Translations under genes and position numbers: made by a program | The notes under the pieces: model-generated | Seen by the model: only the letters and a program-made list of their open reading frames with translations | Databases searched by the model: none | Told to the model about the DNA's origin: nothing | Assembly (NCBI RefSeq): GCF_026571515.1 | Contig: NW_026866456.1 | Location: 310,001-374,000 of the forward strand | Length of the DNA: 64,000 bases | Reading direction: 5' to 3' | Origin: Ruditapes philippinarum | Taxonomy: Eukaryota | In this document: piece by piece, positions 1 through 64,000 of the stretch | Layout of the letters: each line of letters starts with the position of its first letter | Position numbering within the stretch: position 1 is the first letter of the stretch

Positions 1-1049
1 ATTAGGTGCTTTAGTACTTGTTTTGACAGTTCAGACTAGAGCATCACAAAACTTAGGTAGACAGTGGTCTTTTTCATCAGGGTTTTAGTGTAGTATAAAA
101 TTGTATTATTTAGGAAGGATAATTTAATCAGACATTACTTAGTTGAAACACATAATTTTTACTGTCTCATGCTTTGAGGGAAGGATTTTGTTTGTGTTTT
201 GTTCAAACAGACTCTTAAGTTATTTCAAGGTGCTTTATTTACAAGAAGCCAGTAAGCACAGTGGCCTGGCTATAATTTTAGTAGAAACTTTCTATTTCTT
301 TTTATATTTTATTATTTCGAGTTCTTTTTTTATTGCCCTGAGAATTGCCTGTAAGAAAATAATTTTTTCTCCCCTGGTCTTTGCATTGTGCCACTAATTG
401 GAGAGCTAATGTATTAATTATTTATCATTTAAGTGGAGATTTTCTCATTTGATTACCAATATAGTTTATTGCCTAAGATGTTTGGTGGGGTGGTGGTGGT
501 GTTGAGAGGAGGGGGGGGGACTGTAATAAAATGAATCCTGAAAATTAACAGACAGTCTTTGATGTCGTGTGCTATTATACTATAATGGCTAATGCTTGGA
601 TTGCATGTGCTGATAAATCATCAGCAATCATCAGCCATGCTATTGATTGCTGGGAAAATGTAGCCACTGTAGGAGTTACTATATCGTCACTTATAATATT
701 TGATAGGCATTTATACTAGAGGGGAAGAAAAAAAAAGAAGAGAATTCTCTGGTAATGTTTGTTTATGGAAACGTCATAATATAAGGAGTGGACTCTTTCC
801 TGAAATGTCAATGTTGTAAAACACTGACACCCACTTGAAAAGAATATTGTTTTTTTTAGCTTTTTAGCTCAGAATTAATATAGAACTGTGATATTGTTTA
901 AGTATGATGATGTTAATTTACAATAAGTGACAAACAGGGCTTTATTTAGCATTTTGTAGGAACTATATTTGAAAAAAGTCTAGACATGAAATGATTGTTG
1001 TTTATTGATGAAGGTGTCCTGTCTTAGTTTAATGGTGTAGGTTAAAATA

Positions 1050-1670
1050 TGATGATAACTGTGGTAGTGGTGATGGTGTGGTGATGATGATGATGATTTT
1101 GATGATGATGATGTTGTTGATGATGATGATGATGATAGTATTAAATGATGAGAATGGTAATGATATTAATGATGATGGTGATGATGATGATGATGATGAT
1201 TATAGGCTTATGATGATGCTGATGATGATGATAGTATTTAATGATGAGGATGGTTATGATATTAATGATGATGGTGATGATGATGATTTTGATGATGATG
1301 CTGATGATGATGATAGTATTTAATGATGAGGATGGTTATGATATTAATGATGATGGTGATGATGATGATTTTGATGATGATGATAGTATTTAATGATGAG
1401 GATGATTATGATATTAATGATGATGGTGATGATGATGCTGATGATGATTATAGGTTTATGATGATGATTTTTATGATGATGATGATGGTATTAGATTATG
1501 ATTTGATAATTGATTATCAGTTACTTGTATTGTTTATGATGAGTTTTATGATTGCAATTTTGATGGTGATGATAATTTTGAGTATGGTTTTGATGAAGAT
1601 TTTACTTGTGATGATAATAATAATATTTGTATGATATTGTTCACTAAATGATGGTGATACGAATGATGAT
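1050..1670. repeat. Compound (GAT)n microsatellite with higher-order ~70-90 bp units
   Basis: Long GAT runs interrupted by a recurring block (GATAGTATTTAATGATGAGGATGGTTATGATATTAATGATGATGGTGAT) about 4 times. Confidence 0.95.
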
Positions 1671-3099
1671 GACAAGACTTGTAATATCTGAGTTAATTGA
1701 TAACATACTCTGCATTTGGGATAATAGTAGAAAATTGCAGGAATAAATTCCCACTATTTAGAAAGAAACAAATTCATAGTGTCAAATGTCTACTACTTGC
1801 AGGTCTTTTTCAGTAGTAACATTTTGTTTGATGACTGTATTACATGTTTCGCACCCATTTAAGAATTGATTTTCTAACTTTACAAATTAACATTGCGCGT
1901 TGACATTTTTTCAGTTGCCATAAAATAACTGAATCTCATTTTGTACAATTGTCATTGTAAAGTACTCAGCCTGTAATTTGATTTTCCACTGGTATGAAAA
2001 GAAAGAAGTTACAAGTTGATCAAGTTCCCTCAAGGAGTCTATAATAATAGTTTTGAACAATGAGAATAACAAAAGTTTGTTTTTTCCCTATTGTAGCTGA
2101 GAATATGATGTGCTTCTTTTCTCAGAGACTTTAATTTTAATTTCGATTTTGTTTTCTTTTAAGGTGCTCCTTTGAGTTCCAAAAGCCAAAAAAAAAAAAA
2201 AACTAGAAATTTTTAACAAATATATCCACTTTTAAAATGGAAAAGAAATACAAAAGATATTTTAAAGGAATATGCTCAGAATTTAATAGAATTTTTTTTT
2301 ATGATATTCTGAGCCCCACCTCAACAGTTTAATTTTAGGCCATTTAAACAATTATTTTGGAAAAATGAAGTATGTGAATGATCTGATATTTATGCACACA
2401 AGATTCTCAGGTCCAGTCCTTTAACAAAGGGTACACATTACTTTGAAAAATAAAACTTCAGTGGAGTTCCTTTAATATTATTTGTATCCGGGTTCTTTTT
2501 TACTTTTTCAAGTCTTCATTATTATAACTTTTAAAATCTATAATTCAGTCTAGCGCATAAAGTGTTTTTGTACTCCCTAAAGGCATTCATTTAATTTTCA
2601 GTAAAAAAAAAGTTTTTTTTAAGGTTTAAAAATTTATTTGCTAATACCTAATTAAAGGTATCTTTTGAAAATATCAGACAGGATGTCATAAAATTTTAAT
2701 AGCCAGGTAATTATAGAGGTTAAATGGGACTATTTTTCTTCTCTGGGATTTCTTTTCACTGTTAATAAATAGTCTTTTGTACATGTTGTAGTTGACACTG
2801 AACTGTTTGACCTTAAGATAATGAGGAGTTAAAGAAAAGTGAAATCATGTCTATTTTTATCCGTGTCTTTCTATTGTAATACCCCACTTGTCCAGTTTCC
2901 ATTTTCGGAAGAGTCCAAAATCAATTTGGTTGATTATGGAGCCTTTGGCTAGATTGCAGGGATGATTGTCTTCCAGCAGGTTTAAGGATTGTCATAATAT
3001 ATAGACAGCAATAAAAAGAGAAAAAAGCAACTGTTACAGCATTTACTATTTCATATACTAATGATCCATAAATCATAAAATTCAAACTCCATCATTGTA

Positions 3100-3365
3100 T
3101 AAATGCAACCCTGCAACCCCTTCTTGAAATCAAATTTGCAAGCCCTTTAAGTGTAACTGCTGCATTTGCTCCAAGCGAAACTACAGTCCCGTCAAGTGTT
3201 ACTTCAGCCCCTTTTGATGTAACTTCCTCCCCTTTAAATGTACTAACTGTTGCGCTCCTTCAAGTGTAACTTCTGCAGCCCCTACAAGTAAATCTTTAAC
3301 CTCTTCAAGTATTATCATGTTATTGCAACCCTAAGAAATTTTAAATGTGCAGTGAACCCCTTCAG
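3100..3365. repeat. Degenerate minisatellite (CCCCTTYAAGTGTAACT-like core)
   Basis: Recurrent gcccctt..aagtgtaact motifs spaced about 25-45 bp apart. Confidence 0.5.
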
Positions 3366-6300
3366 AGCTCATTTTGAATTGTTATCTGCAGCCTTAACTC
3401 TGGTAGTCTTTTATTGTTAGCTTAACCAGAAAAATATGATATGTTCTTACTTTTAAAGTAACGTCGGGTCTTTTGATGTAGTGTGATTTTGTCAGCACAT
3501 GAAAATGTTTTGAAGTTGTTTACAAAAAGTATAAGTAATTGTACATGAAGGAAACTGTCATAATTACAAAGTGTTTAAATACATTACGCAGTTTTTTTTA
3601 GCTTCATTTTTACTGTTTTTGTCACGATTGAAGTCGAGGCAAATAAAATTTGGTAAATGTCATCTCCATACAGTCGTACTGATGTACATTAAACATTATA
3701 AGTCATCTAAAAGCAAGAGAGAAATGTGAAGATACTGATAATAAATTGATATAATATAGTACAATCAATGACGTCTGTGTAGATATAGAAATGATGGCCT
3801 CTGAGAGCAATGTTTGTCACGTTTATGACAGTTTGCTTTATGGAAGAAGTTCATATCATTGGTTATTTAAAATGCTAGAAGTATTTACGATTTAAAACTG
3901 ATTGAAATTGTAATATTTGATTTGAGAGACATTAACATTTAACCTACTGGAATGGAAAGTGATTAGCATTAATTGCCACCTGAGTATAGAGCCAGGCCAG
4001 TCTGCACATCTGTGCAGTTTTCAAAGCTCTATGTACATCTGGTATACATTTATGTTTTAGGTATTCAAACGATGCAACATTTCAAATTTAAAGTTTGGCT
4101 ATTTGATTACACAGAATTAATTCAGCATTTTTACTGGTCGTGTGTTAAATAACAAGTTTTTATAAATTTTTATAATTTTGGAATTCAAATTTAAACACAA
4201 CTTTGAGTGATTTAATGGTTTTCCTATAATGGTACATCTGGCTAATTATTAATGCTTAAGTACTTTTAACATCTCTGTTATTAAATTATTAATTGTATTA
4301 CTATACTGATGATTGTTTTGTATGCAAATTGAAATTGTGTTTAATAGGGTATGTACGGTAATGTGACTGTTTTATTATCTACAAGTGTTTATTGCTTCAA
4401 GTGGTAATTAATCAATTATTTGTACAGGAAAGCTAGTTAAATAGTATTTTTAATTGCTTTTTTGTACTATGTTGTTTAAGGATAGGTGCTTAGACCAGTC
4501 AGTTTTCAAAATGATATGACTTATTTTAAGTTTCATTTATTAGTGCTTAATATGAGGAGAAAGTCCACTTTTGTTAAAGGGTCGGAGTTTTAACACCTTT
4601 ATTATTAAGGTGTTATATGAAAGTACAAACGTTTGCAATTAAACGTTCCTTACAAGGGCCTGAAATGAAAATATTTTCTTAAACGTCAAAATATTAATTG
4701 GTAGTCCTTTATGTATGCGGTAATTGGTGTTTTTGTAGTGCCTACGTTGGTTTTAATTTAATACCATAGTGGATAGATTTAAAATTGATAAAAACCAGTG
4801 CCTTGTATAATATAAATCTGTCTGACTGCGGTTTTTACTATAGTAGATTCTCTAGTCGGTGTTTGGTGACCTTCTTTTATAGTCCATGGGTTGATGGTTT
4901 TATTATATCGGTTCACAAAGGACATGTTTCAATATGAATAAAACAAGGATGTTTTCAATTTTTTGAAACAAACGATTTTTTTGTATTTTGGAACTTGAAA
5001 CGTTTTTGCAGTTTGAAAAAGAATGAAAAAGAAAGAATTGTCGAACTAAGTAAAGATCTGTTGAGAGATAATATGGTTTTAATGGCTATTTAACATGTTA
5101 AGGATGTATTTCGGATAATTTGATTCGTGTAATATAGTGTAAATATTGCAGCGGTGTTTTGTAGGCGAATAAGAGGTCAGAATGAGCTAAGCAAGTGTTT
5201 TTAGGAATCGTGTATGAATGTATGAAATATACCGCTGTGGTTTATGTGTTAATACACCTGGAGAATATTAGATAGATGAAAACAAACAAGATTACTTGCG
5301 ATTTGTGTGTTATATAGCTACGAATGTTTGTTGTGTGTACATGTAGGTTTGTATGATGAACGTACAAGTATAGATGTACATACATGTTGCTTGTAATAAT
5401 TATTTTAGGTCATGATTAATTCGTATTTTTATAATATACAGTCGCACGTGTATTTAACATGATTGTACAAAGATAATTAAATGCTGGTGGGAAATGAATG
5501 GGATTTTAACTGACAGTTAATTGTTTTTGTGGAATGTGTTTTAGGTACGACATAATTATATTCTCAAGTAAAAGGAGTTTAAATTGTTTGGAAAAGTTTT
5601 TCGTGAGGAAATATTTGTATTAAATTATCGGAAAATGTGCTTCTCAACGAATTCAGGTTGTGATTTAGTATTTTATATCACATAACACATAACCCATGGG
5701 AGATTATATACACATTCAGGATATAATATTGCATAAATACGAAACGGAGGATAAATCTTGCATATATTTGTTTTAGTGAAACTGTACGTACTTTATTAAT
5801 ATGTTTATGTTTTAAGCTAAATAGACTTGAAGACACATAAAGTGGATTAATCATAGGTCATCTGCATCGTGCCGTGAGATTTCACACAGTTATTTTGGTT
5901 TATGATTTAACCTCTTATAAATATATGATGAAATGTGAAGTTCATGAGTGAAACTTGGTGTTTAATTAAAAAAATAAGAAAGGAAAAGAAAATGTGCAAA
6001 GGATGTATTATAGAGAGTTAAATTAAGGGAGATGTAGTGAATGAAAAAAGTGTTACAAAGGTATTTAAGGAGTGCGAACTCAGTTTGTAGAAACACAAAA
6101 GCATTGTAATGTGGGAAAGATTGATTTTAAGCAATGCTGTGTCCAGGAGTGGTTCGAAAACTACTCATGTCAAATCAGGAACGTTTTTCAGGTTAGTAAC
6201 TTGAGTCAGGTCCTTACATGTGCAATTTATTATATAAATAACAAGATTTTCTTGCTTTGAATTGACTTACTTTTAATACTATAACAGTGTATGTTTGGTA

Positions 6301-6694
6301 TTGATGTTGAATCAGGTATGTATAAAAGTACAATCATGACTGGTTTCAGGTTTCAGCAGAATCATGGTTTGAACAAATGACATGAAACATCCTGCACAAA
6401 CCAGTCTGTAAATAGCTTGTCTGAAAATAACTTCGTATCCTGGTGGTGGGCAAGTCAGTTGAGTGCAAAAAAATGTTTGAAAATAATCAGGGAAAGTAGG
6501 TGAGGTTTATTATAGACAAACTATATTGAACAACAGTAAGCAGCTTGCTGGGAGGGGGGGGGGGGTTGAAAATTGTTAGACTTAGTAAATAGTATGAGTT
6601 AATTACCTACTGCTTACATTTAATTGGCTTTGCAAAAAGACTGATTTTTCTTTTGTCTCATTCAACTTGTTTTCCATTGAATAATTTGTTGATT

Positions 6695-6846
6695 GATTCA
6701 TTCATTTATTCATTCATTCATTCATTCGTTCGTTCATTCATTCATATTCATTTTGTTTGTTCGTTTGTAACTTTTCATCATTCATTCGTTTGTTCGTTCG
6801 TTCATTAGTTCGTTCATTCATTCATTCATTCATTCATTCATTCATT
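6695..6846. repeat. (ATTC)n/(GTTC)n tetranucleotide microsatellite
   Basis: Seen directly in the sequence. Confidence 0.95.
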
Positions 6847-9130
6847 TTTAGACAATTGTATAAGCTTCTTTTTCAACAGTGCTGAATTTAAGCCAGCAGA
6901 CCATATATAGTATGGTAGGTGCACCTCATACACTACTTGTAATTCCAAGGTCCATGGACGTTGGATATTCATTATGGTCTGAATGTTTTCCTGATTTCTA
7001 AGATATATTTGACCAACAGCTTGTTAAATTGTTGATTGTTGGGGAGAAGTTGTCGGTTAATTGCTGAGAACTTGATATCCATTAAAAAATTAGAAAGAAA
7101 TTAAACAATATTAAAATATTGCGTATTCTAGTATAGCCATTTAGGTTAAATTTAAGGTTCAATTGCTACTGTTCAATAACGTTAGATGTTTTTCGGAAAT
7201 TCATACCGTGCAAGATAATAAGTTACCTTTTAACTTTTCATTGAAGAAGATAAAATAGAATTTCTTTAGCTAAACACTTGACAAAAACCCTAACAACCAT
7301 GGAAAGGGGGCAACTATAAAGACTGAAAGTTAATCATTGCTGGACAGAAATCTCGTCTCCTGGTGTTTTGACATTTTCCCATGAAATATTGGACACAAAG
7401 AAAGATCTATATCATTGGTAAGAGAGCCTCATACAGTGTCATTACGGAGAATGCAAGACGTAAAACATCCTGACTAAGAGTGTGTATTTGATTTGATTAA
7501 TTGACCGTGCCGTTTACCAATTACATTTGAGGCAATGCTGACTCTAGGATAAAGAGATAATTCTACTTGTACGCCTGTGAGCTGAAATTGAATTAGTTTG
7601 GTTAAAAGATAAAAAGATTAGCTCCGAGAGTAGTTAGGTTAACAAGAATTTATTGCCAACACCAACTGCTTTTGTTGTTGCCATCAAGTCCAACCTTTTT
7701 AAACAGTTGCCTCTGACTGTGTTTTAAAAAAAATGTTATAAATATGTGTTTATTGAAAAATAAATGATACTGTTAACATTAAATATAATCGGGACAGAAG
7801 TGTGAATATTTATATTTTGGTTCTTTTCTATTTTGATATTTGATTATGATTTTGAAGCAAAAGAAACAGTAAAACGTGTGATTTTACTTTATATCCCAGA
7901 CATTTTGCTGAGACTGAAATAAATATTTCAAAATTAAAAAAAAAAAAAATTCCAGCTTTTATTGTCAATGTTCCGCAGGACTACAAGAAAGGAAGGTCGA
8001 GTGTTTGAGCCCACACAAAGCCCACTTGTTTAAATGTTCCTAACTATATTGCTGCGAAAGATTGTGATGGTTTAATATATATATTTATATTATGATAGAC
8101 GAAAAAAAAGGGGGATAAAATACTACTTATGGGGACTGTCAAATTTTTATCAATTTATAAACTTGACAATGTATAAGTATTGAATGTAATTGAAATTGAA
8201 TTGATAATTATGACTTGCAAGTAATAATTGGTTCAGAAAAAGATTTAGTTAAACCTGTCAAAAACAATGTTGATGAGGCCTATTTTTTAATGAATTTCAG
8301 GCAATGAATAGGAAGTCAAGATTTGGGGTTGTGATAAAAGCGTTGAATTATATTACACGCAAAATTTATATTAATAGCCCATTATCGTTGACAATATTAA
8401 TTATGTTTGTTTAATATTGTTTTCATTGATCGTGTGGAAAAATTCTGCTGATGTCATAAAACTGAAGCAAAATTTCATATAGCTGAAAATACCTTAGATG
8501 ATGAATTAGGCTAGATTCTCAAGGATTCCTGAGCTTCAAATCATACTGTAGAACAAGAAATGCCCATTTAATTTCCTATTGACATTTGAGAGCCTTTATT
8601 GATTAGCATGGGGGAACTTGAGAGAGATCTTGCAGTGGCTTTTGCCATTTGAAACACTGTTTTCATTCAACAATTGAGAAATATGTGGGTTGTTTTTTCT
8701 GTATAATAATGGGTATGAAATTTGAATAGATTTAATTCTTGGTGTTAATAGATTGTCTTTAAAGTTCATGACAATGGTACAAAGTCTTTCAAATTTAATG
8801 TGAATGGAGCATTTTGCTGTATTGTATATAATATTTCTTAATTGAATCACTTAGGAAACAATTTAGAAGTATCTACAGTCAGGTCAGCTTTTGTCCCCGA
8901 GTATTGTATAGAGCCGGGCCAGCCTATACTTCTGTGCAGTCTGACAAGGCTTCATATACTGTTGGTAGCTGAATTTTTATATTTTGTTCAAATATTCATG
9001 GATTGACCCAAAATGAAAGCAAGGCGATTGTTAAGTTTGTTTAATGTATAAAAAAATAAATCAGGTTGGGGGTCTTAAAGTATTTCTTACACTTGTCTTT
9101 ATTTCTTGACATTATGATTATGACAATATA

Positions 9131-9906
9131 CAGTAGAACTTCGGTTAGTCGAAGTTCGAGGGACTTTCGTAAAAACTTCGACACATCGGGACTTCGACTT
9201 ATGAATCGGTCTGAATTTCATGACAAAATGTTAACCCGTGACGAGCCCTAATTATCAGATCTATAACGTAACCTATTTCATGTTTTTCTTTCATTCATTA
9301 ATCTGATATTTTACATTATACAATGATAAATATTACATGTTAAGTAACTTTTCACGGCTAATGATTTGGACTCCCTGTTGACGTAAACAATGAAGTTACA
9401 AAAGGCGTAACATTACGAAAGGGCAATAACTTAACCAGCTTATAGTAAATATTTCGCGTGTGATTATCACGCGACACCGGAAGTACTCAAATGATAGTTC
9501 TTACTGTTTACATGTACTTTCAAATACCGCTACGGCAATTAAAATAGTAATGATTAAAGCATTTTTTCACACAAAGGCTGTTTGAACACTCGGCTGTGTA
9601 ATTAACACCTGTCACTTAAGTTGATCGGAAATCGTCTTCGCGGCCAGAAAAGGTGTGAAAATGTCTCGAGATCGAAGGTGTCAAAATTACCGAGGAACTT
9701 CGACTTATTTGTGGTAAATTGTATTAGATTTATTCTATACGGACCACGAAAAAAACTTCGACACATCGAAAACTCGACACATAAAATCTCGACACATAAA
9801 TAGGTTTTTATAAGGAATATATAAGGGAAAAAATCGGGACTTTCATTTTACTTCGACACATCGAGAAAATCGACTAATCGAAGTTCGACTCATAGAAGTT
9901 CTACTG
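9131..9906. mobile_element. Tc1/mariner(pogo/Tigger)-type non-autonomous DNA transposon (MITE), complete, 776 bp
   Basis: TA|CAGTAGAACTTC...GAAGTTCTACTG|TA termini with a TA target duplication. Many subterminal (A)CTTCGACAC motifs. No transposase ORF. Confidence 0.85.
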
Positions 9907-10499
9907 TACACCAGTAAGGATGAAGACCTTTCAGTTTTTAATTAGTTGTAAACATTCGTCATGAAATCCGAGGATAATTAATGTAATTCATAACATTGGA
10001 TTGTATAAGCTTGTAACATGTGGGAAAAATCACTGTCATACATATTTTCTGTCTTCGGCTGTTGCAAAAAGAGAAATTATAATATGATGTTCTTAAATAG
10101 ATTGAAAAAGTTTCTCCAAATGTATTTTAAATGGACAGCATTAATTTGAGCAGCTCGTTTTCCCATAGATGTGTGTGATATAAATATATATATAACCGTT
10201 TTAAAATAGAATCCACTTGACAAAACCAGGTGCACTAGCCCTGTGATAGTGTAGCTTCTAAGTCTACCGAACACCTGTTTCCACTATAGAATAAATAATG
10301 ATACAAATTTAAATTGAATGAAATTATAGCCCTGCCGTTTTGAAGCTTGGTATTCAGGGTTAATGGTTTGATATGTTTTTAATAGCTATAGTAAGCACTG
10401 GTTTAAAGCTAACTGCTGATCTGTGTTATGTAAATTTGAATTTATGGAAATCTTGTTCAAGTTCCATATGTGCATTTTCACCATTAACGGTGTCAGCCA

Positions 10500-10559
10500 T
10501 ATAATCATCATGGTCATTTACATCATCATTGTTTGCATCATCATCATCATCATTGTTTG

Positions 10560-10594
<35 letters not shown>

Positions 10595-10780
10595 GTAACA
10601 TCATCATCATCATCATTATCATCAGTAACATCATCAGTAACATTTCCATCATCATCATCATCATCATCATCACATTCATCATTAGTAATATTAACTTCTT
10701 TGTCATCATAATCACTAACTTTTTCACTCTCATCATCATAATCATCATTTTTGTCAATATCAAAACTTTTATCATCATGA
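10500..10780. repeat. (CAT)n microsatellite
   Basis: Seen directly. Accounts for the three low-complexity ORFs at 10423-10850. Confidence 0.95.
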
Positions 10781-12033
10781 AAACTGATCCTCCATTACAG
10801 TACTCTCCAAAATTATTTTTTTTCACTAGGTGAACCAGACTGCCATACATTTATCAGTGATTTTTATGTTCTTATATGGTTGTAATAAAATGTATATTAT
10901 AAATGCCCTACTTCCAACTGCCATTAATAAATGGAATTTTTAAGATGTTTATTGTTAAATAAACCCATTTAGAAATTTTTTATGGAAAGTTACAAGTAGC
11001 CTGCATAGGTATAAAACTATTTCTGGTTTATTTAAATGTAACACGGAAATTAAAACTGTCACAAATAAACTCATTTGTTATGAAGAATTTGTAATGAAGA
11101 ATTTGTGGCCAATTGCTTTTTTTCTTGGCACTTCTTTTTTTTTTTTTTTAGGAGATATTTACTATTAAATGAATGTGATCTATTCAAATGATAGTGTTTG
11201 ATCGATTGTTAATGATATATGCCCATTTTGACATTTAAAAGCTGTGATTAAAATTGATGAAGAACTTTGATTTATGCACTTTTTGCTTGGTATATTTATT
11301 ACTGCAGATGAATGCACCTAATGAACCTATCTCTAATGTAGTTTGCTAAGTTGTAATTAATAGACGAGTTTTAGGTTAATAGCCCTGCCCATGAAAAGTT
11401 GAACATTTGTATAATCCTTTGAGGCTATATTTGATGATTGGTATTTTCTGAATATCGGAGTTTATTATAGACTGTCATCCCAACTAAGCTTGACCAAATT
11501 GCTTGTGTCTTACGTGAGTAGAACCACCAACGTTCTGTAAGCTGGCTGCATAGCATTCTGGCTGCTTGAACCTACAGTGGTGGGAGGCAAGTGGTTTGAA
11601 GTCAACAACCTTAAACACTTGGCCACGTACACCCCATGCTTGTGTTTCCTGGGGCAGAAAATAATGCATTTAAGTGCAACTGTGGCCTTGAAAAAAGTTG
11701 TTAGTTTAAAATATCAGTTTTGGTGCAATTGTGATTAATGCATAAATTCAGCTTTAATATTTGAACTGGTCTTTTGTCTGTTCTGTCTTAACCAGTACTG
11801 TTGATTGCCATGTGAGTAATTATAGTGATGACCCCTGACTATGGCTTGAACCCATGAGTCCTGGGTTCAAAGGCATATGCCTTTAAGGCTAGACTCCCCT
11901 GTTGTCTTTAACAATTGTCTGTGCAACTCGAGAGTTGAACAAGCAAAGGAGAATTTTGTTACTGTTAATTTTAATTAACATCTGCATTAAATTTTGTCCC
12001 TTCAGGGAATAACCTAGAAGATCTACCTTAACA

Positions 12034-15000
12034 CCCGGCTGTACAATTTCCAAGGTTTCCTTGGACAATATCAGGGAATTTTTCATGGAAAAAACCTTGG
12101 AGTATTGGGTATACTTTTTCAATACAATAAGAGTAAATTAAGAACAAAAATGGCAGGGTCTTTCCTAGGACAAATGCTTGGACAAATGCTTGGAAACCTT
12201 GGAGCTTGTACAAGGTTTCCATGAACATATGCCATAAACCTTGGAAACCTTGGAGTATTGGGACCAAGGTTTTTTCATTGGACATCCTTGGAAAGCTTGG
12301 ACATTTACATAGACATCCTCGGAAAGCTTGGACATTTCCATGGAAGTCCAATGTTATTTCCGTGGAATTGTCCAAGGTTCTTCAAGTGAAAAAAACCTTG
12401 GAAAACCTGGGAAAATACTAGGACATCTTCATGATCTTGCAAAGCCATAGACGCTGTATCTTTGATGCTTGTAATTTCTGTGCTTTCTTACAATAGCCCC
12501 TTTGAGATATGGAATTTTCATCATTCTTATAACTAGTTGCCTTTAAATCCCTGACATATTGATGAGCTCGCTCTCCATCATTTTTAAACACAATATGTTA
12601 CACTGGTAGAATACAAAACATAAAATATTATAAATATTAAAACAATATTTATTCCGCTTGGTAACATCAATGTCAATGTCAATTTCTGGACAGCTTCAAA
12701 AGTCACATATGGCCATTTTCTCTTGATCAACTCTGAAATAAAAATATTAAAATGTCATTAAAAACTACATTCAAAACACTTAATTATACATGTAGTAACA
12801 AATGAGGAATGCAAGTCTTAAACAATATATTTTAAACGACAACATAATTTTATATTTCCCTTGCACTATTATCATTATCAAGGGAATAAGCACTCAGTAG
12901 ATATATATAAGACTTCCTAATTAATACAGATTTTACTTACTTTGAATAACTATGTATAAGGACATTAGAGTTTAAGTACATTAGTTGCAACTTAATGCTG
13001 TGTAAAACTGTAAAATACTGCAAAAAAAGATTAATATGTTCAAATTTGATTACAATTCTAGGAAATAAAATTATACAAACCATGAAGGACTTTCAGTAAT
13101 ATTGTGTCCTCCAATGCTGGCCTTGATTTCGGTTTTAGTGTTGGTACTGTTGCCAGTAAAACACCTGCCCCTGTATTCTTCAACACTATATAGTTTTCTG
13201 AACAGGAGCTTGCTGGCTTTTGAGAGGTCATCACTGTACTTTACATATCCTTACAGCTGTTCCTGGAATAATATAATTTAAGTAAGCAAAGTTTCAGTAT
13301 ATCTAGTCTATTTTAACATTAAATACATTGAATTCTCCTTAATCTTCATTTTCCATTAAAACTTTTTATCTTCAAAATTTAAGTTGAGCATACTAACTTG
13401 GAATTTCAGTAAGTAAATTAAACAAATAACTGATTCAATATAGAAATAATTAATAAATCTAGATCTAATTATCAAATAATTATTCACAGCATAATTTTAT
13501 CAACCTTATAGATTGTTGTATTATAGAAACATTTTTGCTTGCTGCCATAATATATTTTGATTGTTTAAAATAACCATTTTTCTGCATAAATGTATCTAAA
13601 AGTTATTTACCTGAAACTGTTTACTATGATTCTTGCATAACTTCCTGCCTCAGGTCATTCTTAGTTCAATTACAACAACCAAACAATTCCACAATCTTGT
13701 CACATTTAGATAAATGTTTTCTTTGAAAATTCCACAATAATGTACACAATATTCAAAAACAAGATGATATCTCCAAAATAATCTGGAATACCACTTAGAT
13801 CCTTTATGGTTAGCACTGAATGTCTGAGATTTCAAATTTTGCAACGGTTTCAGTCTGGACAAGTCTATCATAATGTGAAACAGGGATTATCAAAAAAAAA
13901 AATCAAAACACCCATCATTGTATTTTTACATTTATTGAATGTATAAACATATCAAATGATAAATAAATGTAGAATTTGAAAATAATAATAAGTGTGTAAA
14001 AAATCAATGTTTCAATGTCCTTCTAAACTGATTTTTTAGAAATGTATCATGCTCAGATTCCCTTAATAATCACATGGAATAGTCTGGTCAGCATCCCAGA
14101 ATGCCCCATGAGGTCAGATTAGTCATGCAAAGATAGAGGGAAGGGCAGATGGTAGTCATTAGTCTTATCTGACCTGTGTGTTATATTAGTATTTATTTAT
14201 CCTGACTAGGCAAGCTGGTTATTATATTTAACAAATTTTGCAGATAAAGCCATATATATATAATGGGCAATAATTATTATATAATTTATGTGTTTATTGT
14301 GCACATAAACTAAGTGGCAGAGTAAAGTGTAACCTAAATGTATGTCTACAAATATTCAGAGAATGTACTATTTTATATGGCCTAAAAACATATACTCTTA
14401 TATCAAAGTTTAATAGCATTCTAAAATTATTTAACTGTTGCTTACATGCTGTCAAGAAATAAAAAAAGTCTAAAGATACAAACTACAGGGAAGATACTCA
14501 TGCATCTAGAAACTTAGAAACCAACAGAACATTTTCCATACTGTTTTGATAAAAAAAATTAAATGTACTATGTATTATACTCAACATCATTCATCTCTGT
14601 AATGCAATGAATTTAGTAGATTGTATGCATGTACATGTATATATTTGATGTTTTTAATAACTTTATATTTGATAATTAAATACAAAAATCAATAAATGAT
14701 TATATTTCTTAAAAATGTCTATTTACATGTATATCTTCTGAAAAGGATTAAATATTCTTTTCCATCTAGCACATCATAATGACAATAAATGTAAATAATT
14801 CATTATTCATTATCATTAGGATGATTGAAAAAATGAAAGAAAAATTGCCTAAGTCCTTTGTCCAAGCTGAAAATTTTCTAAGTGTTTCTTTCCAAGTGAA
14901 AAAAAATCCAAGCTAAAAATTGTCTAAGTGTCTGAATGTGTTCATTTTCCCAGCTTGAAAAAAACTATGTTTTACTTTCCCAGGTATTGTCCAAGCGATT

Positions 15001-15178
15001 CCTAGGAATTTTTCAGACAACCATGGAATATGTCCAAGGAAAAGTTAGAAAAAAAACCTTTCACTTTGGACAATTGCAACATTGTCCAAGGTTTCCTAGT
15101 AAAACTACCATTAAAGCTTGGACTTCCATGGTTTTTTCCATGATTTTTCTTGAATACCTTGGAAAATACACAGCCGGG
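12034..15178 (-). mobile_element. CACTA/EnSpm(CMC)-like non-autonomous DNA transposon, ~3.1 kb
   Basis: Termini CCCGGCTGT...ACAGCCGGG with the imperfect TIR extending through TTTCCAAGGT. 2-bp TSD CA on both sides. Dense subterminal CCTTGGA/TCCAAGG/CCATGG repeats at 12034-12420 and 14850-15178. Confidence 0.75.
12645..13262 (-). pseudogene. Decayed spliced BEN-domain gene fragment carried by the transposon
   Basis: Minus-strand exons 13262-13081 (acceptor ttccag, donor gtttgt) and 12732-~12645 (acceptor tttcag) join in phase 1. Translation: SKASKLLFRKLYSVEEYRGRCFTG...(frameshift)KPKSRPALEDTILLKVLH-E-LIKRKWPYVTFEAVQKL, which fits the BEN pattern. One in-frame TAA and frameshifts are present. 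Confidence 0.6.
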
Positions 15179-15761
15179 CAATTATCTTTGCACTAAGTTC
15201 ATGCATTGAAGCTTTCCACATAATTAGTGAAGAATATTTGTATCAGATATAAGATGAAAGAAGGATTATATAACTTTTGTGACCTTTATTTTCAAAGCTA
15301 ACATTAACACAAGTCCTATCTGTAAAAAAGAAAGTCTGTGGGTAAAAAACCCCAAGTGCTTTAAGTAATTGTTATTGACAGTATAACCAATAACAACTAT
15401 AAACAAAAGGGATACAAAACAATATGATGTCATTCACTGTTTAAACTTCTTTGCCTTGATTAACAGTCAGATGGTATATATAATTAACATCAATGAACTC
15501 TACTAGCAAATATTATGGCTTGCCAATAGTCAACCAATAAAGGTATTAGGCTGTTTGTTTGAATCAGAATCCTGCTGACTCAATGTTAAAAGTATTAGAA
15601 GAAAAATGTCTTTAAAACTATCGAAGCAAACTTCAGACGACAGTTCACTTAAGTCATTCGGAGTTTTATACAAGTTAACTAGTTTATAATTGCACTAAGG
15701 TGACAAAATTTGGTTCGTTAATAGGTAAAGACTAACGTATGTTGATATTTTGTTATTACAG

Positions 15762-15936
15762 AATGGGTCAGTCATGTTCCAGTAGTGAGAGCTCGAGTAG
15801 TGGCTCGGAGAGCGACAGTGATAACAGCTCGGACAGTGAGTCGGATAAAGATGTCTCTGATGACGAGAATCATCATGCCACGCCACAGGGAACTCCCAAT
15901 AATCCAGATAATATGGAAACCTCGCCTTCATCTGGG
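15762..15936 (+). CDS. lilli: AFF/lilli coding exon, Ser/Asp-rich (MGQSCSSSESSSSGSESDSD...PSSG)
   Basis: Acceptor ttattacag at 15753-15761 and donor gtacgt at 15937. Phase 0 into the next exon. Ser-rich tract typical of AFF proteins. Confidence 0.8.
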
Positions 15937-18900
15937 GTACGTTTTTATTTTTCTCCGAAAAAGTCAAAGTCCTTGTGAAAAGATGATATTTCAGTTTTTA
16001 CAAAAGTAATGAATGTCTGTTGAAAAAGAAAGGTTTTATCTTTGTGTTAAATCTATATAAAGATTTGCAAGTGAAGTAAAAAGATTTGAAAGTGAATGGC
16101 TATTTAATTCAGACACTATATCACTCAACCTATTGGATGACTAAGATGAAAACTGCAAGTGGTGATTAGTGCATACTGTTGGTGCATTTTAAGAACAGAA
16201 AATCTGTTGATTCATCTATGGACATTTCAAAAATCAAAGCTAAAACGATTGATCATTATGTAAGGCTAGATGTCTAAGGCAGTTCAGGAATTGTGTTTCG
16301 ATCATACATACAACATTTAAAACTTGACAGCTTGAGTACATTTTCTGATTGACTTACAATTCTAAATGCATGATTTATGTATATGCAGAAGATAATTTGT
16401 ATGCTGCAGTACTCAATAACTGATTGTAGGTTTTGAAACTTAATGCTCTTGATGTCTCAAAAAAGAATTTAAAGAGCTCGGCATTCTCTTTTGAGAAAAC
16501 ACAGTGAAATGTTTTAGTTTCACAGAAAATGTTGTAAAATTGCACAGTTCCTTTACTGAAAATCTTTCAATCTTTGATGAGACAGTATGAAGATAATAAC
16601 CTGTCTAGAGTTTATATCTCCATTCTTAGGTCTAGACTAGATCAAATGCCAACTAAATCGATTCTGTGTCAACTAAGTGCAACTGAAATTTTATATGTCT
16701 AGATCTAGAATATCTCATTTCTTTTACCTTAATTTGTGCTTTTGCTTAGTTGAATTTCTTTAGGGTAAAAAAGATATGAAGTTCAGAGCAGCAAATTCTG
16801 ATTTCTTAGAAAATTGACATATATTGGCTGATTCTGATGCAGACAAAATTTTGTTTCTGTTATACATTGATATTTAGTAAGAATCAGAAAAAATAAAAAT
16901 TTAAATATGTAAGCAATGAATTTTATTTATTACACTTGTTTGTAAGTTAGCTCCAAATGTAGATATCAAAGAAACCATAATTTATGTGTTAATGATAATT
17001 TGTTTTGTATACATAATGACATTTTTATGTGTCTATTTATAGTCCAAAAAATGGAACCTTGGGGCATTTCTGCAGCAACCCCAGTCTATTAATATGGGAT
17101 CGAAGCCCCCATCCTGTGACGCACCAGCCTCGAATAAATCTGATCATTTTGAAGAGGACACAGAGATGAAAAGAGGGGCTGACCACGTATCGGACGAGAA
17201 TCCGCCATCGGTCGATCAGGATCTGTTATCAAAGCCAATGTCAGCCGACGAGTTCTCGCCACCTGCTCCGATAGAATCTAAACACATCCTGTCTCCTATC
17301 AAATCTCCACTTGCCCCGCCCATAAAGTCTCCATTACCAGCGATTATATCGCCAATGCAGTATACCCCTAAAGCAGCTGAGAAAGGTTTTCCATCATCAT
17401 TGAGTGCTAACGAGGTGCCCAGTCGCAGTAAAACTGCTGATCGGGGAAAACATAAAGACAATAGTTTGCCTTCTAAATCGGTCACCGATGGTCCTGAAAC
17501 AAAAGGAAGACGGTCTCGGAAAAAGAAGCAAAATATAGTGTCGGTCCCTATTATAGACACTTCTGATTCCGATTCCGATATAGACGTTGAGAAAATGTCT
17601 TCTGATAGTGCTTTAAGTTCACCACAAAAACCTCTTCCACTGAACTCGCAATTAAGTCAAAAATATACGCCATTAGATAAGTGTTCAGCAAATCTTGGTA
17701 CAGTTAAACGGAAAGAGACTAAAAGAGATAAATTACTCAAAGAAAAAGATTCAGTGAAGTTAAAAAGAGAAATTGCAATGGCAAATGTACCTAGTAAAGA
17801 CTGTGATAATAAGAAAGCAGCTTCGCGGATGTATGCACGTAGTTTTACGGATTCCATAGACGATATGCTAGACACATTTTCTGGCGAGAAGCCATTGTCA
17901 CCTATTCGGAGTGTTACTAATATAAATAAGATTAACCCTACGGAACAGGACTTAATACGGGCCGGTCTCAACGTGTCTACAAAAACCCCAAATTCCCTTA
18001 CTGGAAATATATCCTGTGCAAGAGAAAAACCGCCAGTGTTAGTAAAAATAGATCTAAATTTGTTAGACAAAGTCCTATGTGTAGATAGGCATAGCCCATA
18101 TTTCCTGAAGCCTAAGGAGCATTTAAGTGGTAAGCACCGTAAAAATCTGACAAGTGCCAAATACTCTTCAAGTGATATCAGATCCAAGAAAGTGCACAAT
18201 GACACTGTTAAGGATAAACTATCTAAGTCGACTGCCTCAAAAATAAGTGCAAATAGTGTACCTGATATTGATTTAAGTGATAAAAAGTATGTGCCAGAAA
18301 AAGAAAGGATATCAAATGTGAATTTGACTAGTAAAAAGGATATACCTAAAAGCCATGTTCCGAGTTTTGAGTCTCTACCGGTCCGAGAACCGGTAAAAAG
18401 TGAATCTTTATCTGATGATTTAAGTGATTCGGATAGTGACGGAAGTGCTAGTGAGATAGAAGACTCTAAGCACGTGGAGTCCGTGCACGATTCATTATCT
18501 ACATCAAATCATTCGTCTTTCAGTCAATCTCCGCACGAGAAAAAGAAACGCAAACTAAATACCACAAGAGATGATGACACGAAGAGACGGAAAACCTTGT
18601 CTAAGTCACCTGCAAATTTGCCAGCATCCGAGATAGTAAAAGAGTAAGTACTTAAGATGAAGTATTTTAATATTTATTTTTATTTATACTCTATGCAAGA
18701 GGTTCTTGAATATGTAATTAACTCAATGGCTCTGATTGAAGAAGAACCTACTAAATCTCATTGGTAAACAAAGACATCAAAGACATTGTTTGATTCATTA
18801 CATTAGAACAATTTTTAATGAGTAAAGCACAAAAAAAACTAAATAGATTATTCAATAGCTTATAGCCAAAAGTTAAGTTCAAACAAAACTCCTTATACTT

Positions 18901-21900
18901 TCTGTAATAAACATGTATGGGTCTGGAGCTCTTCCTTTCCAAAAATTCATTAAAATTGTGCAGTTTTCTCCTTAATGTTTTTTTCTTTCCCTTTTTGCAA
19001 AATAATACTACTTTATGGTTATCCCCAAGTATAAATCTCTCAATAAAGTCAAAAATATATGCCACTCTATAAGTGTAAATCTTTCCCTATCTGTGAAAAA
19101 AGTCGGAAAAATGCACTGTAAAACGAGATAAAATCCTGACAAACTATTTAAATGATACATTGTTCATTAACCACAAGTATGCAATGTTTTAGCCTTTATA
19201 ATCAAAATAAAGTTGAATAATTTTGCACAAAGGTTTCTTGAACAGGCTTTAAACATTTATGTGTAACTGGCTATAATGGGAGGCCAATCAGCTTAAAGTC
19301 TATTCCTTCTAACCTAGAATCCCTGTCTGACAGGGTGTTCACTAGCAATGAAATCCTGGGGGTCATTTTGACTCAAGTTTTACCAACTATAAGGCCAAAT
19401 CCCCATGATTTTAACAAAATTTGACCCTCCAGTTAAAATCCTGAGGGTCAAATCAGGCCTTTTGGAAATTTGAAGGGTCAGAGAGTCATTTCAAGGGTCA
19501 AACGTACACCCTATATTATTTTCTGCTAAATTTTACCATATTTGTAACCTGCTTCTAAATCTACCGTGTTACTAGTCTACACATAAGCACTCGTCACATC
19601 TGTGCTGTCTGATCTTTACTAAATATATTAAAATTTTCCCCAAAAAGGAAAGGCATAGACTTAAACATGAAACAGGAATATTTTTATATTACTTTAACAG
19701 GTGCTTGTACCTGATAACCATTTCTTTACATTATTTGGATAACATTAAGTGACATTTGACTGATATTGGGAGAATTTATCATTGTAAATTATTTTAATTT
19801 AGAAATGTCAAAATTATTGATAAACTTTGTTTAGCAATTGGCATGAAATCAAAATTTCTGAATATGTTTATATAAAGATGAATAATTCTGGTATTTTTGG
19901 TAGGCCATGAAGTCTAAGGAAAGTAGAAATTCTGTTTTAGGCCATGGAATCTGTCTTTGGCCAGGACATGATATTTTTTGACTGGCTCCATAAAATTGTT
20001 TGCCTTTAACCCTGTTAAATATCTCAAAGAGACTTGTCCATCTTTCAAACTGGACAAAACTGTTCTTAATCTTAGGGATTTTTTTTTTTTGAAATATGAT
20101 GTATTGGCTGAATAGTAAACAGCACTGATCCTGATCAGACAGCATGGATGTGTGACCTGATCTGGGCCTGCACTGGTTGCATGGGTCAGAAGCAGTGGCC
20201 GCTTGCAGGCTAGAGTGTGGATGAAAGAAAAGTGGCAATGTTGTTTCTTTTTATGCCAACATCTAAGTGACATGAAGATAAATGATGTCTTTTGTTAATC
20301 TATTTTAAGTTTTAAGAGATGTTTCAGATTCCAGGCAAACAAATTTAAAAAAACTGAGAAATTTTTTATATATATATATAATAATATCTACTTTCAAAGT
20401 TACTTATTTAAAGGTGAATTCATGCAAAATAGGAGAGAGTTGACTTTTTTTTATCACCATATTATTTTCTTCCCTGTTATCAACAGTGTAACAGAGCTAC
20501 CTCTGCATGCTTGCAAAAAGTATGTGCTTAAGGCTAGGTTTTTATCAGTTTGATTATACACCTGACAATATGTTTACAAATTAAGATGGCTTATTAAATT
20601 TTCATTTAAAAGAAGCAGAAATCTAAACGGTTGCTGCTTTGACTATGGAACATCATTCACATGTTGTCACCTTAGTGCAGTAATGGAATAACTCGTTTAA
20701 AATTACATAAGGAGTTAAGCTGTTACTGCACAAAGGCAAAGGTGTATAGTATTTTATTCTAGTATGACTATAACTTTAATTATTACACAGAATGAAATGG
20801 AATTATTTTTAAGGGCAAAAAAAATACACCGAAAAACAAACAAAACAACTGGGAGATAAAAATGATAAAGAGATATAACAATGTATTTTTCACGACTTGC
20901 GTTCACCTTAATTGTCCACCAGTGGAGTGATCTTACATGAACTTTTAACATTGTTATTAGATAGAGTAATTCTCGAATTGCATTATTTTCTGAGATTGTA
21001 TTGATTCCGATGGAGAATACAAATGGACGCGTCAAGCCGCTGGCTATACCAATCCCATTTCGTAAAACAAATAAATCGCTTCAGTCTCGTTTAATTTGTT
21101 ACGGCATGGAACATGGAAAATATGATTTACCATAATTTGATTTTTTTAGGCGATATTAATACAAAAACTTATTAATACAGAGGATTGATTAAATATTCTA
21201 TGTTTAGTCATGATTTGAAAGTTTTCTCGTATTAAAGAAATGTTGAATGTATTTTGGGCAGTCCTCAGATGTTTCCCAAACCCCCACCCCCCAGTGCCCC
21301 ACCAACCCTACCCTGTCTTTTCATAACAAACCTATACCCTCATAATTGAGAATTTTAGCAATGTTTTTCACTTAGAATTGGTAATTACATGAAGGGCGGT
21401 CACCTTAAAGAAAGTCTCGAACATCTTTCGTTAACAACCGACTTTTGGAAAAACCTTTTTCAAGTCCATTTGCCCTTTAAAATCGGGGCAAAGAACTTTT
21501 TTTAACTGGGAATGTGATACAATATTGACTAAAAAATCTCAATTAAAAATTACCCCAAAAAAAACTAAAAAAAACACCCAACTACTTAAGAAACTGTTAT
21601 TAATTTAAGATTTTTTATTTGGAAGAGGAAGTATCGTTAAGTTTACTTCTTTCCGTCCTATCGGAAGATAAGATTTTTAACAGTTTTCAGTATCAGTAAA
21701 TGAGCATATAAAATTATTACAAGAAGGGGGAAGATAAAAAAAAATATTTTGGAGGCGTTTTCCTTTTCAGGATGGGAAATTGTTATGAAATTAATGGGTT
21801 GTAAGCATTTTTGGGAAAACCTCTTAAGTGTCATTTATAATTTATTATAAAAGAGGTGGGGGGGGGGCATGGTGGTTAACAAAAAAAGGGAAATATATGG

Positions 21901-24900
21901 AATGTTCAATTTCTAACAAAATTTATGAAAATCCCCATGCATGTATATTTCAGTTTGCAGTATCAGAAGGTGACTAACTTTGACATTACTTGTTTCTGAA
22001 AATAAAATAAAAAAAAAAAAAATGAAAATGAAGTTAAATCTATTTTTCAATTTCCTATAGTATAGTTTGTATCACTTTAAAATAGTTTTGTTAAATGATT
22101 TGACAATCTAACGAGTGGAAACTATTCCGGTAGAGATATAAGGAAATCTTGAAATAACTTGGTTACTAAGACGTAAGTTAATAAAGCAGTGAAACATGCA
22201 TAATTTATTTCATGCTCTAAAGAGACAAGAGACGGCATATTTTAACGCTGAGGAAATGCAGTATTATAAGATATGTTTCAAGTTATTCGGTGCATATTTA
22301 ATTTAAATGCATTTAACCGACATGATAAACACTTTATCATTGATATATATGTTCTATTTAATGCCTGTGTTGGTATTTGAAAATTAAGGAGAAATTTTAT
22401 AAATTAATTTTTTCGTGGACAGTTTAGTCACCTTATAGTGCTATAACTGGCTAACTCCTATAAAATTTAAAAGGACTTAACCTGTTACTGCACTAAGGTT
22501 ACGGTTTGTTTAAAGGTTTAAACCTGACTACACTAATATCTTAAATGGACTTATCCATCTAAATGATCTAACAATCTGGACATAAGTGTTTATTATTTTG
22601 AGAGGAAATTTACAAAATAAGTAGCAAACAGGGCAGACCCTGATTAGATGGCACTCAGGTGTCGTATTTGGAACCAGTAGGCCACCATGCCCCTTGATAG
22701 TAATGACCACCTGTACACCTATATGACTCCCTTCTTAAATGTCCATTCCATGGCCAGTCCTTGAAAAAATTTTCAAATGACAATTTATGGATCTGGAATT
22801 TATGAATAACTAATATTTCAGATAATATTTCAGATAATTGAAAAACTTTAATTAAAATCTTTTCATCAATAGTAAATTAGAAAATTAGTTTAGAATTAAA
22901 AAAAAAAACAATAAAAAACAATACCACAATAGCGTCAGAACACAACAAAAAAAAATGGGTGAAAAATTGAACAACAAAGACATTAACATTTATTTGACAT
23001 TTAACTTGATGTTAGACGTCGCCTACACATAATTAAAATATGTTTATATTTGGCTACCAGTAAATGCAATCCCACTGTAATCTTATGGTGAAACATTGTC
23101 TGCAAATTTATATATTTAATCATTTTTAGGGCCGTAAAATTTAATTATAAGGAGATTTTATTGTGAGTTAAATATCATGATAAATGTATATAGGTAATTA
23201 TTATTATGGTTCCAATGATTAAGTGGTTATAAAATTTATGCATATCTTGTGCAGGCTTTAAAGTTTAAACCAGACTTAATATTTTTCGCTGCACAGTTTT
23301 TGTATATTTTTGATATTGAAACCTTCAAATTTTAGGATGGTCAGATCTAAATAATATTTGAAATATCAAAACAGGGTATAATAGACTTAGGGATAAGGTC
23401 CCCTTTAAAAATAATGTCTCATTGTTTGAGAGTTTGAGTCCTATTTTAGGAAGATATCCAGATCACTAGAAATTGTCTTTGTATGGGTTCCTCACAAAGG
23501 TAAACTAAAGTCTGAAAATGAAGATTGACTCTGCTGTTTGTCTTTGACAATAATAATTATGATCTTGAACAGTTTATAATATACATGTATACTGAATTTG
23601 TTAACCCTCAACTGTTTTACAACCATCACTCTGCGGAAACAGAAAGTGTCAAGCATAATGCCACCGTTATAGTCTATAGAGTACAGTCATATACTATTAG
23701 CTGACTAACTTTATATATTTAGAAAAGTTGCAAAAAAATATCAGCCAAGGCACAGTCTGGACTCGAACTACGTGTGTCTGATTTACAGGTCCAGTCCCTC
23801 CACACCACTGTGGCTTTGATGCCTTAATATATATCAAGGAGCATCTATTTAACACTGTCATGATAATGATAACTTCTTTGGAATCTCTTCATGAACAAAA
23901 CCCACACACAAAGAAAACATCTTGTGTACATATTTTGTATATATGATAGGTAAATTGTAGGCCCATTGCCAAGCGCAATTTTCACCTGGTCTTGCAATAA
24001 TGCCGAGCAGTTGATGTAATACTGTATTCTAAGATCAGCTGATTTCATTTCGCTGAAACAATCATAAAAAGATTTGTTACATTAAATAATTACATTATAT
24101 ACCCAAATGAAGCCAGTTTGCATAAGGTTTATTTAAGTTTAGAGTGGCTTTGAATTATTGCTTTTTTGATGTCCCCCACTTAATGGTGGGTGGTTATAGA
24201 TGTGTCCTTGTCTGCCCACCACTCTGTTCTGCTGCCACATTACACTGAATATTAAGCAGTGGAATGTGGTGGCAACTGTGTCCTTTGGACACATTTTCAT
24301 AGATTTTGTAAACTGTGTGATGATAAACTATTTTATAATTACAAAATAAGAATATTTTTAGCTTTAAAAGAAATAAAAACAAAACTTTTTTCTTGCCAAA
24401 AAAAAAGAGAACAAGCCTAGTAATAAACCAATACAGAATACCACTTTGGTCCTGGGGAGTTTTTAAATATTTTTAGATTTTGAATGTTGTTAAAAGTTGT
24501 CATATGTAGTAGCATTATAAATGAAAGTATAGATCTATGTTTTTATATGGCAAATTAATGTCCACCCTGATGATGATGACATTAGCAGAAACTGTATCAT
24601 AAGAGTCAAGTTGAATTGTGTTAAAATAGTATATATAAATGTTTTGCATCATCAAATGTATGACGAGATAGACAATTTTGAAAATTAAGTAAACTTAGGC
24701 TAACATATCCTAAATAGACTTAAGTCCATCTTTCAGTCTAGACAAAACCTTTCATCATTTTTTATTAAGGAAAATTTCAGAGTAAAAAGTGACTTAATTA
24801 AACTGAACAGGGCATACCATGATCAGACATTTAAACCAGAACAAAAATTTGATGATTTATTGATCAATACCATATTTTAAGTTAAAACAATTAGTTAATT

Positions 24901-27900
24901 GCAAAAAATCATGATTATTTATACATTTAAAATCTGATGTACAAAATGAATTTGGTATTTATAAAATAGTAACCAGCCAAACAATATGTTGAAAAGTTTA
25001 TTGATGAAGGTGGATTATTCCCATACAGACAGTATTACAAGTTAGACTGCACTTTTCTGCAGGACTTAATCAAGAATCCGGAGCTGATTAAAGTTTTAGT
25101 GATTTTAAAGGCTTTGGTTCCCACAAAAGATTGCTGGAAGTTTTTTTTCTTCTGATTTTAAAATGGTTATTTTCCAACCAGATAAGGGACTTTGGGACGT
25201 GCAAGTATAATTGGTTCGGAAAAAAATGTTGAGTGTAATTCAAATTTAGTGTTGCATTTATTGATCATTTAGACTGTCGTAAAATCTTTGTATTAAATCT
25301 CCAGTGCTGGAAATTGTTCTGCTGGAGTAAATTTAACTTAATTTGATTTCAGTTTCAAAGTAATTTGTAAAATTTGATTCATTACATGATTGATTACTGT
25401 CAAAACAAAAATGGTCAAAAACGTGATATCATTGTGTTTCAGCCATATATTTAAGTCCTGCAAATGTGTTAATTTACAAACAGTTTAATATTTTTTGTTT
25501 GATATAGATGTAAGGCTGTTATGGACATTTACCTTTCATGCCTTAGTTTTATATTGTTTTTCATAACAATAATGTGAAACATATTGCAATAAATAATTGC
25601 TATCCTGGTTGAATGTATTATAGGATAATACTATCTTAATGTGGGTTTGATCAATTGTATCCAGTTCAGAATGGTCTCTAAAAAAAAAAACTGAACATAA
25701 AAGCAGTAATCTGCAATAACTCGAGCTTATTAATGGCATAGAGTCAGGCCAGTCAATATGATTTGACCAAGTTGTAGATGGGGCACTACTTGTTTACAGG
25801 CCAGCCTGAAGTTTGTCAGTATGATTTGACAAAGTTGTAAATGGGGGCAATTGCTAGCCAGTATGATTTGACCATGCAAGTCCTAAACAAGACAATTCGT
25901 GATTACATTAATCAGGCTGTAGTTTACCCTAAAATAATAAGAAAATAGGAAAACATGATGGATTGATAATTTTTCCCAAAAAAAAATAAAAACATTTATG
26001 ATGGATTAATAATTTACTGTAAAGAAAGAAAAAAAATTGATCATGTATATAATAAAAAAATAAATTAATTGACCGCAAATTAAACAAATGGAAAATCAAT
26101 AAGATTTACTTTGCCTACAGCATAATATTAAACACAATTTTCGATACAAGGTTTTAATTAAGAAAAAAACTCGGTGAACTATCTGATATTTATAATGAAT
26201 GAATATAATTTCACTTGAAGAAGATTCACTGTTTATGATAAATTATAACATAATATTTTATGGAGATCTTGTTAAAGTTTTTATGAAGATGTACTCAATG
26301 ATAATTGTTAATATGGCAGAAAGATAATAAAAAAATGGCGAGCGGTGTGTGTGGTAGGTCTGGTATATATACGTGTCTGTTAAATTTTTTTTTCGAAGGA
26401 GTAGAATGATAGAAATGACCGTGTAATGTAAAAAAAAGCTTTGACATTAATTAAAAGCATCATTTTATTCTCAACACAGCTCTCCACCCATACACTTAGT
26501 GTTTATATTTATGGGAATTTAATCCTTAAATTTTTATGGGAATTTAATCCTTAACATGTTAAATTTCCTATTTGACTCTTCCAGCTATCATTTTTAGAAC
26601 CATTAATTATCAATTTAGGGGATATGAAGATAAAAAATTAATGTAAGTCGGCCAACAGTATAGAGCCTGGTCAGACTTCATGGCTGCCCTTGCTCTATAC
26701 TTGCAGACTGGTAAAGGCTAGAATGATATCAAAATGTGTTGATTATTTGGTTTAAACATATTTATTTAAGCACGATTGCTAAACAAGTTCTTGCAACTTA
26801 TATAATCAAATAGTACTGGTGTCATAAGAAGAAACATGGTTGTGACCCGATTTAGGCTCGAACCCTTGATCCCTGATCATGTGTTGATTATTTAGCACTT
26901 ACTCTGTTTCTGTGACAGGGTAGAAAGATGGTAATATAAAAAAAAGAGTAAATTCGGTCTTATTTGCATAAAACATGCAAATTTTCAAAATTGATTGTAA
27001 TTTGTATATTTTGTCATAAATTTTCATAAACTATAGAATGTGATTGGCCTTTGTGAGGGGATGGTCTCTGTTCTAAACTTGTATTTTAGTAATAATTTTC
27101 TATAAGAGTTTGTAAACAAATTGAAGGCAAAATGTCAGGCTATTATTTACACATGCACCCACATAATTATATCTGCATAAGGTTGAAATTTCTGGCCTGA
27201 GCTATTGTATGCTTATCAGTATTATTTCATTTATTTGATGTTTATAATTCATCATACATTAAAATGGTTATTGTCCCATGTGAAATGTATTTGCGGATTT
27301 ATTTTCAAACATATCAAAAGTGACAAGAAGCTTGAAAAAAAATATGGTAATTGAAATTTGATTAATAAATGTGATATCTGTTTAAAATATCTAATATAAG
27401 TATACATATTATGAAAATATTTCCATGAATGATTTCAGGACTTCTAAGGTAGCAAGCCATGCGTAATGAAAAAAAAAAAATAAAAAATAAAAAAAAGGAA
27501 AAAAGATATAGAGGATATTTGTTTAGTTCAGTGTAAGATCGGAATATATTTCACCGAGTGAGCACCAAAAGGTATATTTCACGAGTGGCGCAGCCACGAG
27601 TGAAATATGAACTTTTGGAGTTCACAAGGTGAAATATATTTCAATCTTACTCTAAACTAAACAAATTTTCTTTTTATTACATGCAAAGAAACGTTTTAAA
27701 AAGACATTAAACCTAATACTGAATGAAAAGCGCGCCAAATAATAATACAACGTGACGTCATTTACGACGTCACGTCATTAAGTTGGTACCCAGTACTGTG
27801 CACGCTGGTATTTCACTGAAACAACGTAAGGGGCTTAAATTCAAAACAGTGAAATTATCAAAGTGGTAATTTCACTGTTTCAAACAGTGAAATTACCAGT

Positions 27901-30900
27901 TTTATATCACTGATATTTTTCTATAAACCACCGAAAAGCATGTAATAAATTCCTCCCCCATATTGCTTTCACAAGTCAGAACTTTTCTTAAATATAATTA
28001 TAGTAATTATGAATTAACTTCGCTTTTTTGAGGGAAAATGCCTGTCAAAAAGTAAAAAAACCATGATCTTTATGTCATATTTTAGCAATAAATTTCTTCT
28101 CTGGGTTTCATTTCAATTATTTCCCACTCGTTTTATAGCTAATGGCCCACTCAAATTTTGTTAAATGATAATTAAATCATAAAATGTGGTTAAATCTAAG
28201 TTTTTCTTTTAATGCTTTAAATGCTGGTAATATTAAAGATTTACCCTTGTCGCAAGAGATGGGGGCTGCCAAGTCTTTACGTATGTGTGGTTTGACCAGT
28301 CTCTCGATGGCTCGAAACTCTCGCCCTCTCATAAGACCTTCTTAGCCTGCGGGCGGGAACCGTTTAAAACCATGCAACAAGTGCAGACCAAGATCAGCTG
28401 GTTTTCCACCTCAGATCAGGGTCTCCATTGTTCGCTATTCAGTCAGTACTTATTTTGAAATTTTCTCCAGAAATGATGAATATCGAAAGACAGACGATTT
28501 CGTTTAAGATATTTAGTGCCGTAAGGGTTAATGAAGAATAAGGGAAGATTCAGCATGGAAGCTACAATTTTCTATGCCAGAAAAGCTTAAAATTTTAATT
28601 GTTGTTGTTCTAACCTAAATCACAGGCAAAAGTATCGGACCTGGGAAGAAAAAATATGACCAGATTGATAAAAAAAAACCTGTGTTCATCTTAAAAGTGT
28701 CAAAAAAAAACAACAAAAAAAATGTAAATAATGACCCCCTTTAAAAATATACTATAAGTTAAGAGAAGGCCGGAAACTCCAGATTCGAGCCTACGAGCAA
28801 TATATAAACGTGAAATAGTGATAAAAGTTTTTTTTAATTGTCTGGCCAATTGTTTTCACAACGGCCCGGGAAATGAATCCCTTGCTCGTAGGCTCGAATC
28901 TGGAGTTTCCGGCCTTCTCTTAACTTATAGTATATTTTTAAAGGGGGTCATTATATACATTTTTTTGTTTTTTTTTTGACACTTTTAAGATGAACACAGG
29001 TTTTTTTTTATCAATCTGGTCATATTTTTTCTTTCCAGGTCCGATACTTTTGCCTGTGACCTAAATCATAAATCATGGCATTTTATTGTTTTTTGTGCAA
29101 ATAAAGATTGTTAGTTTTTTTTTGTTTTTTGTTTTTTTTTATTTATAAATGTTGATCAATATCTAGTAGTGGAAAAGGTTGAAGTTAATATTTGTATAAT
29201 TTTACATGTTATTCTCTTACACTTCTGAATTTATAACTTTTAATCATAAATTATATTTCATGAAATATTCTATGATGTAAGATATCATTTTGAAAACAGG
29301 TTTCAAGTGTTATGTTAATGTTTAACCAGTGTTTATTTTACTACTTATGTAGTCAGCTCCTTGAATCTTGTCCACTTAATGATTTCTTAGAAAGATATAG
29401 AAAAGGAAATTTAATGTAAAATGTAAAAGTTTGATAACACATGCGATTATTGATAAACATGTAACCCCTTAGAGTGTTAAAGTGTTAAAAATGTGTTTAA
29501 AATTTAAATATTTAAAATTTAAACATTGTGAAATGAACAATGAAAATAATTTGCACATTGCAAACAACACATGCAATACATGTAAATTAACAAAAAGAGG
29601 TTAAAATAAGCAAAAATTGCCCTTACTGTGTCAGTAACTTAGTAGAAATAATTATGGTAATAAATACAGCAACATCAGTCCTTAAGCCCATTAAGGGTTA
29701 AAAGATGATCTTACATTGGATTGAATAATAAATGCATGTTTAATGAATTTTTAGACAGGCCCATCCATACTTTGACTCATCGGTTACTCATTTTAGAAAG
29801 GTGTTATAATTGTATATAATACATCAGGTATGTTTTGATGTGGCCAGACTTGATGAATATGATTTAAATCACACCCTCAACAATGCCATGATGAGCAGCT
29901 TTTCTTGTGAGCACAATGCTAAATACCTGACTTCTATATTTATGTGTTTTGTTATTCAGATCGCAACCAGTAGAAATCAGCGTGCCGATAAAACGTGAGC
30001 GACTCGGCAGTGCATCTAGTCAGCACAGTACACACAGCAATGTTAGTCAACGTAGTTCTCATAGCCAGAAGGGTTCACAAGGTCATCGCAGTCAGAAACG
30101 GGCTCGGACTCACGACGATATTGGTCCGGGTCACGGTGGTCTGCGGCCATCATCGGGTGCTATAAACAGGCCTCATGACAGGTCCAAATCAACAGCTGTC
30201 GTGACCCCAGTATGTACACAATAGCATTTTTGCTTTTGATGTCTAAACGTTTTAATTCACGATCCATATATATCTTCTTATTCTTAAAATAACAAATCAT
30301 TAATTCTTTAATTATACAAGTGCATGAACATCTGTATCGCGGAAAGATAATTGTTCTGTTTCTCCACTTACGACTGTTAATTCACTTGCGAGATAGGTGT
30401 GAAGACAGGAAGGTTCATTTTCTGATCACGTTCAGATTTGTAACTATATATAGTGGACCAATGTGTCTTTGAGTGCTTCTTCTGGTCTTCTTTTATCCAT
30501 ACTTGTAAAAATCTAAATTTTATAGTTTAAATCTCATGACTTTTCATGAATCAAATAAAGATTGAAAAATACTCCTAGAATTAGATATTGATACCAGATG
30601 TTTCTCAAATGATTTTTGAAATAATTTTTTTCTGTGTCTTTTTTCAGGTTGTTAAGTATGAAACATTAGATACGCCCTCTCACTCTCAGAATGGTTTTGT
30701 TGTACATAATCCACCATTTTACAGAAGTATGTTGTCTGATAAAGAAGAAGAAGAAAGGTATATAACCAGAACACAAGAAATTTACACCTTATACCACCCC
30801 AAAAAACTGAAAATGGTCATGTCTGTCTTTCAGTCTTGACAAAATCATTTATCATTTTAAGGGAAAATTTCAAAAATGTATGCTGACTGTATAGCAACCA

Positions 30901-33900
30901 GTGCAGATCATGAGCAGATGGGTGATTTTGTTTGGTACTGGTTGAAAGGGATAGAATCTGTTTCCACTAGGAGGCTAAAGGCTAAACAACTTGCCAATGC
31001 CAGTTAATCAGGTCAGGCCAGTCTGACCGTTTGTTCAGTCAGCTCTTTACTGTGTCTTGCTGAATTTTAATATTTTTGTCAGTGAAAATCCCCTTATATT
31101 GACAAAGAATGTGCTCATGTTTAAAGCATTTCAAATATATTTTACAATTTAAGCATTGCAAACATTTAGCTCTTGTTTTAACCCTTAGTCTACTGGCGGC
31201 TACAGAATCTATCAATGCAACCAGTGCAGACCAAGATCAGTTGGCATTGATTTAGTCTGCATTTTCCACTATTTAGTCAGTACATATTTTTGAAATTTTC
31301 CTGACATATGGTTTTGTCTATATTGAAACATGGACAAGTCCATTTAAGACTTTTAGCCTGAGTTATGGTTTTAAGTCGGAGATTTAGCACTTTTTCTTAA
31401 AAAGGTTGGTATCCCTGGACATTCCAGGTGAGGGTCTCTCAGTGTAAACGACTCTTTTATAGAAATTACTCTTATTAAAATAACATAGCTATGACGTTTT
31501 CCGTTTATAATTATACAATACAAAACATAATAGTTCTTTGTGCTAAGCAGATAATATTCTTAATTAAATTTTTAACTAAGGAATTCCAAAGTTGTCAGTA
31601 AAGCAAGGAATGTTCTTGATTAAATCTTCATTATGGATTCCATACCTGACAGTTGCTGGAAAAAGAAAGAAACTGTTTCAGGAAACAAGCATTTCTTATA
31701 GTGGAATGGTAAAAAACGACCACTACTAACCGCATTTCTTCCATGATCTATTGTTTATCTAAGGGCTCATATTACATCTTGACGAGATATTGCATTGTAT
31801 GAGGCATAAATGGATCGTAATTAGGGCTCTGCTAAAGTCGTTAGAATGATTATTGCCTGGGATTGAAAGGTTAATTGGGCTAAAGGAAATTTGATGGCAT
31901 ATTCTGTGAAATTTCTGTAATTTGCAAATAACAGTGAAACCTGTCCAGAAATGCTGATCATGGTAAATTTGAAAATAAGGTTGTAGGTGGTCTCTAAGTA
32001 AAGGTTCTGCTGTATTGAAATTGATGGTCTAATATTAAAGGTTTTAACATTTTTCTAAAACAAGGGTACTAAAACTAGGATATTGTTTGTCAAGGTTTTT
32101 CAATATAAGGTCTATATTGACTATATTTCTGTCATAGGTGGCCTGTTAATACAGGTTCAAACCATTCTCCCCAAAAACCCATCTAAGTTGCAACAAATAC
32201 TACTTTTAGACACATATTTTAAGCAAGAAAAGGTGGTAAAAATTGATTTCTGACAACAACATGAAGAATTTGTTAAATGATTTTTTAACAGTCCATTTGA
32301 ATCTTATCTGACTGCATGGATGTGCAACGCCAAGCCAGCTAGAAGCTCAGTTGCAAAGGCTTAATTTTAATTACTTTTGGTTCCTGCATGTTTAAAGATA
32401 TTCTATGCTCATATTTGGCTAAAATACTTTCATTGCAGAAATTTATTGAAATCTAGTAAATTCTTATGGAATATGTCTAATTTGAATAAGTGAATTTGGG
32501 AAGTTGCTTTCCCTATTACTTATCAAATACATTTGGTCTAATCTTATAGAAACTGCCAGGTTTTTTTTAAGACGCTTTGTAATCATCATACTGTGATTAC
32601 CTGAGGTGCTGTAGTTCAAAACATAACTTTTTTCTCTGTATGTATTCACAAACTATGAATATAAATTGTTTATTTTACTTTTCAAAAGAGACTGTGTAGT
32701 AATTATCAGTTTTTTCAAGTAATCAAATTTAAGCATAATATGTTCTTTAAGGATTATAAGTCGTAATTATATGAATTAAAGTTGTAATTATATGAATAAC
32801 ATTGTCAAAAGTTATTTATTTTTTAAATGCATATTGATTCAATGAAGCTATACATGTATGGCTAAAGTGCATGTTATGGAAATATTTGAACTGTTTTCAT
32901 TTAGTTTAGTTGATAGTAAATTATTTAGTTTGATTATGTTGGAAGCTATAAGCTTATTGAAACACGCTCCAATCTGTTCCTGGAACCAACCAATAAAATG
33001 CAATGGATATAAAGTTTCTTGATCACGGAAACAATGGCTTGCCCCTGACAGGGTTTGAACCCACATGATCAGCAATCCTTAGATTATTTATCCAATGTGG
33101 TAACCATGCGGCTATTCCGCCACTTATTTTGAAATGCTTAATACTTTTATGTGTAAAAGAGTTATTTTGATTAGCTAGTCATCATAAAAGTAGGAAGAAC
33201 CTTGCCAGAAATTATTTATGTAATGCAGTATAAGTGACGTTTATATAATTATACTGTGAATTTGTTTTTGTTTGTGCTGTAAATTTAAAAAAATGAAGAA
33301 AACATAACTTTTAATTTATGCCAGATGCAATAAAATGTTGTACGGTATTTTGACTATAACATGTTTTATGATTAACTCAAGATTGCATTGAAGTAAGTTG
33401 TTTGGTTTTGGAGAGAAAATTTTTTTTTTTTTAAACGCGAAACATGTCTGCAGTTCTTTAGTTATAGACAAAGAGATAGAGAAATAATCACCGATTTACA
33501 TCTTTCGCATCAGTTATTGCACGGTATTCTTATAGTTAATGTTCTCCTGCTTCAATTGATTTTGTCCTCTTCTAGTCTCATAAAACGGCAATAAATATCT
33601 AGTAAGAGTTTCTTTTTTTCTGTTATATGTATAGATAGTAACGTTTTTTGTCAATCATTAATTGAACGAATGGAGCGAATTTTTATGATCGCCTCAGAGA
33701 AATGCACACCGAGTTTTGTGAGTTTAAACCCTGCGGCGATAATAATTTTAATGATTGAGTGTACGCGAACTGAAATCGCCTTTGTAAATATATGTAATGT
33801 GAAATTGTCATTCATTCAATGGGTTAAGATTATTTATTGCACTATGTGTGACAGTTTTCCCCCTCTAGCGATTAAGCTGTTTCATGATGAAGTTTGCACA

Positions 33901-36484
33901 AGGAATTTTGTTCGTTTATGTTTATAATAGATTTTTCCATCCAGAAGCGTGAATATCGCGAACTCATTAATATACCGGTGCCCCTCGCTGTGAAATAGTA
34001 ATTTCGCACTTTGTTTACACAACATTATGGTCGTCCTACCCATTAAAATGACTTAATTTAATATTCTGAAGATAATTTATATAAGTCTTAAAAGATGTTG
34101 AAATTTTTTTTCATTTTGATTTTTTCTCCTTTTTATAAATTTAAAAAAAAAGAAAAGATTAATATGTTCTATGATTAGTGCTAAATGATAAACTATTATG
34201 AAATTGGGTTAACCGGTATTCACATATTGAAATGCAATGCCGTTGTGATGATTTATTGAATAAGTCATAAGTGGTATATACATTAAAAAGCAATGACGGA
34301 AGAATTTATGGGTGCATATTAATTATTTAAATCTTTATTTCAATTTAATTAATTTCTTAATGTTTATTTAAAACTGTGCTGCAGTGTAAATGCAGTACAA
34401 TTGAGGCCATTAATTTGTTGTATGTCTGACAATTGGTGGTAAAAAATTCTGTACACATATTAAGTTAATTATATCCCATACATTTGGACCAGGCTTTCAT
34501 AATTTACTCTTTTGGCTGCTGAAGTTGAGATTTTTGTCATGTTGAAAACCCTGAAAAGAATAATAATATTTTACTGTTCCAAAGTCAGAGAAGGACAGGA
34601 GCAGATGGTTCCCAATTATTACAATATTTATCTCCCTTGATGAAGGTGGCAGCCATTTTGGAGGTCATCATTCAACATAATTATATAATTGATAAAATAT
34701 ACAAATAAGTTACAAATAAGTTAGAATTAAACAGACTGATAAATTAGGTTAATTTTCAAATTATTTAATATATGTGAAGAAAAACATTTTTTTTTCATCA
34801 ATAGCAAACATATTTTATTTATCAACTTACGTAACCATGACAAGAGATTTTTATTTAATCTCAAGCAGTCCTGATAAATTGAGAATGACCCTCAATAAGG
34901 CAGCAAAGGGAATTATTGTAAGTTATGTGGAAAGCTTTAAGTGTAGAGGCATAAGGGTTATTTATAATCTGTTTTGCTAAGTAATATGTCATCTCTGAGT
35001 GCAATAAATGGTTAGCTTAAATTTAGAAGGACTTAACCCTTAACTGCACTAAGGTGACAAATTATTACATTATTTTGCATTTATATACCAAGAAACAATT
35101 TATTTTAGGTTTTATACAAGATACATTTTCTAGAACATGTATAACAGGATATAGGTTTTGCGAGAATGCAGGCAAGATGGGCAATATTTTCTGCTGAATA
35201 AAGTACTTTTTTTTCTGCAATCTGTCATTAATTTGTCTATGCTGACATTGCTGTATCAAACTTAATGAAATGTTATATTGCTATTAAATTGCACACTAGA
35301 GAAATATCAGGTAAATCAGCAAGATGACTTGCAGAATTTCAATGGACATTTAATATTTACAGCTGATTATTAAATTGTTTAAGATAAAAATAGTTTACTA
35401 CCATAGTGATTTTCAGATTGGTGTTGTTATAATGCTTGGAAACCTGTTCACATTGGAAGTTTTCTTGGTTATGATGGCAAAACTTTATCCCTCTAATAAT
35501 TCTAAAAATGTTCAGTTGAAAAAATGGGACATGGTTAATGTCATTGATTTTAAATCACTTGCCCCTCGCCACTTAATAAAGTTCAGGTTCTTTCCGCGGG
35601 AATTCTTTATTATGAGGAAGTTATCCAGTTAGTTATCCAGCTAGTATATAGAAAGTTGAGCATTCCGCTTTAGTGCCTGACTGTGCCGAAAAACAATATA
35701 TGTTAGTGCACTCAAGGTTTTCATTTAACCAGTAATGCGCCATCTTTATGCAATAACTGGTTAACTCGTATTAAATTTAGAAGGACTTAATCTGTTACTG
35801 CTTTAAAATGACAATATATAATCTTCAGATAACCCTGCAAACAGGCATGGATCCCCTATTGATAAACATGTTAAACTAGTAATCTAAGGATTGTTGGCTG
35901 TATGGGTTCAAACCCAATCAAGGCCAAGCCATTGTTTCCTTTAACAAGGAACTTTACACTCGTTGCTTTGTATTGTTTTGATCCAGGCAAGAACTCATGT
36001 GTCTATAAGCTAATAGCTTATATAATATAATATGAGTAATATAATTTCTATAAAAAACTAATAAAGAAAAAAACAACTTATTAACAAGGCATACAGAGGA
36101 GAAAGTTCCAAATGTGCAAGGTATACAATTTTCTCTGACAAGTTGTTTTGTTCACTTATATGATAATTATGTTTGCATGTTTCAGATTACTACCTGCAGA
36201 AGATTATAACAGGAAGGCAAAAAAGTACAAATACCAGGCTGATGATATGGTAATGATTTCTACCTTTATTAATAGATTTACACTGTATGGTAATGGTTTT
36301 TTCGTAAACACAAAAGAAAAAAGAAATCAGTGTAATGATGAGTAATTTATCATTGCTTTATAAATTATCCAACAGATATTATTTATTACAATAATGATAA
36401 TAATAACAACTTTATTTAAATCACTGAGGTAACATTTGAATAAAATATAATTTTATTAAGAGTTCTAGGTGCCATTTGAATGTG

Positions 36485-36519
<35 letters not shown>

Positions 36520-39500
36520 CTTTTATTATAGTGACATATTTATTCAAGGGGTCAGTGCCATTTGAATATGTATAGTTATAAAAAGGGGTCAGTGCCATTT
36601 GAATATGTATATTTATGAAAAGGCTGAGGTGCCATTTGAATATGTATATTTATGAAAAGGCTGAGGTGCCATTTGAATATGTATATTTATAAAAAGAGGT
36701 CAGTGCCATTTGAATATGTATATTTATAAAAAGCTGAAAATGCCATTTGAATATTTGTATTTTGTCTGACATGACATTATAATTTAAACTGAAAGTGAGT
36801 GAGAGATTACAGGTGACCACAAGTTTGAGGTTCTTAATGTCTTTAGTTCCTTGTTGAGTAAACCTGTGACCTTTTATTCTAACATGTTTAAATGCAGACT
36901 GTGCATTACAAATGTCATGAAATAATTTGAAAATTTCCCATGTTTAAAAAAGAGAAAAAAACGAACATAAAGGACATTTCAAATTATTATAAATGTATAA
37001 ATTAAATCGTATGGGTGAATTTAAGGTAGACCATGATAGAAAAGGGAGGGGGATAAAAAAACAACAACAACAAATTATTAATTGTTTAATTAACAAAGGA
37101 GAAAAACCCCAAGCAACCTTGCATTGTCTAAAGTATAATGAAACATTAGTTATTGTAGAAGCTTACGCATCTTTTATAGAAACAATGATTGATGCATGCC
37201 TCCAATATGTCTGATAAAGACATGCTCGTAAAGAAGGAATGGAAGAGATTACTGTCAAATTCCTCTTTGCACGAAATCTCGGAAAAAGCATCAATCTCGG
37301 AAAAAAAGTAACAATTTCAGGGGAAAAACATGACTTATCTTGTAAAGCGTACAAAATTGGATGGAGTAATTTGTATTTAACCTTGTTTAGGACTTGGAAT
37401 TGTTGGTGGGACTTGAGCCAATCAGGTCTTGGTTAAATATGGTGCAAGCGTAACTTATTTCAATATGGGGAGCGCTTTAGATGAACAGATCTCAGATTCT
37501 TTTTGAGTCTTGGTTGGGGGTTATAAAATCATACTCTTATTTGATTGGTCAGACACTGGCCAATGAAAATCCTGAGATTTGAGACAGAAGTTCTTGCAGG
37601 ACTGTTGGTTGATCTCAAACAAGTCAGGTTCTCTTTTGTAAATAATGAGGTTCCTATTAACTTGAACTTCTCTCTTGTATCTCTGAGGTAACTATATTTG
37701 TGTTTACAGGATCCTGGTCTAACAAAGTTTGTGCTGTACCTCGAGTCGGTTCTTTGTTTCATCCAGTATGGCTACGTTCAGGAGAGAGATCACAAAATTA
37801 CCGAGGCATCTAACATGTACAAAGAAACGTATAGATTTGTCTCGTAAGTACTTGTAAATTTACTCCCACATCATATATATAAAAAGATATTTATGAATAT
37901 CTAATACAGTAACATCTGTTGTGGAACAATTGTATATATTGTAAATACATAAATACATGTATGTATAATGCAGTTGGCTTTCAAGCAAAAATTATTCATT
38001 ACTTGCTCTGGTTGTGCTATATAAGCTTAATATTAGTTTAGTTTTATCACATTATTCATCAAAACATTATTTTAGAATTTGTACAGACTTAAATAGATTT
38101 TTGACCCAAAACGAATGAATATGTACACTCTTAACTAGTTCTTTAGTCGTAATGCATACTTTGAAGTTCTGCTCACTGATCTCAATAGCTGGGGAGAGCT
38201 TGGGTATCGTAAGCCAGTGGTTGCTGGTTCAATCCTCTGGCGAGGGGCGATTTATCTCAGGACGTTTTGTGGTCATTTGTCAGTCACTGCAAATACAGAA
38301 ATCATGGGATCAGTATTCGGTTACTTGTGTAGAAATTGGTAATTACTGGGTAGTTATCCAGGAAAGCCTGTGAGGGGTATAGACCACCTTTATACGACCA
38401 AAAATGTTGGTCGGTGTAAAATATTTTAACCCAAACACAGTAAGATCCTTTGGAGTCTCGTAGTAAAAATGAGGAAAAGTCCATTATACAAATATGGTAT
38501 GGTGTAGGTTATATTTTGTTAACATGTTTCTACAGAATCTGCATGGAAAACAAATGGATTCAGGGTAGCTATCATAAAAATGACACAAAATCTAGACTGA
38601 GATAAATTGATGCAAGTCTTGTTAGAATAAGTCTTTAGATACTGTTCACTATTTAAAATTGTATCGTTTTCATTGAGGCTGGTACGTTTTGAGACTTTTG
38701 TTATATTCCGGCATCTGACATTTTAGTAAAATAACCGAAAGATCTCTACTTTCACGTCATTGACTTTTGTGTTTTGGATTCCAATTTTAACGATAATTAA
38801 GTTATTTTTGTCTGCTAGTATAGCATTAAAGCTTGTCAAAATAGAAAGGTGGAAAATCGGCTTCTGAAAATAGAGTCGTAATTAGCTAGAATTAGTGTAC
38901 TGTTTCAAATAATTATAAAACTTATCCTTTTGTTGTTGAAATCATTACAAGTGTCATTAGTTATAACAGCAACAGTTACATAAAGGCACAACATTTTGTA
39001 CTCCGGAAGGTAAAGAAAACACTGTTCTGAAATGACAATGTTAACATATAAATGTGAAAAAGAAACAAACATTGTTGTTACTATATGAATTTCTCGGAAA
39101 CGAAACAGTTTATGGAATTGATTGACTGTATAATCTCAAATAAATGCTCTCTGGAGCCATTTCATTTTGTAAAAAGAGTGGCATTAATTGAAAGACCAAA
39201 AAAATAAATATTGTCTGTTTAACGATTTTGTGGTTAAAATTTGTGTTAATTTCCTTTAATTTATGATAAACTGCTATTCTCTTCATAACTCGATTTTTTT
39301 CTTTCTCTTTGTCAAAAAATGGGGCAAAGGCAAAGTTGTTAGGTTGACCAATGGCCAAGATATGACCAATAAGTTGTTAATATTGGCATGAATACCAGAA
39401 AATCAAACAGGATAATCATTTCTGGATTGTCTTCCCTTGTTAAGACGTACATACAGTGTGATTTTCTAAGATTTTTCTGATAATTACAACTTTTGTGATT

Positions 39501-42500
39501 AGCATCTTAAAATAACACTTGTTGACATATCGACAGAGTTTTATATAAATACATTGAATTATACCTTGATAAATAAATAATTAACAACCTTACACAAAAC
39601 ACTTTGAATGTGGAAAGTCTCAAGTATGTTTTTCTTTTCGAAACGGAAAATGTTATTTGCCTTTGTTACTGGGTGCAGTGTCTTCGGAAAATGATTTGCA
39701 TATGTCAGAATGAAATTTGCAGAATTATGATTCAGGCGACTGTGTGTCTAAAGGGGAAACAAATTGAAGGAGAAATTAGGTTTCTTCCAGAACGCGTTTT
39801 GTTTCGAAAAAACCTCCCATTGAACTGTTACACATAAATAACCTTTCGGTTAATCACAAATACATTCTTTCTTAAGTTCATTTCTCCTCAGAAAGTATTT
39901 AGAAAGTCATTTATCAGGGGCACTGATTTAATTATGATTTTCATTTTTTCATTTCGTTCCTAAGATTTATTAAGAATGTCGGTTACAAGAGAGACGATTT
40001 TTGTTTTGGTTTTGGAATGTTAATCATTTCTGGCATGCTGATCAGCTGACTGTGTTTTCTGTAAGAAAGAATGATTTGTTACTTATTGGTTGGTAACAAG
40101 CATGTCTGATTTATATGTGTATTTATGAGTATATGTGTAGTGTAATGGTTGAAACCTATTAGGTTAAGCAGTGCCAAGAACGTTTTACAGTTTTCCCCCC
40201 CATAAAAACAGCAGTACAAAAAAGCAACATTTCTCATTGTGTGTGTGTTGCATTTTGTTAGGTATCGGAATACACACAAAACATTATGGTTTTGCAGAGA
40301 AAATTGCATTAGTTCTAGTTTTAGAATTATCAGGTAATAATTATCATAAATTAGTATAAGCTTTATGATTTTTATTGATTGATAACTTTTTATACTCAAA
40401 TCTGAGAGGGGCTATGAAACAGGGAATAATTCTTGCCAAATCCACCATTATGTGTCAAGTGTAAGCCCCAGTCTGCACATCCAAGCCAGCTCACTATACT
40501 GTTCCTTGTTTTTATTTGAACATCAATCCAGTTCCACCAGTATAGTGTCAAGCTAGCCTGCACATCCATGCAGTCTGACCAGGTTCAAGACTTCACTGTT
40601 GGCCGAACTGTAAATTTAATATTTTGATGCCAAGATCTTAAACTGATTCAAAACATAACAAGACAAGTATGGCTCAGTTCATAATAAAATAAATGAAATA
40701 AGAAATGTTGTATACATTTGTGTTTGTTAAATACAAAAATGTACGTATTGTCAGTCGTCTCCCAATGTCATAGGATAATAGATTGAAGAAATGATGCCAT
40801 TTAAAAGTGTATAGGTTTTGTTAATTGAAAATATTGATTAGTTCACAGTAGGATTATTATAGTGCCACTGGTAGACCAATTAGATGGTAATAAATGAATT
40901 AATCAAATATTGTCAGCCGAGTCTAGACTACTTATTTTGATTATGTACAGACCGTTTTCCGCAGAATTTTTTTTCCATCAGACAGACAATTTTTCTGCAG
41001 TCTCGGGTTTATGATTTGTTTGGTTTTGTTTGTAATTTCGTAACAAAAACGTATCTCGGACTTAATCTATCATTTGACACTTAGATATTTATTAATGAGT
41101 GAATTTTTACAATTTGTTACTTATTACGTTGTTTTATTTATTTGAATCTAATGGTCAAATATACTTTTCTTGTTATGTTTATGTCAATAATACTGGTTGG
41201 AGATTGAGAAAAAAAGTGGGAACTCTGTCATAATTATGCAAATTGACATTAAGTTTGTGGAGAAAAAAGAGGAATAATTTTTTTTTTCAAGAATCATTAT
41301 CACTATGATGTGCATTTTAACTCGTGTCATTCAAGTTGTATGAGAGAATCTTGATAGAACATGACTTGCATACAAAGTACTGGTACTGTATACACTAGTA
41401 AAAAATTGGTCTATCTGTATGATTTTTTGATTTTTTCTTGAAAATTGATGAATTTTTTTCTAGTGGTTAAGTCAGCTAATATGGGGCAAATTCCATGTTT
41501 TTTATGGGTTAATTGGATTATTTCGCATTAATGTATGAATGTTGTTGCCAAAAGAGAGTTTCCAGCATTCCTGTGAGATTTGTCTACATGATTTTATTGT
41601 TGGATAATTCTCCACATGAGGGTGATTGAACTGTCTAGCACTTTTGACTTTTAATGAGTCAGTCTCATCTGAGACTAGTGCCATGATGTCACACTCTCTT
41701 TTAAAGTCATAATCTTTGGGATTGGTGGCCTAGTGGTTAAGGTGTCTGCCTCTCAAACCAGGGATCATGCATTCGAGCCCTAAGAGGGTCACGACAATGT
41801 TTCTTCATATGACAACAGTTCTGGTTGATTTCAGGAAGCAGACTCAAAAGTGATTAATATAAGTGGCAAGAACGTGTTTCGCAATCAAGCTTAAATAAAT
41901 ATGTTTAAACCAATATTCTTGGGTTAATTGTTTAATCATAAATCTGCGCTTGCAGCAACCAATTCTTGACTTGCGCTTAAGTGCAGACAAAGATTTTGGT
42001 TTGTACCGTTTGCTATTCATTCAGTACATATTTCAAAATTTGCCTTCAAATGATAAATGATTTTGTTGAACACATCCTGTTCAGAAAGTGTTAAAAATAG
42101 GATTAATATACATATTTTTTTTTTTTTAATAAACCTATTCTGCTGTATAGTGAATTTCATTTGATACACACACATTTTCACACACCCACACGAAAAATGC
42201 TTTCACTTGTCAATGTTAAAAAGTTGCTTAAAAGACGGAGAAATAATCAAGAGAAATTTACAGTTATAGTATTATATAAGAAGGTGACGGACTGAAGAAT
42301 ACTCATCTGGGAGAAATGATATTATTATCTTGTTTATAGATTGATTTAGAATTCTGTCTAGCCGTCTGCCATTTTACTGCTAGGAAATGACATTATTTTA
42401 GGGTCATAATAATTCACATAGAAAGGACAGTTATTTTTCTGGGAAAATGTCGCAGTTAAAACTGTGTAGCACAAGCCATATGATTGTTAGTTTGACACAA

Positions 42501-45500
42501 GTCATAACATTTTTCACGACCTCTGTAAATTTTAATTTCCACATGTCCTTGAAATAAGTGGTTTTACTATTTTAATTTTGAAGGATACAATTTGAATAAG
42601 TTTCTATCTCGTCACTTACATGTTATCTCCTCATATAATTCAGTAAGAGTTGATAGGTTACGGAACTAAGGTGATGATCTGATATAACTAATCTAACTGC
42701 TGTAGTGGATTTGGTAAGTTTTAAGTACATGTAGACTGAAAGTGCATTAAGTGTTTTTTTATGTCATTTGCTGTATAAATTGAAGATGTACCGAGTTTGA
42801 TATCTTGATGTAAGATTTTATAGTGTTTGGGTGGAAACTGTCTTTGCTTGTAGTTACGTTCTTGAGGTTTGAATTTTAAGTTTTCAATTCCTGTTAACTT
42901 TTGAATATGAATCTGTTGATTTTGGTACGCAATGGATATTTTAGACATGTTGTCAATGAATGTTGTTCTTCTGGAACTTATACCAAGCTTGAGGCCGTAC
43001 CTTCTACCCATTGTTTTGATGATAACTGCCCAAAATCACAAGCAAAATAAAAGCCAAGTTTAACAAGCATGATGGTTACTCTGTAGACCATTTGATAGTA
43101 CTTCCCCACTTGATTTTGAGAAAATAAGATTGTTTGGTTTAGTAGAACCTGGCTAATACAAACCTTTCTGATCATGAATCCCTTCCTAAACCAAACAAGT
43201 GCTTTGGTCCCCATTGTTTTTAACCCCTGGTTCTGCAAATACACAGATTAACAAAAAAAAAAAGGTTCTAATTTGAAGATTAAGTCTTTGGTTAGGGTAA
43301 GGTCTTTGGTACTGGTAAGTTCTTACTGAACAGGTTTCACTGAGATTGAATAATTCTTATTCTTTTAATCCTAACATGGACTTATGTCAGTCTTTCAATC
43401 TAGGTAGATCCATTAATCATTTCTGGATTTTTTTGAAATTTTGAAAATATGTACTGACTAAAAAGCGAACATTTCAGGTCATGATCTGATTGCCAACTCT
43501 GTGCTGGTTGGTCCTAACTCTGCACTGGTGGCATGGAAAAATTCTGTTGCCGCTAGCGGGCAAACTGTTTTTAAAGAGTCCTATAAGATGCCTAATTTGA
43601 TTTCCCGTTAAATGAAATGCATTTGTATATTTATGCAGTAAAATGCTTAATGATATTACAGTTTTACCGCAGGAAACAAATATATAGGTTTATTTGATGT
43701 TTTCAAAGATTATTTAAGTTAATGGGTGATCATAATGCTTATTAAAAATAATTTTCTACTTTAAACAGATCTTTTACATAATTTGCTTGAAAATGAACCA
43801 AATCAATTTGTTTTTACGTCAATGTTTCTTTGAGATAAAACTTGATTACTTTTTGTTGGAAAGTGTTTTGTGCAAAGCAGGCATGTTGAAAATCGTATTT
43901 TATGACTATAATCCATGTTAATTATTCTTGGGTAAATATTCGAACATACTGTGTTGGTCGTAAATTGTCATAAATTGTTGGTGTTTCAATTTCTTGTTGT
44001 ATCTTAATGTGCCGTATGTATACCTGTAATATTAAATGAATATGTTTCACAGATCGTCAGTGAAATAAGCAAATTTAAGTTTTACGCTATAATTGCAGGC
44101 CATCGCCACTCAGTCCAATATGCAAAGTTTTGCTGTCTGACCGAGTGTTAAACAATAATATTGGCAGCTGCCTGCAGATTCTGTATGCGCAGTTTGACCA
44201 AATCAAGTTAACAACTCTGGTTATGTGAAATATCTGAAATGGACTTCACAGTCCATCCATCAATCAGGATAAAACCAGTCGACATTTTTTAAAATATTGT
44301 TAGTGAAAATTTCAAAATATGTACCGACTGAATTATTAGCAAACAGTGCAGTCCATGATCTGACAGCATGAATTATTGTTTTTAAAATTTTTAAGGTCTG
44401 CAGTACAAAAAGAAATGTGATATTGATTTTAAGAATTAGGGTCTTCAGTACAAATAAAAGCACCTGAAAATGTGATTTATTAGAAGAAAGTGTTATTAAG
44501 CAATTTTTTATTGATTTGGCTTAAAGGACTTATCTGAGGAGTAAATTATGTTACTGGCCAAGTCATCAAAGCAGTACAGAAAACGATTAAAATGTGCCCT
44601 ACCTTATCGCTTTGTTTTATGACAATCCTGGGAATTTTCATAATTTCCAATCTGTAGGCAGTGTCATTGATGTGTTTTGAAAATTTTGTTTTAATTGATT
44701 GAAGATTTTTATCACGAAAATGTGTGTTAGCTTAATATTAATCGGTTTGATTCATCGTATTTTTTCTAAGTGAAATTTTCCCTTTGAAGATTATCATAGA
44801 TTTTTCACTTTTGTTTAAAATGGTGTTTTTGTCCTCTCGCACATGATATTGCTCGGAATAAATAGAGGTGATTTTAAAGAAACCTTGTGGTTTCGGTGTG
44901 TGACATTCGGTTGTGGTTCTGTGTGTGACATTGGATAAATTAGCTGTTGGTGCAGATCCTGTGTGTGACAATGGACAGGTTAGCTCTCGGTGTGGTTCTT
45001 GTGTGTGACAATGGACAGGTTAGCTCTCGGTATGGTTCCTGTGTGTGACATTGGACTGCACAGGCCAGAATACATTTGGACTCGTACACTTGCAACCTAG
45101 AGAAATCATATTAGACTAGCCTAGTGACTTGTACGATATGATTTAACAATCGACTCCTACAAATATATTCCCATATTGTACAATTCAATATTTATTAACA
45201 ATAATGTATAAAGATTGCTATCTATGGGTTGCTATATATATGAATTGTATAATTAATTGTATATATTACATTTTCAAAGAGTAAATAATACCTCCATTCA
45301 GAAAGTCAGATTGTGTGAATAGTGTTAATCAAATGACAGCAGCAAAATGAAACTATGCTTTGAAGGACTTGATTAAACACATAGAAATTGAAAGCATTGT
45401 TCAATGCCGATGATGTGTTAGGTTGTTTTGGTTTCTTTACAGTAAATGCGGTATCATGTGTTACAATGATAGGTATTTATTGAATAGTTACTGTTGCTCG

Positions 45501-48500
45501 GAGGTACACAATGGTTTATCATGAAGATTTACGCCCACTAATACGTAGTTTTTGTCATTGTTTCATCACAGGAGAGAATTAGTGTAAATCATTTAACCTT
45601 GTTGTACTGTAATCAATACAATCTTGAACTTACCTATGTATTTGGGTGTATTTTGGTGTATTAGGGTGTATTGTGGTAGCTAACTTGTTTATTGCTTCAC
45701 ATACTGTTTTCATTTACGGGATTCATACAAAAGTACATTATATGACATTTTTTTGCTATATGATAATTTATCTTAATATATAAAATTGAACTGACCAAAG
45801 CTACAAGTTGAGTTCACACTACAAGGAGTCGAATGCTTTATCCCAATTGAACCACTATTTAATGTCAAACTGTAGGAACTGTTCACGTAATAGGAAGAAA
45901 AAAAATGTGTTTTAATGACAGGGGAGCTTACTATTTAGATTTGTTGCCATATTGGTGCTTTTAGTTGTATTATAAGAAATATAATTATAATAAGGATCGT
46001 AGTTGGTGGAGACATTATTGTTTAGTGGAGACATGACTGTACATGTATAAGAATAACTACACAAGTTTGTTATAGAGAAGTCTGTAGATTTCAAGGTCTC
46101 ATCTATAAAACTTATTTTAAGACCTGTTCACCTTAAATTATAATGTTTATGTATTGTATATTTTCAGGCATCAATTTCATCAGTTTAGAATGTACCATGA
46201 CTTGGAGACATCCGACAAAACCCACAAACTCACAGTATTATGGTATGTAGGTTTTCTTACTGCCTCTAATGGCAATAATGAACTGCCTAACCCAAGCAGT
46301 AATTTCATCACTAAAAAAATCACTGTGGTTCAGATGCACATCATTATATCCATTTGGCTATGCCCTTGTGATATAATTCATTGCACCCAAAGTCCAAACA
46401 GTGATTTTATTAGCGATAAGATTCATAAAAAAGATTCGGGATTATTTCTGGTTTCATACCATCATTTTAAGGCCATTTAGATATAAAAGGATTATTAAAT
46501 GTTACGCTAGATAGCTTGTATTTTGATAGCTTGTATTGTTTAATATGCACAATCAACATGACAAAAATGGTGCCATGTTTGCCTAATTGGAGAAAATGAA
46601 CAAAAAGATATAAATGGCCATAATAAGATGCTAATATCTTGATGCTTGTAAGAGAACTAATATTTGCTTCTTAAATTCAGTCACGACAATTATTATCACA
46701 CTGAGGTGACTGCAGGACTGGCTGGTGTCAAGGTTTCAGAAATTAATTTCATCTTCCAAGGATACTTTTTATTTTCAGAAATGTTAATTGAAATTCCTGC
46801 AGAAATTAATTGAAATCACTCTGAAATTGTTCATAATTATAATAATTATTCTCATGATATTGCTGCTGACTAGGTTATTATTAGAAATGAAATTTGATCT
46901 ATGTCAAGTAGCCCTAGCAATGTTAATAACAGAGCTATGCACAAAGTGTTAGATAGAGTGAGGCATTTGTATATCGCTATGCAGTATGAACAGGCACAGT
47001 CCTGTTGGCTAGAGCCGGTGCTAGGGGGCATGAGGGTTGTTTCACATATTCATTATCCCCCATGTACAGACTCAATCAAACTGATTCTGTGATTTCATGT
47101 AATTTTGTTGCCATTAATACTTCCGGGGGATCACCCTTCTAGATTTTAATATTTTTCTATGCTGATATACAGTAAATCAAACATTGAACTGTTACTAGAA
47201 TTTATACAGGACATGTCAATTACAAAATTTCGGCCAGCTAGGGTACTAGTAATTTTTTTTTTTAAATTTTAAGAAATTTCTTAAATGAAAAGATTATAAA
47301 GTTTGTTTTTTTTTCCACACATTAATATATTAAGTCTGCTCGGCAAATGATCTACCCATAAAACCAAAGCAGACCAATATGAGGTTACGCATGCCTTCCG
47401 ATCATCACATTCATGTCATCTATTTATGGTCTGCACTGTTGGCTGTTCAACCAATACTTAATTTTAAAGTTTTCCCTGAAAGTTATGGATGGTTTTGTCC
47501 AGATAATGAATCATGGACAAGTCCATTAAAGATATTAAACATGGTAATTTAGAGTTAATGTAAGAAAAATTTTAAATGTCACAGGGTCTCACAGGCTTAT
47601 TTTCTGGAGGGTATTCTGTGTCAATAACATTTGAGATCTGACTGTGTAAAATTAATGAGATTCTGGGAAAAGTTCAAATAAGTCATTAATACTGGCTGAA
47701 TACTTGGGGCAAAAATGATTTGACTGTGCGACAAGTTTAAAGCCAGATCCAACAGCACAGAATTAATCCAGTTTGCTGTCTGTCCTAAGGTTCTAGTGTA
47801 TTTTCGCTAGCTTTTGAGATTTCGATACATAAATGTAATACATTTGTAATTACAATTGAGGTATCTCAATTCATTAAGAAGGGCAATTTAGTTTAAACAA
47901 AATTGTGCAATAATTTTAACCCTTTAAACAGTTTGACTATCTAATGGATTTGCTGTATTTCTAGTTCTGAAAAGTCTATATCAAGTTTTAGGGAATTTCT
48001 GTATGAAGTCACCAACAGTATAGAGCCTAATATCAGACTCTGCACTGATGTGAAGGCATGTCTGTCTCTATCTGATCACTTTCTGTTCCAGCAGGTCAAG
48101 GGTTTAAAAAAAAATTAGACACCATCCTTTATGGTATATCTGTTATATCCTGTGTGATCAATGTTTGATATCATTTTCAAACTACAGAGCGTAACATCTG
48201 ATACTAGGTTTAATGATTTAAATAAAGAAGTTGATAGCATATCAAATGTCAATGTTTCTTGATATTAATGTTATTTAAACCCTGTCTCTTCAATCTGTCA
48301 ACATCCATTTGTACTTATTTTAGTGATATTTTTAAGTAACCTTTTATTATGTGAGATGAGAGAAGGTGGGTTGTACTGTACATAAAAACAGATGTTATTC
48401 TAGGCATGTTTCATAAACTTGCTTTAAAGATTAAAACAGGCATTATTAGTAACCAAATTGGTGGTAAAACTCATGTTTTAGTAGATTGTATAAAATACCA

Positions 48501-51500
48501 GGAGCTTGTAAAATATAAAGACTCTGATACTCTACTGATTAAAAAGAATGATGCAACTATTGAGATCTTAAAATACATGACTTGTATAAAGGGACTCCAC
48601 TGAGGTTTTTTGACATAACCAACATTAAAATAAATTTTCGAGATTAATGTTGCAATGAGCTTGATTTTTTTTGGAAAATTTGTAGCCTATTTGAAACACA
48701 ATAACGTCTTCTCCTTGAAACTAACCCAAACTGGTGTGATATGAGGAAACTTAATCATTGCAAGACCAGTAGGCCTTGGTTGAGAGGCAGACACATTGAT
48801 AATTAGGACTTAGCCACTGCTCCCTATATTCTTTGCCTGTTTGCCTATATTCTTTGCCAACTTTCCTTGATCCTTTGCCTGCTTCCCTTGATTCCTTGCC
48901 TGCTTCCATGGATTCCTTGCCTGATTCCATTGATTCCTTGCCTGATTCCATTGATTCCTTGCCTGATTCCATTGATTCCTTGCCTGATTCCATTGATTCC
49001 TTGCCTGATTCCATTGATTCCTTGCCTGATTCTGATTCCATTGATTCCTTGCCTGATTCCATTGATTCTTTGCCTGATTCCATTGATTCCTTGCCTGATT
49101 CTGATTCCATTGATTCCTTGCCTGCTTCCATGGATTCCTTGCCTGATTCCATTGATTCCTTGCCTGATTCCATTGATTCCTTGCCTGCTTCCATGGATTC
49201 CTTGCCTGATTCCATTGATTCCTTGCCTGATTCCATTGATTCCTTGCCTGATTCCATTGATTCCTTGCCTGATTCTGATTCCATTGATTCCTTGCCTGAT
49301 TCCATTGATTCTTTGCCTGATTCCATTGATTCTTTGCCTGATTCCATTGATCCATTGCCTGCTGGCAGTGCAGACCAAGATCAGCTTGCTTACCAGTGCC
49401 AGTGCCACCTGGTCTGCACTTCATTTTTTAGTGAGTGCATAATTTGAATTTTCCCTTAAAACTGATGAATGGAGTAGTTCAGATTGAAAGCGGACAAGTC
49501 CATTAATTTTGATATATTTAGTGTTTTAAGGGTAAATAATATGTTTACGGGGCCTGTAAATAGCAAACAGGATCTCTTGACAGAAATCGGTCATGCAAGC
49601 ATGTAATCAGGTGCAATATAATATAAACAGATGTGATTATGCCATGAACAACATCCTTATATTATAGCCAAATGTGTAATTATTAATATTATTCAGAAAT
49701 TGAGAGGTTTGACATTTTCTGGGCACATAAATTTTTATCTTTCCATATTTCTTTTTCTGCCTATAATTTACATAATGCAGTAAGGTCTTGCTGTTTTTTT
49801 ATCTTCTCATTCGCCTGTTTCTACGAGGGTATTAATGGCACTTAAATCTGGTAATATAAGATGGACGGTTTCCGGTGAACTATTAGAACAAGAGACGTGG
49901 CTGTTTGCGTGTGCACGTATAATAGGCATTTATCAAAGCAACTGCGGTAGCTGTAAATCTTTATTGATTTGTATTAATACAAGGAATTATATCTCTATCA
50001 CAGAAAAAAACAACAAAACAACAATAACAACAGCAAGAAATAGCATTATAATCAAAGCTTAGAGAAAATGGAATTCTCGCCATTTAAATTTTTTATACTG
50101 GCATTTCAATTATTGTTTTTTCTTTTGAATCTTGTGAAATTGAAAAGGAAATTAAAAAAAAATATGATTTTGCAGGTTTTTCTTCTAATGCTTTGAAAGT
50201 AGATCAATAGAGATGCATGTTTTACCTGGGATTATTCATTGAGAAAAATGTATCATTTACATTTATTATATTAAGTTTGTTTGTGTAGGAAGCTATAACC
50301 CTATAGACACACTCTTGAATCTGTCCCTTAAGAACCAAACATAAATGTAAAGTTTCTTGCTTAAGGAAACAGAAAGTTGCCCTTGACAAGGTTTGAACCC
50401 ACAGACACTAGTTAGACTGACAGGTTAACCACTCGGCCATGCAGCTACTTTCACATTTGTAAAACATAGTTTTATTACCTTGACGATGTTTGTACCAGGT
50501 TTTAATTTAGACATAAAACTTATGTAAATAAGAGGTGATATAGTCATTTTGCTAAAATGTTTGGTTATATAATAGCTGAGAAAAAGGAAGTACTGAGTCA
50601 GAATGATTTTTACTATTATAATGAATTTTACATACTTAAAATGGTGAACATATCATCAGTGCCCTATAAAACATACCTATATTCATCATATTATTTTCAA
50701 CCCATATCTAAAGCAGTCTTTGTCATTTTGTTCTCTGGGAATATACAGAATTCTCTTTTCTCTTTTGTGTATAATTATGTCTGTGGCAGTTAAAGGAGAG
50801 CCATAAACAGCCCGTTTGCTAATTGAGTTGGGCTCGGAAAAAGGTTTTTAAAGATATTGGGAAAAGATAAAAATCTAATCATTCAAGCATTCCAATCATC
50901 AGATGAAATTTAAACAGACCACAATTTTTTTATTGTTAATCAAGTTGCACAAGTCAAGATTTTGATTATGTAACTTCCTTCTTAATTTCTCAACTGTTTT
51001 TAACTGACTGGAATAGTTGAATAATGGAAGGGAGATAACCAGGGCTTTTAAGTAAGATTTAAGAGTAATTAAATTTGAATGGATATATTTTCCGGATGAA
51101 TATTTGGAAAAGACTGTATCAATCTCCAACATTTCCAATGGGATAGGGAATGTCAATATTTTTATTATAAATTCCTTATTTTTTTCTAAAACAACTATTT
51201 TAGGTATAAGCCAGTAATCAGTGCTTGGACCTAAAATTTTTAGCCTTTGCCACTAGTATTGAGCCAGGCCAGCCTGTACATCTGTGTAGTCTAACCTGAC
51301 TATATATTGTTGAATGACCAACTTCAAAATTGTGATATCCCCAAAATTGGTAATGGACCGTACCAAAAGTGGAGGTTAGACAAGTCCATTTTAGACATTT
51401 AGGGGAATAAAGGGTTTAAAAAAGAAGATTATTTCTTTTAAGGGTTGAAGGCCTTGTTTGAAGTATGATAACATTATTTTTTTGTATATATTTCAGTTTA

Positions 51501-54500
51501 CGTATTCAGTCACTGGTCTATTTGAAGTTATATATGCTGAAGAAGAATGAAACAGTGAAGTTGAAACGTATATTAGAGGATCATAATAATAAGGTAGGAT
51601 AATAATATAGTGAATGAATTGATAATGTACCTGCTACAGAAAATTGGCAAATTGTTGATGCAGAATTTAGGTAAGTTTGGTTGTATAGGATCCTGTAAGC
51701 TTTGATACTTACTCTAGGATATGTTCCTATAACCAACAAGTACTAAGTCAGTGAGTGTTAACAATGAGTGTAAAGTTTCTTGCTCAAGGAAACAACAGTC
51801 TGTTGCTGAAGGGGTTCAAACCTAATTGGTCTGCAATCTTTAGATTATTAGTCTGCAGGAATGTGGCCTAGAAAAGAGTGTGTAGCCAAACATAAAAATA
51901 TTAGCCTCCTTATTCATTAAAGCTTGATAACAAACTCATGGTACATAAAAAAATGTTAGTTTGGTGCAAAATTGCCACAAGTCAATGACCTCAAATATAC
52001 TGTTGCTGCAGTGTTGAATTAAAGGACATACATTTTTATTACTGGTACTTCCTGAACATATACAAAAGGCAAAATTTTTATGTTTAATGTATCATAATTA
52101 TACTTGAGACTGTATCATGATTAAACAACCGTGGAGATGTATCACACAGAAAATGTTCAAGTCTATCTGTAGCAGGGATTTGAACCCAAAGTGGTTGGGA
52201 CCAAGTGGTTATAAATTAATGACTGTAACCAGTTGGCCCTGGAGGCCACTAATATATATTATTTACTGAGGACCATGAAATAGAAGTTTATTATAACCTT
52301 GTTTGTTATTGTAGAGTGTAAAGTCTAGTTCTCAACCGAAAGCACCGTCCGCCCCATCTCCTCACCAGTCTAGCTGGAATCGGTCAACCGGAACCCCGTC
52401 ACCTATGTCACCAACACCATCTCCTGCCAATAGTGTCTGCTCAGTTGGATCAGTGGTAAGCCCGTTTAATAAATTTGTTTCGGTTGCTATATTAATACCT
52501 CAATGAAATGTCTCGATAACATACCTTTAATGAATCTTTACTTTTAAATTGTATGGGTACAAGTTTTCCGGCATTTGCATGAAGTTGAAAAAAAATTATA
52601 CTCCTTAAAGCACTTTTTATATATAATATCAAAGTTAGAGCTTTTGGTAGTCGAATTTTAAACTTGACGTAAAAACTTACATATGTGACTTATGACCATG
52701 ATTTTGTTAGTTCCATAGCAACATTTTCGATCCATGTTAAAACGAAATCATTTCAAGTTATTTCCAAAATTAAACTGATATTGCATTTTAATCCCAATGA
52801 TAAACTAATAGCATTAGTAATATAGGCTGTTTTTTCCACAAACATAAAATTATTTCTAACCGTTGCATTTTTACAACATGGGTCAGAGTTTATAATAAGT
52901 GATAACAATACGAATAGGGGATTAATCTTCTTTAATAAATTTTAATGTTATATATATTTTGGGGTTTTGTTCTCACGAGTACCGCAATAGGCACTGTAAT
53001 TCCTTAAGCTGTGTTTATTTGAAGACCAATACGGCAATTTACAATAGTAACGATTAAAAGCATTTTATCACACATTTTAATCGCAAAAAAGGCTGTTTTG
53101 AACACACGGCTGTGTAATTAACACCTGTCACACAAGTTGATTGGAAATCGTCTTCGCAGCCAGATAAGGTGTGAAAAATGTCTCGAGATCGACGGTGTCA
53201 AAATAATCGAACAACTTCGACTTATTTGTGGTAAATTGCACTAGATTTACTTAACACGGACCACGAAAAAACTTCGACACATCGAAAAATTCGACACATA
53301 AAATCTCGACTCATAAATAGGTTTTTATAAGGAATATATAAGGGGAAAAGTCGGGACTTTAATTTTTCTTCGACACATCGAGAAAATCGACTAATCGAAG
53401 TTCGACTCATAGAAGTTCTACTGTATATATAAAAACAATGTAAATGATGCTAAATTCAGGGTATTCAGGTTTTCTGATATTTTTAACTTGTATCCGTGAA
53501 AATCTGAATTAATGTTTACTTAATGACCAGTGGCACTTTTTTTAGTTCAACAAAAGCCAAGATCCAAGATCGTGTAAAAGATTTTCCGATTAAAAACTAT
53601 ATATTGCTTTTCAGGGCAGTGACGCAACCCCTTCTAAGATATCTAACGGTAGCAGTGGTCAGGGTCAGATAGCTCCGCCAGGCTCGGTTATTGTTCCCCA
53701 GCGGATACATTCCATCACACAGAAGTATTTCTCCAACACGTGCTATCTTATACAGGCACATGAACTGTGGGATCAGGCCACGTCTAATATAATAAGTGAT
53801 AACAGAGGTAAGTTGCGCAGATTGTTGGGATTTTTTTTTAATGATTCTGTCTTAAAATGATAAATAAAGAAATGTTTAAAGTGTCCATATATATTATTTT
53901 GTGTAAATTTTGTTCTGACGAAGTTACAAGCCAAATTAGGCACTAGTATCCAAATTCTTATCTGAATAGGAGGCAAATGCCTGCAGTAACAAACATACTT
54001 ATTTGAGAAGAAAACAAGTTGATGTTTACATCAGTTTCACACATATTTGTTAAAGCTTGCTTGTAAAACAAAGTCTTGCAACTTATATTAATCACTTTCA
54101 AGTCCGCATCCAGGAACTTACCAGTACTGGTGTCATTTGTAGGATCATGGTCATGACTGTAGATGGACTCGAACCCATGCTCCCAGGGTTGATAGGCAGA
54201 CACTGTAACCACTCCCCTCAATATGTTTACTTTGTTATAATTCTTCTGGATTTCAATAATCAAACTGTGTCATGGATGACTTGGCTGTATTTCTATTTAA
54301 TTCATTGAATACTAGAAACGTTAAAGACTTTAGAAGACCAAAGTTGAGATAGGTTGTGGCTGCACATCCTGCCCAGTTTGATCAGGCATTGTACTGATGG
54401 TTACTGACATAACATATTCTTAAGTTAACCATGGACATAATTATTTCGAAGTTCAAAGCATTTCACGGCCATGTCACATATTGAAATGAAGTAAATGTAA

Positions 54501-54706
54501 AAAAAATTAATTTCTCTCTCAGAAAAGTTTATTTATAAATTTACAATAATACATAAAAGAATGAATTTTATACACACCTGTCTTTCAATTCTTTTTCAGA
54601 ATTCTTTGCTCAACTTGATCTGGATTGTGGACCATTGACGTTACATAGCAGTCTACTGCATCTTGTTCGCTACGTTAAACAAGCCATAAGTCAGTTGAAC
54701 TTGTAG
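15762..54706 (+). CDS. lilli: AF4/FMR2 family transcription elongation factor (AFF/lilliputian ortholog), 5'-partial, 11 coding exons: 15762-15936, 17043-18643, 29960-30209, 30648-30757, 36186-36249, 37710-37843, 46168-46242, 51497-51593, 52315-52455, 53615-53807, 54600-54706
   Basis: All ten introns are GT-AG with compatible phases (0,2,0,2,0,2,2,0,0,1), giving one ~981-aa ORF. Family motifs: Ser/Asp-rich tract then KWNLGAFL, AF9/ENL-binding VLVKIDLNLLDKV, and CHD segments AEDYNRKAKKYKYQAD, YLESVLCFI, KLTVLCLRIQSLVYLKLY, GTPSPMSPTPSPANSV, VIVPQRIHS, AHELWDQA, EFFAQLDLDCGPLTLHSSLLHLVRYVKQAI. Confidence 0.93.
17043..18643 (+). CDS. lilli: AFF/lilli large central exon (low-complexity Ser/Pro/Lys region, NLS-like basic clusters, AF9/ENL-binding motif)
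   Basis: Acceptor tttatag ending 17042 and donor gtaagt at 18644. Extends the 517-aa ORF 5' with SKKWNLGAFLQ. VLVKIDLNLLDKV at ~18036-18074 resembles AF4 LMVKITLDLLSRI. Confidence 0.93.
19331..19512. mobile_element. Possible short hAT-like MITE remnant
   Basis: CAGGGTGT...ACACCCTA ends and several internal GGGTCA/TGACCC motifs. No clear TSD. Confidence 0.3.
20665..20738. repeat. ~75-bp palindromic dispersed mini-element (TGTCACCTTAGTGCAGTAAC...GTTACTGCACTAAGGTGACA family)
   Basis: Self-complementary arms. Further copies at ~22427-22502, 34987-35059, 35740-35813, 60312-60488 and 63437-63510. Confidence 0.75.
24163..24320 (+). mobile_element. Degraded Helentron/HINE-like 5' end
   Basis: TTTTGATGTCCCCCACTTAATGGTGGG..TATAGATGTGTCCTTGTCTG has the same layout as the 5' end of the element at 58475. 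Confidence 0.35.
25745..25880. repeat. Short degenerate tandem repeat, ~3 units
   Basis: CAGT(C)ATGATTTGACCAAGTTGTA-like core recurs three times. Confidence 0.55.
26750..26880 (-). mobile_element. tRNA-derived SINE, family A, reverse copy
   Basis: Reverse complement of 41725-41910 (GTTTAAACATATTTATTTAAGC... and CTCGAACCC as the antisense B box). Confidence 0.65.
27510..27950. mobile_element. Palindrome-rich non-autonomous element (long hairpin plus inner inverted repeats); superfamily uncertain
   Basis: Imperfect ~65-bp arms (27518-27582 and ~27600-27665) around GAGTGGCGCAGCCACGA. Second IR pair TTTATTACATGC (~27673) and GCATGTAATAAA (~27938). Internal CAGTGAAATTA palindromes. Confidence 0.6.
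28335..28531 (+). mobile_element. ~200-bp MITE family with TTAACCCT...AGGGTTAA (piggyBac-type) ends; most abundant repeat in the window
   Basis: Core AGTGCAGACCAAGATCAG / AGTATAGAGCCAGGCCAG and GGACAAGTCCATT. Related diverged copies near 3940, 8890, 20010, 26560, 30810, 31180, 40470, 43370, 47340, 47920, 49350, 51240, 55790 and 58330, in both orientations. Confidence 0.65.
28621..29058. mobile_element. Foldback MITE, 438 bp, ~180-bp near-perfect TIRs, 8-bp TSD (P-element/hAT-type)
   Basis: Arms 28621-28800 and 28882-29058 are reverse complements (CACAGGCAAAAGTATCGG...CCGATACTTTTGCCTGTG). Flanked by ACCTAAAT at 28613-28620 and 29059-29066. Confidence 0.92.
29960..30209 (+). CDS. lilli: AFF/lilli coding exon (SQPVEISVPIKRERLGSASS...VVTP)
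   Basis: Acceptor ttattcag and donor gtatgt at 30210. Phase 2 in, phase 0 out. GC-richer than its flanks. Confidence 0.85.
30648..30757 (+). CDS. lilli: AFF/lilli coding exon (VVKYETLDTPSHSQ...KEEEER)
   Basis: Strong polypyrimidine acceptor tttttcag and donor gtatat at 30758. Phase 0 in, phase 2 out, matching the neighbouring exons. Confidence 0.8.
31930..32162. mobile_element. Degraded Tc1/Tigger-like MITE
   Basis: TAACAGTGAAACCTGTC left end and AGGTGG..TAATACAGGTT right end. Similar right ends near 43340 and 58160. Confidence 0.4.
32900..33120 (-). mobile_element. tRNA-derived SINE, family B, reverse copy
   Basis: AAAGTTTCTTG..C.GGAAACAA core and GGGTTTGAACCC antisense B box. Copies at ~35850-36060 (+), 50270-50445 (-) and 51660-51860 (-). 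Confidence 0.65.
36186..36249 (+). CDS. lilli: AFF/lilli exon, start of C-terminal homology domain (LLPAEDYNRKAKKYKYQADDM)
   Basis: Acceptor tttcag and donor gtaatg. Resembles AFF SADYYLQEAKKLKHNAD. Confidence 0.88.
36425..36760. repeat. ~38-bp minisatellite (GTGCCATTTGAATATGTATATTTATAAAAAG..) with an embedded (TAA)n tract
   Basis: About 7 units read directly. (TAA)n at ~36489-36519. Confidence 0.9.
37710..37843 (+). CDS. lilli: AFF/lilli CHD exon (DPGLTKFVLYLESVLCFIQYGYVQE...MYKETYRFV)
   Basis: Acceptor tttacag and donor gtaagt at 37844. Resembles AFF KAVYYLDAVVSFIECG...MYSET. Confidence 0.9.
41722..41910 (+). mobile_element. tRNA-derived SINE, family A, with Pol III A and B boxes
   Basis: A box GGTGGCCTAGTGGTTAAGG and B-box-like ATTCGAGCCC, followed by a non-tRNA body ending AAATAAATATGTTTAAAC. 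Reverse copies at 26750 and 54040. Confidence 0.75.
44895..45057. repeat. ~40-bp minisatellite (GTGTGTGACAATGGACAGGTTAGCTCTCGGTGTGGTTC)
   Basis: About 4 units read directly. Confidence 0.9.
46168..46242 (+). CDS. lilli: AFF/lilli CHD exon (HQFHQFRMYHDLETSDKTHKLTVL)
   Basis: Acceptor ttttcag and donor gtatgt. Phase 2/2. Supplies KLTVLC, comparable to AFF KRLAVLC. Confidence 0.85.
48825..49362. repeat. 21-bp minisatellite (GATTCCTTGCCTGATTCCATT)n with 27-bp and substitution variants
   Basis: More than 20 near-perfect units. Explains the five overlapping ~190-200 aa ORFs. Confidence 0.97.
51497..51593 (+). CDS. lilli: AFF/lilli CHD exon (CLRIQSLVYLKLYMLKKNE...HNNK)
   Basis: Acceptor tttcag and donor gtagga. 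Resembles AFF CLRCQSLLYLRLFKLKKE. Confidence 0.9.
52315..52455 (+). CDS. lilli: AFF/lilli exon (SVKSSSQPKAP...GTPSPMSPTPSPANSVCSVGSV)
   Basis: Acceptor ttgtag and donor gtaagc. 141 nt, phase 0/0. Contains the conserved TPSPMSPTPSPA-SV-S motif. Confidence 0.9.
53028..53423. mobile_element. Second, left-truncated copy of the Tc1/pogo-type MITE at 9131-9906
   Basis: Clearly colinear with ~9530-9906 and ends GAAGTTCTACTG|TA. Left TIR not found. Confidence 0.85.
53615..53807 (+). CDS. lilli: AFF/lilli CHD exon (GSDATP...VIVPQRIHSITQKY...AHELWDQA...DNR)
   Basis: Acceptor ttttcag and donor gtaagt at 53808. Contains the conserved VxIPxxIH and ELWDQA motifs. Confidence 0.92.
54040..54215 (-). mobile_element. 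tRNA-derived SINE, family A, reverse copy
   Basis: TCTTGCAACTTATATTAATCACTTT...CCAGTACTGGTGTCAT...GGACTCGAACCC...GGCAGACAC..AACCACT is antisense to 41725-41910. Confidence 0.7.
54600..54706 (+). CDS. lilli: AFF/lilli last coding exon (EFFAQLDLDCGPLTLHSSLLHLVRYVKQAISQLNL*)
   Basis: Acceptor ctttttcag, phase 1. Canonical AFF C-terminus. TAG at 54704-54706 is followed by a second TAG. Confidence 0.93.
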
Positions 54707-57700
54707 TAGTCGCTAAATTTATTCCAGTCCACACACAATTGTCAAGACAGCATTCTCTACTTGGTGTATTTAATAACGCGTATTTAATCACATACGACAA
54801 AAGCAAAAAGGATCATGACCATGGGACGGCAAGTTATGTGAATTATGTATCTGAATCAAGTTGTTCGATGAAGAAATCTGTTGTGAAAGTTTCTGGCCCC
54901 ATTGACATACAATCTTGGAGGACCCATTCACTGTGAATATTGGTCGTAGACCTTGGTGTTGAAATTTTTTGAAGCAGTCTACTGTGCTGTAATTCAGTTA
55001 AGTCAGTGATGAACCAGTCTTGAAGAATTTTGTATAAACCATCAGATAGGCAGCGATGAGCAAGTCTTGAACATTTTGTCTACACAATCGGGTAATTAGG
55101 ACTTAAAAAGATTTAGGACCTGAAGATTTAGGACTTGAAAATCAGTCTTTCATAAAGTGTTCAGAGTTACAAAATGGAACTATGTTAGCTTCTTTATTTT
55201 TCTTTTCTTCCTTTCCTTGTTTTTTTCTTTTGAAAAATTGTAAACCAGTCAAGCTGATTATTTACCATATTTACCACAAACATGTTTGGTTTTCAGCTGA
55301 ATTAATAGTGCTAGCTCGCTGCAACTTTTTATATATTCTTTTTACCTTTTCAATGAACATTGTATTAAATCATATGAGCTTTTCTCTGACTAAGATATTA
55401 ATTACTTTATGGTCATTTAAATGATGAATTCTGAAATTTATAACATTTGTTGATAAAACGCATAATAATTAAAGCCAAGGAATATTGAGTGTATAAGAAA
55501 AAAATCTTTTTATCCTTTTGTAAGAGAATTTTGTAATTTCTGAAATTAACTTTAAGAATGAATATATTTACGGAGTTTTTTAAAATATTTTTTCATTTAT
55601 TTTGATATGGATCTAAAAAGTTTCAATTGAGTCACTTGTTAGATAAATGCTGCACTATTATATTGTTTAAAGAAAATGATACATTATTATTGGCTAATTT
55701 TTGAAAGCTGTTTTTGATCTGACCAATGAAATGCTCGAATTTTAGGCTGGTTGCAGATTTACTGTTTTAAAAATTTCAATTAAAGCTTTACTTTGCTGAA
55801 TTCTTCAATGGAACTTTCCATTATTAATTCTAGAAATATCAAGATGAAAATTAAAAGTTGGTCGGTCAATAGTATAGAGACTGGTCAGTTTGCATAGATG
55901 TGCAGGCGGGCCTGGCTTTATTATTGGTGGCAAGGGCTGATCATTTTTCAGTTCCAACAGGGTAAAAGATTAAACTTTCATAGATAAAAATACAATATTT
56001 TCATCATAATATATATATATATATATATATTTATTTAATATATTTGCATGTAATGTGCTCGCCAAAAGTCGGAGAAAGTCAAAATCTCGTTTTAGAAATT
56101 CATGATTTTTAATGCAGTTTTGCACGTTTTCAAATTGATAGGCTTGAGAGGGATAGAGGATTATAATTCAGTTATAAGCGTAGGCTGTGATCAGAACGTG
56201 CAGATATTTTGATGGGCCTTAGATATAGACCATTTTAGTACTGGTACGGGTTTGAAATATTGGAATTAAATTTTTTGCATCCGTTATTAACAATGTACAT
56301 GTATGCGTGTAATATAAGATAAATACAGAGCTTGCCAGTGATATGTTTTTCAAAATATTAAAAATCAAAATATACAAAGTATGATAACAATCGTTTTTAA
56401 ATTCAGGTTGAAGACAAATAAAATCAGGGTGTTTGGCTTTTAAATCTGGGTGGATTTATTTTTTTTGGTGTGTACATTTAAAAAAAATAGATAAAGTTTA
56501 TATAAATGAATAGAAGTGTTAATTTTGAATCTAAAGTGATATATTCGTTTTTTTTGAATATCGAAAAATCTGTTTGAAAAAAAAAGTTTCTGGAAAACAG
56601 AATTTTCATGGTTTCAAAATGATTCAATTTGAATGATTTATTTTGATTTGTATCATCAGTGATGAATGTCATTTTCTGGAAATAGGAAAATAATGAGAGA
56701 AAAAATTAGATGAATTGAGGGGGGAAAAAATCTTACACCAAAGTATATTAATTACAGTGTTGTGTGTATTTTTGGTTACAAGGGATTGATAACGTAAGAA
56801 AGATACGCTAATTTATGGACTTTTAAGAGAGCTTCATAGTGAATGCATTGTTAACATGCAATCGTTCTTTAGAGCATTGCGTGCTTTTTGTTCTCGCGGA
56901 TGAGAAATGACTTTGGTCTGAATATTTGAGATTCTACAAGTTGACATGCATTTTGTGGTTGTACATAGCATGATGTGATATAATAGAGGAGATATAAGTG
57001 CCATTTAATTGTTATAGAGATGCGGAAATTTAATGCAGAAAATAGGATTCTTATTCTTGTTATACTTGAATATGTTTTAAATAGCAGGCTTTGTCTAACA
57101 TGCAAACAGGACAGTGTACTGGTATAATTATACAAATATGCCGATTTAACGGACAAATATAACATAAATATGGTTAAGAAATCAGTTATGATATAAAGTT
57201 ATATATGTAATTTGCTCATCTACGTAAACCATGATTATCTCATTCAAGGACAGGGGTGTGTTCAAGGGGGGCGTATTGTCTGGTTGATAACCTTCTTTTT
57301 CACTTGGTGTTAAAAAATTTAGAACTTTTTTATTGTTCAATACCAAATTTAAGGTGCAGAAATCTTGAAAGTGCTAAAGATGCTTGTGATTTAAATGTTG
57401 TCATTCTAAAGGATATTTTTAGAAAAAATAAAGATAAAAAAATTTGTTTCAAAAAACACTTTTTTGAAATTGAATATAAAGGAAAAAAACACAGTTAAAG
57501 GGAGGTAATTCCTACATCACTTGATAGTAAACTTTTACACAGTGCTACCCATTTTCTGTTTATGTTAGATTTGTCTCTGAAATCATATGCAATATTATCA
57601 TCAAATATTGTTTGATTAAGTGCCTATGGTTAAGTTTCTAGCATATAAAAAAACCGCAAAGAAAGCCAAAGTTTATGCCAACATGATTAAAGGCATTTAG

Positions 57701-58474
57701 AACCTGTCTGAGAGCCAAATCTCAATCTATTCATAATGTATAATAATTTGGAATATATAATTAAAAAGTAAAAAAAAATTGTAATGCAATGATACCATGA
57801 TTAATCTATAAAGGTCAGACATTTGTTTGATTTTTTCAAGTAACATCATTTTTTGGTACCCGGCTTACATGATTGTTATATTTTTAGATCTTGACAAGCT
57901 AAGCTAAGCTAAGCAACTACACGCATATTTAGAACTGTTACGAAATGATACAATAATATGTAATCATTTTTTTTCTCCACCTGTAAAGTTAGATTATTTT
58001 TATTAAATGTTAAGTTTGTGATGATGATGATATTTCCTAAGAAAGTGGTTTTAAAGTTGCTGTCAATCTTTATAGTATAACCTCCTCAGAGCAACCCCTT
58101 ATGGAAGCAAATAATTTGGTTGCTTCTTAGAGGTAATTTCTCGAAAGAGGTTAAACTGTATTATGCTTGTTTGTATTTTTTATAGATTTTTTTTTTTGGA
58201 TGACCACACCTACCATTATAAAATATATTGACCATGTCCATGACATATACATAGTGCTCCAATTTATTTTTTCCAATTTACCCAATGTCATCACACCGTT
58301 AGCCTCGATAATAAAAACCTGTATACCCTTAATCTGCTGAATTTCTTAAATGGACTTGTCCATCTTCCTTGTACTGAACTGTTCATTATAAATTTTTAGG
58401 GGGTTATCAAGTATTATCCTGCAGGTAAAAGGTTATTGAGTACCTTGTCAGATCTTGCTAAAATATGGTGATAA

Positions 58475-59680
58475 TTATACCCCCACAAACGAAGTTTTTA
58501 TACCCCCACAAACGAAGTTTAGGGGGGGTATATAGGAGTCAGCTTGTCGGTCGGTCGGTCGGTTGGTCGGTCGGTCGGTCCGTCCGTCGGTCGGTCCACA
58601 TCATGGTTTCCGGACGATAACTAGAGTTTGGAATGAGGTATTGTAATCAAACTTGGTATATAGCAACCTTATATGGAAACTCCGCTTGGTATTGCATTTG
58701 GACCCCCTGGGGTCAATGTCAAGGTCACCGTTACTAAAAATAGAAAAATGGTTTCCGGACAATAACTAGAGTTAGGAATGAGATATTGTTATCAAACTTG
58801 GCGTATAGCAAGCTTATATGAAGACCTGGGTTGGTATTGCATTTGGGCCCTCTGGGGTCAAGGTCAAGGTCACTGTTACTAAAAATAGAAAAAATGGTTT
58901 CCGGACAATAACTTGACTTAGGAATGACATACTGTAATCAAACTTGGTGTATAGCAAGCTTATATGAAGACCTGGGTTGGTATTGCATTTGGACCCCCTG
59001 GGGTCAAGGTCAAGGTCACCGTTAGGAAAAATAGACAAATGGTTTCCGTACAATAACTAGAGTTAGGAATGAGATATTGTAATCTAATTTGGTGTAAAGG
59101 AAGCTTATATGAAGACCTGGGTTGGTATTGCATTTGGACCCCCTAGGGTCAAGGTCACCTTTACAGTGTTACTAAAAATAGAAAAATGGTTTCCGGACAA
59201 TAACAAGAGTTAGGAATGAGATATTGTTATCAAACTTGGCGTATAGCAAGCCTATATGAAGACTTTGGTTGGTATTGCATTTGGGCCCCCTGGGGTCAAG
59301 GTCAAGGTCACCGTTACGAAAAATGGTTTTCGGACAATAACTAGAGTTAGGAATGAGATATTGTAATCTTATTTGGTGTATAGGAAGCTAATATGAAGAC
59401 CTGGGTTTGCATTTGGACCCCCTAGGGTCAAGGTCACTATTACAGTCTTACTAAAAATAGAAAAAATGGTTTCCTGACAATAACTAGAGTTAGGAATGAG
59501 ATATTGTAATCAAACTTGGTGTATAGCAAGCTTATTTCGAGACCCCAGTTGCGATTACAATTAATTGAAATATTTTTTTGTACACAGTTGATAGTTTGTG
59601 TTCAAATTTTTCTTCAGACTACTTTTTTTTTCAAAAAGTCAAAGTTGTTGGTGGGGGTATTATTTGGCACTTATTTTTTT
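58475..59680 (+). mobile_element. Helentron-associated (HINE/DINE-1/pearl-like) non-autonomous element with an internal ~145-bp satellite array
   Basis: 5' subTIR TATACCCCCAC plus inverted GGGGGTATA, then a (GTCG/GTCC)n microsatellite. About 6.5 units starting ATGGTTTCCGGAC at ~58603, 58748, 58895, 59040, 59187, 59324 and 59466. 3' subTIR GTGGGGGTAT at 59651. Confidence 0.85.
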
Positions 59681-62623
59681 ATGACTGTTGGTGGAAAAGG
59701 TCAGTTTACAAAAAAAGATGCTATGCCAGAACCAAAAGATCTTCTTGTTGTTGTTTCTATTAATTATTATATTTTTTTTTGCTATGAAATAGTTATTTTT
59801 TTCTTCCCCCATGATAAAATAATAAATGAAATGGACATAATTATATAATTCTGTATATTTTATTATTTTTCCTAATAATTGAAGTTGATATATTAGGAAT
59901 AATATACTATGTAAATCACTGTATAACAGTGACTCAAAAAATATGTTTACAAGATTATATTTTGTATATAGAGTATCTTTCTTTGTGTTGTTATGAAAAA
60001 TGGTAATTTATTATTAAATACATTTTATATAAGTATGGTGTCTACTAAATACATATATAGGCTTAAAAAAATGATGTTTTTCATTTATTTGTTGTGTTGC
60101 ATTATCTATTTTCCTTTGATTTTTCTTTTTATCAATACGCTTTTTATTTTATTTGTATGTATGTATGTATGTGTGTTTGTTTATTTCTTATGTTTGGTTT
60201 GCTATTATTTCTAATAAGATTTATCAGGTATGTGAGATAGGGCTTGCTAAAGGTTTGTTAAAAAGTTTATTTATATCTTATGTGGCTAGCTTAATATACT
60301 GTTTTATAAATTGTTCACTTAGTGCAGTACTTACTTACTTACTGGCGTTCACCTCAGTTACTTACTGGCGTTCACACTTAGTGCCGTAACTGGTTAACTC
60401 TTATTAAATTGAATAAGAGTTAACCAGTAATGAATAGGATTTAACCAGTTATGAATAGGGGTTAACCAGTTACTGCACTAAGGTGACAATGTTAAGTGAA
60501 ATAGTAAAGCTTTGATCAAGTGTTACTGTAATCGTTAAAGTACTACCAGTAGATAAGAGAAAATTAATGGCAATTCTTGTATTTTGCTCCCTCAATATAA
60601 AAGATTAAAATGCCAAATTCAATTATTTGATAATTTTAATTGACTGATGTAAAATAAATTTAGGGCTAAGAATATCAAATTTCATGAAAATTTATATTTA
60701 TCGTATATTAAGCATAGTTAAGTTTAGTTGATACACTGTAGCCAGTTGTTAACTATTTGCTCTTTTCTTGCATATATATATAAAAGTTTGTGTGAAGCTA
60801 AATAGGAGAGCTAGAATATAAAGATTTGAAATTTTAACATTTACTTCCACTGCTAAACTTTAATTCCTTACTAAGAATTATTTCACTTAAAACATGAAGC
60901 AATACCCATGTTTTTCTTCTCTTATGATATAAATTTCTAATTATTATTGTTAACTCTTTTTTTATATCTTATTTTTTTCCCCTCATTTTATAAATGTCTT
61001 CCAGTGAAATATTTCTCTAGAATTCTTCCATATTTCAGTTATATACTCAATTTTTATTCTTAAAACATTCTCCATTAGTACACTTTATTTGTTCTTGGTG
61101 ATGTGAGGTACTTATTAAATAAGTCACACACTGACAAGATTTTCATAAGAAATAGGTAAACTTTTACACAAACCAATCCTACTTTGCCATTATTTTAAGT
61201 CGGGGGGAAATGAATAGAAATTGGACTGGATTGAAATAGGTCTCAAAACAAGTGTGTTTTTAACTGCAAATAAAAACAAAAAAGTTGTTAAACTTAAGAT
61301 TTAGAACTTTGATGGGATTTGTCACAAGATTTATGATTTTGTGACTTTATTAATATTGTCTTTGAATAAATTTAATTAAAAAAAAAGTGAAATAGACTCT
61401 AAACTGAAATAGTTGGTCTCAAAAAAAACCTTAAATATGTAAATATAGTATAATAAGGTCTCAAAATTAATGCTTTTTGACCTCGAACGAAATAGGTCTC
61501 TGGGACTTGTATGAATTTGGTCTCAAAATAAATGGGACTTAATACATAGTTTTACAAAGAATTAGGTCTCAGAATAACACTGTCATGTCTCTGTTATATA
61601 TGATATTTATCTCACAGTTTTTCATTTTATTCCTATTTATTGAAAATGTGCTGGATGCATTGTTAACAGGAGTCGTGTTACAAAACGTTGGTTATTTATT
61701 TCATTTATTTATATATTTATTTGTTTTTTTCTGTCTTTTTTTGAACTGTACTATTAAGTCTTATTATTGATGTTGCTATAATGGAAGTAAAGTGAATATG
61801 TCTTATGTTTTAGGTATGGACTTCTGATCAAATATAATGAAAGTGTACATTATTTAAAAACAAGATTTCTTGTGGTTTTAAATTATTCTAAAATAATGGT
61901 CAGTACATATTTATCTTTTGATTCTATTAACTAGATAAGTAAGATTTCTTCTCCACAATTTTGTCTTTTTTTTTTTTTTTTTTTAAATAACAACCTTGCA
62001 AAAGAACAAAAGTGTTTCTATAGTAAACTGTTATAATAAAGTGTTCATAGATTAAAATACTACAGCCAGGATTTGGGAAAATATGAGAAAAACCAAACAG
62101 AAAACAACAGCAACAAAATTAGAAAACAATTTGAATAATTCCCAACCTACTTGATATATTCATTTCTTTTTTTGAAAATTAGAAAATGTTTTTTGGCACA
62201 ATTATATTTCAGTCCCAAAGAATTCACAACTTTTTGTCTTGTTGGCCAGTAAAGGAGCTTAGTTAGAAATCTGGTGTAGTGTTCAAATCAAACCAATTGG
62301 ACAGTTACATTTTTGGTACTTGATAACATTTTTATCTTGACAGTAAATTATACATGTAGTATTTTTTTTATAAATGTTAAGTTTGGTGTTGAATATAATC
62401 TGGGTGCTACTAAAGAAGGTAGTGATGTTAGAATGATAATTATAGATACTAAATATTGGGTGATAATTTAGGCTGATAATTTTGCATTTAAAAAGCATTT
62501 TGACATGTTATTCATGAGCATGACAAGGAACATGAAAAATCAGGCACAGATTGTGTATTACTTGTAATTAAAATTACAAACTGAATTTAGAAGATTCAAT
62601 TGAATTATGATTATGAATGTAAA

Positions 62624-62978
62624 TGATGTCAGAAGTTTGGCTTGAAGTGTGACACAGTATGAGAAACACTTATGCCAGAAAAAGGCTTGAAGTGTGACAC
62701 ACTATAAGAAACACTGATGTCAGAAGTTTGGAATGAAGTGTGGCACAATTTGACAAATACTGATGTCAGAAGTTTGGCTTGAAGTGTGACACAATATGAG
62801 AAATACTGATGCCAGAAGTTAGGCTTGAAGTGTGACACAGTTTGACAAACATTGGTGTCAGAAGTTTGGCTTGAAGTGTGACACAATTTGACAAACTCAT
62901 ACCAGAAGTGAAGTTTAAATTGTGACACAGTATGATAAATACTGATGTCACAAGTTTGACTTGAAGTGTGACACAATA
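62624..62978. repeat. ~44-bp minisatellite (TGATGTCAGAAGTTTGGCTTGAAGTGTGACACA...)
   Basis: About 8 units with alternating variants. Explains ORFs 62629-62976 and 62766-62951. Confidence 0.92.
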
Positions 62979-64000
62979 TGTATTGCTGGCCTAGTATTTG
63001 AAGTAAACTTACGAAGAAAGTGTGACATGATACTTAACTAATGAGGCTTATGGAATGTCTGCTAAATTTGACAGTTTTACTGATAAGTTGCCATAATTAT
63101 ATTATTTAACACAGACACGTAGAAATACATTTACCTACCTGTTATGACAATGTTTACTAGGAAGAATGTTCTAAATAATTGACATTGACCAATTTAATTA
63201 GAGTGACATTTTTATTGCATTCAGAGTGTGACATTTGGGCATAAAATTTTATTTAGGGAGGGTGGGGCTTTTTGTATTTAATATCATTAATATGTTGTTT
63301 TTTTTTGAAAGTGTGACATGATAATAAAATAATTACAAAAATTTTGTCAAGGATTATTTTGATTTTGTTCAAAATAGATTATCATAGGTCTTTAATAGAT
63401 GTTATCTTGTACAAGATTCAAATGTAGATTATATTGTTAACTTAGTGCAGTAAGGGGTTAACACCTATTAAATCATATAAGGAGTTAACCCGTTACCGCA
63501 CTGAGGTGACGTGTTATTATCCTGAAAAGAAATAATGATCATATCTATAATAATATACTACATCAACCATGTTACTTTTTTTGTTTTATATGGCAATCAA
63601 AATACACATATCTCTTACACACTGTGTATAACAGTGAATGTTAGATTTCAACTTGTGCTATAAAAACTTTCAGTTGATAGATAAGATGGTGCAAAAATTG
63701 TTTTTGATTTAAAACAGACACCAGCTAAATTTAGTCTTTTGATTTCTTCTTTGTCTTCCAGAGTGTAGATGCTCTATATTCTTAAATATTTATGAAATAC
63801 ATAGGTTCCATGGTGCAAAAGCAGCTGTCATCTAAAATTTTCAACTCTTAGAATTGACAGTGTTTGATTTAAAATACATTTATAGTTTCGAAGGTTTTAT
63901 CAGGGATGTAATTTAATGTTTTCTGGGATGTAATATTAAGTTTATTACAGGGATTTTAGAAGAAGATGCAAAGTTAAATGGTTTAATAGGGATGTAGTGT

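What the first reader, a model, noticed from the sequence alone, without database searches (positions are those of the whole stretch)
12034..15178. CACTA/EnSpm-like transposon carrying an intron-containing BEN-domain gene relic, inside the AFF intron
Seen in sequence: CCCGGCTGT/ACAGCCGGG termini, 2-bp CA duplication and subterminal CCTTGGA arrays. On the minus strand, two exons with intact splice sites (13262-13081 and 12732-~12645) join in phase to LLFRKLYSVEEYRGRCFTG...RPALEDTILLKVLHELIKRKWP. A further decayed exon probably ends at the gtaaat donor at 13610. The ORF track misses this because of a TAA, frameshifts and introns. Established: BEN domains are sequence-specific DNA-binding and chromatin modules, and CACTA elements encode a second DNA-binding protein that recognises subterminal repeats. 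Inference: this family may use a BEN protein as its accessory factor, binding the quasi-palindromic CCWWGG subterminal repeats. No transposase is visible in this copy.
Basis: partly seen in the sequence, partly recalled or inferred. Interest (0 to 1): 0.72.

Follow-up and report, generated by a model that had tools for sequence, protein, structure and literature searches.

The report
Clam transposon relic with BEN gene
This is a dead, shortened copy of a clam cut-and-paste transposon whose full-length relatives carry, head-to-head with the transposase, a second gene for a BEN-type protein that likely binds the repeats near the element's ends, a helper not described in the papers searched.

Summary
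The element is real: 3,145 bp, CCC...GGG ends, CA duplication, palindromic subterminal arrays, inside an AFF intron. It is one of 10 full copies; all have a broken BEN gene lacking most of its predicted recognition helix. Its likely parent (contig C12294) shares its right end and BEN intron and holds an open 826-codon Transposase_21 frame. Of 17 such transposases in the genome, 13 form one clade; 12 have a Tudor-like exon and 11 a BEN exon on the opposite strand (two contigs end early). BEN exons show purifying selection (dN/dS 0.12-0.29); homologues match BEND6 by profile (E 4.5e-11) and fold. So BEN is this lineage's own second gene. That it binds the subterminal repeats, like maize TnpA, is inferred only: motifs are family-specific but track the transposase, with no extra BEN signal. 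No spliced reads were seen. Ten literature searches found no BEN-EnSpm pairing, but key papers and Repbase were unreadable. This scan noted the same architecture before in other animal genomes.

The parts
12032..12033 (.). left copy of 2-bp target duplication (CA)
12034..12042 (+). left terminal inverted repeat core (9 bp perfect; imperfect to about 36 nt, 75%)
12043..12430 (.). left subterminal array: 12 CCWWGG, 16 looser SCWWGS motifs, both orientations
12679..12732 (-). last BEN exon relic; 32 bp missing between 12704 and 12703 relative to older copy L010, removing most of the predicted recognition helix; ancestral stop at 12681-12679
12733..13080 (-). GT-AG intron (phase 1) splitting the BEN domain; same position in families A, B, C and C8777
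13081..13262 (-). main BEN exon relic; TAA at 13253-13251 (this copy only), +1 frameshift near 13128
13263..13445 (-). 3' part of the native upstream intron; 13312-13445 is 80% identical to the end of parent contig C12294
13451..14510 (-). borrowed non-coding-looking module shared with families F3 (75%) and B (67% over 13591-14094), not found in the held part of the parent; carries the conserved donor at 13610
14558..15169 (.). transposase-side end of the parent (84% to C12294:3945-4545), with right subterminal array at 14840-15169 (6 CCWWGG, 10 looser motifs)
15170..15178 (-). right terminal inverted repeat core
15179..15180 (.). right copy of 2-bp target duplication (CA)
15865..18644 (+). 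host context only: next two exons of the AFF4-like gene (15865-15948, 17043-18644)

Best explanation
This is a non-coding, internally deleted copy of a two-gene EnSpm/CMC-type transposon whose second gene encodes a predicted Tudor-like, coiled-coil and BEN protein that likely binds the family's subterminal repeats and so likely plays the part of maize TnpA. Shown here: ends, duplication, repeats, 10 full copies, BEN homology, the candidate parent with an open transposase frame, head-to-head layout across a transposase clade, purifying selection on BEN. Inferred: the transposase cuts at the CCC ends; BEN oligomerises through the coiled coil, loads on the arrayed half-sites and helps pair the ends and/or regulates the shared promoter; the Tudor-like barrel reads chromatin; this copy moved with both proteins supplied in trans. 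About 0.93 for 'BEN is the element's own second gene and this copy is dead'; about 0.6 for 'BEN binds the subterminal arrays'.
For: Parent: C12294 shares the right end (84-90%) and BEN intron (80%), has an 826-codon frame with Transposase_21 (E 1.4e-12) and opposite-strand barrel and coiled-coil exons; C4197 bridges the parent's upstream exon to the BEN exon. Of 17 Transposase_21 hits, 13 form a clade (support 100/99); 11 have a BEN exon and 12 a barrel exon on the opposite strand, the others are cut by contig ends; paired TIRs enclosing both genes were found for 9. BEN and transposase distances correlate (rho 0.47 and 0.63). dN/dS on the BEN exon 0.12, 0.29, 0.18 in the 3 pairs with unsaturated dS and real divergence. 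BEN identity: in-frame exon of older copy L010 Pfam E 0.007; single-exon relatives over the cut-off; homologue profile to BEND6 E 4.5e-11 and Insv E 0.012; the 13 best listed Foldseek rows for a homologue model are BEN structures; full-length homologue Z 10.6 to BEND6 and Z 8.2 to ARID4B Tudor. Each family has its own short quasi-palindromic end motif. Solved BEN domains bind comparable short palindromes: Insv TTCCAATTGGAA, NACC ACATGT (PMC8887127 passages). TnpA binds subterminal repeats (PMC2613891 passages).
Against: No binding or transposition data. Partial Mantel tests on 11 and 10 elements: end-motif distance tracks the transposase (rho 0.45-0.50, p about 0.001) and shows no BEN signal once the transposase is held fixed (rho -0.01 to -0.08, p 0.5-0.7); power is low and kin share labels. 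The window's own exon has no Pfam hit and no Foldseek row reaches E 0.001. The folded proteins are homologues from other bivalves, not the relic. The parent contig ends before its BEN exons, so no intact BEN gene of this exact family was seen. No spliced read at any predicted junction in 4 RNA runs, 4-12% of each read. The 4 outgroup transposases had no BEN hit (3 lie on short contigs or near contig ends; one has a weak barrel hit).
Confidence: 0.6

Rival explanations
1. The BEN gene is the element's own, but it is a chromatin or promoter regulator (anti-silencing or autoregulation) that binds elsewhere; the transposase itself reads the subterminal repeats.
For: End motifs track the transposase, not BEN, in partial Mantel tests. 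The N-terminal barrel resembles Tudor domains of ARID4 and KDM4. The two genes face away from each other across a shared upstream region.
Against: Motif size and palindromic form fit known BEN sites. C8901 shares its first 13 terminal bases with family F2 yet has a different end motif and a distant BEN, one case only. The plant precedent assigns such repeats to the second protein.
Confidence: 0.3
2. The BEN exons are a captured host-gene fragment riding as passenger (Pack-CACTA type).
For: All 10 copies of this family are broken; the element has picked up a foreign 1-kb module; many bivalve homologues are annotated as ordinary genes.
Against: Same gene, strand and order in 11-12 of 13 elements whose transposases are mostly only 29-57% identical; purifying selection; BEN groups and intron position follow the transposase tree.
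Confidence: 0.05
3. This copy is functional: the borrowed module drives a spliced mini-BEN transcript or RNA that regulates the family or the AFF host gene.
For: Splice dinucleotides kept in 10 of 10 copies (copies are young, so weak). Public gene models of sister family B splice from the homologous donor into BEN exons (P0002 cluster, 17 of 18 members named).
Against: Stop, frameshift and helix deletion; no in-frame start in the module; depth 1-2 or 0 over the BEN exon and no splice joint.
Confidence: 0.05

Closest known systems
Animal CACTA-like TRC elements (SmTRC1 of Schistosoma mansoni, Aedes and Tribolium TRCs; PMC1636069, passages read); CMC/EnSpm superfamily
   Same: CCC-starting TIRs, 2-bp duplication that is exact in only about half to two thirds of copies (7 of 14 there, 28 of 43 here), Transposase_21 domain.
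   Different: SmTRC1's putative second proteins come from alternative splicing and had no detectable homologues; here a separate opposite-strand gene with Tudor-like, coiled-coil and BEN parts is conserved across a clade.
Maize En/Spm and soybean Tgmt* (TnpD + TnpA; PMC2613891, passages read)
   Same: Transposase_21 enzyme, family-specific subterminal motif arrays, a second DNA-binding-type protein, deletion derivatives moved in trans.
   Different: CACTA ends and 3-bp duplication are absent; TnpA arises from the same transcription unit; no similarity of the BEN protein to TnpA was tested or seen.
BEN-solo transcription factors: human BEND6 (7YUL/7YUN), Drosophila Insv (4IX7), Bsg25A; BANP, NACC1
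   Same: Profile and fold match; coiled coil upstream of BEN as in BANP (PMC11472053 passages).
   Different: These are described as host genes; the passages read in PMC8887127 and PMC11472053 contain no 'transpos' word, and the Codebook preprint lists transposon-derived DNA-binding domains without BEN (PMC11601247 passages).
PIF/Harbinger two-gene transposons (transposase plus Myb/MADF DNA-binding protein; recalled, no call)
   Same: Logic of a separate DNA-binding partner gene.
   Different: Different transposase, ends and duplication; different DNA-binding fold.

Membership tests
Animal EnSpm/CMC (TRC type) | Short TIR beginning CCC | tested here: met
   (23 exact termini, 0 for the reversed control)
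Animal EnSpm/CMC (TRC type) | 2-bp target duplication | tested here: met
   CA/CA here; 6 of 10 in this family, 28 of 43 over all families scored (chance 0.08 each); of 33 junctions tested, 9 had an empty paralogous site and 8 of these showed exactly +2 bp
Animal EnSpm/CMC (TRC type) | Transposase_21 transposase with conserved acidic residues | tested here: met
   Met in the candidate parent C12294 (E 1.4e-12; D265, D352, E608 conserved in all rows covering them; their role as the catalytic triad is recalled); absent from the window copy
Animal EnSpm/CMC (TRC type) | Subterminal motif arrays at both ends | tested here: met
Plant CACTA (En/Spm) | CACTA termini and 3-bp duplication | tested here: not met
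   CCC ends; no 3-bp duplication in 43 elements
Plant CACTA (En/Spm) | Second protein made by alternative splicing of the transposase transcript | tested here: not met
   second gene lies on the opposite strand in all 12 cases seen
BEN domain (PF10523) | Profile match | tested here: met
   Met for the gene family: over the cut-off in 3 of 12 relatives' exons, below it in 7, no hit in 2; E 0.007 for the in-frame half-domain of L010; no hit for the window's broken exon; BEND6 E 4.5e-11 with a homologue profile
BEN domain (PF10523) | Five-helix BEN fold | tested here: met
   Homologue models P0003 and P0062: TM 0.58-0.66, Z 10.6 to BEND6; not the relic itself
BEN domain (PF10523) | Intact C-terminal recognition helix | tested here: not met
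   28-34 bp missing in 10 of 10 copies; role of helix 5 from PMC11472053. Present in autonomous relatives
TnpA-like accessory factor | Binds the element's subterminal repeats | not testable with these tools
   needs SELEX/EMSA
TnpA-like accessory factor | Protein varies with the end motif beyond shared descent | tested here: inconclusive
   no partial correlation, 10-11 elements
TnpA-like accessory factor | Required for or regulates transposition | not testable with these tools
   needs an excision assay

The most novel reading that the evidence does not exclude
Animal EnSpm transposons use a Tudor-coiled-coil-BEN protein as their end-binding factor, each family with its own motif, and host BEN-solo transcription factors such as BEND6 and Insv descend from these transposon helpers; one clam genome then holds about ten natural BEN-motif pairs for reading out BEN specificity.
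Probability: 0.22. Interest if true: 0.82.

Novelty: new variant of a known kind. Interest (0 to 1): 0.55.

Why it matters
The accessory protein of animal EnSpm/CACTA elements was left open in the SmTRC1 paper. Here a whole transposase clade in one genome carries the same divergently oriented Tudor-like/coiled-coil/BEN gene under purifying selection, which names a candidate and gives ready test pairs (protein plus its own end motif). It would also add BEN to the DNA-binding domains with a transposon history, and warns that many 'BEN-domain genes' in bivalve annotations are transposon parts. The window copy itself is an inert intronic insertion.

Tried and rejected
Pfam on the window's own exon frames: no hit. 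Word-seeded homologue search with the 46-aa exon: nothing. Micro-inversion of the last exon: rejected, score within shuffle range; it is a deletion. Coding homology of the 13451-14510 module to autonomous elements: none at E 0.05; an F3 open frame gave no BEN hit. Family F1 as a BEN carrier: rejected, it holds a nested F2 remnant. Motif-BEN coevolution: two partial Mantel runs, neither supports it (C9764 was left out of the second). Selection for loss of the recognition helix: seen in families F0 and most of B but not A, C or F2, so not general. Sequencing-run search: no RNA holder listed. Expression of an intact BEN gene was not tested. PF05110 search: nothing rang anywhere. Barrel exon against PDB sequences: no hit; Atlas feature hits under 0.9. 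Alignments A4 and A5 were built for a complex prediction that I did not send, since binding between the two proteins is not claimed. Abhiman 2008, Dai 2013, Raina 1998, Cui 2002 and Pan 2023 were not held.

Full report
Observation. The element spans 12034-15178, starts CCCGGCTGT, ends in its reverse complement, and is flanked by CA on both sides. CCWWGG occurs 18 times in the 736 nt of the two ends, never in the interior, against at most 4 in 2000 shuffles. It lies within an AFF4-like gene: a Mercenaria homologue maps to exons 44.6 to 10.7 kb upstream of the window and from 15865 onward. The host is a clam: public gene models named Ruditapes philippinarum match sister family B.

Family. Searches of the genome with both ends and the interior gave 10 full copies of 3.06-3.19 kb, nine of them 96-99% identical and one 87%; an exact terminal pattern gave 23 sites and 0 for the reversed control. 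Six of the 10 have an exact 2-bp duplication. Across all families scored, 28 of 43 do, and 14 of the 15 others differ by one base. Of 33 junctions tested, 9 had an empty paralogous site among the fetched DNA and 8 showed exactly +2 bp. The duplication is therefore real but often imperfect, as reported for SmTRC1 (7 of 14; PMC1636069, passages).

The BEN relic. The exon 13262-13081 has a stop private to this copy and a +1 frameshift near 13128. It has no Pfam hit, but the in-frame equivalent in the older copy L010 matches PF10523 at E 0.007 over profile positions 6-45, and a full-length homologue aligns to the window exon at 49%. The last exon lacks 32 bp relative to L010 (28-34 bp in 10 of 10 copies), which removes most of the C-terminal helix; the ancestral stop is at 12681-12679. 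That helix is the base-reading helix in solved BEN-DNA structures (PMC11472053, passages). The family therefore spread after losing a usable BEN gene. A profile of 8 exons found 83 proteins; the named ones are from clams, scallops, mussels and a pearl oyster. A 49-row profile hits BEND6 at E 4.5e-11 and Insv at 0.012. A model of homologue P0003 (pLDDT 77) returns BEN structures as its 13 best listed rows, none at E 0.001 or better. A model of full-length homologue P0062 gives Z 10.6 to BEND6, Z 8.2 (rmsd 1.6 over 51 residues) to the ARID4B Tudor domain for residues 1-59, and a long coiled coil between.

The parent and its clade. PF02992 gave 17 hits. One, on C12294, lies next to this family's right end (84% over 632 bp), has an open 826-codon frame (Transposase_21 E 1.4e-12), opposite-strand barrel and coiled-coil exons, and ends in sequence 80% identical to the window's BEN intron before the contig stops. 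C4197 carries both the parent's upstream exon and the BEN exon and so links them. In a tree of the 17 transposases, 13 form a clade with 100/99 support. Eleven of the 13 have a BEN exon and 12 a barrel exon on the strand opposite the transposase; C12294 and C8749 are cut by contig ends. Paired TIRs enclosing both genes were found for 9 of them, 11.5-18.1 kb long. The 4 outgroup transposases had no BEN hit; three lie on short contigs or near contig ends and one has a weak barrel hit. BEN exons diverge under constraint: dN/dS 0.12, 0.29 and 0.18 in three of 10 pairs; dS was saturated or near 2 in six, and one pair was too close to judge. BEN is thus a fixed second gene of this lineage, not a passenger.

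The middle of the element. Sequence 13451-14510 is not in the held part of the parent. It is shared with two other non-autonomous families, F3 (75%) and B (67%), and has no protein match in the autonomous elements. The donor at 13610 is conserved in all three families, and public gene models of family B splice from it into BEN exons. In four RNA runs (4-12% of each read) depth over the BEN exon was 1-2 or 0, and no joint fell at a predicted splice site. Expression of an intact BEN gene was not tested.

Mechanism. Shown: anatomy, copy number, homology, layout and selection. Inferred: the transposase acts on the CCC ends, and the BEN protein, oligomerised through its coiled coil, binds the end arrays to pair the ends or regulate the shared promoter, as TnpA does for En/Spm (PMC2613891, passages). 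In favour, every family has its own short end motif (CTTGGA here and in C8777, CATGGA in C, CATGAA in F2, GTGGA in B), and solved BEN proteins bind short palindromes; the Insv site TTCCAATTGGAA shares a half-site with this array (PMC8887127, passages; 7 such hexamers in the ends, maximum 6 in shuffles). Against, motif distance follows the transposase (rho 0.45-0.50) and shows no BEN signal once the transposase is held fixed, for the core, the full domain or the last helix. The test is small and confounded by descent, so it does not refute the idea, but it gives no support. A chromatin or promoter role for BEN remains a serious rival.

Novelty. Ten searches of the paper library listed no paper pairing BEN with EnSpm/CACTA; I saw listings and abstract starts, and passages of nine papers. 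The original BEN papers and Pan et al. 2023 were not held, Repbase and Dfam could not be searched, and no supplements were read, so prior mention is not excluded. Seven earlier notes of this scan describe the same two-gene layout in other animal genomes; they are unchecked leads, not support. This window adds a clade-wide census in one genome, a candidate parent, a selection test and a null covariation test. Verdict: new variant of a known kind, interest 0.55.

Noticed in passing
L001:6782-9888, L033:3250-8749, L043:3934-8283: In all 3 imperfect duplications with an empty paralogous site, the changed base touches the element end (4 of 4 changed bases). The window's three closest sisters have mismatches that fit the window copy's own flanking bases. 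One donor flank base may be carried along during transposition, which would explain imperfect 2-bp duplications in this group.
   Followed up: partly
window 13451-14510; L025:2128-3312; L043:6146-6654: A non-coding-looking module with a conserved splice donor is shared by three non-autonomous families with different ends; a search with the element's interior gave 212 candidates, most of the scored ones in this module. Origin unknown; possibly a portable promoter/first exon.
   Followed up: partly
L039-L047 (family B, ends CCCGTCCC): High-copy family annotated as many 100-108 aa host genes; the last BEN exon has a stop and a 24-bp deletion in the recognition helix in 6 copies read, not in L044.
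   Followed up: partly
L033, L036, L037 (family A, 5.5 kb): Very young (98-99%) transposase-less copies that keep barrel and both BEN exons open in L036 and L037; best candidates for an expressed helper gene.
   Followed up: partly
L013-L018 (family F1, ends CCCCAGTA): A different CCC-ended family holding a nested remnant of BEN family F2.
   Followed up: partly
G000:C8901:23559-39633: Shares its first 13 terminal bases with F2 but has another end motif and a distant BEN in one 319-codon frame; a natural decoupling case.
   Followed up: partly
G000:C7838:302764-313748: Two near-identical copies of the window's family 7.9 kb apart in the same orientation, suggesting a local hop.
   Followed up: no
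window 11515-11635: A short repeat drawing thousands of partly matching RNA reads, probably a piece of an abundant interspersed repeat.
   Followed up: no
window 48751-49447: Tandem repeat with open frames of about 200 codons in several frames inside the AFF gene span.
   Followed up: no
G000:C4399:10710-10886: Weak barrel-exon hit (E 0.003) opposite an outgroup transposase; the two-gene layout may extend beyond the 13-member clade.
   Followed up: no
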